Assembly: GCA_051047955.1 (NCBI GenBank)
Contig: JBPGPT010000005.1
Coordinates: forward strand, 558,001 to 622,000
Reading direction: 5' to 3'
Source of the DNA: Cystobasidiomycetes sp. EMM_F5
Taxonomy: Eukaryota
Length of the DNA stretch: 64,000 nucleotides
Shown: piece by piece, positions 1-64,000 of the stretch
Position numbering within the stretch: the stretch's first letter is position 1
How the letters are laid out: the number at the start of each line of letters is the position of its first letter
Notes under the pieces: generated by a model
Database searches by the model: none
What the model was told of the DNA's origin: nothing
Seen by the model: the letters and a program-made list of their open reading frames with translations, nothing else
Program-made: the position numbers and the translations under genes

Positions 1-1951
1 TGTCACCCGCACGCGTCGTAGGTCAGTGAACCACACTCCGGCCGATATCCGTCAGTGGCCAAGGTAGTGTCACTGAAAGCTTCCGCATCCATCACATCCC
101 GTTGTCTTTAGCTGAGGTTGCACCAAAAAGGTCTGCCGTTGACCCGTGGCGACCGCAGCTTTGACTCAGCCTCGCTTAGATCGTCCACTTCACACGTCTC
201 GCCATGTCTACATATGACCTGCTGACGTTGGACTCTATGCCAGCAATAACAGTGCGCTCTGGGCATGAGGCTCTTACGGGGCGCAGGTCTCCAGTGTACT
301 CTGTCGCTGCGTTGTCAAATCTCCTCAGGAGACTTGCGTCAGGTGCAAGATAATGACGGGAATTGAACTCGTGGAGAGCCATGGACGACTGTAGTAGATT
401 GCTATGCAGTCATGCTAAATCCGACATCATCAGAACTTCTCTGTCTCGCTCTCCTGCTGAGCAACAGCTTGATTTGCTTCCCGCCATTGCCAATCACTGT
501 CAGACATTTGGATCGCCATCAAGCATCGAGTCCGGGCCTGCGTTATTGTTTAGCGCAAATGCTCTTTTCTCGTCTACTCAGCTCTCAAAAGGCTAAGGCC
601 ATGGTTCTCAAACGGAAGATCATTGCATCCTGTCAAGCATGAGGATCAGCGAGCGACCAGTATTTCAATACTCTTTTCGTGATTTGCCAGACCCTTGCTT
701 GAGTTGTCTTCTACTCAAATCTGTAGGCTTGATCGCGACGCAAGCCGGGCTTCGACTTTCCGAAACGCCCCGGCTAACAGGCAAAAACAGAATCACAATT
801 TGTCGAGCACTTCATCAGCCACTGGCAAGCTAGAACAGCCGATGTCAGTTGTCCCGCAGAGACTGTGTACTTTGTAGATGCTATTGTGATGATAGAGTCG
901 CGTGGCTTCCGACGTAAGGACGGCTTCCGAATCCAACGCGACATGGGAACAGGGCGAGGGATTCAACACGCCTCTATCTGCAGCTCGTTGTCAGAGAACA
1001 CCCAGCGCATCAGATACCGCATCAGTCTGCTGTAGACACCTTTCTGCGCGGGCTTCATCCAAGACGTTCAAACCACCCTACACCTACAGTACCTCGGCCC
1101 TCATTCGGATCTTAGCAGGATCTCAGCGACATGATGACGCACATCATGCTCGTCACGGTCAAGCCGCAAGTGCTTCTCAGCACTGGCCCTGATTGGTCTA
1201 AGGCATCCGCTTCACTCGATACCCAAGAGGAGTGCAGGCTGGGTGATTCGCCAGAGTCTACGTTGTCATCAGCTTCACCGGTATCGGTCCATCATCAGCT
1301 TCAGTTTCCACAAAACGCAAACTTGATGAAATCCGACCAAAACAATATCAGATTAACGAGGGCACCATGGCTCACATATCTCGCATGGGCGACTGCGATA
1401 CCAATTACACTCATATGCATAGTAGTCGGCATTCTTGCGGGAATAGCAGGCGCAGAAATGGAAGTATAAGCATATCATAGGAGGGAGTGATGGATGTCGG
1501 GAAGAGAAAGACAATTCGGAGTGTTGCCTGCTGAAATAATAAGAGCATTTCAATTCGTGTTCAGTCTCTCAGTCATTAGCGTGTTCATTCATCTTCCTGG
1601 GCCAATATTTTAAGAATAGTCAAGGCTCCAAGGCCAGGCTGTGTGGCGGGATCTGAGACTGCACGACTATAAACGGCAGTCGGCGAGCAATAATTTCGTT
1701 GACAGCGATACCAGTTGGCAAACTTTGCGAAGTAGTTCGACAGCTGTCGAGACTCTGTCACTTCCTTTGGGCTCTTTCCGCACGGTCCAGCCGAAGAACA
1801 GCTCCCCGCGCCGACGATAATACGGCATACCCCAGCATTCCAGCACAAATTGGCACTGTCGTCACTGCTGCAGGCCCACTTTCGTTAGCACATCCAGCGC
1901 ATCGAGAACAGCAGCACTCACTGCACAACGTCTACTCGTTGCTGGTTCACT

Positions 1952-3507
1952 ATGGCTCCGCCCAGTTTCTTCAAGGTCGCCGCAGCTTTGGCCGCGCTGC
2001 AGGCAGTCTATGCAGCACCAGCGGCTCCCGGCATGATTGCCATGGGCGCACAGGATATTGTAGCTGCTCAGACTCCCATAACCAATACTACGGCCGTCCT
2101 CAAGCGAAACTGGTGAGTTGATGTATATGGAGCCAAAAATTGTGCAAATGGCCGAGTATCGTCCATTCGCAGTGCATACTGGGGCTGGTACCCCGATGAT
2201 GGCCAGACAAGATACGGATCAGAAGGACAGTTCCAGACACTGCAAGAGTTGAACCAAAACACGGGCACTCCCGCCTTTGCCGTCGGTGCCTATGCGCACA
2301 TCTACTCGCCGCAATATGTCCGAGGAAACCCAGCTACCTATTTCAATGGGTCAGAATTGACGCCGTATCTTCAACAAGCCCTCCTTGCGAATGCTACGTT
2401 CGTTGCGTCAATATCGGTATGTTTTCCCCAAAAAGCGTCCCGAGCGTCTCTTGTGGCAAAAGTCGCTGATGATCCTTGTCGTCAGCCTATCTATGGCTTT
2501 CAAGGTTTCCTGAACAATGACACTACACAAGCTCAAGCTGTTGTCGCTGTATTGAAGACGTTTGTAGATGCCGGAGTGACAGTCTGGCTGAGATGGGCGT
2601 GCGTCTTCTCCTCTACGCAAAACATGAAAGTATACTGAATCCGCCCTCCAGACACGAGATGAACTGGTACTTTACGAAAGGCTCTGATGACGAAAACCCC
2701 AACGGCAAGGGATCCTACTATGTCGGCACACCGGCGCAATATATTGAAGCCTGGAAAGTAATGTATAACACCATCAAGCCTGTGTTGCCTAGTGTCAGAT
2801 TCTTCTGGAGTCCAAATGTAAGCTTTATCGCCCATACATCTGCGCCACACGTGACGCATATTCGTGCACTCAGGTCGATTCAAATGATGGCGTCAGGATC
2901 TACTGGCCCGGCCCACAATACGTTGATATGTGAGCGATGCCGCCATATTTGAGAGAATGGAGCGCTGAAGATCCTACACAGCGTGGGAATGGACTACTAT
3001 GTAGAGAAGAATGCTCCCAACTCGAGTTACTACGACATCGTCAGCGTGGTGAAGAATTTCCACGATGAATTTGCACTACCGTACGGATTCCCATTCTTCC
3101 TTGCCGAGGTCAGTCATAGAGACATCTATCATTTGGTATTTGTATTACGCACTCATGCATGCATTACTAGACGGGGACAAGGACAAACAGCACAGACCTA
3201 AATCTTGCATTTATCAAGACAGTCACGAGCGCCGCAACCTGCAGAGCATTGCCGCAACTTTATGGCATCTTCTGGTTCCACTACATAAAGGTTAGAAGCG
3301 GTCGTGCTCAGGATTTCCGAACTCGCTGACTTGTCTTGGCTGTTACAGAATTATATTGACCATTACCTGGTAACACCGCCGACGGCCCCTGTGGCTCAGC
3401 AGTTCAGAACAGTACGTAGTCGTCGCCTGCCGATGATGTGGGTTCCAGAACGTATTGACTAATGTTCGCCTTTTTTTCCATTCCAGTTGATGGCTTCGTC
3501 GGGCTAA
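1952..3507 (+). CDS. Secreted glycoside hydrolase family 26-like protein (multi-exon)
   Basis: Signal-peptide-like start MAPPSFFKVAAALAALQAVYAAP. Spliced motifs VWLRWA|HEMNWY (acid/base Glu), FFWSPN, GMDYY and PFFLAE|TG (nucleophile Glu) are typical of GH26. Several GT-AG introns. Confidence 0.75.
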
Positions 3508-3863
3508 GCGCAACAAGAAACTCTCAGAGAAGCTGCGAATTGGATAGCGAACGGGATACCAGATGGTGGATATTATGGACATTGAAAGGCTCTTTGATGC
3601 ATTGAATTGTGTGACGGACATTTGTGGGTATTAGCGGGGGCATGCTGTCATTGTAGAAGTAGTCTGAAGAGCAAATTGTGCACGCACTGTTACAGCGCAG
3701 TGCTCTCAAAGCTTCATGTAGAGCTTTCGAGCCAAGTCATTTCCGTTGCTTCGGTCCACTTTGTTTGGTTTGCAGTGCGGCGTTGATTTCGCGTTCTCGT
3801 TCGCACTGATAAAGCCACTGTTCACCTGCCTGGCCGGCGAGCTGCAGCTGCAGCGGCTGTGTG

Positions 3864-6800
3864 ATGAATGCTGCAGCGCTGTTCTCGACAGCTCAGAGCC
3901 TGTTTGGCGGCAGCAAGCTCGCCGGGTCGTACAATATCGCTAGTAATCCTGGTCATGCAAGCGGCTCTGGCTCTGGCACGGCCGACGGGGAGATTATTGG
4001 CCTTTGGACTGTGCAGCGAGCTACGCACAAGACTAACGGCAAGACTGTTTCCATCTGGACTTTGGATAAGAATGCTCTCGGTACCCAAGGCACTACCGGT
4101 GGATCTAGATATAAAGGCAAGATCAAGCTGGATCCGACGCTGGAGGTACTCAAGAAGGAGGTAGGCGCATGCTCTGTGCTGTCGTTTTGTACGGCCTGCT
4201 TAGATACGCCTTCCGTACATTCTATAGATATCAACACAGTCGCGTCTACGCCATCCATGCGTTCTGGAAGTAGTCGAGGCGCTGGAAGAAACTAGGCAAG
4301 GCGTCTATGATAGATGTGATAGGATACCCCTGCTGATAAGCTTTGACAAACAGATCGTCGTTGACATTCGCTACGGAACCAGTCAGCTCTTCGCTGCGTA
4401 ACGCAATACTTGCTTCGGAAAGGTCATCTTCATACTCGTCCACGCGCAGAGGCAGTAGCAACAGCAACGTTGCCGATGTTCCTGGAGAATTGGACGAAAT
4501 CGAAATACAAAAGGGACTATTGCAAATAGGCAAAGCATTGCAGTTTCTTCATGAATCCGCAAAGCTGGTGCACAGCAATCTTACGCCGAACGCCATCGTC
4601 ATCAATGCAAAGGGAGATTGGAAGCTGTCGGGGTTCGGTCTGTCCACATATCTGACACAGCCGAACGGTGATCCGTCAAGATGGGAACATCCATCCTTCG
4701 ACCGTCAAATGCCAGCCGAAGTGCAGAAGGATCTAGATTATATGGCTCCAGAGTATGCGCTCGATGAGACACTACTGCCTGCAAATGATATGTACTCGCT
4801 GGGTTGCATTATATTTGCGTAAGTTTGGCTCGCAGAGAAGACCGCCACGAAGGTCATTCACCAATCTCACGTATCACTATCTACAGGATCCATACAAAAG
4901 CGGGACCTCCTTTTTCAAATCGACACAGTATACAGAATCTCAGAGACAACATGGAGAACCTTGTTACAATGCGTGCGACCTGGCATAAGCTGCCTGACGA
5001 GGTTCAGGACGTTCTCTCACAACTCCTAACCCGATATCCCTCCGGTCGAATGTCTGCAGCTGCCTTTCAAGCGTCCAGATACTTCTCTTCTACACTTGTG
5101 TCGACACTTCGCTATCTCGACAGAGACTCTTTCGCCGCCAAACCGCGAGAAGAGCAGGTGAAGGGCTTCATACTAGAAGTACAAATTTCGCCAACTGATG
5201 CGCCCTCTTGCTCAGGCGTCTTTTCTGAAAGGTCTGCTCAAGGTACTCCCACAATTCTCAGATAAGGTCATCAAGCGCAAGATACTCCCGAGCTTGTTAG
5301 AGGAAACACGCAAGAATATGCTCGTGCCTTTCCTGCTACCGTGCATATTCTACATTGGTCAGAAAATGGAAAAGGTTGGTCAATACTCATTTGCCTGATC
5401 GTGGTATTGCGTCTAAGCCAACTTGCAGGAAGAATTTCGGGACAGCTTGCTGACAGACCTGAAACCGCTCTTCAGTATGAAAGATCCTCCGCAGGTCATG
5501 CTTACGTTACTTGATAATCTGGCAATCTTTCACGAAAAATGCAACGCTGTCACGTTTCGCGAGGATGTTCTTCCCTTAGTGTACAATGCGCTGGACAGCG
5601 ATGTCCCAACACTGCTTGAAAAAGCGCTCAAGGTGATTCCAAGCTTGTCCGAAACGCTCGATGTGAGTCAAAAGGTCCCCTTGTACGGCATCACTTAACA
5701 CTTTCCCTGGCCTCAGTATACTACAGTCAAATCTATGCTACTTCCGAAAATTACAAACGTCTTTTCGAAAACCACCTCTCTTGCTGTCAAAGTGACGACA
5801 CTGATATGCTTCAAATCGTTGGTACCTATTCTCGATAAGGTCAGTAACGCAATCGCTGCTAAGCAGTAGTGCTGACGTGATTCACAGTTTACACTTACCG
5901 AGAACCTTGTGCCGCTGCTTGCGCGTATCAAAACGAAAGAACCCTCTGTAATGGTGCGTGAACGAGTCGCATCCACGAAGGCTTATCTGATGAAGTTTAT
6001 GTTGTGTAGATCGCTACTCTGGCTGTCCATGAGCAGATAGGACTGAAATGCGACATACAAGCGATCGCAACGCTGGTGCTGCCACAGCTGTGGGCAATGA
6101 GCATCACTCCGCTCCTGAGTGCGGAGCAGTTCACGAGGTTCATGGGCGTGATCAAACAGCTTGGCACTCGTGTCGAACTAGAACATTCGAAGCATTTACA
6201 GGAGATCAAGCGTCTGGAAGAATCGTCAGGCGGTGTCCCAAGAGGTGCGGTGCGGATGCCGGATCTTAACGGCAACGAAGAAGTAGACTTCGAAGCCCTT
6301 GTTCGTGGCAAATCTTCCAATGGAATGCCTGGATCCGTTTCACCTGATCCGTTCGGCAACAACGATGACTTTGCCAGGGTAAATTACATGCTGCAGACTA
6401 CGAGGTGTGTCTGACGAGCTCTCGTGCAGTTTGATGCAATGTCCACATCCACTACGGGCCCGACGAGCGGACCCAGTGCTACCAACCTCTCGCCCAGCTC
6501 ATCCTCATCGGGGCAAGCAACGGCCTCGAGAAACAATGTGCGAGCAGCTGCACCGACCCACAGCACGAAAGCTGCATCAATCCTTGGCGCAAGGCCGATC
6601 TCAGCGAATGCCTTCAATACTCGCAGTAATTTTGCTGTTACACCAGACACGTCTGCCCCAGCTACACCCGTCATGCAAGCTCAAGGCGGGTACTCAATCA
6701 ATAGTTCTGTGTCTTCCATAGCCACATTGCCGCCTCCGCTTCAACCTCCACATAGAGCGTCTCCTGCGGTTACGACGTCGCTGACCGGGTCAAGCTATGC

Positions 6801-7200
6801 TTCCTCCAAATATGCGCAGTCAAATTTTGGTCCAATGCTTGCTGCTTCTTTGCAGCCCTCCGCCAGCAGTAGCGGAGGCGGAATGCTTATGCCGAGCATC
6901 GCGCCTACAATCGCAACCGCGACAGCTTTCGCGCCGATGATCCCAACTAGCTCATCCTTCATGTCCCCGATGCAGCCGACCACCAAGTCTGTTGCAGCCA
7001 ATGCGTCCCCCTCGCCAGCGATACAATGGAATAATGCGGCAATGCCTCCATCGACTGCATCTCCGCAATCCGTACTGCAACCTGTGCAATGGCAGCAACC
7101 GCAAGCGCGCCCAGCGCAAAACGGCTTCTCTAGCGCGATACTGCAGCCTACCAAAAAGGAGACGACATTTGACTGGTCCGACCTCGATCCTATGCGATAA
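3864..7200 (+). CDS. SCY1: SCY1/SCYL2-like pseudokinase with HEAT repeats and low-complexity C-terminus (multi-exon)
   Basis: ELDEIEIQKGLLQIGKALQFLHESAKLVHSNLTP...GDWKLSGFG, DYMAPEY, DMYSLG; HEAT-like region (KIKTKEP-type LARIKTKEPSVM; LPQLWAMS); Ser/Pro-rich tail ending DWSDLDPMR. Confidence 0.9.
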
Positions 7201-7358
7201 TGGATTGTCCGGGTCTTCTATTTGTTTATCAACTTCTGCCAGCATGATGCAGTGAACGAAGTTTTGTCGTTGTACTATCGAAACCACAGTCGCGATGCAG
7301 CCTTAGCGAAGGATCGTCGCATCTTACGCACTAGTATCGGGCTGTATCATCTTGCTCT

Positions 7359-8281
7359 TCACCCCAACTTCGTCTGCTTGGGTGGACCGGTCAGTCCGAC
7401 CAGACTGTTCAGACCATGTCGAAATCGCATGCGAATGCTCTCGAAGTCATCGAAAGCAGGCCTCACATCTAGGTAGAAAGCCAGCTGGAGCGGAAGTGTT
7501 GGTCCAGCTGGCAATGCTGCAGGTTGACCGCCGCGACCAGTGTAAAAGTCGATGACATAGCGAATCCGCTTTCCATCGCGGTCTATTGTCCAGTCGTGTC
7601 GGTCAAACGGTGCTTGATATCTGGATCAACGTCCAATTGAATTTAGCATGCGAAGATGTGTCGAAATCTGCATACCGCTTACCCGAGCAAAACCTTGAAC
7701 CAAGCGCGTGGCGTACGGTCATTGGGTCGCCCTTTGAAGCTGACAAGTTTGACTTTGTTTACTGCATCAGGCGCAGCTTCCTCTTCCCACTCCAACACTT
7801 GCTTCCATGTCCGTTCGTTGACCGCGTTGTGGATAGGAACCACGATGTCCATATCGGCAGCATCAGGATTGCGATTCTTTCGTTCGAGTGCTGTGAAAAA
7901 CTGCGATGGAGAAGGGTACACCCAATTGCTGCTCTGGCTGCAACTCGCGGCTGCCACGGCTGCGTTATCCGGCGGATTACTTGAAATGTATCTCGGAATC
8001 GACGAGGTTTCTCGGTCAGTAGACAGAACATAGCTGGAACTTGGCTTGGGTTTTGGAGCTGGTTTTGGAGGACCAGAAGCAGACACGCTCATCTTTGAGA
8101 ATGGATGAGTGGTCGAGGCTTCGCTGCCAGACTTCTGTGCAGCCAGCCAGCGAGACCGGGTTGAATGGTCTACAGGGCATTTGGCAGCTTCATCACTGTC
8201 AAGGCCCGCAGGTCTTGCAGTATGGGCTGATGATGGAGTTTCCGCAACCCTTGAGGGTCCAAAGAGCCAATTCAGCGACAT
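7359..8281 (-). CDS. CYT2: Holocytochrome c/c1 synthase (heme lyase), 2 exons
   Basis: CPVDH heme-regulatory motif, [24 protein letters not shown]; exon 2 [19 protein letters not shown]. The CYT2 versus CYC3 assignment is inferred from the single CPVDH..R..WL motif. Confidence 0.85.
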
Positions 8282-8366
8282 GTTCTTTTCGGTGCGGAGC
8301 AAAAGTAGGTGGCAGCAGGCCCACGAACACAGTCAATAATACTGTTTCAAGCTACAACGTCGGCGA

Positions 8367-9600
8367 CTAGTCCATAAATTTGATGCTGTGCTTCAATGTA
8401 CCGATTCCCTCTATTGAGACTTCAATTACATCCCCGTCCTTTAAGAAATTTGGGGGATTGCGAGCGTATCCTACGCCTACAGCGAAGTCGTCAGTGATTG
8501 ACAGGCGTCACATCCCCAAGAGGCTTACCTTGAGGTGTACCCGTCATGATGACATCTCCGGCTTCTAACGTGGTACCGGATGAGAAATGAGCAATGATCT
8601 CTGGAACGCCAAACATCATATTGTCGGTCCGGTCCTTCTGGTAGCCCTCTTCTCCATTCAATCGGCTCTCGATGGCAAGATTGGACGTGTCGATGAGTTT
8701 CGTTGAAACAAGCACCGGACCAATGGGCGCAAACTCATCCAAGCCTTTGCCGTAGCACCACTGAGAACCGCTGTACGGGAATTGCTGTTGTGCTCTTCGC
8801 CATGTCAAGTCGTTTCCGCATGTCACTCCGAGCTGCGGGCAGATTTACATTTAGTCTGACCTGCTTGACGTGGGCTGTTCGTGGTTCCGCACCACATGCT
8901 CTAATGCCTTTTCTTTCGGGATGTTTTTGCCAGTCTTGCCAATAATCACAACGAGCTGCATAGAAGTATCGATGAGCTTAGCTCAGTATGTACATCAAAC
9001 GTGTCACGCACTTCTCCTTCGAGGTCCATCGTGTCTTGGGCTTGTTTCGGCACTTCAATCGCGTCGCCGGGATTCGCTAGGGCTGAACGGCCTTTTATGA
9101 AGAGGGTCGGCCATTGAGGGATCTTCAGACTCAAAAATCAGACATCTCTATTGCCGAATTGTCGGCGTTGTTTACCTTGCCGGCCATGTGTCCCTCTTGA
9201 ACTTCGTACTCATGTTTCGTCAGTTACGAGAATCCGACGCAGACCCTTCAAATGCAGACTGACTGTGCTTCAGATAGTTCAACCCAACGCATCTCACGAG
9301 GTTGATTTGCTTCTTCGACACCGGCGACAGTAGTCTCTTGACGGTCTTTTCTTCGTCTGTAACGACAGCGTCCGTGTAGATGTCGCCCGTTATGACTTTG
9401 GCCTTCAATCCGTCAAAATTCTTGCCAATGTCAAAGAACGTCGAGGGTGAGGATGTCGGAATAACTGGCTCTCCCTGGTATTCTTTGCCATCGTCCGCAA
9501 TGAAGCGTATCAAGCGAGACCAAGCTGGCATTTTGACGACTGTTGATGATGAGAATGCACGAATCGTAACGGGGTGCAGTGCTAGCTTGCGTAGGAGCAT
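8367..9600 (-). CDS. Fumarylacetoacetate-hydrolase family protein (FAHD2-like), possible mitochondrial presequence
   Basis: WSRLIRFIA, VRCVGLNY, PTLFIK, MDLEGE, GNDLTWR, QWCYGKGLDEFAPIGP, GDVIMTGTP, FLKDGDVIEVSIEGIGTL. Confidence 0.9.
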
Positions 9601-9820
9601 GCAAGTTGCTGGTAACGAAACGCTGAAAGGCTTCCCAGGATCAATACTGCTTTGGCAAGTCGCGGGGATAGGCGGCCGGACGGAATATCCGTCAAAACGG
9701 CAAGTCCGGCTGGAAGACCGGTAACTCGACACGCTGCGGCTTGCAATCAGCGACGACGCTGCAAGCAAGACTGTTTCTTAGCTAACTACGACCTGTCCCC
9801 AATCCCTGCGAAGCTGAAGT

Positions 9821-11575
9821 ATGGCAGACACTGCCAATATCTCATTCCGCTCCGGTAGGTATTCTCCTTCGAATCATTGTATTTTGGCTGATGTAGTTTC
9901 GAATGAATACCATCAGTTATACCTACGAAAGATCATCGCGGGGTAGCCGATGTATACGCTGGCAGCGAGGAATGGCCATCACTCGACAAATATGCTTGGT
10001 TGGTCGGAAGAACCATGCTTTTAAGGATATAAGATGATTACTCATTACGTGTCTCTCCACAACAATCCGTCGCGCACGCACATACAGGGGCAAACGCCAG
10101 TCCGGCAATCCTGGCCTCGCCAAATTGATGGAGATGTGGCACGAAAAGGTGGCGGAACCGTATAAAGGCATCACAAGTGACGGTAATGTCAGGAAGGGGC
10201 TGTACAAGCTGCAAGACGAAGGTGCTCCTGTAAAGGAAGCGACATCAGCAGCGGAGGCATTGCTGGAAGTTTTGGATGACAAGCAGAAACAAATCCTCTC
10301 GCAAGACATCGAATCCGACATTTGGAGGAGATGGGCGAATCGTAAGTAATCATGCAAATTTTGAATGAGCCTCCGATCTGACACTCTCCGTAAAGCGGAG
10401 TTTTACGTGAATGTGCGGACTATTCCCACCGGTGTGATCCTGTACACGAGATCTGATGCAAACTCTACAGCAACATGGCTTAAGGCTAGACGAGACTTCG
10501 GAGCAAGTGAAGCGCGCAACCTTGAACCTTATGAGAGCATGTCTCAGCGAGAAAGGCTTCGTCAAGGCACAAGGTTGCATGTGGACAAACGAGTTTTTGG
10601 GCTTTCTAGTGGGCGGCGAAAGCATCATGAATGAGTTTAGCTACAACCTGTAAGTCTCATCGTCCATAAGATACCCGTCTCAATGCTAATGCCACCGCGA
10701 ATTTGCGACTACTCAGCAATATCTTTGGCAAACCTTCGACAACTGAGCCATGGGGCTGGTCTCTGTATGGTCACCATCTCTGTATCAACGTCTGCTTCGT
10801 TGGCCCACAGATGGTCATTTCGCCTACATTTTTTGGCGCGGAGCCAGATGTCATCGACGAAGGCAAACACAATGGCTTGACACTGTTCCGCGGAGAAGAG
10901 CTCTCAGGCCTCAAACTAATGCAAAGCCTGTCACCGGAGTTACAAAAGCAGGCTCAGCTCTACCCAAATGTGAGTCTACCAACGTGTATGCATTTCCTCC
11001 GTCTAAGTCGCTGTCGTAGATGCATGGCGATCACCTGCCGGAAGACCGGTGGAACCCCTTCGACGAGCGTCACGTAGCTGGAGCATTCAGAGATAACCGC
11101 GAGATCCCCTTCGAGGGAGCGTGCGTCAAAGACTTTACGTTGGAACAGCGCAAGGCGATTGTGGAATCGGTCGAAAACTTTATCGAGTATCTGCCAGCGG
11201 GTCCGCTTAAGTACAGACTGAAGCAAGTCGAGGAATACTTAGACGAGAGTGAGCATCGTGCGAAGTCCTTCAGGTACACACAGCTGATCACGCCTCCCGG
11301 AATTCAGCGTACTTTGTCTGGTATGGTGGCTTCAGCGATGAGGATCCGTACTACTACCGCATCCATTCGCCAGTCATTATCGTGGAGTTTGACTTCCATT
11401 GCGGTATATGTGAGTAACTGATGCGATATTTTCCGTCTGAGCTCATCTCATGCTCGCTTCAGTCTTGACAAACAACAAGCCAGCGAAGTTTCACATCCAC
11501 ACAACCGCACGAACGCCAAATGCAAATGATTATGCCAAAGAATTGATCAGGTTACATCGCGAACAAAAGGCATAG
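9821..11575 (+). CDS. DUF3500-like protein (multi-exon)
   Basis: Spliced reconstruction: MADTANISFRS..., YKGITSDG, WRRWAN, HGLRLDE, PWGWSLYGHHLCIN, AFRDNREIPFEG, YYYRIHSPV..VEFDFHCG, FHIHT..RTPNANDY. Confidence 0.75.
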
Positions 11576-11759
11576 GTGTGCGCCGCATCAATGGGTGTCT
11601 GTATAGGTCAACTCGGAAGTTCTGTTGTTCCATTTATTATAATATCATCGAGTCCAATTCAACCTGCAAGGACATCACTTGATCAGTTGGCGACTGCTAA
11701 AACTTGATACAACAAGAGTTTCGATACATTCGGAGTCTTAAATCCAAACCGTGACACAT

Positions 11760-12619
11760 CTATTCCTCGACAGCATCTCCTCCACCGAGCGTTTGTTGGA
11801 TATTCGCCAAGGCTTCTCTGGCCTCGTCCCGCTCTTTGACGGTTCTCGCCAAGACTCGCATAGTGGCATCCTCTTTATACAGCGCGTGACTCAATTCTTG
11901 ACGCAGTTGCGAGTTTTGTTTTCGCAGCGCAAAAGCCTCGAGCATCACGCTATCCCACTCGTTTTGGAGCACATGCAGTAATGCTGGCACGGAAGACATG
12001 TTGGGCGGTCTTGGAGGTGGGGCAGGTGCAGTTGGAGCTGTAGATGCGAGTGCCGCATGTCAGCATGGATTCCCGGATATTCTACGACGATTGAAACGCT
12101 TCAGGATGCGAAAGAAGTATCAGATAATGTAGATAAAGATATTCAAAGCAGCATTGGAGACCAGAAGGGCCCCTCAGAATCAGCCTTCTAGTCCGAGCTT
12201 TTTTGATGTTTGTTCATCTTGCAATGACAATGGAAGGTGACAGACGGATCGCGGGAGGTTCGGCGGTACTATAGTACGCACATGTTTTCACAGGTAGCAG
12301 GTCATCCTCCGTCAAGGTCTCTCCGGTTATGGGATCCTTGGAGTCATTGTTTCTGAAGCATATCGAAATTCACCATTAGTAGCTGCGAGGTTGCAGGCAG
12401 ACCGCTCGAGCCACTGTGGGTGATGATGCTGAGCTCACTTGAGATATTGAAGAATGAGCTCTCGCTCGTATATGTTGCCAGACTTTATTGACACGACTGG
12501 CTGCAGCGGCGCAGTCCCCGAAACTGGATGGGCAGAACACGAGACCATGCATGAGCAAAGCGTCCATTGTCGATATCTTGACGCAATAGCAGCTCTTGCT
12601 ACTCACTTGCACAAAACAT
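11760..12619 (-). CDS. PRP19: Prp19 U-box + coiled-coil protein, lacking the WD40 domain (~150 aa, 4 coding exons)
   Basis: MFCA|ISGTAPLQPVVSIKSGNIYERELILQYL|...DPITGETLTEDDLLPVK|...PRPPNMSSVPALLHVLQNEWDSVMLE...RQELSHALYKEDATMRVLAR..KERDEAREAL; TAG at 11762-11760. Confidence 0.92.
12118..12225 (-). ncRNA. Intronic box C/D snoRNA, snR62/U34(SNORD34)-like
   Basis: Lies in the 244-nt PRP19 intron. C-like box AAGAUGA (12220-12214), D box CUGA (12123-12120). The adjacent 13-nt guide UUAUCUACAUUAU is complementary to the LSU rRNA segment AUAAUGUAGAUAA. Confidence 0.75.
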
Positions 12620-13429
12620 GGATGGCCAGTCTGTGCAGAGCAAAGCCCACGATCAAAAAATGGCTTCAGCAAGACCATAATTCTGACAGTCTTGCTTGAG
12701 CCAGTACTCGGGGGTGCGCACGCTGAGAACTCACAAAAAGTTCTATGACATCCTCATTACAACATGCGGCTGCTTTTCCGGCCAAGACAGACAATCTGCT
12801 AACGATGAAAACCTGACTTTATATATATTCGGGACTGGCTGCAAGGATCAACGGCTGCAGCTTACTGAGGCGGAAAGACTATCGAAAAGCACTCCGGCCT
12901 CCATACTAATCCTTCATCACTGCTCTGATACCAGCGTCGAAATACGGTCTTAGAAGGCGAATATTCGTATGTCTTTGAGTACACCCCTGCAATGCTGCTG
13001 TCCTCCAGTCTACAATACTTGATCGCACTCGAACGTTCATATTCACAGTAAATCTTACTGCTCTTCGCGCAGAGGCGAGCACAACGCAACTTGACATGCC
13101 TTTCCGCAAACGTCGGCATACGGGATAGAAGGGTGCGTATGATGTATAACAAGCCTTTAAGCTCACTGCAGCGTCTGTGGTTGGAGCAATCTCTTACGCA
13201 GCAGTGTCAACGGGGCGCTAAGTGCCAGAGAAATAGCAAGCTATGTCGCCAGAATATCTGGGCTGTGTCATCAATGACAAAAGACCAGTGCACGAACATA
13301 ACACTACGCCGCACATACTTCTCCGCACCGCCGCAACGCAACAATGTATGTACTGCTCTACACCTCTTCGGCGTTATAATTGTCCCTCCATTGAAAGCCA
13401 CCTTGGTCTGTCGTCTACGTTCACTCACC

Positions 13430-13951
13430 ATGCCATTTCATACTGCTTCGAGCGTACCGATGAAGAGGCGATGGTCATCTGGATCGACATCGTCTGCCTC
13501 GTCAGCATCTACGCCATATACGCGCAGTACAACAACGCCAGGGTCTTCGAACAGTACGCGCTCCGCCTTATCCACCTGTTCCTCTTCCAGCAGCTCTCCT
13601 TCTATGCATCCAGTCTGCGGCAATTTGCCGATCTTGCACGATTTTCAGCTGTATCCCAGCTCTGCATCTACGTCTCGCAGCAACTCCGTCGTTGGCAAGC
13701 CTGACACGTCATTCAGTATGAAGGCACAGTGGATCGCATATGACGATGCTCGTGGTGGATACGCTGCTCCAAGCCTGTACTCGGGTTCCACCGCCTCGAG
13801 CCCTTCACTCAGCCGCAGGACCTCCTTGACTGATCTGTCATACCAGGACATTGCAGGAAGCCGCCTGAAGAAACAGCGACGCGCTACACTTCATTTCCCA
13901 ACAGGAGCAGTCAGTCGTTTTGTAACGCATGACCGACGCAATTCGACGTAA
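13430..13951 (+). CDS. Ser-rich hypothetical protein (173 aa, single exon)
   Basis: Open frame MPFHTASSVPMKRRWSSGS... with low-complexity Ser/Thr content; no recognisable domain. Confidence 0.45.
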   Translation: MPFHTASSVPMKRRWSSGSTSSASSASTPYTRSTTTPGSSNSTRSALSTCSSSSSSPSMHPVCGNLPILHDFQLYPSSASTSRSNSVVGKPDTSFSMKAQWIAYDDARGGYAAPSLYSGSTASSPSLSRRTSLTDLSYQDIAGSRLKKQRRATLHFPTGAVSRFVTHDRRNST

Positions 13952-14308
13952 AGAACATTGCAATTAGTTAAAGAACATAGCAATTGGCGGAGAAAAGTGT
14001 AAGCATTTCCGCGGCGGAGCCTTCTGAGTTGTACAATGGTCTAGATAGATAGATGAATAGCAGGTCAGCAAATAGACATCCAAACGAATGACAAGCAAAA
14101 GGCGCGAGCACGTCTTGCCTATATTACACGTGATGAAAAGCACACACAACAATCATGAATGATGCGCAGCATCCCGCAAGTATTGGTAAAGCAGATTGCC
14201 AAGTACAGATGATGCTTGATATACACGTCATGCAAGTTGAAAGCTGAACAGATATTAGAGTAAATGCAATCCAGTAAGCTACGTAGGTGAAGGAAGCGCG
14301 AGGGCATG

Positions 14309-17212
14309 CTAGCAGCAACCCCAGATGCGTGTATCATCCGGCCGTTGCTCATCCTTCTTGTCTGAAATCATGACCGAGTCTTTCGTACGCAGTATCCGGT
14401 CTTGCGCAATCTGGACTTTACGTTCCACCAATCTCGACGCGATTGACAGAAATAAGTCTTCGATACCCTCATCTTCTTTGGCGGAGACTTCAGAAATCGA
14501 CATGTCCTTCCATACCGGCTCTGGCGGCTGTGTTGGCTGCGGGACCTTGCTTCTTGATTGCGTTCTCGACAGACCGAATGAAGATCCAAAGTAACGGCTG
14601 TTGTTCACGTTGTGGCTGTCACTCGTCTCGCCCATCGCACTTCCCGCACCGGACGACGTAGATGAGACACCACCGTCCGCGTGATTGGCAATAGCGGCGT
14701 TATTGAGCCATTCCGAGATTTTAATCCGGGCGTCTTCGAGGTGTACTCGGCGGTGTTCGGGAGCCAGATCCGCCTTACAACCAACGATATGTACGATCAG
14801 GTCGGACGACATGTTTCGCTGTAATTCATCCAGCCACACTTTGATATCTTCGAGCGAGTCTGGCGATGTGAGATCATAGACAAGTATCGCAGCATGAGCA
14901 CCGCGGTAGTACATTGGTGCCTGAAGCAAACGCGGCCGAAAGTCAGTTCCGATACTGTATACCGGTGGACACGAATAACTACTCACCATACTTCTAAAAC
15001 GCTCTTGACCAGCTGTATCCCAAATCTGTAAGCGGACCTTGACACCGTCCATAATCAGTTTCTTGACGAGGAACGACGCTCCAATGGTAGTCGGCAGCGA
15101 GCTAGAGAACTGTCCAGTCATGTATCGATGTACGAGCGACTACGGCGTGAACAAAGGATCAGCTTGGTACACGACATGCAGTGAAGAACCATGATTGCAA
15201 AAGTTACGTACAGTTTTTCCAACTCCCTGCCTACCGAGTAGAACAATCTTTGCTTCAAGCTGATTGCTTTGCGTAGCGTCGCGGTTGGCCATGTCAAATC
15301 TTGTCTGTGGTACGGATGAATGGCTCGCAAAATCGCCTGGAGCGTTGCCGCGAGGATGATAGCCGTGCGATGATGACTGCTGTGACGGCAGACCCGAGAC
15401 CGAATGTGAATGACCATGTCCATGTGCTGACGGAGGATGTAACGAGTCATGCCGTGATCTTGTCGGAGATCTTTGCAGATGTCCTCCTGCACTCCTCTGC
15501 CCATTGCCAGGAAGCGTAGACGGTAGTGCGGAGGGCGAGGAGCTAGCAACTCGCATCATATTGTGCGAGCTATTGGAAGATGTGGATTGTGGAATATTGC
15601 TGCTTGTACGAGGTACGGGTGCATCGAGCCAGCGATGCCCAGACTGGTGAGAGGATTTGTCACGCGGCGACACAGTCGTTTCGTTGATAGATACCGTAGG
15701 ATACGGATCAAAGTCACTCAGGTGTTGAGTATTGCGCCTGTACTCTGAAGGAGGTGATCCGAGGAGACCAGACGATGAGGCGGTGTTGGTATTCAGTAGT
15801 GTCTGAGATCCGAGTGAGGCTTTCCTGAAGCGGGGATCTTGAGCAGTACTAGAGGTAGGAGAGAGGTGGTGGTGAGCAGACGGGGACGTGACGAGTATCT
15901 GTTGCTGTCGATAAGCCTGTACGTCTACACTATGCCTACGATTTGCACCGCTGATATTGCGCGAGTAATCGCCTAGGTGATCGTTGTAGCGTGCGGACGT
16001 CGATGTGCTAGGTGGAGATAGGTTGGCTTGTCGGTCCCACTCCGGAAATGGTTGGTACGGTGCAGAGCCGTGTCCTGATGTGGTGGCAGAAGTGGATGCA
16101 GACATCGAGGCAGGACTCGACAGCAGCACCGCCGAATCCGGTGGCCGCTGCTGCTGCGACGTAGGGTAATTGGCATACTGATGCTGAAAGTTCTGAAGGT
16201 GCAACTGTGCAGCCGACGAGGCAGAACTTGACGTGCCACTGCTGCCCGCTGTCGGATATCTCGCGGACGTGGGAGTCGTGGCGGCGGCATCCAAGTCGTC
16301 GGCTGCTGCGAATTGTAAGATGTGGTCGCATTGGTCGTCGTCTGCGCCGACAAAAGGGTGACGCGAGGAGGAGGATGTGGAAGTAGCGCTCGTGGGAGTC
16401 ATGATCCCCGTGGAAGATATCGACCGCGGCATGCTAGGTCGCGCAGAATTTGGTGCGGGTTCAGCGAGGCCCACGTATTCCGCGAGCGATGTCAGCGCAG
16501 CTATGGACTGGCGCCTTCGACGACTAGACGTGGCAGGCTGAGAGTGAGACGGTTCATGAGAAGTCAGGGAAAGGTGCTGCCCCGTTGTCGTTGTGAAAGA
16601 ATGAAACCTTTGTTGCTGCTGAACGCCGGCAGCGGCTATGGTGTTTGTCGTGTTTGACCGTACGAGACCTGCCCGCGGGTTCCTCCTGGACGACGCTGAA
16701 GGGAGTCCGGAGAGATGTCCGTGTCCGTATCCGCGCTGCTGCTGCGTGTAGTCGATATCGTCCTGGGCGTGGTACAGGCCAAGGGCATGGTTACGGTTGC
16801 TGAGGACGGGCGATGTGATGGCTGACTGCTGCTTGATGCCGCGCGGAGGGAGTGGACTTGTACTCCGCGACGACGAAACTGACGGCACTGATATTGACTT
16901 GGCTCCAGCTGATGACATGGTCGACCGCCGTGGTCGCGGGGGTCGACGCGCTGCTGCGATATCCTTGGCATCGGCGACCGTAGCAGCGGACGAGGAAGAG
17001 GTGGACACGCTCGTCAAGCCACTGCTCGCACTGCTGCCACTGATATCGGTACTGACACTGCTGCAGCTATCGGTCGACGGCGTGGGCGACATGCAGCTCG
17101 ATGATGGGGCGGTCTCGGCACCAGTCTTGGACGACGAGCCAGCGTCGTTTCCTACCGCACCCATAGTCGCAGCAAACTCCATACTGGTCGGAGATGATAC
17201 TATCGTCGCCAT
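14309..17212 (-). CDS. Rab5/Rab21-group small GTPase with very long disordered N-terminal extension
   Basis: KIVLLGRQGVGKT|S, TTIGASF, WDTAGQERFRSM|APMYYRGA, VGCKAD, EVSAK, C-terminal CC. G1 is in the same exon as ~670 aa of Ser/His/Gln-rich sequence. Confidence 0.85.
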
Positions 17213-18269
17213 AGCTGAAAGTTTGTCGCGCACCGACTACTACGGCCTTTGTGCTGTGAAAACACACGGCCGGAATAAACGCGTTTATTTGGCGTCTCTT
17301 TCGTAACCGTGTCGAGGCAGCGAGAAAGTATTCGGGATTGCCAACATGTACTGACTTGTCGGGAGAGCGTTGACAGTGACGATTTCGAAGAGGGTGTTGG
17401 GATGCTTCGCCAAATCAAGGTTGCTGAAAGTAGCTTTTCAATTAACCTATCGCGACGGAGGATAAACCGGAGGAAAAGGAGGGTGAGAGTAGTAGTGCAC
17501 TGGTATGTCGTCCAGGCAACACTGGAGTCCCCAAAGTTACGTTCTTCGCGCAGTAGCCGGCGCTGGAATATGTCTTCTGACGGCCTCAACTTGACAGGGC
17601 CGCTTTCAAGCTGATCGAGGAAGATGGTCGACCGATGAGCACTTTTAAGAGACTGTTGACAAGCGCAATGTCGCGATGAAATACATTTCGCGTATGTCCG
17701 CGGTGTCAACAGCGACCCTAAACGTCTACTCGAGCTGTCTTTCCAATTATTCAGACTCATTCACACTCGTAGCCAAGCGACATATGGCTGTTTTGAGAGC
17801 TGTCAAAAAGCTATCGCATGCCTCAAATCCTATTCACGTCTTTGCTAGATTGCCGGACAGCCTTCATGGCAGTTTGGCGTGTCTTAGTACGGTATAGGTA
17901 AGTTGGTTGTATCTAGGTACATATGAGAAAGGTGGAAAATCTACGTATCTCTGGTCTCGAAGCGTCCAGCTTTTTCCTTGCGATTAGCCCCGAATCAGAC
18001 TGCCCTGCGCATGAGTGGCCCTTCTGGCGTAAGGAACTACGACCTGTACTATTTGGCCGGTCTTGCATTCATATGCTGCATGATAGACCGCATCTCCGCT
18101 TTTCTTCTTCCTTGTTTATCGTTCTGTTTCCATATTTGGTATTTCTTGACGCGTCGCTGCTGTTTACGCGTTTATTCCGATCAAGTCTCCCTGCGCGCCG
18201 ATGCAAAATATAGAGGCCGCTTGTTTTGGCTTGTGCAGATTATTGTCGAGGTTAACTGACTGGTGCACG

Positions 18270-21200
18270 ATGGCTGCCATGGCGTACAGTCACAGCAGCG
18301 AGGATGGTCTGCACGACGCTGCGGAGGCATCCTTCTCATCCGAGCTGACGAGCTTGAGCCAACTGAGCGCGATGGAGCAGTCATCCGCCGTCAAGCCATT
18401 ACCTCGAAAGACCAGCAAGACATCGACTACTACCACTACGTCGCTTCTGCAAAGTATGCTAGACGGTTTGGATAGCGACTCGGATGGAGAAGGTCTGGAG
18501 CAGGGAAACGCCGAAGCAGCAGACTCTGGCTTCGCAGACCGCCAGAGTATTCAAGACATCCTGCGCATGGTCGATAAAGAATACGGCAGTGATATGGGCA
18601 GTAGTCCTGCTCGGCCTGTCCGACCAGCGAAAGCGCCTTTTATGAAAACGAATATCGTTGACACAGCCAATGACCGCACAAGAGATGTTCTGGCTCGGTC
18701 ACCATCACCCATTCCGCTTAATCTTGGTGATGTCTCTTCAATAGACAAATCTGCGACTCCCCCAGCTCGAGCGCTATCTCGTAGCTCAACTCCGGTAATC
18801 ACCGAGGATGCGCAACAAACTGCATCATCTCCGTCCCCCATCGCTTCACACAACTTCACGAAGAAGCCAATCAGAGCCATATATGACTCTGAGGAAGAAG
18901 ATGCTGCTTCAGCCATCAAGCGCGTTTCAGTAGTAGGATCAAACCACGATGACGACCAGGACGAACTGCCTACCCTTGCACAAATAGCTGCCCGTAGTAA
19001 TTCAGAATCGCCCGTCATCATCCGCAAAAAGACTGCAAAGACCGCCTTGTTCCGCGCAGATTCTGACTCTTCATCAGAAGATGATGACCGCACCCAGCGG
19101 CAGGTATCGGAAGAGATTGAGCAATTTGCAGATGCATCATTTAATAAATCTAGTGCTAGGAAGGGACCGACCGCGAAGAAGGGAAAACCAGACGCAGAAG
19201 GCAAGGAAGATGCTGTCAAGCAAGAGAAGAAGCCGAAAATCAAGGTGACTTGATTCAGTTCTTTTAGTAGCGATACATAAACAAGGCAACTAACGATTCT
19301 ATCCGCAGAAGCTGTCAAAGAAAGAGACTGAAGAAATGCACAAGGAGTCTGAGCGAATCAATCGACGTAGGCCATACTGCTAGCGGGCGACAGAATACGA
19401 CAAGCTGAATTTATTACCGTCTCATGCCTACAGGTCAAGTTTGCTACATTGACAAGGTGTCACGTCCACCGAAGCCGCTTTCAGAGATTATAAAGAAGAT
19501 CCACGGCGGTGCGAAGAGGTGCGTTTTAGCAGAAAGATCCTCTGGCCAGAGTTCACATCGCTAAGGCTTGCTTGCGTACACAGATCATCTGGGCCTCTGT
19601 TCGGGACCCTGCCGTTCTCCTCTACTTCTACGTCTCTTGTCAGTACTGATTTCTCGCGTCAGCATTCTGTCTCAGCCGTAGCCAGAGACTCCAGTCACGC
19701 CGCGGGACTCTCGTCGACGGCATCCAAGCCCATACTCATCGGCTCATCTTCTGCGATACTCGATGCGACATCATTTGATGATCAGCAAGACTCCTACGAC
19801 ACACGCTTTCTCAACAATATTGAGTCTCAGTCACAGTCTGAGCAGTCGATGCAGGCATCGACATCAAAGGCCATGGATGCGAAAATTGACGAGATGGTGC
19901 AGTTGCGCAGCGTACCAATGACGAAACCGCCAGAGGCGGATGAAGACGACGATGATGATTTGCCTGACCTGGCCGTCATCATTGCTCGAGATACGATGGC
20001 GCTAAAGCTTCGACAGCGAAAAGCTGCACTGATAGCTAGGCAGCTCGACTCCAATACAGTGAAAAAGGATACCAAAGGCAAGGGAAAGATGGGAGCTTCC
20101 GGCCTTAACGAGCCGACCGCGTACCACAACGACCCCATCAGTTTAGACGCAGATGAGGACAGCGATCTGGAGATATGCGAACCTGCACTCTTCAAAGCTC
20201 CATTCGCCATCAAGAAGGACACGACGCCTCGCAATACCGCAAAACATGGCAGGAAGGCCAGCACGCATGGGCCGCAGTCTTCTGCATATCACAGCAGAAT
20301 GGAAGGCAGGAGTATCAAGAGGGAAGAGTCATTCGCGTCCGAGAGCCAATTCCACCGAGCGGGAAGGACATTCGGAGCAATCGGAGGCGAGCGAACGACA
20401 GTCGATCCGCATGTAGTGGATTCTTTGAGATTGGGAAGCAAGGCCAATCGCCAGCAAGTTGTTGGCCCATCGACGTCAGCAGTTCCTGCACACAGCCGGG
20501 TCGAGAAGCGCGCAGGCGGAAGGCACGCAACAAGCGTCAGCAAGAAAGCGCAAGATATACTTCTGCTTGGCAAGGCAGCTAGACAGGCTAAAGAAGATCG
20601 AGATAAACGCATCGATGACTGGCAGCGTCGCGGCGGTACTCTGCGCGAAGCAAATGATGCAGCGGGCTCTGCTCCCGTAGCCGAAGGAGCTATATCTGCG
20701 GCGCAAGAGGATGCCAATCGTGCAGAGTTGACCAAAGATATCATGATGCAGATCAGGCAAGATGCGGAAGATGCAGTGGAAGCGGAAGAAGAGGATGATG
20801 ACGAGGAGGATGGCGATTACGTGGGAAGCGGAGAGGAGCGTGAACCTGCTGATGCGGACGTAGGTAGCGCCGACGAGTGGGGTAGTGCAGATGAGGCAGC
20901 TGCGGTTGCGTCGGCATCCGACGACGAGGACCAAGCGGGATCTGACTCAAATGCTGGCGACGAAGGGGCTACATCAGTACACGATATGGCTGAAGAAGCG
21001 GCCCACGCAAATGGCAACGCGCTCGAGCAAGTAGCTAACCTGGACAGATCCGGACAGACGGAAAATGATACTGAGGAAGGAGAGGAGATCTTCCGCCGCC
21101 CTGTCCTCTCAAAGCGACAAGCCATCCTTGACGATGATGACGAGGACGAAGAAATGATAAGTCGGCCCCATGACGGCCAAACCTTTCCAATTTACGATGG

Positions 21201-23077
21201 CGAAATGCGAGATATCTCACTGACTCAAGCACTCGGATCTATTGGAGACACTCGAGTCGGCCCACAAGCCAGTCATGCTGTCTTTGCTGAAGGAGAGGGC
21301 TTCAGCCAGATGTTTGCCGACGGGTCGGCCGGCGATTTTTCACAAATGATGACCCAGACGCAGGTTGTAGGAACTGCAAACCTTCCTCAAGTGAGTTAAA
21401 CACAATTGCGTTCCGAAGATTAGCTGAGACTAATCTGTCTATGGTAGATGTTTCGCAAAGACGCAATCGCTGATACGCCTCAGATACGTCGTCATGCCAT
21501 CGGCGAAGTACCGATAGTCCTGGATGCTGCATTAAGGGATGCGCAGGTCAGGCAAGAGGCAGACCTGGCCTACGAAGAAGAGCAACAGCGTCGAGTTTTG
21601 ATGGCAGAGCAAGCGTGAGCCGGTTAGCTTTATAGCACTCGTCCATTGCTGATTTGATTATAGCGCACAAATTGCCCGTCTGAATGCGACACCAGGATCT
21701 ACGGTCTCTGGCGAGCTGTCGCCTATGGCACCGCTTAGCGAGAACTTATCGCGCTATGCAAGCCGTCCCACAACCCCAGCCTCGAATGACCTCTCGGACG
21801 GAGAAATGCTTCCAGACGAACAGAACGATCTTGTAGCAGATACGCCGATTGTACCTCGGCGTCTCATCCGAGCAGGAGACCAGATGACCATGGCTCTGAG
21901 CTCGCCTGATCCAGACGACGCTGATAGCGAGGATGACAACGTCCCGGACTCGGTCCCGCTGAGCAAAGCGATGAATGCATTTGATATTCTCAAGAAAGGC
22001 CAGCAACAACTGCAAAAACCGAAAGTCAAGAAGGCAGCTAACGAATATTTAGCCGAGCAAGCCGATGAGTCTGAAGATGAAGACATGTTTACGGCGCTTC
22101 GCAAGGCTGCTGATGGCGAGGAAGAAGAGGAGACGAGCGACCTTGATGGCGAACTCGATGGTCTTGTAAATGACGAGACTGTCGCCAAGGAAGAGAAGGA
22201 GGAGCAAGATAAGCTCGCAATGGAGAAGCATAAGGAGCACGTTCAAGCGGATGAAGCTAAAGTGCAAAAACGCGTCGAACGGATCGTTGCCGGTCAAGAT
22301 CGCCGGTCAAAACGAGGAGCAGACGGTTTACTCAGCGACAGTGATTACGAGGACGATGAAGCCGGCTTTCATCGCAAAGCCAAAGTGAAGAAGGCCCGTA
22401 AATTCGACAAAGTTCTCGAGGGTCTGGCTGCAAATCCCAGAACAAACGCCTTCGCAGCTTCCTTGACGGATTTGGATGGCGTTTCGGCATCGCAAAACAA
22501 GGAGAGCCAGTATCTCGGCGACGAGAACTTGCTATCACTCCCGTCTTCCGACATGGGCGATCAGGACACGGAAGACGACGACGAAGTCGATGAAGTGATG
22601 GAGGATTCATACCATCGGCGACCTAAGCAGCCAGAGCGGGAACGCACACCAGAGCTTCAGACTCTGGAGCGGCTTATTTGGCTCAACTCCCCTAGCAGCG
22701 ATATCGAATCACAAGTTGTTGATCGCTTTGCTATCCACGCTACCACCAACCGCGTCACCAAGCACAAACATGATGACTTTGCAGATCTTGACACCCAATA
22801 TACTATCGGTCAAACGGAAAGCTTTACGCGCAAGGTGATTCTTCTTGAGAAAGATGAACAGAATGACCGCGGGGTTGGCCCTGGTCGGACAAGTGCCGTT
22901 ACTGGCTTCGTTCTGCGCAATCAGAAGGGACAGAAGCACAATGTATCCACGTCCACTGTCGTACCTGTCGTCGGATCTACCTTCAAATCCAAAGCGGCTT
23001 CACAACAGCCTGTGAATCAGAGCGTATCTGGAAAGGGTCGTCTAGCAATGGCACGACAGTCTTCCAAAGCGTTCTGA
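18270..23077 (+). CDS. MRC1: Mrc1/Claspin-like replication checkpoint mediator (multi-exon)
   Basis: Large acidic, low-complexity protein with SQ/TQ clusters (FSQMFAD, FSQMMTQTQ) and the MRC1-like block NAFDILKK...EYLAEQADESEDED...DLDGELDGLVND. Confidence 0.7.
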
Positions 23078-23171
23078 TGTGCCGATGTCACATGCTCATC
23101 TTACTCTCGTATCAACTTGTCACTTGTTTAGCCTAATTGTGTAACATAAGATCAGGTTGTCGTTGAATAGT

Positions 23172-24679
23172 CTAACTTCTACTCGGAACGATGAGCGTCC
23201 TGCCAACATCGCAAACAAGAAACGCATTGTCCGCCTTGATGGGCGTATCGTCCACGATTCGATTGTATGTCACACTCTCCCTCGTGCACGCCGCCTTCAG
23301 CTCCTTGACCGGCCAATCTATGGGTTCGTATGCTCCGCTGATTCCACCACGAAGTGTGCCATGATGCATCGCTACGGATGTTCGAGCTCGCAAATCTTTG
23401 TGCATATCGACTGCGTCCCACGGCGCAGCGTGGACACGACTGAGTAACGGTACCGGCATGAAGCAACCGATAGGCAGCAAAGCTAGGTCTACTCCATCGG
23501 TCAGGTCACCAATTTCCTTGAATACCGGACAGGACGGTAGGTCCGCCAGTATTGACCGACCAGGATATGGTGACTCCTGCGATTCGCATACTCGACAAGT
23601 ACGGTAGCCTGTGTCACCGGCGAAGAAGCAAGACACGCTGGATCCCGACGAGTCTGAATACTCAAGGGTCCAGCTGCACCACAGTCGACAATTCTTGTCA
23701 AAGGGTGTTCTTGCGCACTGAAGGACAGCAGTTTCCGTTAGAGTGGTGCGAACACTTGGATAATGCCATACTAACTTCGTGCTGCGAAGGCGTGCATGTT
23801 ATGTCCAGCTTTTGACCGGGATGTCCTGGATGTTCCAGCCTCCGCTGTTCCCACCAGTCCAGTTCTACTACGTTCTCCGAAGGAACCTTCACGTTCTGTA
23901 TCATCCAACTCTTGAGACCCATCGGTACGAAGAAGTATGTTGGGCGCTGACTTTTGCGTTGTATCTGCCAAAATTGTTGTAGAGTTGGAAGATCACAATG
24001 ATCCTGTAATGGTATATGAATCAAATGGTTGCGACATTACAGGTCGAGTTTGCAACGCACATAGTGATCGTGTGATATGAGTACGGCATCTATCCACGGT
24101 AGTTCGTTGAGCTTGAGGGGAGTAGGCAAGAACCTCTTTGGACCCTGCTGCAAAGATCTGGCGACGGTTTTGAGCAGTCTAGGAGGTATGGAAACCCACT
24201 GCGATATTTGTCGGTGACATGCGCTCTGACCATACCGGGTCTACGAGCAACGTCAAGCCCCGCTCACTCGGCGACAAAGATGGGAACTCTTTATTGCTAG
24301 GCAGTCAGTTTGGGTGGTATGGTCGAGGCACCTGTCTCCCACCGAGAACCCAAGATGCATGTCCGATCCATGTAGCCTTTAGAGCATCAGGGTGTTTTCT
24401 TGACGGGTCGCTTAAATTAGCGGGCAAGACCCGAACGTCGCGTTCGTCCTCCTTCAGCGGGATAGGAACGGCTTTTGGGCGATTGATTACACCCATCTTG
24501 AACATTTCCCATCGACTGAAACCGTCAGGATTGTATGATAGCCACGGATTCTGGTAGCCATTGCCATTTTTCAGATGATGAGGTTTTGAAGTGTAGAAGT
24601 GCGGGACTCTGATGCGACTCTGCTCGGGGACTTCAGCTACCTTGATATGAGAGGTTGCAGTATCGTCTTCTTCAGCCAT
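23172..24679 (-). CDS. NAPE-PLD-like metallo-beta-lactamase-fold hydrolase (multi-exon; start approximate)
   Basis: YQNPW, ATWIGHAS, spliced ISHDHY|DHCD metal motif, ELDWWE, TPSQH, FFAGDTGY, DLALLPIG, AMHHGT. Confidence 0.85.
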
Positions 24680-24823
24680 GTGTTGATTGCTAGACCTCGA
24701 GATGCGGCCTTGAGCCAGATCAATCACACTGGTCGGGCCGAGAAAGTCAGACACGGGACCCGCGTAGATGGACCGCTGGTTGTTATCCTAATGCTGGCGT
24801 AGGAGTCCGACGACGTCGGTGCG

Positions 24824-26287
24824 ATGCATCTTCCACATCATCTGCTGGAGAAGCAGGCGAGTCCGTGTTGTACAAGGACCTCAGCTGCCCGTGCTCATTC
24901 TCGCATGACGTCGGCCTAATTCGCGTAGCCGGCATCGTACAGCAAGAAGAAAGAGTACACCTTCCACAAGCTGCTGGGCTGCGGGTGAGTTTTGGGTGAA
25001 GACTGGCTACTGGTACGGCGTCTGTCGAGCTGAGAAGACGTCAATAATACCATAGCACGTTTGGTCAAGGTACGGCTGATAATCATCCTGAAGATGAAGA
25101 ACAGCAACGTTGTCCTAACTCGCCCCAACAGTAAAGCAGGCAACATGGAAGCACTCCGTAAACGGCAAAGAGCCAGAAACGCGCGAAGTCGCAGTCAAGT
25201 GCATCGAGAAACGTCTCGTCAAGTCGAAGCCCGAAATAGTTTATGACGAGATGGACGTGCTAAGAGGCCTCGACAATCCTCACATTGTCAAGATTCTAGA
25301 CTGGTTCGAGTGAGAACAATTCCACCGCACAAGCGGCGCTTCCCGTGCATACTGAGACCGCTTTCTCCCGCAGATCAAAGGACAAGTTTTACCTGGTCTT
25401 TGAGCATATTCAAGGAGGAGAACTGTTTGAACAGATTGTCAAACGGCACCACTTTACAGAACACGACGCCGCGACGTGCATAGAAGCTATCTTGGAAGGT
25501 GTCCAGTATCTACATCACAAAGACCTGTGTCATCGAGATCTCAAGCCAGAGAATCTCTTGTTGCGTGACCGCGCGTCAGGCCATCTGTCAGAGATTGTAA
25601 TTGCCGACTTTGGTGTCGCAAAGCACCTCGAGGCCGATGGCGAGACGCTCAAGACATTGGTCGGCAGTCCAGGTTACTCGGCACCGGAGCTGTTTGACAC
25701 GGAAGGGTATCATGGCCGTGAAGCGGATATCTGGTCAATCGGGGTGATTACCTACGCCTTGCTGTCCGGCACTACGCCATTCTCGCAGAAAGACCCGGCT
25801 GTATGTCTGGCGGAGCAACGTATGGGCGAGATTCCTTTTGATCGTGCTGTATGGCAAACTACGTCAAAAGAAGCAAAAGATTTTATCCGGCAGTGTTTAA
25901 AGGTGAAATATAACGAGCGGCCGACGGCGGACGACTTATTGCAGCATAAATGGCTTCAGCAAGAGTCAGTCCGGTCGGATAAGAATATAGGACACGAAGT
26001 GAGGAGAACATTGTGAGTGCCGGACCATTGTTAAGCGATAACCTGCGTTCCAACTGATTATTGATACAGAACGAAAGACGCTGCAGAGGGAGGTGGATCT
26101 GTAGCGCAATCTATCAGGGCTCTTGAGACACATGAGAAAGAATTAGAGTCTAAAAATAGTCATATTGAAGAGGTGAGTAGCCTGGAAGACACAGGAATTC
26201 TGGCGGTTGATTATTCTGATTTCCTCGGATGTACGTTTTCAGAAAATCAAAAAGCTTGGTCACAAGATATCGACAATTGAGGTATAG
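24824..26287 (+). CDS. CAMK1-like Ser/Thr protein kinase (multi-exon)
   Basis: Q|PASYSKKKEYTFHKLLGCG|TFGQ|V, VAVK, GGELFEQI, HRDLKPENLL, ADFG, GSPGYSAPE, DIWSIG. Confidence 0.9.
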
Positions 26288-26438
26288 TGAGTGGGGGAAA
26301 GGAGTAGATAATGTTGTGAGAGTAGTCGAGGCTTTTAGACTCATGATCTCGCTGTTGGGCCAAATATGAGATTTCCAGGGCATGATACAAATCCGCCACT
26401 GCCGCTTGACTCTGCACGAAACACCTGGTCAGGCCGCA

Positions 26439-28429
26439 ATGGGCCTTGAAGATGATCTCTTGAGGGACTTGGAAGGCGGCGATGACGAGGGCGATGAATA
26501 TGTAGAGGAAGAGTTTCAGACTGGGGACCCGGATGGCCATCCGACAGCGCAGGCAGAGGATATCCTAGCGACGCATACAACCCGCATAATTGGCAAGCGG
26601 AAACAGAATGGAGACAATGGGCATGTGGACGGCGAGGACGATGATGACGACGAGGACATGGAGGACGGACCGCGAGTCAAGGAAGAAGAGGTCGAAATAG
26701 TGGTACCGGAAGGTGGAACGCGGCCAGCCGAGGAGCTGCAGCAAGAGGATGTTGATCAAATGCAGCTCAAGAACGTGAGAGACGTGTCAAGTGTCGCGCG
26801 GCTGGCCGGTAGCAAGGTGTTCAAGGAGGTCCTACAGGTGCGTCGCCCTCAAATCCTAACACACAAATGGTCTGACGGCCTAGATCGCAAACAGAAAGTA
26901 AACGAGGTAGCTGGGCAAGAAGTCTCAGACATGTCTTCGGCCGAATCTTCAGAGTACAAGCTCATCGTGCAAGCAAATAATATGGCTGTCGAAATCGACA
27001 ATGAAGTCATGATTGTTCAGAAGGTGCGCTAGGTCTGCAACACGAGCACTTGTGTTCCACTACTAAGCCATACTCTATCAGTTTGTTCGTGACAACTACA
27101 ATACCCGCTTCCCGGAGTTGGAAACACTCGTCGACAATCCATACGACTACATTCGAGCCGTTCAAGCGATAGGGAATCCTACCGTGGGTAAATCAGCTCT
27201 TTGAAAGGTGTACATACGTCTCACGATGGTGGTAAATTGCAGGAGCTAGAAAATTTGGCAGGCGTGCTGAAGGGAGTCTTGCCAGCAGCCATGGTGATGG
27301 TAGTTACTGTTGAGGCGACCACGACAAGGGGAAAGCAACTCAGCGAGCAAGAATGGGCAGCAGTTCAAAAGGCAGCGGGCATGTCTTTTGAGCTGGATGA
27401 AGCTCGGCGCAAGATTTTGGACTATGTCGAATCGCGAATACGATTTTTGGCTCCAAACCTCAGTGCCATCGTTGGTTCACGAACAGCTACAAAGTTGCTA
27501 GGTATCGCAGGCGGCCTGGCCGGACTGAGCAAGATGCCTGCATCCAGTATATACGTGAGCTTTTACCAATTCAGCCTTTGTTCACACAACAAGCTGAGCA
27601 GTCTACGCAGCTACTCGGTGCCCAGAAGAAAGCGCCGGTCGGTTTTTCCACTAGCGCTCGTGTCGGAAATTCGAGGCATGTCGGCTTCATACACCAATCG
27701 GATGTGGTGCAAGCTATGCCAAATGAGTACCGCATGAAAGCGCAACGTACCGTTGGAGCAAAATGCACACTGGCGTGCCGTATGGATCAGCAACGAGCGT
27801 ATGTGGATGGAAGCTACGGGCGTCAAGTAAGAGAAGAAGTCGAGAAGCGATTAGAAAAGCTTGCGGAACCGCCTCCGGCTCGAATTACCAAGGCACTGCC
27901 GACGCCCATTGAAGGCTCAAAGAAGCGCAGGGGCGGAAAACGGGCACGGAAAGCGAAGGAAGCATACGCGCAGACGGAACTCGCTAAGTTGAGAAATCGT
28001 TTGGCCTTCGGTCAAGAGGAGGAAGAAGTTGGTGCTTTCGATGAGACTGAAGGGATGGGTATGATTGGATCATCGAGCGGTAAAGTGAGGCAAATGGCTG
28101 GGGATGCCAGGACGAAAGGTGTGTTGTGTCGGAACAGACGGTTGGAGCACTGGCTAATATGACTCGTTTTGCCCTCTCTAGCGAAAATGTCAAAGACAAA
28201 CAAGGGACGTCTGGCTGCCTTACGCGGCTCGTCTTCTGGGACTCAGTCCGGCTTGGCGTCTTCAGTCTCCTTCACGCCGGTCGAGGGCATTGAAATCAGA
28301 GGGAGCCAAACTGAGAAGCGGGTCCAAGCTGCGAATGACAGTTGGTTTGCCGAGGGAGCTTTCAGTGTTGTCAACAGGCCTTCCTCATCCGGGACGATGG
28401 TGCCAGTACCTGCTACGATGAGGAAGTAA
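26439..28429 (+). CDS. PRP31: U4/U6 snRNP Nop-domain splicing factor Prp31 (multi-exon)
   Basis: [51 protein letters not shown]...[29 protein letters not shown]. Confidence 0.95.
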
Positions 28430-28635
28430 TCGATAACTGTAGCAGTATGCGCTTACATTGAACGTGTTGTCGTCCATGAAAGCAGAATTTTCACATCAAA
28501 GCCATCATTTGTCATTCGGCCGACCTGTCATCTTTAGCCGAGCTCTTTACTGCAGTGACGCCGCAGTCACATTTTGGCTGACAGGCTCAACTTGAAGCCA
28601 ACCCGCATGTTCTGCCTTCTGATTTATCAACAACC

Positions 28636-30137
28636 ATGACGGATGGGCCTACGGGATGGCGAGCCTGGGTCTACAAGGGCGCCGGCAAGGCCTTGAAAGT
28701 GAGCGACTACGTCGGCGGCCATGCGAACGCAGTGGGCGCAAAATTCGGGACAGAACGCTTCTGGCCTACGTCTGGAGACTACGTGCAAGAGCTTGAGAAG
28801 TGCGAGCGTATCCTGCGCTCGTTTACCGTCAAAGGCATCCCTACCGAGGAAGCATCGCCGTCAGACGCTACAAAGAAGCGCAAAGTCTTTCGCAAGATTC
28901 CTCCACAAATCATCCGTGAGGCTAAAGGGATCGTCATCTTCAATGCAATGCGCACAGGCATCGCGCCCTTCAGTGGTGCTGGCGGTGGAGGCGTTGTTCT
29001 GAAACGTCTGCCAAATGGCGACTGGTCGGCACCAAGCTTCCTCTCGCCAAATAATATGGGTGTCGGTCTAATGCTGGGCCTCGATGTATATTCTGCGATC
29101 CTTGTCCTACGAACGGACCAAGCTGTACAAGGGTTTGCGACCCATCACGTCACTCTTGGCGGTGAAATGGGTGTTGCTGCAGGTCCGCTAGGTTACGGCA
29201 TGTCTGCGGAGACAGGCCTCAAGCACAGAACACCAATATACAGCTACATCGTCTCGCATGGATTATATGCAGGCGTTGGCATTGTTGGGCAGGTGTTCAT
29301 AGATAGGTATGTCTATTTTGCTCCGTCTGCCGCCAAGCTTGAATAATGACATTGAATATTGGCAGGTTCGACGAGAACGAGCGCGTTTATAACTGGCCGG
29401 GAATCAAAGCCGGAGATATCTTTAGTGGTCGAGCGAGACGGCCTTACGAATCAGCCAGTCTCTACAAGGCCTTGAGCGACGCCGAGTTAGGAATCGCTCA
29501 GGGTTCATCACTAGAATGGGATACGGACGAAGTCAGGGATTTACAGCTGGAAGAAGGGGAAGTTCTGAAACTCCCACCGACACCTGACCAACTCAGAGCG
29601 TATGAAGCGGCCGGCATCATGGATGAGGAGGATATAAAAGCAGAGCAAGAGGAGCGGAAGCTCGTGCGTGCCATGCCACCTCCGCCGAAGCATCCTCACG
29701 CGCGAAATACCGCTATGCGTGGTATCGACAGCCAAATACTCACCGGGAGGCGCGGTATGCGGTCACCAGACCCTGGCAAAAGCGCAAGCGAGTGCACAAC
29801 GCCCGAAACGCCCGAAACGAGCTGCTTCTCGTCACCGATAGAGGAAATGTCCCCACACATGCAGCGCTACCATAAGCGAGATTTTATGGAGCCTACCGAG
29901 ATTCCTTTACCGCCGTCAAACAGGTCTAGCATCGAGGCGCATCATGCCTTAACAACGCACTTCGATGGTCTGGGGATTCGACCGATAGGAGAAGAGCATA
30001 CGCCTGTTGACTCCACACAAGCTCCAAAATTGCAGCATATGGACAGCACTGCGTCAGAAACCAGCCTTTACAGCGATGCCGCTTCCGATACCACCGCACC
30101 AATACGTGTCACTGAGGGAAAGAGGCCTGAGGTCTGA
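28636..30137 (+). CDS. Ysc84/SYLF (DUF500) domain protein, no SH3
   Basis: KIPPQIIREAKGIVIF..MRTGIAPFSGAGGGGVVLKRLPNGDWSAPS, TLGGEMGVAAGP, YSYIVSHGLYAGV, ENERVY. Confidence 0.85.
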
Positions 30138-30303
30138 AGGAGTGAAGCTTGTACAAACGTCTAATAAGTTAGAAATACGGCTTCTGCATCATTGGCTTGA
30201 AGCAGTGTCGGTGTTGTAATAGTAGACGCGACTTCTGTCTTTACCAACGCGATAAGCGACACTATGCGGGACATCACACTGGACGCTGGTGTTGAAGAAC
30301 GAG

Positions 30304-33300
30304 ATGGCCAGTAGCAGACCTCGACGGTCTACAGCAGCTCAGTCGTTCGAAATCAGCTTTCCCAATATCTCGGATGTCGAAGACGATGACGATGGGTCTG
30401 ACGAGGCTGAAGCTGGAGCTGCGGACGGCCATGGGGAGCAGTCCGCCGCGGATGGTGCTGCCGTAGCCATTGACGTGGACGAGGATATCGAACAAGCGGA
30501 ATCCACTTCTGGAAGCGAGTATGCACCAGAAGCAGCTAAAGGCAAGGATGGCAAAGCGATAGAGGTCGAGAGCGAGGACTCTGCGGAATTTGAGGACGAC
30601 GTGCCAGACGACGAAGACGACAGGGCATCCGGAGCCGGTGATGCTGATCTGGACGATGCTTCCGACATCATTCCTGTCGGTTCAGACCAACCTGGACCCA
30701 GTCAGGGCTTGAAACATGGTATCGGACGCCGTGGACAAGCATTTGCGTTTCAGGACACGGTCAACATTAGCCTCCCTACTACGGAGAATGCCGACATTCG
30801 AACGCCTGCAATACGGGTTGTTGGCAGGACACCCGCAGCAGTACTGGCCTCGACGAGCGGGGCACAGAAGAAGTCGGTCAACAAGCGGAGACCTTTGAAC
30901 TCCCAGACACTCTCGCTCAAAAAGTCACCCGCATATGATCTAGCATATGGCAATTGCCTCACTCTCCCATCGTTCACGCTGACCCAGCCATTTGAAAGCG
31001 CGGTTCACTTCTACAATGGACAACAGCAGACCTCTGCTCCAGTACAAGCCGAACTACCAACAGAGGCAGCCGAGCGTCTCAGACTCCGGCGGGAGTCCTA
31101 CCTCGTCTGCGGACCACATTGGTCAGTCGTCCAGGACTTGGGATGGCACAAAGACAAGTTTTATTTTCAGACTTCCGATAAGGACTCTGTCATGAGGCGA
31201 TCTCCTAGGTGGGGTGGATGGTATTCTCATGTACCATTAGTCCTGGAGACTTTTGATGTTGTTCAAGATATCGAGTGCGTCCGCCTCAGCAAGCCGTTCC
31301 GGGCTCATCAAGCTAAAGCTTTCAGTATATTACAGCACGATTCTGCCGTTCTTGCCGAGAAACCAATACCCAGCTGCCCCTGTCCGAGTTCAGTCACTTG
31401 CGGCGGACGAAATTATACCCGATCTCGAAGACGATGAAAGCAGATCTGAACGAGCCCGGTCGGAAGCAAGTCCAGCCCGGCCTGTTACTAGTGCAGAGGT
31501 GGGCTCTTCAACCGACTCTCTCGACGATATAGCAAGCTTCTCAATAGGCTTGTACGGCGAAATGGTCGCTACCGACACGATCCCGGTCGACAGCGTTGTC
31601 AATGGTCAGCAAAGCGCCAAATTACCAAGGTTTGACAGTATGCGTTTGGGTAGGGCTCTCGATTGAAATCTGATTGACGGATTGTAGCTGAGATGCGGTA
31701 TTGCATAATGCAGATGCGTATCTGCCACAAAAGCCTGGCTGGGTCTTCAATTGTGGCGCACCCATCTACGGTATCGATTGGTGTCCACAGGCTGATGATA
31801 TTGAGCCAGCTCGTTCGTGGAGTTTTCCCATCCTTACGCTGTATGAAGGAAACTAACATTCCCATAGAATTCGAATACATGGCTATCTCTACAATGAATG
31901 AACAACCCAGCATACAGTACCGTCAGCAAAATGAAATGCGTGGTGGCCTCATTCAATTGTGGTCAATCGACGCTCGCATTTCGGCAGACTTTGCTGTTGT
32001 TTCGGATCTCCAGCAGCAAGGCCGTGGACCGCGACTCGAGTTGGCTCTGATGGTCGAAAGCGAAGTAATTCAGCTGGCTTGGTGTCCAAAAGGCGGAGAG
32101 ACAGAAATTAAGTCACAAGCGTCTGCCGAAGATAATTCAGCAATTGGCACCCCGGTCAAGCGTTTAGGTATACTGGCGGCTTTGTCAGCAAACGGCACTG
32201 TGCGACTGTACGATGTTCCACATCCTGAGAGCATCAAAGCAGCCTCATCGACAGCGGTGGATGATTTGCTATTCCGTACGTGCCATCTTCTAGCTACCGA
32301 CAAGCTGCATACTCACGCTGCTCCCACAGTCCGTCAGAACCATCCTCTCCTCACCCTCAGTACTGGCATTATGGCTGCCTCTTGCTTCGATTGGATGAGC
32401 CACACACGTCTTGCTGTGGGATTCCAGAGCGGTAAGCCCATGGCGTGGAGCATTCAGGAGGGACAGCTTACTTTGATGACTCCAGGCGAGGTTATCATCT
32501 TTGACATTGACGAAGCTCTGAGTATTGGTGCACAGTCAGGTAAGGCTGCAATGATGGTAATCATATCGTCCTAGGCTGATAATGTCGTGCAGTTGCTCCA
32601 ACGCAGATAGTGCCCGTTCACGAGACGCCGATACGCATGATTTGTACGATCCGAGAACCTATATTATCCAGCACCGGTACATCCCGTCTTGATCAGGATC
32701 CGGCTCGCCTGGCCACCGCGTCTCTTGATGGTGCGATAAAAACCACAGACCTACAAGATCCTGGCACTCTGTCTAACTACGGACATGAAAGAGGTAAGTG
32801 CAACGCACCATCATGAGTCCAATTGACTGAATATGCTGTCCGCAGCAATTCGCACTATCGCTCGATACCAGCCCTCGAGCGGCGGCATCATCTTTAACGA
32901 TCAAGAAATGGGAATACGATTCCTCGGCTTACGGCCTCGCGACTTAGGTGCCTCAACTAGACTCATGTCGGTCAATGGACCTGCCACAGTCAGTCTGCCC
33001 CGGGACCTTTCTTGCGGAAACCATCTGATCAGGCGTTATTAGGATGTTGCGGTCAGCGATTTCCACCCATTTATTGCTGTCGCTAGCGCAGATGGATCTT
33101 GCGGCGTCGTGAACAGCACGAGGAGGCTGAAACGTGGTGCTCATGTGGTGAGTTTCTACACCGCGAAGCAGTGCCTTGTGCTGAAAAATCATTCCGCCAA
33201 CCTCAACAGCATCACTTGGTCAACAAGGTATTCAAGATGGACTTTAACCGTAGGACTGGTGAGTATCGCATGCTAGACAACATCATTCCCGATGTAAGTC

Positions 33301-33663
33301 TTGACTTTGTTTATGGAGCTCGCTCGCAAGGCTAAGGACTTCCGCATTCGTGTGCAGGCTAGAGTCAATCATGAATCACGAATAACTGCTCAACGTGCAA
33401 AGAGAAAGAAGAAGAACGAAGCGGAAGAAGAAGAAGAAGAGGGATTGGCACCAGACATGTTACCATCCGGGTACTGGCCGCCACATGTTGGCGTACTCAA
33501 GAACGCATGGTGTAAATCACTGCGCAGAGCCCACGTCCTTGCGAGTGCAATGGCATGTGGGCTGGTTCGTATCGATATGGTGCATGGTTATTGGCCGAAC
33601 GATGCGCCTCCAACCGTCCAAAATCGACCCAAGGTTGAGCTTGATGACGACAGTGATGATTGA
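30304..33663 (+). CDS. WD40-type RNA polymerase III transcription factor IIIC subunit (Tfc6/Sfc6-like, multi-exon)
   Basis: Acidic N-terminus, then WVFNCGAPI..IDWCP, LAWCP, LGILAAL..NGTV, FHPFIAVASADGSC, VFKMDFNRRTGEYRML and LASAMACGLVRID, which resemble fungal TFIIIC subunit 6. Confidence 0.65.
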
Positions 33664-34232
33664 TGGAGTCTCGTTAATATTGTACGTGACCGGTATTGTG
33701 CATATGTTTGAAGCTATTGTGTTGACGCAGCCGCCTCTGTTGGTGAGTTTACACGTTAGATGCCGAAGAGGATCCAGTTACGAACCGTCTACCGAAGCTC
33801 GATGTCGGCTTGAAAGCGGGGCAATGTTTTGTAACTAGTAGTTAAAGTGATAGGCGAGAAGAAGATGTTGAAGGTCTGATGGCTCACGTGATCGAAATGG
33901 TCGGCTGTCCCACAAAAGGTGTGCCAACTTGAACACATTCCTCATATGATCATCTTTGTGCCTGGCCCTCAGCAGAAGCATTCGAGCAAGGACGCGGTTC
34001 CTGCAAACAAGCTGTTTTGCCAACCAGTATTGAGATACCTTGCTGCCTACCATCGACTGCCACTTCTGCCTCTGAGACTTCGACTGGAGCCTTTGGTAAT
34101 CGCGTTGCAAGTCAGGTCCACGGACTGGTTTGTTGACGTGGGCCCGCCACAAGCACAAACCCCGGCATCACTCGCTTGCATGCGAGCAATTCTCTTCTAG
34201 CTGGCATCATATCGTCCTGAAGCCACTCAGTC

Positions 34233-36622
34233 ATGCTGTCGGTTGCGCAGCAGTCAGCCGCAGTCCTAGGCTTCATCAAAGGTCGCCTCGGCAAGGACAT
34301 CGACAACAACCACTTTCTTCGAGATCCGTTCTTCCTGGCGAATCTAGACTATAATTTCGAGACGCTATTCACCATCTACACGGGTGCGTTTGCATATCAT
34401 ACTGCCTGCTGGACTTGCATGTTGATTGCACGAAAACAACAGAACTCTACGGACATCGTCATGAGTGCCTGGAGAGCCTGGTCTCGCTAGTCCGTACCCT
34501 AGCACAGTCATGGCATGAGCGGTCGCACGATCTGAAGACCGTCGACAAGCAAAGGCTGCTCAAACCATCCTGGTTCATGTCGCAAAACATGGTACGTTAT
34601 CGCCGAACTCTCATCCACGGCACGCCACCACGCGCCGTTGTCGGCCAAGCTGTCACGGGCAATTACAGCTGACTCTGCTTACAAAAACGTCTAACTAACA
34701 GATCGGTGGGCAATGGTGAGGAGTCGCAATGACTGTTGATGGTGCAGCAACGTGGACCCTGAGATGTTATCGCAGCTATGTGGACTTGTACGCTGGGCAT
34801 CTCGAGGGAATTAGGTCCAAGATCCCATACTTTAGAGAGCTTGGCCTCACGTATCTCCATCTGCTACCTCTATACAAGCGACCGGAACGACAATCCGATG
34901 GCGGATACGCAGTCTCATCATACCGAGAATTGGATGGCAAGCTTGGGTCTATAGAGGACTTGCGTATGCTGGCGAAGGAACTGCACGAGTAGGCTAAGAC
35001 AAGGTTCATTTGCTTCTGCGAGGTCAACTTATGCATCCGCTCTCGACAGTGCCGGGATATGCCTGGTTCTCGATCTGATCATGAACCATACTTCAAATGA
35101 ACATGAATGGGCCAAGCAGGCTGCTGCTGGTGATCCCGAACACTCAGGATTCTATTGGATGTATCCCGACCGAACAGTTCCAAACGAATTTGAGCGAAGC
35201 TTGCGCAAAGTCAATCCCTCAGATCATGCTGGCAACTTTGTGCAATTGCCAGACGGAAGATGGGTCTGGTCGACATTTCAAACTTTCCAATGGGATCTCA
35301 ATTAGTCAGTCAAGATGATTCACACTGCCCATTCGTCCATTGCGTGCTGAAATGTGGTCCATCAGCTCTAATCCCGCAGTCTTCGGAGCAATGGCTGAGG
35401 AGATGCTGTTTCTAGCAAATGTCGGAGCCAGCGTGTTCAAGATGGATTCGGCGTCGTTCTTGTGGAAGCAGATGGGTACAACGTGCGAGAATTTGCCGCA
35501 GACCCATCTGCTCATCCGGGCATTCAACGCCATGTGCAAGATTGCCGCTCCTTCCATATTGTTCCAGGTATGCCCGATTACATTCTCTTGCATTCGTATC
35601 CGGACGTTGACATGATCACGGTTTCAAAGTCTGCATCAGTATCCCACCCGAAGCATCGACTGAATTACATCGACCCGAGCGAATGCCAATTATCGTACAA
35701 TTCGCTCGAATCAGAGCTAGCCTGGGAAGCGCTTGCTACCCGCGATACCAGCATGCTACAGCAATCCTTGGAACGATGGCACAACTTGGCTGCCGGTGAA
35801 AGATGTCATTGGGTCAACTATGTGCGGACGAATGACGATATGAGCTGGTCTTTTACAGACGAGGACGCTTCCGAACTGCTCATTCACGGCCACGACCACC
35901 GTCGCTTCCTTAATACCTTTTATGTTAACCGCTATCCTGGCTCCTTTGCCAGAGGAGTAGCGTTTAAGGATGCTCCAGGAGAAAACGACTGCCGAGTTGC
36001 GGGTACAGCAGCAAGCTTGGCTGGCTTCGAATCTGGCGAGGAACACGCCGTGGAGAGGTTGCTGCTGCTGTACGCTATTGCATTCTCAACAGGCGGTATC
36101 GCGCTGCTCTATCTGGGTGACGAGGTCGCTCAGCTGAATGACTATGCTATGCTACTCGATCCGGACAAATGTCATGATTCACGATGGATACATCGACCTC
36201 ACTACCCTGCGCATCACTACGAGCAAAGGCTCGATCGCAGTACAATGGCAGGCAAGACTTTCCACGGCTTGAAGCACCTGATTGACATACGCAAGACGAC
36301 CGAAGAGTTTGGTGAGTAGCCTGGTATGAAGTTGAAATAATTGGCAGAGTTGCTGAATTGTCCTGTGCCTGTTTTAGCTGGAAGCAAGCTGATGGGCTTC
36401 CATACGGACAACAAGCATATCCTAGGCTTTCTCCGCTTTGGTCCTCGTTCCAAGCTTCTTTGTCTTGCAAATTTCCACGACAAGCCACAGACGATTGCCG
36501 TTGGAAAATTTGCTGCTTTGCCAGCTCGTGCGCAAGATCTGGTGTCTGGGCGAGAAGTCATGTTGCGTGGGGCAGACGGCCTTCAGCTCTTACCACACCA
36601 AGTCATGTGGCTGCGGCACTAA
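34233..36622 (+). CDS. Amylosucrase-like GH13 protein with degenerate catalytic site (about 7 introns)
   Basis: [100 protein letters not shown]. Confidence 0.88.
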
Positions 36623-37421
36623 TCGTGGCGACTTCTTCAACTGAATAATTCGCGGTCAGTACCAAGCACATCAGTGACACTTTCGCGTCGTTCTCTGCAG
36701 TTCAAGGCATGGCACGCTTTCGGTCAGCCGCCTGTCATGCTCAATTTATGGTTTTAGTGGCTTCGTTCTAGCTCGCGTGTAGGCGTATAATCAAATGTAC
36801 TGTATCTTTGGTTGGAGCGGTCGAGCGTGTGCGGTAGGGTAATAACGGAGCATCATCTTGACTTGTTTCGAGGAGTTGCAAGTTGACCCGAACGGGCCCT
36901 TTTTCGGCCAGTCGCCTCCTCGCTTGCACCTTTGCTCCACGACAGCTGCGCAGGCCGGGACCCAATTGCCAGTCTCTCGCAGTCTTGCAACTTTCTGAAT
37001 CAGTACATCTCGCGCAACTTGGTCTTTATCTGTTGACGTCCGTTTCTCGTTGGGTCACCGCTCTCTACGCGGTCGCAGTGTGCCAAAACATCGCAAACAC
37101 CCCCGGCAGCATTCAACCAGGCCCAGCCTAGCGCACCGCAATATTTCACTCTTCAGTATATCTCGCGACACCTCTTCTGGCTTTGCGACTGACGGACAGT
37201 CCAAGCGCCAGCCTCTGCGTTTGCGTCTGGCCATTTCGGCGCAATCCCGTTCGCAGAGACCGCTCGCATATCGTTGGTTGGGCATACCTCGCGCAAGTTT
37301 CGTAGGCTCGCCCCAGCTGCCGTTCCGCCCTCACGCCTGCAACGATTTCGGCCACGACCATTCGAATCATTTAATCAAATTGCCCCTCACAACCAGAACC
37401 ATACACTCGTTTTAGACTATC

Positions 37422-39332
37422 ATGGCGTACAATAACAATTACACAAACCCCAACAACTTTCGGTACGCCCAGGCTGGCACCCACGACTACTCCCAGTTGC
37501 TTGCGGGCGGTGCGGCAGGTGCCCCTCAAACGCAGCAACCCCTTTCCAATCCATTTCAAACCACCACCACAGCACAACTCCAGCAACAGTTCCTACAGCA
37601 ACAGCAGCAGCAGCAGTTCTTAGCTGCGCTGGCTGTGCAGAACGCCAACCCGTACCCTCAGCAGCAGCTCCCGCAACAAATGATGGCCATACAGCAGGCG
37701 CAGATTGAAATGCAGATGCAACAGATCAGGCTGGCGCAGTTTGCGCTGCAACAACGTCAGCAGCAGCAGGCTGCTATCACCATTCAACTACAGCAGCAGC
37801 AGCATCTGCAGCAACAAGTACAGCAGCAGCAGCAACAGCAAGCTCAACAGCAGCAGCAGCATCACCGCACAGCATCTGCGCAAATAAATGCTCGTACTAC
37901 TCGCGCTGCTTCGGCCAGTCCGACAATAGAGCAACGTTCTCGTTTCTCCTCTCAACCAGGCAGCGCTGCCAATCAGGTTGACAGCTGGCGCAGTACGCCC
38001 CAGGTGGAGACTGCCAACCTGAATCACTACAATGACTCGGCACCTAATTCTGCGCTTCATACGCCGTCAGCCTCGAGCTCATCCATGGCCGACTGGCAAG
38101 CTAAGCGTATGAGCTTTCCTGCCCCGTCCCGTGCCGACTCAAGCAGCACCGCTACTGACCGGACGAACGCTGCGGCTCAGGTAAATGGAGCAAAGCCATC
38201 AGACGGCATCTCTAAATACTCTTCTCTGCAATACAACGAGCGCCATCGCAAGAACTCGTCTATGGCTTCCAGTGCCAGTCTATCCTCCTCTGGTTCCGCT
38301 TGTTCCCCCAATCGCGGTCCAGCTTTGGTACTATCTAAACCCGGCGAAGACTGTGACTCGGAAGCTGGTGCCGATGTTGATCGGTCTACCAAGCTAGTCG
38401 AGCGCGATTCTGATGCGGGTTTGAGCATGGCAGACTTGCCAGAGCGTGCTGCAGGCTCGCCACCCAATCAACTCAGCAAGAAGCAGAGCCGTCATACTAC
38501 AATTCTTAGTAGCTGCTTGCCGCCTATTGCCAGTCTTGCCGCCGCTGCAGCTACGATGCAGCAAAGCAAGGTGTCTCCTGCAGAAGCGACGAATGCCGCA
38601 TCCGCAATCACATCCTCTCGCAAGGTAACGCCCCCTTCCTCTGGACCTTCATCTCCCTCTTCCGATAACAGTGACATTGCCAGCTTTGACAGTACGACGT
38701 CGGCAGTGACCAGTAGGACCAGCGTGCAGGAGTCTAGTCCAACCAAGGACGATGCCATGGCTACCCACATTCCTCCTGCAACGTCCGTCAAAGGAGCGAC
38801 GCCGTTGAACCCTGCGGCAGCTATGTTTTCACCACAGCCTGTCCCGTATGTTGCAAGCACTGCAAATCCGGCTAGGCAACCGCTTCGTCTCGGAAGCGGA
38901 TCATGGTCGTCTCAGTCCGGTGGTCCGTTGACTCCACTCTCTTCTGCGGGTGTCACCGTTCTGCGTCAGCCTAAAGGACCGGCAGATGACGCAGATATGC
39001 CTACCAAGAACTTCGCAGGCATGATTCGCCGGAAAGCTGTCGGTACGTTACGCATCGCCGCTACGCTCAGCAATCAACGCGTCCACAGCGCTGCTCCTTC
39101 TCCGGTTGTCGAGCAGTTTGCACGTTTCGATTTGGCTAGCAACGATGCGGTGCCATCTTCAGCCATTCCGCAATACTCTTCTTATGATGCCGGCCAATCA
39201 CCGCAGATTGCTGCACCTCGCAGCTTCGCAGATTTTGGTGCACAGCTCGCTCAGCGCGCTATGCAGCGACGTAGTGCTCAAGTCCAGAACTTCCACTATT
39301 ACGATCATGGTGCAACGGCCGCATACCAGTAG
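37422..39332 (+). CDS. Gln/Ser-rich intrinsically disordered protein (636 aa, single exon)
   Basis: Long uninterrupted ORF with N-terminal N/Y/Q-rich and polyQ tracts and a C-terminal RQPKGP...KNFAGMIRRKAVG segment. Confidence 0.75.
   Translation: MAYNNNYTNPNNFRYAQAGTHDYSQLLAGGAAGAPQTQQPLSNPFQTTTTAQLQQQFLQQQQQQQFLAALAVQNANPYPQQQLPQQMMAIQQAQIEMQMQQIRLAQFALQQRQQQQAAITIQLQQQQHLQQQVQQQQQQQAQQQQQHHRTASAQINARTTRAASASPTIEQRSRFSSQPGSAANQVDSWRSTPQVETANLNHYNDSAPNSALHTPSASSSSMADWQAKRMSFPAPSRADSSSTATDRTNAAAQVNGAKPSDGISKYSSLQYNERHRKNSSMASSASLSSSGSACSPNRGPALVLSKPGEDCDSEAGADVDRSTKLVERDSDAGLSMADLPERAAGSPPNQLSKKQSRHTTILSSCLPPIASLAAAAATMQQSKVSPAEATNAASAITSSRKVTPPSSGPSSPSSDNSDIASFDSTTSAVTSRTSVQESSPTKDDAMATHIPPATSVKGATPLNPAAAMFSPQPVPYVASTANPARQPLRLGSGSWSSQSGGPLTPLSSAGVTVLRQPKGPADDADMPTKNFAGMIRRKAVGTLRIAATLSNQRVHSAAPSPVVEQFARFDLASNDAVPSSAIPQYSSYDAGQSPQIAAPRSFADFGAQLAQRAMQRRSAQVQNFHYYDHGATAAYQ
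37581..37860 (+). repeat. CAG/CAA coding microsatellites (polyQ tracts)
   Basis: Several runs of cagcagcag/caacag, translating to Q5-Q8 tracts. Confidence 0.8.
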
Positions 39333-39735
39333 ACCGGGTGCGTATACTACGAAGTGAGTCTGCCTGCGCTTGCCCTCAGCAGCAGGTGTTGACTTTTATG
39401 CTGGGAAGCAGCCTCGACCGCTTGCCAACTAATAACTCAATACCGATCGCGTAATATACAAATCATAATGAAACGATCTCTACGTCATACATACACACTC
39501 ATTTCCCTCCTTTGTCGTTGGTATAATTCTGCTGCAATTGCTATGGTCGTCTATTCGTTCTCGTTGTGCAATAGCGTTTCATATTCGTAAAGGAGAATGC
39601 TATGAAGTATACGCCTGTACAACGTCATGGAAATCCAAAGGCAAGACTATGATACTGTGAAACAACAACAGGAGGACCAAGCACAAACTGACTGACCGAC
39701 TTTAGCAGTGTGCAAAATGAGAGACCACTCCAAAA

Positions 39736-40472
39736 CTACCGCTTCCCTTGCTTCTTCATCCTTGCCACGCTTCTGAATGTGTTTGGCCCAGTGTGGGTCG
39801 TGCTGTTCTTGTGCGTCCTGTGCTTTCCTGCGATGCCATGCTTCTTTCTCCAGATTGCTTTGGCAGAAGACCGTTCCCCGCCTGTTGTAATTTTGGCTTC
39901 CTTGTCGGATTGTTTAATGTCTTGCATTTGTACTTCATTGGGTTGTTCAGAGGTGGATGTAGAAGGGGTTGCTGGTGATACGGGGAAAGTAATGGAAGGT
40001 CGGGAAACAATCGTCAGCATGCTGGTCCCTCTCTCCAAAGGATACTCAACACGCTGCCAACATCTCGGACAGATAGCAGGCTGCCGGACTGCCAGCTTGC
40101 TGACTCGCTCGAGTCTGCCAGAGTCAGTGACTCCTGGCACAGCAATCCCAGCAGTGCATAGGACCACTGGCACCCATCCAGCGCGCTGGTATAATCGGTG
40201 TGAGTAAACGGATGTGTATATTCACCATTCGCAGATTGTTCGCTCGTCGTCGCAGTTTGCGCATTCTCGTCACCGGCGTCCTCCATATCCTCGCCGCCGC
40301 TCTCGTCGACAAAGTCCTCGTCGTCGCTCCTCTCGACTGCCTTGAGCACCTTGAGCTTCTCGCTGAGCCTCGATGTCCTTATGGCGTCCCGCATTGCATA
40401 CTCTGACTTTGGGTCTGTACGCTTCTTTCGTCTGAATGCCATTTTACTCTTGCTGCGCAGGGATTTGGCCAT
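39736..40472 (-). CDS. DUF2423-like (YBL028C-like) small basic protein, 2 exons
   Basis: MAKSLRSKSKMAFRRKKR N-terminus; intron 40225-39972; exon 2 KITTGGERSSAKAIWRKKHG. Confidence 0.75.
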
Positions 40473-40670
40473 GATTGACGGGGAGTTTCAAACGATATAT
40501 GAGAATTGTGAATGGCAGAAGTGCAAGCGGTCTCCCAAAACGCTCGTAGATGTCGAAAGAAAAGCCTGCTGCCGGTGCAAGTTTTGCGTTTACATCGATC
40601 AGGCCTGAGCAGCAGCATCGACTCGGACGCCAGGCCTCACTCGCAACCCTACTCTAAAACTACTGCGACT

Positions 40671-42113
40671 ATGCCTCCGTCTAAAATCATCGCTGCTCGC
40701 GCTGGACCGTCGGCCAAATCAAAGGGCAAGGCTCCAGCACAAAAGACCGAAAGTGTGGCAGCAGATTCTGCAATTATGGCAGAAGTGAGTGGGGTGGACG
40801 AGGAAGAAAGCGACAGTGACGAAGACGACGAGCAAGTGGATCCGGAGGCAATGTCCAAATTAATGGATATGCTGGGGGATATTGATGCAGCAGATTTGGG
40901 ATTTACGCCCGAGGATTTGGAGGATGACGATGATGAAGACGACGAGGACGAAGACGAAGACGATGAGGAGATTGCCGATGAAGAGGAGCTAGATATTGAC
41001 GAAGCTAGTGACGACAATGACGACGACGAGGAACTCGGTGACCCTGCGGGAGACGATACGTCGGACAACGAAGAGCCAGACAAGGCAGCACTCGGCATTC
41101 CAACTAAACCAAAGAAGGGAGTAACTTCTGCAGAGCAAAGGAAACAAGATGTCCGTGTCTATTATCTCTTGCACGTGTAGAGGCCGCTAAACCTGACAAT
41201 CACCTCTAGCAAATTTTGGATCGTATACTAGCTCGATTTAAGCTGGACGTCCCCTTCTTCGAAACACAGACCCTCACATATCCCGAACCACTCGATATTC
41301 CTGACGTCTCAAACGATCTAAGCCGCGAATTGCAATTGTAGGCAGACTCAGATTTCGCCTTGGTCATTGTAGCCGCTAAATGTACCGGGATATACAGCTA
41401 CAAACAATCTCTATGGGCAGCACAACATGCGTACAAGCTGTTCAAGGCTTCCGACGTCCCCTTCTCTCGTCCGCCCGACTACTATGCGGAAATGCTAAAG
41501 ACTGATGATCACATGGAGCGCATTCGCCAAAAATTGCTCGATGAGACGGCAGCTATCAAGGCGTCCGAGACGGCAAAGAAGCAGAGACATCTCAAAAAGT
41601 TTGGTAAACAGGTCCAAGTGGAGAAGCAGAGGGAGCGAGAAAAGGCTAAGCGGGATATGGACGACAAGGTCAAAGCGTTCAAGCAGAGTGAGGCAAAGCG
41701 CGATTCTTAGATCACCAGTTTATACTGACATGCTATTGCACCATCCAATAGAGCGCAAAGGCAATCCAGGCGGTGATAATGACGACTTTGACGTTGAAGC
41801 GCTCGACAATCCTTCCAAAAGAGGGTCATCCGGCCGACCAGCAAAGAGGCAGCGTACAGGCAAAACGCGAGATCAGCGCGACTCCAAGTTCGGGCATGCA
41901 AAGACTGGACGAAATCCAAAAGAAAACGATCGTGCCAGCGCAAATGACATTTTTAGCAACGGAGCCAAAGCAGGCAGATCATCATCTGGCGGCCGTGGAG
42001 GTCGAGGTGGCCGAGGTGGTAGTAGAGGTGGTGGTCGCGGCGGTGGATCTGCCGGTAGAGGTGGTGGAAGAGGTGGCAAGCAAAAGCGATTGGGCAAGAG
42101 CAGACGCAATTAG
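40671..42113 (+). CDS. EBP2: rRNA-processing protein Ebp2 (multi-exon)
   Basis: DVSNDLSRELQ|YKQSL, PFSRPPDYYAEMLKTDDHMERIRQKLLDE, KQRHLKKFGKQVQVEK, C-terminal KRLGKSRR. Confidence 0.95.
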
Positions 42114-42378
42114 GCAGGAGTTTGCAGTTGCAATGTGGTCATCGTTTGCACTGTTCCGAGTCCAGCTGGCACGTTCATGTGTTGTACATGTGACTCGCTG
42201 CGTGTTCTTACCAGTAATGCACACAGACGGTACCACAAAGTCATTAAGAATTGCTCACGATGTGGAGAATGTGTATTATCAACAACAGGAAACGACGTTA
42301 TGCGAAATGACTGCTCATCTAGATCCTTCCTCTATCTATCAGCACTGCCGGAATATGCGACCAGAGCTAGTTTGGTCG

Positions 42379-43089
42379 TCATCGGAAGTACGGATCTTGT
42401 TTGTACTTTTCGTACCCAGGTCTTGCAACACTTCGCAGCGAGACCGCCTTGTCCGTCTCAATGTCGAGAATGAGTGCATCTAGAGATGTATAATTGTATT
42501 CAGGTCGGATGAAGCCGAGCATTACTATCCGTAATTCTTTGCCGTAGAAGTCGTCTTGGAAATTGTGAACGAGGACGTGCACTTCCTGCGGATTGCACGG
42601 ATTCATTTAGTCGAGGGATAACAACAGGGTAAAATGTGGACTCTACCGCTGTTCGTTTTTCGTTCTTGTAGTACGGATTCCAGCCTATACTCATAACCAT
42701 TGGCAGCACTTGATTCGCTTCGCCTTCTGTCCCGGCATCGCCAAGTACGACGCGAGCGTATCCGTAATGGACGCCGGTCTGTAATGTATTAGCGTACGGC
42801 GCAATAGCCTCATCCGGTAGATTGGCTTGGTTGGTCCAACATCGCAAACAATTAGTCACTCGCCTGTGTTTTGACAATACCTGAGCTCACCGGTCGGACA
42901 CCCGAGATCCTTACTTCCTCGTTTGAAACCATGCTGCACTGCGCCCTTCATGTAGACTGGATAAGGGGTTTCGACCTCGTCCGGTCCACATATGGCTGGC
43001 CTGTCGAAACGTGGATCATGGTCCAGCGGGGTTGGCGGCCTCGTGTCCATGGTAGCATTGTTGACCACAGTCTCCAGCTGAGACGGCAT
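42379..43089 (-). CDS. FMN1: Riboflavin kinase
   Basis: GAVQHGFKRGSKDLGCPT|ANL, GVHYGYA, MVMSIGWNPYYKN, EVHVLVHNFQDDFYG, GFIRPEYNY. Confidence 0.95.
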
Positions 43090-43460
43090 GGCTGCCAGTG
43101 AAGACTCAGTCTCGACGAAAGAAAACCAAGTCTTGTCTTTGAAGCCGGACAACTTGGTCATCTTTCGCCACACCGACTAGCAACTTCGGCCACACGGCAG
43201 ATTTGGATGAAGCTTCTCTATTTCTACGTCTAGCAATGATACTCAGAGCTGCTGATATTCCGCCTGTCGCTGGTTATTCGTTGGCAATTTGACCATGCCG
43301 AGTGACTGACTCTGGTCCTTCTTGGCCGTTGAGTGGGCACAGCCATGTGACAGTCTGACTGGCATCCTGGCGTCCTGTTACTGAACCTCCGTCTGACTCC
43401 ACTGACAACCTAATTATTTGCTTGGAATTCAGCTAATCTTTTGCCAATTAAACCGAGACG

Positions 43461-44715
43461 ATGCGCCGCTTTTCGAGTATTCTCGGCAGTAAGCGTACGT
43501 CCAGCACAACCTCGAATTCCACCACAAGACGACTTACTACGGACACAAGTACTTACGCCGTGAATCCCTTTCCCGCTGCAATGGATTGTGCGTCGAGGTG
43601 ATCCTATCCAGCTACAACGACTGACGAGCACAACAGCTCCGCCTGCATATACCTCGAGCAATGCACCTTTGCAGCAAGTCGATACTGCATCTGCTTCGAC
43701 AAGTCGCCAGGATCATGATACAGCTAGCGCCGAGTATTCACCTGCTAGCTTACAATGGCATGTTGACACGCTAAGGTCGTATGCAGAAATCCCTTGAGAG
43801 CACTCGCCAAGTACGACATCGTCTTTTTGGTTGACGAGTAAGTCTACATTGGTAGCAGCTCATTCTTCGAATATTCAAAAAGCACCGCCACAGCTCTGGC
43901 AGCATGGTCCCGCTTTGGAAACAGGCTCGCGATGCTCTGACAGGAGTGGTCGCTAAATCAATCAGCTACGACAAGGATGGCATAGACATTTACTTTCTCA
44001 ATACTGAACACGTCGTTAACGGCTGCACAAATCAACGGGACGTCGCATCGATATTTGATCAAATTAGGCCTCATGAGAGCACGCCAACAGCAGTACGCCT
44101 GGATGACATCCTGCGACCGTATGTCGATAGCGTCGAAGAGGCCAAGGCTGCAAAGGCTACTTATCCGAAGCCAATGGTGAGTACCGTCAATGTTTCATAT
44201 ACAGCTATCGCGCTCAATTACGAGTCTAGGTCGTTATCTGTATAACCGATGGTCGCGCAGATGACCCGGATACTCTGAGAGAGATGTAACCGGTTTTTTC
44301 CGAATCCGTCACTGTGCTCTAAACCCTTCTTCTCAGAATCGTAGAGATGGCAGGACGACTGGATGCAGCTCGCGCCCCGCCCTTTCAGCTTGGAGTACAG
44401 TGAGTCGCTAAATTTTCGACCGGCAAGTGATCAGCGACACTGGAGCTGTAATGTTCAATTCTCAGATTCCTGCAGATTGGTTCAGATGCTGACGCAACAG
44501 CTTTCCTGCGGGAGTTGGACGACGATCTCAAGGCTGAGCACAACGTGCGGGACATGGTCGACACGGTTGTGTATGCAGGCAGCTTGCACAGCGAATTTAT
44601 CCTGTACATTGTATTCCGCACATGTCTTTGTATTTGATGCTGACTTAAACGCGATGAAAGTCAAGCCTGTCTGGGGGCAATCAACAGACGCATCGATGGT
44701 CAATCTCATGCGTGA
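43461..44715 (+). CDS. von Willebrand factor A (vWA) domain protein (multi-exon)
   Basis: YDIVFLVDD|SGSM (MIDAS), YDKDGIDIYFLN, TP, ICITDG, FLQIG, FLRELDDDL, RDMVDT, LGAINRRID; N-terminal PPAY motif. Confidence 0.85.
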
Positions 44716-44824
44716 TTGGTGCAAGGCAATAGTAGCATCATGTGTCCAGACATGAGATGGAGACGAAGGCCACGCATGGGGATAGGGCTCTTACTCCAAC
44801 ATCACTCGCGGAGTACTCTGTTGT

Positions 44825-46059
44825 TTAGCCTCGACCTTGATCTAAGACAGTTTTGTACTGTCGTACAGCATCTGAGAGCTGCGTATCAGCAGGTACAAGC
44901 CAGAATAAGGTCGATTGGACATACCAAGAATACTGTTATCGCGCTTGCAGCCAAGCTGCACCGCTCGCTCCGTTATCCACTTGCCAGGCCAAGTACGGAC
45001 AATCTTGAGAACCGATTCCTGCACAGAAAACTTTGTCAGCAGACAATGCCATACCGTAAGCGCTATTCTCCATTCTCTTACGTCTGGCTCGACCGTTACC
45101 AATTCCACCGCTTTCTTTCCGCCGACTTGCTCCAATGCATCCAGGATATCCTTCGTGCTGACCGCAATCCCGGGCATTGCCGTAGTTCTGGTGTAAGAAG
45201 GGTACTTGTCGCCCGATATACTCATCAAGTGGACGAAATTCGCGACGATCATTGCTGGAGAGCACACAAACATTTCGAAGTCCAGTGACACAGGACATAC
45301 AGTCTTGCGGCCATTCAGCGGCTCTCTGACGATGTTGCTGGCATACGAAGATAAAGCGGTGTTTGGAGCACCAGGTCGGACTACAATTGCGGGCAGGCGA
45401 ACGATGCGTGCATCGATCCATCCACGTCGAGAGTAATCATAGCAGAGATGCTCACAGATCTTGACATCAAGGTAGCATCAGTATAGCGAGCTCCTTCCCA
45501 TGAAGAAAAAGCCTGGCGTACAAGCTTTTGAGCTCCGTACGAGCCTTGTGGACAGGGAAGGGTAGCGTCTGTGACAGTATTATCCGCTACCTCTCCGCCA
45601 TACACGGCTCCTGACGAAGTGTAGAGAACGACCGGAGCTTTTGCATGCTTGATACTCCGAATCTTGTCCAGCATGTACCGTGTGGCATCCAAATTTATCG
45701 CCATTCCAAGGTCAAAATTGGCTTCAGATCCTCCAGACATTAATCCATGCAATAATGCAATAGCGCTGTATGTTCTTTCTTCGAAAAGCATGTCCGCCTC
45801 CTTCGGGTTGGTCAGATCACTCTTTATCCGTACGACCCGTTCATCGTTTTCGTAGCCATAAAGCGGTCTTGGCTCATTCACGTCACACAAGACAAGCTCC
45901 TTGATCTTGATGTTCGACTTGAGCAATGCTATGCCTAATTCCGAGCCAACAAAGCCGCCGCCACCTGTCATAATTGTCGTTTAGCGACGGGTGTGCTTGC
46001 AAATACATACGGTCGGGAGTACCTGTGATGAGGACGACGTTGTCTGCTTGGGCGTCCAT
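44825..46059 (-). CDS. NAD-dependent epimerase/dehydratase (extended SDR, D-erythronate dehydrogenase-like)
   Basis: VLITG|GGGFVG, MSGGSEANFDLGMAINLDATR, YTSSGAVYG, SYGAQK (YxxxK), IVRLPAIVVRPGAP. Confidence 0.85.
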
Positions 46060-46228
46060 TGTACGGCGGTGTCAGCTAGAACCAACAGAGTAATGCTAGA
46101 CTGCCGGCAAGCGGACGCGTGACGGATGATCGGATAACCGGCGGCGTCGAAACTGTACAGCAGCTGTTGTCGTCGGGCTTAGTGGCCCCACGCTGTCACT
46201 GATTGCATAGGCAGCGTGATGAGTCCCC

Positions 46229-48883
46229 TTAAGCCTTGCGAAGGGCCTCGCGCCATGATGCTATTTCAGTTTGGGTCCGAGGATGGCTAGTCGATGCAAC
46301 CTGTATGGAGTGTGAGCAGGCAATAGCGGCAGAGCAAGCGTACATCGTACTGTCAGAGCTGCAATAATCTGCGAGTATTGTGATCTCAGGTAGCCCGAGC
46401 TCTTGCCAGGGTCGCCTTGTCGCGCGGCTTGTGATTTAAGCAAGTTTTGCAGCTCAGACCGCATACGCAAAAGTCTGCCAAAAGATTTCAGCTACCGAAA
46501 CACTTATTAATGTTCATATCACTGACGTATTGTAGACCATGTCATCGTCACGATCTGTGCTAAGCTCGGTGATAGCCAGGAACAGGGCAGCATACTTGCG
46601 TGATACCTACGTTTTGTGTCAGCTTCTGTGCATATTGGGACGACATACCGACTGACGGAAGCGATGACGCTGTCTTTCATGACAGGACTCCGCCCAACCC
46701 CAAACATGCCGGCCATCCCACTTGGGCTTTCGCCAAGCTTCTTAATACTGTCAATCTGCGTTCCCATCTCCCTCTGGAACGCAGGCCATAATTGCAGACG
46801 GTTCCCCATCAAATACGTTTCCATGCTTGCTGTTGGGCAGGCGCCCTGTCCATCTTCACCTATTAGATTCGTATATAAACTGTCGTTTAAACGTATCATG
46901 CTGAGGAGGGCTACTGGAGGGAGGCTTTGCTGTGAAAGCAAAGTCGTGATGAAGACCTATAGGGCAGCGTCAGAGGAGCTCTCAATGTTGCCTCTGCATT
47001 ACGACATCACCTTTGCATATTCCATGCAGGGCTCGTATATTTGTTTCCATACATTGTCTCCTAGCTGTTTCCTCAGCTTCTCCTCCTTGCGGGCTTTGTC
47101 ACTTGGCAGACCGCTATTCGAGTCGCCTGAGATCACGCTAGCACTGTCGTCATCGTGGATACTAGACATCCGGCTATAGGATGCGTCTGGACTAAGCGCG
47201 CCGCTACGGGTTTGGCGACTCCAGAACGCCTTCGACTCATCTGTAGTCATGTGCGGTGCGCCAATGCTATCTGGACGACCGAAGAAGGATGTGACAAAGT
47301 CGAATTCCGAGCTAGCGTTGTCAGCCAGCACGAGAGATATCGAACGAAATAGATTCTCTGGACTGCTTTGCTGCCATAGATGCACAGACCTCAGGGAGGG
47401 AAAACAGCAGAACTTAAGGTGCTCAACCTACGAGCGCGGTATCATCTGCCATATGAGCGAGGATAACAATGTTGGAGGCCGATTCCGGCACACGCAAGGC
47501 GGTGTCCGTATCGAGAGATGGTCTGGATAGTTGGAGTCCGGCAACCGACCCATTCCGATGTTGAAGCTGAGCTGTGGACTTGGATATTCAGCCGCTGATC
47601 ACAATCGAGAGCTTGTTCCGTATACCTATTGAGGCTGCTTCCCCTACGCGAGCCGCGGAGATATCTCCCACCGGAGATCGCGCTTGGACTCGCTCCAGCG
47701 CCCGCACGTATCGCCGGAAGCCTGTCTCGTAGTACCATTGTGCGGTAGAAATGTAGTACTTTTGCACCTCGTGGGCAATTCTTGCGGAATGTCGTTGCAA
47801 GAAAGCGTAGAATGACCGGTATTTCCCAAGGATGATGGTCTGCAGGACAGCCAGGTTTGGAGTCAACGATGTCCTATATGGTGTGAACAAGCCGATAAAG
47901 AAGCCCCGAAGTGCTGATGTTACCTATACGTAGACAGCGACACAAGCTCAGACAGCTTCTTCTGGTAGGAAGCCACAAACACTTACCCGGAGGCGGAGTT
48001 TTTCCGCCACCTCGTCAAGGTCTCTCCGCAGACTTATTCGCGGCCCGCTTCGAACAGCCAGCAGTACTCTTTCCAGTTCGGCTACTGGCTCTATCCAAGC
48101 CTCGGACGGCTCGGTATTGAGCAGGGTGGCGATAAGTTTTGGAGAGATTACGATGTTGCTCAGCAACGATGTTAGATTAACTCTTACAGCCTGTCGCAGC
48201 AAGTTCGTCGGACAATGCATTTTTTCATTCCATATGTAATTGTCAATCACCTTGCGGTTGTCGAGGCGTGCTTCGATAACCTTGCTGCGCCCCTGTAAAT
48301 CAGATATATGCCCAGAAACAGCGGACAAGTCTGATTGAAAGCTCGTGATGAACGATTCGAGTGATGTCAAAAGCGTCAAGCTCGTCTGTGAGCGTATTCA
48401 GTCACAGCACGCGCGTGTCTCCACCTGTCGACATACTTGAACTTGTTCATGGAGGTCGGTGTACCCTTTCGACTTTGCGTCATCTGGAAACCTCAAATGG
48501 TCAGATATGATAATGCACAAGCCTCCCGTTGATATCCTGGATATGCACATTCGTTGTCCTCCGCCAGTTCCTGCTGGCTACGATGACTAGAAGCAGCGCT
48601 ACGCGCTTCTCGAATGTCGCCTAACTGGGCGGCCTGTTCCGCAAGATTCGAGATATCTACAAAGGCGACGGAGCACGCCGGTCGCGTCACCCGTCAGCGC
48701 GCGCGAGGTTAGCCGTGTTGTGTATCGACCTTGCCTTTGGCACCTAAAGCCTGTCAACATGTCAATACATGCGGTCAGTGCCGCGGATGATGACGGCAGC
48801 GATGGATCGCAACGCTGGACACGTACTTCTTTGTCGTCGGCAACGGTCAAAGGACCAAGGATCCTGTCCCAGTCGGCATTCAT
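46229..48883 (-). CDS. VPS52: GARP complex subunit Vps52 (multi-exon)
   Basis: LLTSLESFITSFQSDLSAVSGHISDLQGRS, YYETGFRRYVRALE, ENLFRSISLVLADNASSEFDFVTSFF, LLSMIRLND, LWPAFQREM. Confidence 0.9.
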
Positions 48884-49233
48884 GCTGTTGCAAGTCGGCA
48901 CTCTACAAAGGAACTGACACCTATAACTAATGATTGACATCTTTCGAATTTCGAGAAAGCTACTCGATAACGCCCTGACGATCGTCGCTTGTCACTTACC
49001 TTAGATTACGGTGGAAGATAATATACGCAGGCCACCTGGTCACAGTGATTGGTAAACAATCAGCCAGGGTCTGACTATGACAATTTTATGTGGGAAGGGA
49101 GAGGAGGTGGGAAATCAGACAGGCTGAGAAACTCGCAATGAATGCTGTTTGCTCAGATATCCTGGTCATCATCGTATGGGCGACGAGTTCCGTCAGAAGA
49201 AGGTACAAAGCAAGATTGCAGATGGGTAGAAGG

Positions 49234-50520
49234 AGAGCCATCGAATGGGAGTAATCCGAATTGAGTTGCGCCATGCCATCCCGTCGACTGTCGACAGTGC
49301 CGAGTCCAAACTGTAGTTCAAGGGGGTGAAGTCGTTTAGTTGATCCCGCGGTTGAAGGTGATCCAAAATCTGTCGAAACAGTCGGGTGCTCCAAGCACGT
49401 CCGTCAGCTGGCCATCGCGGGCCGCACCACAGTCTGTACACCGACATCCCGCAAGCGCTAGCTCTGCTGGCTACAGCGTCTAAACAGCTCCGTACATCTT
49501 GTAGTAATCGTAGTTAAACAGGGGCCAAACAAATCAGAATTGTAGGCGTGTTAAATCGGCCAAAGAGGAGACTTCCAGAACTTTTCATAAAGTGCGAACA
49601 AAAGCGAAAGTGCAAGAGTAGGTGCCAGACTCCGTTGCGAATACCATAAGCTTCAAAACGCTGCTCCATGCGGGGCATGAAACAGAGCCTCTCTTCTCGC
49701 GGTCGTAAGGGGGTTCCGGCAAGTCGGTCCGCGTCTGTAGCGGTCTACTTTTCTAGTCAAGCGTCATTTTTGCACGCCATTCTGGTCGCTCGGGTTTGGA
49801 CGATTGCAGGCTTCAATCAGGAAATTGTATCCTCTGCTCAAGTTCGAAAGGGGCGAAAGAAGTTGTGGTACCATCGGCCTGGACCTGTCGACGGGGAATG
49901 GCACGGCGTACCGCGTATTGCACTGAATCCAGAAAGCTGACCGAAGTGGTGTGAAACCATCTCGAGGAACCAGCTTTGAGGCAACAAATCTCCTTGACGC
50001 TTTCCCAAACTCCGCTCCCAACTGCTCATCTGCCTCGCGTCCCGCATCGCGTCCCAGTAGGTACTCTCTTCCCGATCTGCTTTGCCCAAAAGGGCGACAC
50101 GGAAGGGGCGTCTTGGAGTGACCGTAGCACAATCCCTCAGCGCACAACTGCTTTCTGGGGACCTTTACATTCAATCTTGCCAGCTGTAGGACTTGCAATG
50201 AATGCTTTTGGCTGCCTCACAGGGCTCAAGCTCCTTCGATACATAACAGCGTGCGTTTTGCTGGTAGGACGCGATGGAGCGACCGGGAAACCCAGTCTTG
50301 TCGAGCTTGATGGAGTCAGAAGAGAGCGGAGCCCGGACGAACACCCAATGGGCATCCGACCTGGATTGCTGGTAGCGCCCGCAGAAGCAGATTGACTTCT
50401 TGCCCTTCAAGGGCGTGAGCTCTGGAGAATACACTCGGACTTTCCCGCATCCGAAGAGTATAGCATTGTCGACGATGCTGTGTGTGAGGATGCTTGCAGC
50501 GGTCTCCGTCCGATGGCTCT
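49234..50520 (-). ncRNA. RPR1: Nuclear RNase P RNA, giant (~1,287 nt)
   Basis: P1: AGAGCCAUCG (50520-50511) pairs with CGAUGGCUCU (49243-49234). P3 hairpin with internal loop (50493-50447). CR-I GGGAAAGUCCGAG (50446-50434) pairs with CR-V AACUCAAUUCGGAUUA (49267-49252) to form P4. CR-IV AGUGCAAU (49924-49917) is followed by the P2 3' strand GCGGU, which pairs with ACCGC (50503-50499). P8/P9 hairpins and CR-II/III-like AGCAA and UGGGAA appear in the correct order. Confidence 0.92.
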
Positions 50521-50817
50521 GTCTGTGCACCTCGGCCTGAACTCGCAACGGATGTTCAGAGTCGGATGGCCTACAGCTACCTGCGGTCGTGCTTGACCGA
50601 CAGGCTAGCGACCATCACAGGATGGTGCTACGCCTCGCCCAGGCGTGTGTAAGTGTCGTGCGACGTCACTCGGTTGAGGGGAAACAAAGGCAAACCGAAC
50701 GAACGCAGCTGGGCAAAGATTTGGAGTCACAGGTGGCAAACGGCTTTTGAAGCGACTAGTTACGATTCGACAAGGGACAGAGGCTATAATATCAAGAGCA
50801 ACGAAGTGTTGGATCCG

Positions 50818-51685
50818 TTACACGGTCTGAAGATTCTCTACCTCAATCAAGTACTTTGTCATGTCTAGCCAATCCGAGTTGCCGTTGACTTGGATGCTGC
50901 ATGCGACTAGTGCGGACGTTGTATACTGAAACAAGCTTCGTCAGACATGTTCACAACACTTATCTTGCGCAGAACGTACCGGTTGACCAGCAGGATTGGG
51001 TTCGCAATTTGCATCACCGCTTGTTGCGCCCTTGATGCTATCGGATAGACAGTCGAAGTTAGTGTCCGCAAGGCTCAGGCGTCGAGCTTCGTCACGTACG
51101 AGCCGCACTCGAGGGCCCAATCATTGCAAAAATTTCCCATAGTGTTGCTCGTGCCAATGAGGACCGCGCGTCTAGGGTCGTTGCGTTTGCGCATCGCTGC
51201 GCTCTTTAAGTCGCGTTTGGATCGCGTGAGTCCGGCTGGAGGATCTCTTATCCAGGAATTTTGAATGATCACGACCTCCGTTTGGTCGTGGAGTTTACCA
51301 TCTGCCGTTTCTGCAGTGCAAGAAACCAGAAGAGTTTGCTGTGTAACAATTGCATTAGTATCGTTTCTGTGTGAGTCTTTCCGGGTGTTCTGGGTCACAC
51401 TTACGTCCTTGCCTGTGTAGACACTGCCATCGCGGCAGCTGGCGTACCCGGTAACAGCGCCTGGAAGCCTGCAATGACAAACTCAGTATGACAAAGAAGA
51501 GCTGGGAGAAAGGGTACTTACGAGCTGCTACACTCGTTATACCAATTCTTGCAGGCTTCGCCTTCGCTGAGTCCCTCGGGAAGCAGCACGACAAGACGGT
51601 CGTCATTACGTTTCAAAGGGGTGTGCCCCAGGACGCCGGCGACCAGCGCTGCGGCAAGGAGAGAAGAGGATGCGACTCGGACCAT
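50818..51685 (-). CDS. Small secreted Cys-rich protein with two homologous domains separated by KR sites (5 exons)
   Basis: Signal peptide MVRVASSSLLAAALVAGVLG. Domain 1 KR-NDDR...CKNWYNEC...C...C; domain 2 KR-NDPR...CNDWALEC...C...C. Canonical GTAAGT/GTACGT introns. Confidence 0.75.
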
Positions 51686-52298
51686 GATGAATGAGCAGTC
51701 GTTTGGAAAGAGTGTGCAAAGAAGCTCGAGTAGCTAGTCTGAGTGGTTTACGGGGCGTGGAGATGCGGAGATGGAGGAGAAAGAAAGAGGGTGAGATGAG
51801 CAGGAGTGTGGGTTTTATACCTTCTTGCATGCTTCCGGGAACATCTACAGCAGTGTTGTCTCGCCAAGAGGCGGTGTCCATTGGCATTGCTGTTTATGGT
51901 AGGATATCGGAAAGTATCTCCTTCCGGCTCAATGCTGAAGGATGCGCACCAGATGCAGTGCAGGTAAGGCTGGGCATCCATTGAGGCGTGCTGTGTGGTC
52001 AGTGCTCCCAAGCTGTGGCGCGAATCCGACGAGCTGATCAAGTCGACGGAATAAGGCAACGAAGATGGGAACGTCGCATTGGCAGCAGTCGACAAGCGGA
52101 AGTGTCCAAACAAGACGGCATCGACAGCTTCCAAGCTACTGAGCGAGCAATGCGTATAGATGTCGTTGATGATCGCATTCAAGACCACGACATGATCAGT
52201 ATATACTGAACATGGAAACGACAATGTGAGACTTGATTTATACGGCTTGATACATTTGACATGGACAATACTATTCACACGAATGGTATGTAGTGAAA

Positions 52299-54104
52299 CT
52301 ATGCCCAGCGAGCGCTATCCTCATCCAGTCCGGGGATATCGCTCGGTGATTCAGTTCCACTAGCAGAAGCTGGAATGGTCCTCCGTGCTGCCTCATCATT
52401 GAAATCTTGCTTCGATGGACTATCGTGGTGCGCGCCTGACCTCGAACCGCTGTCATGTTCATTCGACATCCAACTCAACTGATCCTTTCCTAGTCGCCTT
52501 CTGGGCGTGACATCGCTGTCGGGTTGTGCAGCATTCGTAGCCAGATCTTGCTGCTCCTCTGCCCATTTGTAAGTAGCCTGAGCATTGCTGCTATTTTGCG
52601 GGGCATTGTTTTGTGACATATCAACCTGCGGGGATGTACTCGTACGGCTTCTAGCCAAGCTGGCAACCGGATGAGATGGAGGGTGTTTAGGAGACGTGTG
52701 ACTAGAGGAGGCAATCGATAAAGGCTGGAGGACCGAGAAGATGTGACCTTCTCCTCCTTGGTCCGGCTGCTGATACGCGTTGAATGGATCCAATATAGTC
52801 TGCACCATTCCCTCTATCATGGCATCCGACGTTGATTTCGTAACAATTCTGTCCGCAGAGTCGATCTGAGACCGTACAACAAGAGCAACCTTGCCGGCGA
52901 CCATGTCCCAGGTCTCTTGTTCGCCGTCAAGAACCTCGTAGTAGCTGCAAGCGTGTATGGACTTAGCCTAGTATGGGAGGCCGAAAAGGCTAGACTCACT
53001 AGTCAGCTTTGACACGATCAAGATCTTCGACGTGCATCTGTAGCTGCATTAATGCCTTTCGAAAGCTCGCAAGATCTGCGTAAGACCGTGAGCTCGACGT
53101 CGCAATGAGCGCCAGTGATGCGTAACTCACCTCGCTGTTTCTTTCGACCTATACGCATATTCTCAGACTCAGTATCCCGTATTTGCTTTGTCCTCAGCTC
53201 TGTATCCTTTTCGTAAGTCAATTGTCGGTCCGCTACTTCGGCTTTATAGTGATCATATTTCTCCAGCAATGGAATCTCAAAAGCTTTGTAGAATGTATCA
53301 GACTGTATGACTGTAAACACTTAGCTGTTACCCGACTCCCATCAAGCGGGACTTGCCAATAATTGCTGTTGATTGCTCATGACATGATGCAGACCGGCAG
53401 CTGCCATGAGCCTCTCACTAGCTGCCGCAGACTCTTGCTCGTCTTCCGCCATATCTTCGTGCTTGGACGCGCTGTCTTTGCCATCCAAATCATCCACCAA
53501 GACAGTGTGACCCAAGTTTGGGGGCTGTTGCCGTTGTTGTTTGGTCTGATTTGCGCCCTTTTGCCTTGCGCAGTCTTCAAGAGCAGACGCAAAGTTACTG
53601 GTGGCTGTTGCCAGGGCCAGCATCGCATTCCGGTAGACTTTTGCTGCGTTGAGGAGGCGCTCATACGTATCCAGCGAGTTGCGCATGTCAGCGCTACAAA
53701 TAGGTACAATAGCATCGGTCACGGCGAGTAACGCAAGTAAGAAGCGTAAGCACCGCCACCTACCGCGTAATGATCACATCCGGGCCAGCATGCGCCTCTG
53801 CCCATTCCATCCTGCTGCCTCTGGTTGCATTTGATGCATTGGTCCGGCTGCTGCGAGCTGACAATGTTGGCGACGGCGGGCCTTGGAGTGCGCGAACCCT
53901 GTCTGCTGATGCAGCATATCCATTGCTACGATTTGGCGTGCTGAATGCTGCTTTCGACAATCCCCCAGCGGGCGCACCGGGTCGCCGTATTCCATTGTTA
54001 TTGCGAGGGCCAGGCGTACGTGCGCCTACGCCGTTCGTGCCAGGCAGCGGTGCAATATCAGAACTCTGCGACGAGCTGCGCGAATGCAGCGGCCATAATG
54101 GCAT
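52299..54104 (-). CDS. Ivy1-like I-BAR/IMD domain protein (multi-exon)
   Basis: GPPSPTLS, IITR|ADMRNSLDTYERLLNAAKVYR..L..LATATSNFASALEDCAR.KGA, AAAGLHHVMSNQQQLL|SDTFYKAFEIPLL, DLASFRKAL. Confidence 0.7.
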
Positions 54105-54312
54105 GATGCAGGATTAATGGTGCAAAGACACAGAGCTGGGGCAAGTGAGACATGAACCATCATTTTGCATGATCGAATACACGACACAGCCCGCGAAGGC
54201 TGCACTTGCTACGCATGTACATTCAGCTGCTGCACTAACCGCGACGGCGCTATGCCTTTCTTCATGGTTGATGTCCAGTTTCAATGGCTTTGAGGACCGC
54301 TTTCGCCATCAG

Positions 54313-54788
54313 CTATGTCTCCCTTTCTGCTACAACGACGCTAGCGACGTAATGTCCATCGTGCGAGACACTCAAGTGCAACCGGAGGCTATCTGGCCAG
54401 ATCGTTGTCTCTAGGGTAGTAAAGCTCATGGTCGGTTTAGGCGCTCCAGCAGGCTTGAGAACCTCCACATCCTTCCAAGTAGACTTGCTTGATTGTGGAT
54501 ATAGCGCTTTGTAGGCTGCTTCTTTGGCTGTCCATCTTTTCTCATACGTCTGTGGTCAGCTACAGCGCCGAGAACTGCTGGAAACGCGCCTCACCTGACA
54601 GCTAGATACCTGAGCCTTCGATGTACCAGAAGCTGGCCAGCGTGGTCGGCAGCATGTGGCAGACTATCCCATTCAGAGCGTTCTGCATCAGTCAGGATAC
54701 GTCTTGCCAGCCTATCGAGGCCCCTGCGCTGAACCAGATGTATCAACCTTGGCAGGTGGAGAATGTCGAGGCCGAGTCCAACGAGCAT
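54313..54788 (-). CDS. AcpS-type 4'-phosphopantetheinyl transferase (Ppt2-like), 2 exons
   Basis: MLVGLGLDI, LARRILT..E, YLAVR|WTAKEAAYKAL, KP, LHLSVSHDGHYVAS. Confidence 0.9.
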
Positions 54789-54937
54789 CTTTTGTGCAGT
54801 GTGTTATACTGAGCATGTCAAACTAGTGCTTGCATTTTCAGAAGTAGTGCATGCAGCTTGTCCCAGCGGTGGGTGCGAAGCCAAAGGCGGGACCCCGAAG
54901 CGAGCAATCCTCTCTTCGTTCGACCCACAATGCAACA

Positions 54938-55969
54938 ATGACCACGAATGGAGAGAGCAGCTATACGCCAACGGCTTCCACATCATCCATCAGCCTTGGA
55001 CCAAGTACCGATGACCTGAAGCGAGAGCTCGCTCGCCGGGCCGAAGACGATGACGGGGATATCGATGTCGACCCCATGGAGGACGCCGAAGCAGCGGCAG
55101 TGGAAGCACAGGCTCACGATCTAGAGAATCGGAGACAGTCACAGTTGCGGAAGCAGTCCCGTTTCACCAAAGCTTCAGTCATCATACCGCCAGAGAACTT
55201 TGCTATCGTCGAAGATAGCCTGTACCGGAGTGTGCGTTTCTTGGACAACAGACTGTGCTTGTTTTATAATTGCGTGTCTGACAATATGTTACAGAGTCAA
55301 CCTACGGAACTGAACTTTCCTTTCCTGCAACGCCTAAACCTCAAGACTTTGATATGGCTGGCGCCGGAAGAGCTAAATCAGCCCTTGTAGGCAGTCCATA
55401 GCGCCTACAAGCACCTCGTTGATGTTACTAATAGTCAAACTTATATGTCGGCAGTCTTCAATTCCTGGACGAACAACACATTGAGATGCACCATCTTGGC
55501 GTACTTCAGACTGCGAACGCGTGGGATCCGCTCACAGAGGAGATTGTCGTGAAGGCGCTGTAAGTCTTGCACACATCTTACGCCTGACTGTTTTCAGGCC
55601 TGTGAGGGAGCGCGGGCTGAAACTCGTATATCCAACAGTGATGTTATACTGCAGCCCTCATCTTACCCCCTTATGATAATGTGCAATCTCGGTCGTCACA
55701 GGACGGGCACAGTCGTTGGATGTCTGCGTAAATTACAAAGATGGAATCTCGCCAGCATCTTCGAAGAGTATCGTCGGCACGCTGGTGCCAGAGTGAAAGT
55801 GATGAATGAACAGGTATATTTACAAACAGCATGCTACTCAAGTCGATGCTTATTAAACATTCTTACTCTCTTACAGTTCATTGAGCTATTTGATGCTGAT
55901 ATTGTCAATATCCCGGCATACCCCGCCGCTCAGCGCAGCCTGCTGAACGGTATCGACGCAGGCACATGA
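54938..55969 (+). CDS. Siw14/Oca-family tyrosine-phosphatase-like protein (multi-exon)
   Basis: [33 protein letters not shown]5R motif [36 protein letters not shown]. Confidence 0.9.
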
Positions 55970-56499
55970 ACCATACATGCGAGATAATTATTAATGACCG
56001 CTTCCTATCACGAGCAGTAGCAAGTGAGCACGTAGTACTGTATCTATGCCATGCCTGCTGTAATCTGCATCGTTCCACCGCAGCCGCGATCACCATTGCG
56101 CCGTAATCCATCGGAAGCTATCTGCAATCAGAATAGCGAGACTACAGAAAGAGCTGTGCGAATACCTTAGGGATATGCTGATGAAGCGGAGTCAGCACTG
56201 CTGGGTCAATGAAAAGAGTATCTGCAGCAAGGAAGGGATCTTCCGCCCGTATCTGTCGTAGCGCTTCATGAGACTTAGGAAGGCACGTCATAGAAGGCGG
56301 TTGGGAGAAGGTGTATGCAATCCGAGATATCTTTGCCGACTTACCTCTATCGCAGGTTGATTGGCGTGTCCTACGCTACCACATAGTCCCCAAATTTCCG
56401 AGTCACGCGAAGGCTTCTCACATATCGACGTGGTGACCAATTGTCGGCGGATGCGGCGCACAATCCAGCCTTCACAAAAGGCCAATCATTCGTATGCAG

Positions 56500-57253
56500 T
56501 CATGTCTCTGCATTATTCTGAGCCATAGCAATCTGCTGGAGCTTAGCGGCGAACTTCTTGCTTCGTATGGGCGGTGCAATGTAATCCGGCTGATCTGAGA
56601 CCGCTTCGTTGAAAGGGTTGGAAAGGTATGCGATGTAGGCGTTATGGATGGCTCGGAAGATCTGTACAGCATGCACACGATGTTAGCGGACAGATCCGGC
56701 AGGTCAATCAGGACTTGATAGACAGCCATACAGTCTTTATGTCATTGTCCTTGATGACTTCTTCGGTCAACGCGATGGATAGAACCAACTTTACACGGGT
56801 TGTGGTATGGTAACCGTAGCTGTATCATCTTCCGCATCAGCCCTTGTACATTGCCGTGGTAAGGAAAGCCAGCCTTGTACGACTCACACAGCATAGTCGT
56901 CCATGATGTGCAGTAAGCCAGAGTATTGATCATTCTGCCTGACATTGTTGGTTTCTGAGGTCGCAAGCAGGACGGCATCAGAGCTGGGGTTATAAGCAGA
57001 ATCAATGCTACACGCACCCTGCTCCTCAAACAAATCCAAGCTCGTGTGTGCAACGAAATGCCATTTGAGCTCCTCGTCTGGTGTCGGCTTTGCGGTGGTA
57101 TACGCCTGTACAAACAGCGGTTGATCGTGACGGCCTGGTGCGATATTGAGTGGGGAAGCGGTACTGTTGGCCGCATTAGCACGGCCTACCTATCAACGCA
57201 ATGGACAGTATCTTCATGTCTGAGCTGGATGGAGGTCGATCCAGACTGATCAT
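56500..57253 (-). CDS. TRAPP complex sedlin-like subunit TRAPPC2L/Tca17 (5 exons; start may be 57217)
   Basis: Spliced by hand: MKILSIALIG|RHDQPLFV...LKWHFVAHTSLDLFEE|...YSGLLHIMDDYAV|YGYHTTTRVKLVL...KDNDIKT|IFRAIHNAYIAYLSNPF...PIRSKKF. Not evident in the ORF track. Confidence 0.85.
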
Positions 57254-57712
57254 TGACTAGGAATAACACAACCTCCACGTATCATGCGGGCAGTCTAGTT
57301 TGCATTGCAGCGTCTCGACGTCAAGACACAACATGCGTGTTGCAGCCTACATAAAACGAGGCTGGCATCACCACGACCACCTTGATTCGCAGGCAGGCTC
57401 TCGGCCATGCCCGTTGATCACGGAGACAGGCTGGAGAACCGGCAGGGTAGGCCGGGCTGTTGGTACAGCGCTACATGCACAAAGACTATCCGCGACAATC
57501 CTCTTAGGTCGAATATCTCGTGCAGAAGAAAGCCCGCGCAGCCTTAGGCCGGCGAGCGGATTTCCTGTTAAATGCTCTATTTTTACGCGCGCTGCTCCTA
57601 GGCCTTTATGTCATACTCGGCGATGTGAAATCAGGTAGTCACTGTGTTGCAGATACCTCACACCTGCTCCAACTGCGTTCTGACAAGCCTTGGATGACCT
57701 CCTTGTGACACC

Positions 57713-58304
57713 ATGTCGACGTCGTCGCCTTCAAGCGCGTGCATTGTCCGTCCTGGCACAACATACTGGACAGCTTCCCAGATTCCCAAGCAGCGAGAGC
57801 TCTTGTACATGAACGATCTCACATACGGCCAGCCCAGAGATGAAATATTATCGGAAGCTGAGCAGCACAGCGACAGGCCCGTAGTGCGTACAAAAAAGAT
57901 CTGCAGCAATCGCCGAACTGACCTTGAAATTTTATATACAGGCTGGGCGCGACGTTGCAGGATCTGACAATGTCGACGATATACCAAGCTACGAGGTAGC
58001 AACGAGTACAACTGGCCGATCCCGGGACGGAAGCCAAAGCTCTTCAGATTCATCACCTCACGCGCTTGTATCGCCGAGCGTGGCAAACGCGGATGCAGGA
58101 GCGCCGCAATCAAGGTGAGGCATAGAGCAGGGAACGCTCAAACATTCAGCTGATAGCAGTGCATACATCTGTGCCATTTGCCATCCTTGTCCATTCTTGT
58201 TTTGGAGCAGCACGACCGCAACGTGTAACTCAACAGAAGATCAGCAGAAGCAGACTGCCGAAAAGCAGACAAAGTTGAAGAAGATACTCCACCGCTTCCG
58301 GTAA
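57713..58304 (+). CDS. Small orphan protein A (3 exons, IPSYE motif)
   Basis: Reading frame stays open across a phase-0 and a phase-2 intron and ends KLKKILHRFR*; paralog of the next gene. Confidence 0.5.
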
Positions 58305-58940
58305 CATCAGTGACTAGATATGAAGAACTCGGGAGCGCGAAATATGATGTTGACACCACCAACCCTGCAATTATTGGTTATGAATTCGAGGTGAAGACTT
58401 GGCGATACGAGGATGGTGTTGATGAATGATTTCTACTGTATGAGCAATTCCCCAATAGAGAGGCACATAGCCTTCAGCATTGTTCTGCCATGCGTGTAAA
58501 CAGTATGCTCTCCGTTTTGGATTTTCAGCGACGTTCGCTGGCACGAAATTGATGCGGAGTATATGCGATGCATACGGTGAGTATAAGACACATAGACTCG
58601 CTGAATGATGTTGGACCCGAAAAGAACGTCGTAACGCTGCCGAAGTGATATGCGCCAGATCTGGAGAAGCCGCGTCTCCACGCTAATCAGTCTAAGCAGT
58701 GTGCCTGACTTTCCATCATGACGTTATCTAATCCTTTTTCACAAGCTAATCATGGGTCTAATCGCTAGTATCGTTTTGTAATCAAATTCGAGGCGAGGAG
58801 GCCAATTCATTAGCATTAGCTAGATTTGAAAAGGAGTAGGAGAATTTCACAAAGTCGAAAGCGATACAAGACCCCGCGGGGCCGGCTGACTCCCTCTTTT
58901 CTCTCTCCCTGCTCAACTTCTATCACACTACCTTGACGCC

Positions 58941-59535
58941 ATGGCTAGTATCGAATCTGCACTGTCTAACGATGCTCCGGATGTTGCAGACTCTTCGCAG
59001 GCTGCTCGCGTTGCCACCAGCGAGTATCAGTGCATGAGTGTTGTGGACATCTATTTGTTTGCGATGCAAAGGAGGGAGCCAGATCTGGGCTACATTCAGC
59101 GATTAGACTATTCGCCTCCGAAGGGCAAAGCCACAGAGCTCGAGGTCAGTACGATACGCTGGGAGCAATGAGATCAGCCTGACAGGTTTTCTGCAAATTT
59201 AGCCCGAAGCTTGTGATCCAATTCCATCTTACGAAGAAGCCATGAAGTCTGCACCAGTTCCGAGCGAAAAGGAACTCACTTCCGACAAGGAACCGCCGCT
59301 CAAGCTTGTCCGCTCTATTTCTCACACCCTCTCAAATAAAATTGGCAACATGATCCTACCACCGATAGAGTATGTACAAACATTTTACTCTCAAATGAGC
59401 AGGTGCTGATCGAAGAGTTGCTTCTTGATTAGCCCTCCGACGCCAATCAGCTCCAGGGACGCGAAGCAACAGCCGTCACTTCAGGGCCAGCAGCGAAAGT
59501 CGTTTCGCGGTATTACTCGCCGTTTGCGAAGCTGA
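58941..59535 (+). CDS. Small orphan protein B (3 exons, IPSYE motif)
   Basis: Reading frame stays open across a phase-0 and a phase-2 intron and ends SFRGITRRLRS*. Confidence 0.55.
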
Positions 59536-59900
59536 GGAGGGAATTACTTGTCACCCATACGACTATTACGAAGGGGGACGAAACTTTATGCATGGACTCT
59601 GGTGGAATGAAGTGTCGTTATCACATTTATCGCAAAACTCCGTGCTCTCTGCCGGGATCTCAAGCAGTATGATAGAGGTTCCGAGCGTATAAGATATACC
59701 TGTTGTGTTGTTTCGCCTGCGGCCGTAGCTTCTTCGTGATCTGAAATAAAGCAAGTCCGAACGGGCGAGCCACGGATTTCTCCATGTCAGCATTCGAGTT
59801 GCCACCTTGGACAGTGGTCCGAGCATGACTTTGGCTGCGACCTTGAGCTCAACAAACCAACAAACGCCCACTGCGAAATCTGTCGGAGCAAATTTGGTGT

Positions 59901-61502
59901 ATGCAGGCCGCACGAAGCAGACTCGCCTCGGTTTCCAGACAACTGTCCACATCAACCATGGTCAGTCCAGTGTCCGGAGTCCGGTCGCGTCAACATTTTT
60001 GTGCCTTGGTGGGTTTGTTGCTGAGAGGCTTTTCGACAGACTGCAGCAAACGGAACGTCCTCTGGCATTCGCGAAGTTGTTATTGTGTCAGCGGTGAGCT
60101 AGTCTGGAGTCAACTCCGCCTGTCGAATACGCACAGGGCTCGACTGATGGCAGCGCTTTTGACGAAACCTTCTGGGTCCTATTCATAATCCGACAACGGT
60201 CTACGATGGTCGTCACTGTTCAATCCACAGAAACGCACGCCTGTCGGCTCCTTCAATGGCAGTTTGAAAAAGGTCACCGCGCCGGAACTTGGAGGCACTG
60301 CCATTAAGGCCGCTGTCGAGGCTGCTGGTATTGAACCTGCCTCGGTGCAGGATGTCTACATGGGCAATGTGCTGCAAGCCGCGGTTGGACAAAGCCCGGC
60401 TAGACAGGCCTCAATTAAAGCTGGCTTGCCGCATTCGACAGAAGCCACTACCATCAACAAAGTGGGTGTAACCGCTCGAGTCTGCAATATTGTTCACAGC
60501 TCAAGTTGTGATTGTGATGTCGTAGGTGTGCGCCTCTGGCCTAAAAGCCATCGCACTCGCTGCACAGGGCATCCAAACCGGCGACCGCGATATTTCCGTA
60601 GCCGGCGGAATGGAGAGTATGACAAATACGCCTTTCGCTTTCCCCCGTAATCAAGTATACGGCAACGTGACATCTTTAGACCTGATCTATCACGATGTAA
60701 GCTGGCTGGCAGAGTATTCTGCGTCGCGGATGGCTGACACGACCTTTCTCGCCAACAGGGTTTGTTCGATGCATATAACAAAGTACCGATGGGTAATTGC
60801 GCAGAAAAGACCGCCAAGGACTACGGTCTCAGTCGAGAAGACCAGGATAATTTCGCCATTGAGTCTTACAAGAAGGCAGCTGCAGCATGGCAATCGGGAG
60901 CTTTTAAGAGCGAAATTGCACCAGTCACCATCGCGGATCGGAAAGGGTCCATTCAGATCGCGGAAGATGAAGAATACAAGAACGTCAAATACGATAAAGT
61001 CAAGACGCTTTCGCCAGTTTTCGTCAAGGATGGGTCTGGAACGATCACAGCTGCCAATGCGTCAACCATCAATGATGGAGCGTCTGCTGTTGTCTTGATG
61101 AGCCGCGAGAAAGCAGATGAAGTTGGTGCAAAGCCTCTGGCGAAAATTATCGCATTCGCAGATGGCGCTGTCGCACCGATCGATTTCCCAGTTGCGCCCG
61201 CCTTGAAGGCAATCCCGAATGCACTCGAGAAAGCTGGCTTACAAGCTTCCGACATTGCGTTGTGGGAGATCAACGAAGCCTTCTCGGTAGTTGTTCCCGC
61301 AAGCGTCAAGGTATTAGGTATCGACGCAGACAAGGTGAATATCAACGGAGGGGCCGTCGCTCTCGGCCACGCCATTGGCTCATCTGGGTCGCGCATTGTG
61401 GTATCTCTCGTCCATGCTCTCAAGAACTCTGGAGACTACGGCTGTGCGGCGGTCTGTAACGGCGGTGGCGGAGCCAGTGCGATTATTATCCAGAAGATCT
61501 AG
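59901..61502 (+). CDS. ERG10: Acetyl-CoA acetyltransferase (thiolase II) with putative mitochondrial presequence
   Basis: [19 protein letters not shown] (Cys), [21 protein letters not shown] (His), [10 protein letters not shown] (Cys). Confidence 0.92.
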
Positions 61503-61696
61503 GTTCTACGGTCTGTTGTATGCTCGCGTACAGCGAAACCCAACACAGGTCATCAGGCGGTAACGATCACGCTCATTGTCTGACCGTGGCTGTGACTATT
61601 TATTCCCCTTACCGCGCAGATCGGGCACGCTCCGAGAGTCGCTTGACGCTATCCGCTAAAACGTCACATCGTGCATATCCGCCACGAGCTGAAATC

Positions 61697-63008
61697 ATGT
61701 TTGGGATCTGTCGCGCCATCTCTGATAGCTCACGGCTTCACTATACGTGGTCGCCTTCCAAGACACAGCGACTTGAGGACAGGCTGCAAGAGTCGTTTCT
61801 GCAGACTGCCCTCCAAGACCATGGCAAAACAGTGACGAGGTTGACGACAGATCTTCCTGACGGTCGTTCCATCAGCTCGTTCCGCATAGCCGGAGTATCG
61901 TATGGCCCAAGTGAGGACGGGACGCAAGCAGCACCGCTGGTGTTTATCCATGGTTTTGGAGGCGGAAAAAGCACCTGGTGCCCATTGCTGCTACATGCTA
62001 TACCTGACATTCCCAATCGCGACATCTACTGTCTTGATCTGCCAGGTATGGGCGCAAGTACAGCTTGCGTCCATTCTGCACAGCGAGTCTTTCGCAGTGC
62101 ACGCAAGGAAGCGACTGACGGCGGGTCAGATCTTGCAAGTCTCGTGATTCATACAGCGTCGAGGTTCTCTAGCTGAAACGCACTGGATGTAGGCATTGCA
62201 CTTTTACTCGTCGGCCATTGAGGCTTGGCGTGTTCAGATTGGTCTTGAGAAGATGGATCTCGTAGGGCATTCGCTGGGTGCGCCGGAACAGGCTTATTGG
62301 GTTGTGAATTATTGACCGAGGGCATTTTCAGGAGCTCTCGTCTCACTGCACTTGGCGACGAGCACTGCTGCTGCGAGTATTGACAAGCTGATCCTGCTGT
62401 GTCCTGCCGGATTAAAAGCAGCTCCGGTAGCACCGTCTTCGAGCGGACCGAAATTGGGCGGAAAGGAAGCTGAAAAGCCGTTCCTGCGGGCACTGAACAA
62501 GTTCCTCGGGTTTTTATGGTCAACTTGGGGCCTGACACCTCTTAGCGTCGCTCGGTTAAGCGGGCCAATGATGCCACTACTGATTCATACGTTCCTGCGA
62601 AAGTATGCGCACTGGCAATTGGGAGATGCCGCAACCAGCGATCTGTTCCATACGTATTTCTATGCTCTCGTACGAAATAGAAGCTCCGCCGAGGTGTTTA
62701 TGCGCTATGCAGTCGGTACGTCTTGCTCGCGTTGTCTAAGCCATTGAAGTCAGAGACTGAGCTCTGCTCTAGGGCCCCGTGGAGACTCAGCGGCCATGTC
62801 GAAAGACATGATGTCCACTCTGGATCAGCATGTAGATGTTTCTTGCGTGAGAGGAGAATATGACTGGGTTCCTCCCTATGACGGGTTACTTGTGGCAGAT
62901 CAGCCGGTACGCATCATCCAGCTTCCCGGACTGGGACACAGTCCGCACTTTGAGGATCCGAAACGTGTATGGGCAGCTTTGCGTTCGCTTCTCACAACTT
63001 CCTGCTAG
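61697..63008 (+). CDS. Alpha/beta hydrolase (ABHD4/5-, Cld1/Ict1-like; multi-exon)
   Basis: LVFIHGFGGG, YCLDLPGMG, LVGHSLG nucleophile elbow, LILLCPAG, GEYDWV, GHSPHFEDP. Confidence 0.8.
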
Positions 63009-63247
63009 TCGATATATAGGCTTGTTGTGACTTCCGACGTGCCTGCTTCTTTGGGATGCGCTGGTTTCCGTTTGAATAATCAATCACCAGCGAAGATTGA
63101 AAAGGTGTCTCAGAATTCCTGATATGAATACGTGACATGCAGTCCGGTGCTGCGACAGCGTCAATCCAGAAAGGTCTTACCAGTTGTTGAAGGCAAAAGC
63201 TGCATCAGCCGGACCATCTGGGCGAGCACATCATTGAACAACGCAAA

Positions 63248-64000
63248 ATGGATCCAGACGTGTCTGTCGTCGACAACTCGCAGGCTCTGACGCTGCTACC
63301 TCAGCCTATGACGGGCCAGTTGCAGCCATATGCGCCGACACCCAAATCCGCAGAAACCGCCAGCTCTTCCACGCTACGTACAGTACCGGCTTTCCTGAAC
63401 AAGTTGTACAGGTAAGCTAGTATTGTTTTGAAGCCAGGTAGTCAACCGTGATGGTTAGGCATCGCGCAACGATGGTCTGCACACTGATCATGACGCATTC
63501 CTGTATTGCCTGAACAGCATGGTCAATGATTCAACCACCGACAACCTCATACGATGGACCCCTTCTGGTACTTCGTTCATCGTTCCATCTTCCGAAAAGC
63601 TTGGCCGAGAACTCTTGCCTCGTTTTTTCAAGCACTCAAATTTTGGGTCATTTGTCCGCCAGCTCAACATGTATGGGTTCCACAAAGTGCCTCATCTACA
63701 ACAAGGAGTACTGAGACTAGAAGGCGATGCTGAGAAGGAAAAGGCGGAAATGTTGGAGTTTCGCAGCGAGAGTGAGCGAAGTTGGCTAGTGCACTAGACT
63801 TTAGTAAGTGAAACTAATGTGCATCTTCTTTGTCTAGATTTCCAACGCGACCAACCCGATCTTCTGTATTTAATCCACAGGAAGAAGGGCGCGGCCGGCG
63901 CCATAAATGATGGAGCGGATGGTCTCGCTGGGGAACAGAAAGATCAGGGACCCTCTGGCAGCCTACCGCCAGCTGCTCTAACGAAGTTTCATGGTGATCT
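63248..64000 (+). CDS. HSF-type DNA-binding transcription factor (3'-partial)
   Basis: VPAFLNKLY|SMVND..TDNLIRW, LLPRFFKHSNFGSFVRQLNMYGFHKVPHLQQG, FQRDQPDLL.LIHRKK; runs off the end of the window. Confidence 0.92.

Follow-up and report, generated by a model that had tools for sequence, protein, structure and literature searches.

The 64,000-nt window (the whole stretch of DNA that was analysed) contains, between two same-strand genes, a locus whose sequence supports its identification as the gene for a nuclear-type RNase P RNA. RNase P is the enzyme that trims tRNA, and its RNA is among the most conserved ribozymes. The gene runs on the minus strand from 50520 to 49234, and in what follows its product is called the window RNA and is numbered from 50520 as RNA position 1. 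From P1 to P1 the window RNA is 1,287 nt long, and large insertions separate its conserved blocks. The locus has a G+C content of about 52-56%; no Pfam family was found in the five tested ORFs that overlap it, and no repeats are common to the locus and the rest of the window. The four matches of a neighbouring MRC1-like ORF, all of which carry a source name, are from Basidiomycota (27-34% identity), and this would weakly support a basidiomycete-like host lineage, as proposed in an earlier sequence-only reading of this DNA. A neighbouring 690-aa ORF has no match other than itself. The elements assigned to the locus are the following, in the direction of transcription.

50521 to 50665, minus strand: possible 5' leader, unproven, placed from the ends of two contigs (X1 and X2)
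50511 to 50520, minus strand: P1 5' strand (RNA 1-10), a perfect 10 bp with 49234-49243
50503 to 50510, minus strand: P2 5' strand (RNA 11-18) with one bulged A, pairing with 49244-49250 in the RF00009 layout
50447 to 50493, minus strand: P3 (RNA 28-74), a helix, internal loop, helix and loop, from the RF00009 alignment and the minimum free energy (MFE) fold
50434 to 50446, minus strand: CR-I and P4 5' strand (RNA 75-87), from the RF00009 consensus; 8 bp with 49253-49260
50424 to 50428, minus strand: tentative P7 5' strand (RNA 93-97), pairing with 49989-49993
50402 to 50414, minus strand: P8 hairpin (RNA 107-119), from the RF00009 alignment, MFE and covariation
50383 to 50400, minus strand: P9 hairpin (RNA 121-138), from the same three sources
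50363 to 50379, minus strand: P10/11 5' strand and CR-II (RNA 142-158; CR-II at 50363-50373), from the RF00009 consensus; 6 bp with 49996-50001
50332 to 50362, minus strand: extra local hairpin between CR-II and P12 (RNA 159-189), from folds
50010 to 50331, minus strand: expanded P12 (RNA 190-511, 322 nt), with an 8-bp base helix that abuts CR-III
50063 to 50119, minus strand: K-turn-like internal loop within P12 (RNA 402-415 with 448-458) and the hairpin it encloses, from the letters and covariation
49996 to 50009, minus strand: putative CR-III (RNA 512-519) and P10/11 3' strand (RNA 520-525), a weakly conserved block collinear with the relative described below
49989 to 49993, minus strand: tentative P7 3' strand (RNA 528-532), directly after the P10/11 3' strand and AA, which is the canonical layout
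49925 to 49988, minus strand: linker from P7 to CR-IV with an extra hairpin (RNA 533-596), from folds
49916 to 49924, minus strand: CR-IV (RNA 597-605), matching AGUgCA of the RF00009 consensus
49269 to 49908, minus strand: expanded helix at the eP15 position (RNA 613-1252, 640 nt), a 9-bp base helix around a 622-nt interior (49278-49899)
49249 to 49267, minus strand: CR-V and P4 3' strand (RNA 1254-1272), from the RF00009 consensus and P4 pairing
49234 to 49250, minus strand: 3' strands of P2 (49244-49250) and P1 (49234-49243), from pairing with their 5' strands

The elements occur in the order P1, P2, P3, CR-I, P7, P8, P9, P10/11, CR-II, P12, CR-III, CR-IV, the eP15-position helix and CR-V, the last of which completes the P4 pseudoknot. 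This order is canonical for nuclear RNase P RNA and no element is missing; the five conserved regions start at RNA positions 75, 148, 512, 597 and 1254. CR-I, CR-II, CR-IV and CR-V were matched to the printed RF00009 consensus, and the block at 49996-50009 is taken by us to be CR-III solely from its position and a 5-nt consensus (UGNNA). Nuclear RNase P RNAs (RF00009) are typically about 300-400 nt long. In the window RNA a distance of 0.6-1.2 kb separates the 5' part from the elements downstream of it, CR-IV, CR-V and the 3' strands of P4, P2 and P1. Without its expansions the RNA has a core of about 284 nt, and the extra length of about 1,000 nt is mainly in P12 (322 nt) and the eP15-position helix (640 nt). 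The sequence-only reading had reported P1, P2, P3, the P4 pseudoknot, P8, P9 and CR-I to CR-V on the minus strand, and all of them were found where it had placed them. The two insertions that it had outlined, 49289-49886 and most of 50010-50365, agree to within about 12 nt with the mapped eP15 interior and with the mapped interval from CR-II to CR-III (50010-50362), respectively.

That reading had also predicted that a global covariance-model scan would miss the gene; indeed, no match was obtained when the whole window was run through cmscan at gathering thresholds. With RF00009 the 5' 237 nt (50278-50514, minus strand) scored 33.8 bits against a gathering threshold of 28, with an E value of 8.9e-08, a match obtained only on a 2.2-kb sub-window (48800-51000) with lax filters, but the 3' piece alone (49150-49520), like the whole window, had no RF00009 match. 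In the alignment, P1/P2, P3, CR-I, P8, P9 and CR-II have high posterior probability. The match is partial, and the short 3' end of the alignment is forced and does not include CR-V; therefore, the true 3' half must be elsewhere.

The RNA of RNase MRP, the sister enzyme, was considered as an alternative to an RNase P RNA. According to the available part of one report, MRP and P RNAs have P1 to P4, CR-I, CR-V and P12 K-turn/K-loop motifs in common (PMC1636426). However, RF00009 is the clan member that cmscan keeps on the 5' part of the window RNA, and the two hairpins P8 and P9 as well as the CR-II block are present and are aligned by RF00009. Pairings for P7 and P10/11 can also be assigned, as can a block at the position of CR-III. 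RNase MRP RNA is not known to have CR-II/CR-III or the P7-P10/11 cruciform, which are features of P RNA; compared with RF00030, the window RNA carries these P-specific elements and so does not have the MRP type of organization. We consider an MRP RNA at this locus to be scarcely credible.

A metagenome scan with the CR-IV block recovered two contigs, L001 and L002, which are 98.8% alike and represent one related species. The homologous RNA in L002 is 2,474 nt long from P1 to P1. When L001 and L002 are compared with the window, the core blocks alone are alike and they are in the same order, and the ORFs of L002 resemble the window only at these RNA core blocks. The 5' part of the L002 RNA scores only 12.7 bits with RF00009 (E 0.1), and whole L001 and L002 had no Rfam match at E values up to 1. 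An exact-pattern scan of genome contigs and viral contigs with a 21-nt CR-V block gave no matches.

The relative allows the proposed structure to be examined by covariation. The set consists of 66 homologous base pairs in 12 helices from the only two species available; 65 of the 66 pair in the window RNA and all 66 in L002. Compensatory double changes account for eleven of these pairs, including four in P1, and one-sided changes for six, counts that are partly circular for P7, P10/11, the P12 base and the K-turn stems, which were found by pairing in the same sequences. In controls in which the 3' partners were slid by 1-3 positions, 21-30 pairs form with zero to three double changes. The claim of a giant nuclear RNase P RNA is supported by the RF00009 match of the 5' part and by the covariation of the distal 3' part with the 2,474-nt homologue. 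Folding agrees with much of this assignment: the unconstrained MFE structure of the window RNA recovers P1, P3, P8, P9, the P12 base, the K-turn stems and the eP15 base, and that of L002 recovers P1, P2, P7, P8, P9, P10/11, the K-turn stems and the eP15 base. In the full-length L002 MFE the P3 base and the P12 base each have 0 of 6 pairs.

These results also bear on whether the locus might be a decaying, non-functional copy disrupted by inserted DNA, with a normal-sized functional gene elsewhere in the genome. Such a copy might be expected to lack a Pol III terminator and the A/B boxes and to be invisible to standard scans, as this locus is. However, a second species, whose inserts are different and larger, preserves the long-range helices across the inserts through compensatory changes, which requires selection on the full-length fold; in addition, all of the conserved regions are intact, and an RNA library contains the relative's version in abundance. 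We regard a decayed copy as very improbable.

P1 is prolonged into a 15-nt arm that includes P2 and is 87% complementary. A 10-bp repeat is not rare by itself, and the 2 kb surrounding the locus contain three inverted-repeat pairs of 10 nt or longer; P1 is significant because it adjoins P2 and CR-V and because of the RF00009 match and the covariation with the relative. It is present in the unconstrained MFE with a mean pair probability of 0.97, and in both species it has 10 of 10 bp, four of which are double-changed. All 7 bp of P2 form in L002 and 6 of the 7 in the window RNA, where the exception, a C-A mismatch, corresponds to a G-C pair in L002; two pairs are double-changed. In P3 the MFE probability is 0.95 for the base stem and 0.94 for the distal stem; the letters of the base helix are the same in L002, where P3 is 95 nt long. 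P4 is formed by AGUCCGAG with UUCGGAUU (50434-50441 with 49253-49260), 8 bp that include two G-U pairs. All 8 bp are kept in L002 with two one-sided changes, and relative to the Rfam consensus a U-A pair has become C-G in the window RNA, both sides having changed. By our own count, 16 of the 19 letters of CR-V equal the RF00009 consensus, and the 38-nt block to which CR-V belongs is 89% identical between the window RNA and L002.

The support in the specificity domain is uneven. P8 (MFE probability 0.88; one compensatory and one one-sided change compared with L002) and P9 (0.77; one compensatory change) are firm, and P7 and P10/11 are firm in L002 and tentative in the window RNA. P7 has one compensatory pair compared with L002, where it is 7 bp long and in the MFE. 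P10/11 is likewise in the L002 MFE, and its 5' strand together with CR-II forms a block that is nearly identical in L002 and in a contig from a metatranscriptome (run X9). In the window RNA both helices are outside the MFE, with probabilities of 0.26 and 0.24, and enforcing them together with the P12 base costs 0.6 kcal/mol. The P10/11 pairing (49996-50001 with 50374-50379) has a U-A to U-G change compared with L002, and a substitution in L001 breaks one of its pairs, within a cluster of eight differences in about 110 nt.

Several other pairings were considered and set aside. A 9-bp P7 found only in the window (50418-50426 with 49928-49938) is in the MFE, and the covarying homologous P7 that adjoins P10/11 was preferred to it. 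The solution forced by Rfam, in which P10/11 pairs with a nearby CGUCCG segment and P7 is likewise local, has no counterpart in L002. Pairing of P10/11 with the CGYCC of the K-turn strand block would cross the P12 base helix, and a CUCUCUUC/GAAGAGAG helix as the P12 base has a probability of 0.0.

The P12 base helix that we assign (RNA 190-197 with 504-511) has a probability of 1.0, and the P12 domain folds with z = -3.79, none of 100 shuffles folding as well. P12 is 494 nt long in L002 and has a 6-bp base helix at the same place, which is in the MFE when the specificity domain is folded alone. Deep within P12 is an internal loop that we take to be a K-turn from the K-turn consensus. The window RNA and L002 have the same letters in this loop, which consists of a C-stem followed by a 3-nt bulge and tandem G-A/A-G, and the flanking stems, each with one compensatory change, are present in both MFEs. 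K-turns have been reported in P12 of P and MRP RNAs, as described in the available part of PMC1636426. Smaller additions flank these elements: the hairpin between CR-II and P12 is absent in L002, which has only 2 nt there, and the linker between P7 and CR-IV, short in the RF00009 consensus, is 76 nt in L002, with a CCUCGA block common to both RNAs.

The largest expansion is at the eP15 position, between CR-IV and CR-V. The 23-nt block around CR-IV is unchanged in L001, L002 and the X9 contig. The 9-bp base helix that follows is in the window RNA MFE with a probability of 0.99, and the homologous helix in L002, also in the MFE, has 7 bp around a 1,604-nt interior (1,618 nt in all). A G-U pair in the base helix is A-U in L002 and in an X9 strain at least 99% identical to the window (49904 C>T). 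The whole domain folds with z = -2.92, and 1 of 20 shuffles folds as well. The eP15 interiors of the window RNA and L002 have no similarity by blastn.

How such an RNA would be transcribed is a separate question. A classical Pol III RPR gene of the yeast RPR1 type has a T-run terminator after its 3' end and A/B boxes in its leader. Downstream of the window RNA the sense strand has no run of four or more Ts from 49234 to 48372 (862 nt) and no run of five or more down to below 47000. No A or B box with at most one mismatch was found in the 500 nt upstream, and no A-box, B-box or TATA match in the possible leader. The promoter scan of L002 gave one weak match each, 211 nt apart and at chance-level frequency, and the L002 RNA has an internal U9 run plus three U5 runs. 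The missing T-run terminator and the internal U9 in the relative make Pol III transcription doubtful, and this is unlikely to be a Pol III unit of the classical kind.

Expression data come mainly from the relative. The only run on record as RNA is the X9 metatranscriptome, in which a 3,247-nt contig of the L002 species has a mean depth of 232 and carries 595 and 1,608 letters between the core blocks. Two 151-nt contigs from the same run match the window with at least 99% identity at 49862-50134, a stretch inside the RNA. Contigs from X1 and X2, runs that are only guessed to be RNA, together cover 49323-49712 and 49805-50665 at a depth of 3-5; they stop at 50665 and 50659, positions 50666-50820 have no coverage, and 49234-49322 is uncovered. 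No reads of a poly(A) run (X13) were placed at the locus, which counts as no test. Three L002-type contigs of nearly equal length suggest a transcript that would extend 684 nt beyond the 5' side of P1. This 684-nt 5' extension in the L002 species is left unexplained by a simple P1-to-P1 picture.

The same data are pertinent to another possibility, namely, that the gene is real and that its inserts are excised, or that cleavage leaves two or three RNA fragments, which the helices of P1, the P12 base and the eP15 base would keep associated; the functional mass would then be about 300-450 nt. Stable, conserved helices able to hold fragments together close off the two large inserts, the insert interiors have no sequence conservation, and the L002 insert contains the U9 run and several U5 runs. 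However, the X9 contig from the RNA library carries both inserts uninterrupted, and the conserved K-turn with its covarying stems is deep inside the P12 insert. No group I intron, group II intron or other Rfam family was found in 48800-51000 (E up to 10) or in L001/L002 (E up to 1). Contigs matched to the locus have no joint that simply skips an insert; the two joints listed both carry other letters between the blocks, and rare forms could escape contigs. We consider excision or fragmentation improbable, if less so than a decayed copy.

Our preferred explanation, which we hold to be probable, is that the locus is the gene for the nuclear RNase P RNA subunit of a basidiomycete-like fungus and that its 1,287-nt product would consist of a conserved core plus retained outgrowths. 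The core of about 284 nt would fold as the ribozyme scaffold with its usual two domains. The catalytic domain would comprise P1 to P4 with CR-I, CR-IV and CR-V around the P4 pseudoknot, and the specificity domain P7 to P10/11 with the CR-II/CR-III loop, which would read the T-arm of the pre-tRNA. The remaining roughly 1,000 nt would be helical outgrowths at tolerated positions, namely, P12, the eP15-position helix and two small extra hairpins. Presumably the mature RNA retains these outgrowths as rods that evolve rapidly, in the manner of rRNA expansion segments, and the K-turn in P12 probably binds an L7Ae-type subunit of the Pop3/Rpp38 class. Catalysis and the protein partners of the window RNA are likewise predicted.

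A wider scenario is more speculative, and we offer it as a possibility that is rather less likely than its alternatives. A clade of phyllosphere basidiomycete yeasts may have the largest known RNase P RNAs (1.3 to about 2.5 kb), with the main growth in the catalytic-domain eP15-position helix as opposed to the specificity domain. The gene might have moved out of Pol III control and be expressed as a lengthy Pol II-type transcript, of about 3.3 kb in the relative, and freedom from the length and T-run limits of Pol III might have led to runaway expansion.

If the preferred explanation is correct, several consequences follow. A second origin of giant RNase P RNAs in a basidiomycete-like lineage would indicate that the scaffold tolerates very large outgrowths, and the new insertion site in a catalytic-domain helix would provide natural material for asking whether expansion serves a function or is neutral. 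The absent Pol III signals would tie the size of the RNA to the choice of polymerase. Finally, standard Rfam annotation misses the gene entirely, and some of the fungal genomes reported to be without an RPR may hide similar genes.

The window RNA can be compared with several known systems. Like other RF00009 RNAs, it has all of the consensus elements in the same order and a 5' part above the gathering threshold; unlike them, it is about 1,000 nt longer and cannot be aligned by the full-length model. In basidiomycetes, the available part of one report gives about 300 nt for the RNase P RNA of Auricularia and Inocybe (PMC9849065). Our literature search found no kilobase-sized RPR in basidiomycetes, and the data of Kachouri et al. 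2005 and Piccinelli et al. 2005 could bear on novelty.

Plasmodium RNase P RNA, as far as the available part of its description goes, has extended helices P3, eP8', P12 and eP19 (PMC1636426), and so resembles the window RNA in having a conserved core with highly extended peripheral helices, including P12. However, the window RNA extends P12 and the eP15 position (the relative P3 also), and the lineages are unrelated. Insect RNase P RNA genes are Pol II-dependent, located in introns of host genes and of normal size (Manivannan et al. 2015, cited in the available part of PMC9849065). They are outside the classical Pol III unit, as the window gene would be, whereas the window gene lies between two same-strand genes and is not normal-sized.

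The closest parallel is RPR1 of the Nakaseomyces/Candida glabrata yeasts, also a nuclear RNase P RNA that has reached kilobase size by insertions into a canonical core. C. glabrata RPR1 is reportedly 1,149 nt long, and its insertions are reported to be all in the specificity domain. The window RNA is of Nakaseomyces-type size, but its insertions extend beyond the specificity domain, the largest being in the catalytic domain between CR-IV and CR-V, and its host is basidiomycete-like as opposed to Saccharomycotina. The window gene also differs in being without a T-run terminator and in having a relative that reaches 2,474 nt. The G+C content of about 52-56%, together with the fact that no insert sequence is common with the relative, makes it very likely that this expansion is independent of the Nakaseomyces one. 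N. delphensis RPR1 is 1,368 nt long compared with 369 nt in S. cerevisiae, according to the available part of PMC3847288, and in the literature that we found, as far as that source extends, kilobase RPRs are confined to Nakaseomyces yeasts with this length as the maximum. The relative's RNA of about 2.5 kb therefore exceeds any that we found described, and is about 1.8 times the 1,368-nt record.

By every sequence-level criterion tested, the gene at 50520-49234 on the minus strand is predicted to belong to the family of nuclear RNase P RNAs. The sequence-only reading had proposed a giant RNase P RNA here; the finding is real and its interpretation was essentially right. All of the elements listed in that reading were found by direct reading of the minus strand.

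Elements of the predicted window RNA, found by reading through the strand
50520-50511 with 49243-49234, minus strand, P1, perfect 10 bp
50493-50447, minus strand, P3, helix, internal loop and helix
50446-50434, minus strand, CR-I
50414-50402, minus strand, P8
50400-50383, minus strand, P9
50373-50363, minus strand, CR-II
49924-49916, minus strand, CR-IV
49267-49249, minus strand, CR-V

The P4 pairing in this RNA is AGUCCGAG with UUCGGAUU. The 2 kb surrounding the locus contain three pairs of inverted repeats of at least 10 nt, and P1 and P2 together form one of them (15 nt, 87%). A 10-bp inverted repeat alone is unremarkable, and therefore the argument depends on context and on how the locus compares with relatives. 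Another perfect 10-bp complement connects 50543-50552, which lies 23-32 nt upstream of P1 in the putative 5' leader, with 49631-49640 in the interior of eP15 (the CR-IV/CR-V helix); it may be due to chance, as the region has three repeats of this kind in 2 kb.

The RNA gene sits between genes on the same strand. A Vps52-like gene, also on the minus strand, begins just downstream (Pfam Vps52_CC at 47948-48379, E 2.7e-10) and has further exons down to about 45 kb. None of the five tested ORFs overlapping the locus matched Pfam, and the window contains neither tRNA genes nor a repeat of the locus. Ordinary eukaryotic genes in the window include a Ras-family GTPase ORF (14309-15121, minus strand) and an MRC1-like domain ORF (21725-23077, plus strand); all four matches of the latter, each with a source name, are basidiomycete (Rhodosporidiobolus, Sporobolomyces, Rhodotorula and Calocera, 27-34% identity). 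A 690-aa ORF (15140-17212, minus strand) has no Pfam family and matched only itself in a search of 5.8 billion proteins.

As had been forecast, global covariance-model scanning misses the gene: the whole window gave no matches to Rfam at gathering thresholds. With laxer filters and the scan narrowed to 2.2 kb (48800-51000), RF00009, the nuclear RNase P RNA model, matched 50278-50514 on the minus strand (33.8 bits, gathering threshold 28, E 8.9e-08), with high posterior probability for P1/P2, P3, CR-I, P8, P9 and CR-II. In this alignment the 3' third of the model is forced onto adjacent sequence and CR-V is deleted. The forced short version is unable to form P4, and therefore the true 3' half is located elsewhere. 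The distal CR-IV agrees with the RF00009 consensus AGUgCA, the distal CR-V is identical at 16 of 19 consensus letters by manual count, and the only P4 pair that deviates from the consensus has changed on both sides, from U-A to C-G. The 3' piece, which is too short, received no RF00009 score when scanned alone.

A larger homologue is present in a related species. A contig of 3,247 nt (mean depth 232) from X9, a phyllosphere metatranscriptome, is collinear with the window only at CR-II, CR-IV and CR-V, three short blocks between which it has 595 and 1,608 other letters, compared with 437 and 629 in the window. Scanning metagenome contigs with the 23-nt CR-IV block yielded L001 (3,312 nt) and L002 (3,308 nt), which are 98.8% alike and are assigned to the species of the X9 contig because the L002 trailer matches the loose end of that contig. 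In blastn comparisons with the window the common sequence consists of the core blocks only, always in identical order, and no ORF similarity between the window and L002 was found outside them. The P1 strands of L002 lie at 685-694 and 3149-3158, and therefore its RNA would be 2,474 nt (L002:685-3158; L001 is on the reverse strand). RF00009 matched the 5' part of L002 weakly (12.7 bits, E 0.1) and neither whole contig. The 684-nt stretch upstream of P1 includes a 23-nt exact tandem duplication at L002:570-615.

The L001 and L002 RNAs show nine differences, eight of which fall in a stretch of about 110 nt (L002:1343-1453) spanning the end of P12, CR-III, the 3' strand of P10/11 and the linker; one L001 substitution in this cluster breaks one proposed P10/11 pair. 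Either strain variation or an error in assembly could account for the cluster. A 170-nt X9 contig matches the CR-IV block (window 49888-49931) with four differences and is unlike both the window and L002 beyond it, which hints at a third related organism.

With the conserved blocks as anchors, homologous helices were mapped in the window RNA and L002, a sample of only two species in which a pairing search of these same two sequences served to identify P7, P10/11, the P12 base and the K-turn stems. The 12 helices compared comprise 66 homologous pairs, of which L002 can form every one and the window RNA 65; 48 are unchanged, six carry one-sided changes and 11 double changes that are still paired. 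The double changes affect four of the ten P1 pairs, two pairs in P2 and one each in P7, P8, P9, the K-turn C-stem and the K-turn NC-stem. When all 3' partners were slid by 1-3 positions as a control, 21-30 pairs formed, with 0-3 double changes.

The unconstrained MFE fold of the window RNA recovers P1 (probability 0.97), the P12 base (1.0) and the eP15 base (0.99), as well as P3, P8, P9 and the K-turn stems. It is without P7 (probability 0.26) and P10/11 (0.24), and forcing these two and the P12 base to form raises the energy by only 0.6 kcal/mol; an alternative P7 specific to the window RNA was found. The full-length L002 fold (2,474 nt) recovers P1, P2, P7, P8, P9, P10/11, the K-turn stems and the eP15 base, and none of the six pairs of either the P3 base or the P12 base; the latter is present when the S-domain is folded alone.

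Taking out the interiors of the expansions leaves a window RNA core of 284 nt.

Sites of expansion in the window RNA and in L002
P3: window RNA 47 nt, L002 95 nt
Extra hairpin after CR-II: window RNA 31 nt (159-189), L002 absent
P12: window RNA 322 nt (190-511), L002 494 nt
P7-to-CR-IV linker with added hairpin: window RNA 64 nt, L002 76 nt
CR-IV/CR-V helix (eP15 position): window RNA 640 nt, L002 1,618 nt

Compared with dinucleotide shuffles, the P12 domain has z = -3.79 (0 of 100 shuffles fold as well) and the eP15 domain z = -2.92 (1 of 20). Inside P12, both species conserve a block arranged like a K-turn (C-stem, 3-nt bulge, tandem G-A/A-G), and the stems flanking this loop covary. Rosenblad et al. 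describe K-turns in the P12 helices of RNase P and RNase MRP RNAs and propose Rpp38/Pop3 as the binder (PMC1636426). In the base helix of eP15, one G-U pair of the window RNA is replaced by A-U in L002, and likewise in an X9 strain at least 99% identical to the window (49904 C>T).

Direct evidence for expression of the window's own RNA is thin. Contigs of X1 and X2, runs only guessed to be RNA, cover 49323-49712 and 49805-50665 at a depth of 3-5, with none on 48921-49322 or 50666-50820; in X9, a run recorded as RNA, two contigs of the window type, each 151 nt, lie at 49862-50134, and a poly(A) run placed no reads on the locus. X9 is rich in the relative's full-length form with its inserts. The contigs of three independent assemblies (3,247, 3,308 and 3,312 nt) end at nearly the same points, which suggests a discrete RNA species about 3.3 kb long whose leader is 684 nt, L001 and L002 being of DNA or RNA origin.

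On the sense strand past the 3' end of the window RNA there is no T4 or longer run for 862 nt and no T5 or longer run for more than 2.2 kb, and no A box, B box or TATA was found upstream. The L002 RNA contains three U5 runs and one U9 run, the latter at L002:2791-2799 (RNA position 2107) inside the eP15 expansion, and these internal runs are difficult to square with a continuous RNA made by Pol III. Taken together, these observations make classical Pol III transcription of the gene doubtful. We infer transcription by Pol II, for which insect RPR genes offer a precedent (cited in PMC9849065).

What is new in the window RNA is its lineage and the catalytic domain as the largest insertion site; the absence of Pol III signals from its gene and the size attained by the relative's RNA are also new. 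The RPR1 of C. glabrata is reportedly 1,149 nt, with three insertions said to lie all within the specificity domain. Agaricomycete RPRs are about 300 nt (PMC9849065), and Plasmodium P RNAs have an extended P3, eP8', P12 and eP19 (PMC1636426). No kilobase RPR from basidiomycetes was found in the literature searched, which lay outside Kachouri et al. 2005 and Piccinelli et al. 2005 with its web supplement. Nakaseomyces has kilobase RPR1 genes, that of N. delphensis being 1,368 nt compared with 369 nt in S. cerevisiae (PMC3847288), and at 2,474 nt the predicted L002 RNA would be about 1.8 times this largest RPR found in print.

Follow-up and report, generated by a model that had tools for sequence, protein, structure and literature searches.

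RNase P RNA is the ribozyme by which new tRNAs are trimmed. Typical nuclear RNase P RNAs measure ~300-370 nt and carry a hairpin of ~20 nt at the eP19 position. In rRNA, a conserved catalytic RNA, expansion segments evolve fast and vary in length; they extend the tips of peripheral helices from a conserved basal helix that anchors them, and many of them have shown functions. A 2010 review (PMC3001073) names the 1149-nt RPR1 of Candida glabrata as the largest RPR described. Plasmodium P RNAs are characterized in second-hand accounts as 'highly extended' in P3, eP8', P12 and eP19. The giant C. glabrata RNA is reportedly expressed and present in the active enzyme, and its three insertions are said to lie, all of them, in the specificity domain. 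In the solved yeast and human P/MRP structures (PMC10966300, PMC13184271), P3-P2-P19 form one coaxial stack beside P1-P4. The gene considered here lies on the minus strand of a 64-kb window (the whole stretch of DNA that was analysed) and shares with the Rfam family RF00009, the S. cerevisiae RPR1 and the human H1 RNA the helices P1-P4, the conserved regions CR-I, CR-II, CR-IV and CR-V, and a helix between the P2 3' strand and CR-V. Unlike a typical nuclear RNase P RNA, it has an eP19 of 640 nt and an additional 349 nt at P12, giving a total of 1287 nt. The favored reading, to which a probability of roughly 0.68 is assigned, is that the eP19 arm represents a lineage-specific, fast-evolving expansion segment, transcribed with the RNA, near-neutral in its interior, and tolerated at the end of the P3-P2-P19 stack.

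The window holds fungal nuclear DNA; its genes, interrupted by introns, code among others for thiolase, Ras, a protein kinase, Prp31, and Vps52. One exon of the thiolase gene matches, at 100% identity, an NCBI protein under the label Cystobasidiomycetes sp.; since the next named relatives are ~70% identical, the DNA is assigned to a sparsely sampled lineage of basidiomycete yeasts (Pucciniomycotina). An uninterrupted ORF of 690 aa (15140-17212, minus strand) is also found in the window; it belongs to no Pfam family, and itself is the sole match at E <= 1e-10 among 7997 candidates scored. A search for tRNA genes in 48000-52000 gave none.

A default Rfam scan of the whole 64-kb window in gathering mode returned 0 RNA matches, RNase P RNA included. 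The Rfam identification rests on a match obtained in E-value mode only, in a scan of 48000-51500: RF00009 scores 33.8 bits (E 1.4e-07; gathering score 28 bits) at 50514-50278 on the minus strand, ahead of its clan-mates at this locus (only the best member of a clan is displayed). The 5' half of the match aligns well over P1, P3, CR-I, P8, P9, and CR-II; the 3' half is forced or misaligned and does not include CR-V. Direct reading places the true 3' half ~1 kb beyond the point where this sensitive scan ends the gene. If 49200-49300 is aligned by itself in a 5'-truncated mode, model positions 231-301 of RF00009 are matched with 10.1 bits (E 0.15 in this 101-nt search), and CR-V is placed there at high posterior. 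As standard Rfam annotation misses or truncates genes of this kind, the RNase P RNA of this fungal group is probably annotated wrongly, either as missing or as short.

Judged by its sequence, the locus is a nuclear RNase P RNA gene of a basidiomycete yeast with a predicted mature RNA of 1287 nt (50520-49234, minus strand), and its predicted core is intact and closed, with P1, P2, P3, P4, and CR-I, CR-II, CR-IV, and CR-V present (Table 1). The set that marks an RNase P core occurs complete: CR-I, CR-IV, and CR-V are all there, and P4 is formed between CR-I and CR-V, UUCGGAU pairing with GUCCGAG with two G.U pairs (direct reading). The CR-II and CR-III motifs of the specificity domain separate P RNA from MRP RNA; here, ACCAGCAAU aligns to the CR-II consensus ACCAGAAAU. 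P1 is a perfect helix of 10 bp (50520-50511 with 49243-49234), found by inverted-repeat search and by reading, and CR-IV at 49924-49917 fits the motif of this region, AGNNNNAU. The mid-gene block at 50013-49985 (GGAGUUUGGGAAAGCGUCAAGGAGAUUUG) may correspond to CR-III, i.e. the 3' side of P10-11. The full-length MFE fold of the 1287-nt RNA retains P1, P3, P8, and P9 along with the arm stem.

Table 1. Features of the RNase P RNA locus, in window coordinates.
Feature	Position	Strand	Evidence
Predicted mature nuclear RNase P RNA, 1287 nt	49234..50520	-	RF00009 match on 5' half; 10-bp P1; CR-IV, P2 3' strand, CR-V, and P1 3' strand read directly and kept in L002; transcript contig ends at 49238-49241
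Transcribed 5' leader, ~145 nt	50521..50665	-	X1 record 4 (50305-50665) and X2 record 9 (50504-50659) extend past P1
P1 5' strand AGAGCCAUCG	50511..50520	-	Pairs with 49243-49234
P2 5' strand ACCGC	50499..50503	-	Pairs with GCGGU 49914-49910; L002 has ACCGCU/AGCGGU
P3 GCAUCC ... GGAUGC, distal GCAU/AUGC	50447..50493	-	Rfam covariance alignment; last pair C-G -> G.U in L002
CR-I GGGAAAGUCCGAG, including P4 5' strand GUCCGAG	50434..50446	-	Rfam covariance alignment; identical in L002
CR-II ACCAGCAAU	50365..50373	-	Aligned to consensus ACCAGAAAU; identical in L002
Second expansion, 349 nt, between CR-II and the CR-III block (P12 position)	50014..50362	-	z -2.74; folds better than shuffles
Conserved block GGAGUUUGGGAAAGCGUCAAGGAGAUUUG	49985..50013	-	Longest identical mid-gene stretch in the window/L002 alignment
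CR-IV AGUGCAAU	49917..49924	-	Matches Rfam consensus AGUgCAAU; identical in L002
P2 3' strand GCGGU	49910..49914	-	Direct reading; kept in L002 (AGCGGU)
Enlarged eP19 closing helix, 5' strand	49887..49908	-	Direct reading, MFE folds, duplex energy
eP19 expansion interior, 598 nt	49289..49886	-	Transcribed: 49805-49908 and beyond, and 49241-49712, in contigs
Enlarged eP19 closing helix, 3' strand	49269..49288	-	Direct reading, MFE folds, duplex energy
CR-V ACUCAAUUCGGAUUA, including P4 3' strand UUCGGAU (49260-49254)	49252..49266	-	Truncated RF00009 alignment, high posterior
P1 3' strand CGAUGGCUCU	49234..49243	-	Inverted-repeat search and direct reading

A first-pass annotation of this DNA had placed an expansion of about 600 nt on helix P19, closed by a stem after P2 and before CR-V. 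Direct reading and both MFE folds (insert alone and whole 1287-nt RNA) bear this stem out: CGCCGUGCCAUUCCCCGUCGAC at 49908-49887 pairs with GUCGACGGGAUGGCAUGGCG at 49288-49269 on the minus strand, enclosing 598 nt (49886-49289) of an insert that measures 640 nt as a whole. The stem consists of 11 bp (one of them G.U), a 2-nt bulge, and 9 bp, 20 bp in total, and is missed by the inverted-repeat search since its longest exact run is below the 7-nt seed. The first and last 30 nt of the insert form a duplex of -42.5 kcal/mol (RNAduplex), and 0/1308 equally spaced 30-mer pairs drawn from the window as background (mean -11.7 +/- 4.2 kcal/mol) are as low; the closing helix is far beyond chance. By direct reading, the local order is the P2 3' strand GCGGU, one A, the arm stem, and CR-V. 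The RF00009 consensus carries a 7-bp eP19 hairpin immediately 5' of CR-V. Because the stem begins 1 nt past P2 and directly precedes CR-V, at the very place of this consensus hairpin, it is assigned to eP19, the helix between the P2 3' strand and CR-V. The two smaller hairpins pointed out inside the arm, CUGU-UUCG-ACAG and GUGCU-UGG-AGCAC, recur in the MFE structures of the insert alone and of the whole RNA.

Metagenome contigs were scanned with a pattern of CR-I, a gap, and CR-II, which returned two loci. L001 matches by chance and lies in bacterial DNA of coding appearance; L002 is a genuine relative with the same core blocks in a gene of ~1818 nt, and its Rfam score for RF00009 amounts to 24.8 bits (gathering score 28). 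CR-I, CR-II, CR-IV, and CR-V are identical in both genes, and their last 41 nt are 97.6% identical. At the same site as the window arm, L002 carries an insert of 1131 nt. The 7-bp base of its arm reads CGCCGUG/CACGGCG versus CGCCGUG/CAUGGCG in the window, the G.U pair of the window being G-C in L002, and in the next 12 bp, the distal helix of L002 (GAACUCCGCUGA/UCAGCGGGGUUC), the sequence is unlike that of the window and the pairing is preserved. The L002 stem duplex reaches -39.9 kcal/mol, with 0/1298 background pairs as low. Compensatory changes between the two genes also occur in P3 (C-G to G.U) and in P9 (A-U to G-C), which argues that both are under selection as RNA. The eP19 site, the non-random helix, the compensated helix of the L002 insert, and the presence of the insert in transcripts (see below) together uphold the annotated expansion on P19. 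Pattern scans of the genome_contigs set for further relatives gave only bacterial matches or zero, and the scan of viral_contigs gave zero. Five genome-contig matches (L003-L007) are not RNase P according to Rfam, and a scan that returned L008, on a Bacillus scaffold, is expected to give ~1 chance match for its 20 specified bases. The regions upstream of the window gene and of L002 have no convincing block in common. L002 is regarded as a distant relative, since even the P12 expansions of the two genes barely align (7/100 shuffles reach the score).

An inverted repeat of ~20 bp that bounds ~600 nt of DNA resembling unconstrained sequence would also be the appearance of a MITE-like transposon whose terminal inverted repeats are formed by the 20-bp stem; its landing would possibly have made the gene a pseudogene. 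Several observations make this origin highly improbable: the flanks (GGUA on one side, CAAC on the other) show no target-site duplication of the kind a MITE leaves, and no second copy of the insert exists within the 64-kb window. In L002, a longer insert of different sequence occupies the identical site, on the same 7-bp base that corresponds to the consensus hairpin position, and the one mismatch between the arms of the repeat is a G.U pair that is G-C in L002. Moreover, the core has been preserved perfectly, compensatory changes included, and the locus shows expression. Even so, the interior may have grown through insertions into the loop.

The interior itself was assessed by folding and by comparison. 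Once 25 nt have been trimmed from either end of the 640-nt insert, the window interior folds with z = -0.2 (12/40 shuffles are as stable), 10 control windows having a mean of +0.21 (sd 0.98), and the L002 interior gives z = +0.89 (17/20 shuffles as stable), MFE z-scores being blind to protein-binding or locally structured elements. The whole window insert reaches z = -2.9, a value that is attributed to the stem since it vanishes with the closing strands. Between the interiors of the window and L002, no significant similarity is detected (best local score 23 versus 20.7 +/- 2.1; 15/100 shuffles reach 23). Rfam finds no family in the arm interior alone, and the arm contains no tandem repeats. 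Long ORFs of 236 aa (L002) and 150 aa (window gene) that run over the conserved RNA blocks, as well as a plus-strand ORF of 90 aa, were dismissed as chance, with a best Pfam E of 0.087. Taken together, the interior looks unconstrained and appears to evolve fast in sequence and length, without a detectable function of its own.

The annotation had suggested that the insert could be a new RNP scaffold, a nested ncRNA, or an excised intervening sequence. A nested ncRNA finds no support, the Rfam search with the insert alone being empty; neither does a structured scaffold, given the z-scores of the two interiors and their failure to align. A functional arm in the broader sense would recruit extra proteins as a scaffold particular to this lineage, or would harbor a nested small RNA, comparable to the flexible arms of yeast telomerase RNA. 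It would account for the fact that two divergent lineages have not lost the arm from this site but have let it grow (640 nt in one, 1131 nt in the other), that it is transcribed, and that its closing helix is strongly maintained. It is nonetheless considered unlikely, because the interiors share no sequence similarity, neither of them folds better than shuffles, no Rfam family is found within, and the lengths are almost two-fold apart. According to the annotation, an insert that is unalignable and unstructured in close relatives would be neutral bloat. The comparison with L002 leans toward bloat on both counts; the sole relative is distant, however, and the non-alignable interiors are therefore weak evidence of neutrality.

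Transcription was followed by comparing public runs with 48700-51100, namely the contig runs X1 and X2 (one study) and X4 (another study) and the raw-read run X19 of poly(A) RNA. X19 placed 0 reads on this interval, too few to test transcription. In 3/3 contig runs from 2 studies, all contig pieces fall inside 49238-50665, and none lies in the flanks 48700-49237 or 50666-51100. DNA at such coverage would not stop at the gene ends, and the contig runs are therefore taken to be RNA, their label 'RNA?' being a guess. The 5' junction of the arm is spanned by X1 record 3 (49805-50329) and the 3' junction by X4 record 10 (49241-49413), each with 0-1 differing letters; the contigs reach 103 and 144 nt into the arm from its two junctions, and other pieces cover 49323-49712. 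Joints or loose ends that would mark a spliced form were found in none of the three contig runs at their depth of 2-6, a depth at which contigs are blind to rare forms, ends, and strand. The arm is transcribed, no removal of it is seen, and we infer that it is retained in the mature, enzyme-bound RNA.

Some contigs continue beyond P1 into a leader (Table 1), and none of the three runs shows coverage beyond 50665. The S. cerevisiae RPR1 likewise has a transcribed 5' leader, and that of the window recalls this promoter-bearing yeast leader. Since coverage of the leader is about as deep as that of the gene body, the reads may come largely from precursors. X1 and X2 also contain short contigs at 49238-49275 (4/38 letters differ) and 50468-50519 (6/52), of which only the conserved ends match before unlike sequence follows, and one of them departs immediately past the 7-nt base on the 3' strand of eP19. 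By appearance, these are RNase P RNAs from other, related fungi of the same samples.

If precursors dominate the contigs, the arm could be an intervening sequence, removed or cleaved once it has been transcribed, leaving a short mature RNA or two pieces held together by the eP19 helix, P1, and P4. The stretch 49713-49804 (92 nt), uncovered in all three runs, could be enlisted for such a removal; the coverage fractions of the individual runs predict ~120 uncovered nt by chance, so the gap counts neither for nor against excision. The contigs run across both junctions without a joint or loose end. The splice-site pattern GT[AG]NGT is absent from the 1287-nt RNA, Rfam detects no group I or group II intron at the gene or the arm, and the closing helix has a single 2-nt bulge instead of a bulge-helix-bulge. 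An excised intervening sequence is thus left without support and is rated as decidedly unlikely, and a mature form that lacks the arm or is cut within it may exist.

A further point in favor of excision comes from T-runs. In RNA-sense positions, L002 has T5 at 65-69 (in P3), T5 at 773-777, T7 at 789-795, and T6 at 1148-1153, the last three inside the arm, and another T5 run follows P1. Runs of the T5-T7 kind should terminate RNA polymerase III, and those inside the insert should stop it before the 3' half. The window gene has T4 runs at most, none of T5 or longer, and no T-run after its 3' end. The internal runs of L002 and the missing 3' run of the window, together with the long transcribed leader, leave room for non-canonical synthesis. 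The RNase P RNA would then be a long RNA of 1.3-1.8 kb, possibly made by RNA polymerase II, with the arm either serving as a docking platform for lineage-specific partners or being cleaved to give a two-piece ribozyme held by the long eP19 helix; this proposal, too, is considered improbable.

The second expansion, at P12, behaves in part differently from the arm. Its counterpart in L002 measures 386 nt and folds with z -2.10, and a comparison of the two reveals one short conserved island. Within the P12 expansion of the window, the CR-II motif UACCAGCAA is copied as a 23-nt direct repeat that is 74% identical (50258-50280 and 50366-50388). This repeat, which is not conserved in L002, hints at growth of the P12 expansion by local duplication. 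In L002, three short collinear direct repeats connect the P12 expansion and the eP19 insert (520-533/1356-1369, 725-739/1432-1446, and 811-827/1591-1607); the best local score of 30 compares with 21.9 +/- 3.2 for shuffles, 1/100 of which reaches 30. It is a weak hint that part of the L002 arm may have been copied from P12 material, and the same comparison in the window gene gives no signal (35/100 shuffles reach the score).

The expansion-segment reading runs as follows. Two peripheral helices would have ballooned, P12 by 349 nt and eP19 by 640 nt, to yield an RNA of ~1.29 kb. The ancestral 7-bp eP19 hairpin would survive as the base of the long closing helix, and its former loop would have become ~600 nt here and ~1100 nt in L002. 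The arm would be part of the same transcript as the core and, on the data at hand, stay in it. It is probably tolerated because P19 forms the outer end of the P3-P2-P19 stack, where lengthening points outward, so that the arm would project away from the catalytic pseudoknot (CR-I/IV/V) and the tRNA-binding surface. The closing helix alone would be under visible selection, holding the P2/P4 junction in register, and the near-neutral interior would drift freely, like that of an rRNA expansion segment.

In the literature searched, no RNase P RNA longer than the 1149 nt of C. glabrata is described, nor is a giant basidiomycete P RNA or an eP19 insert on the kilobase scale. The RNAs of the window (1287 nt) and of L002 (~1818 nt) exceed that length. 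An insertion in the catalytic domain illustrates how tolerant the universal ribozyme core is at the end of the P3-P2-P19 stack, and the T-runs of L002 turn the choice of polymerase into a testable question. If the arm is truly dispensable, tags could be engineered into RNase P at this naturally suited position.

Among the known systems, rRNA expansion segments have the same habit as the arm, in a different RNA; a function, which many of them possess, is not among the properties demonstrated for the arm. The P RNAs of Plasmodium offer a precedent for the tolerance of eP19 and P12 toward lengthening. They differ in that these are extended helices by description, not a multi-branched insert of 0.6-1.1 kb, and as the lineage is unrelated, the lengthening of eP19 there is of independent origin. 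The closest likeness in scale is the RPR1 of C. glabrata, again a fungal P RNA whose core is intact and which lineage-specific insertions have lengthened several-fold. The window gene fits this description with its intact core, the 349-nt P12 and 640-nt eP19 insertions, and contigs confined to the gene. The resemblance is a likeness and not common descent, as lineage and main site differ: the largest insertion lies here in the catalytic domain at eP19, the RNAs are longer (1287 nt, and ~1818 nt in L002), and the host is a basidiomycete instead of a budding yeast.
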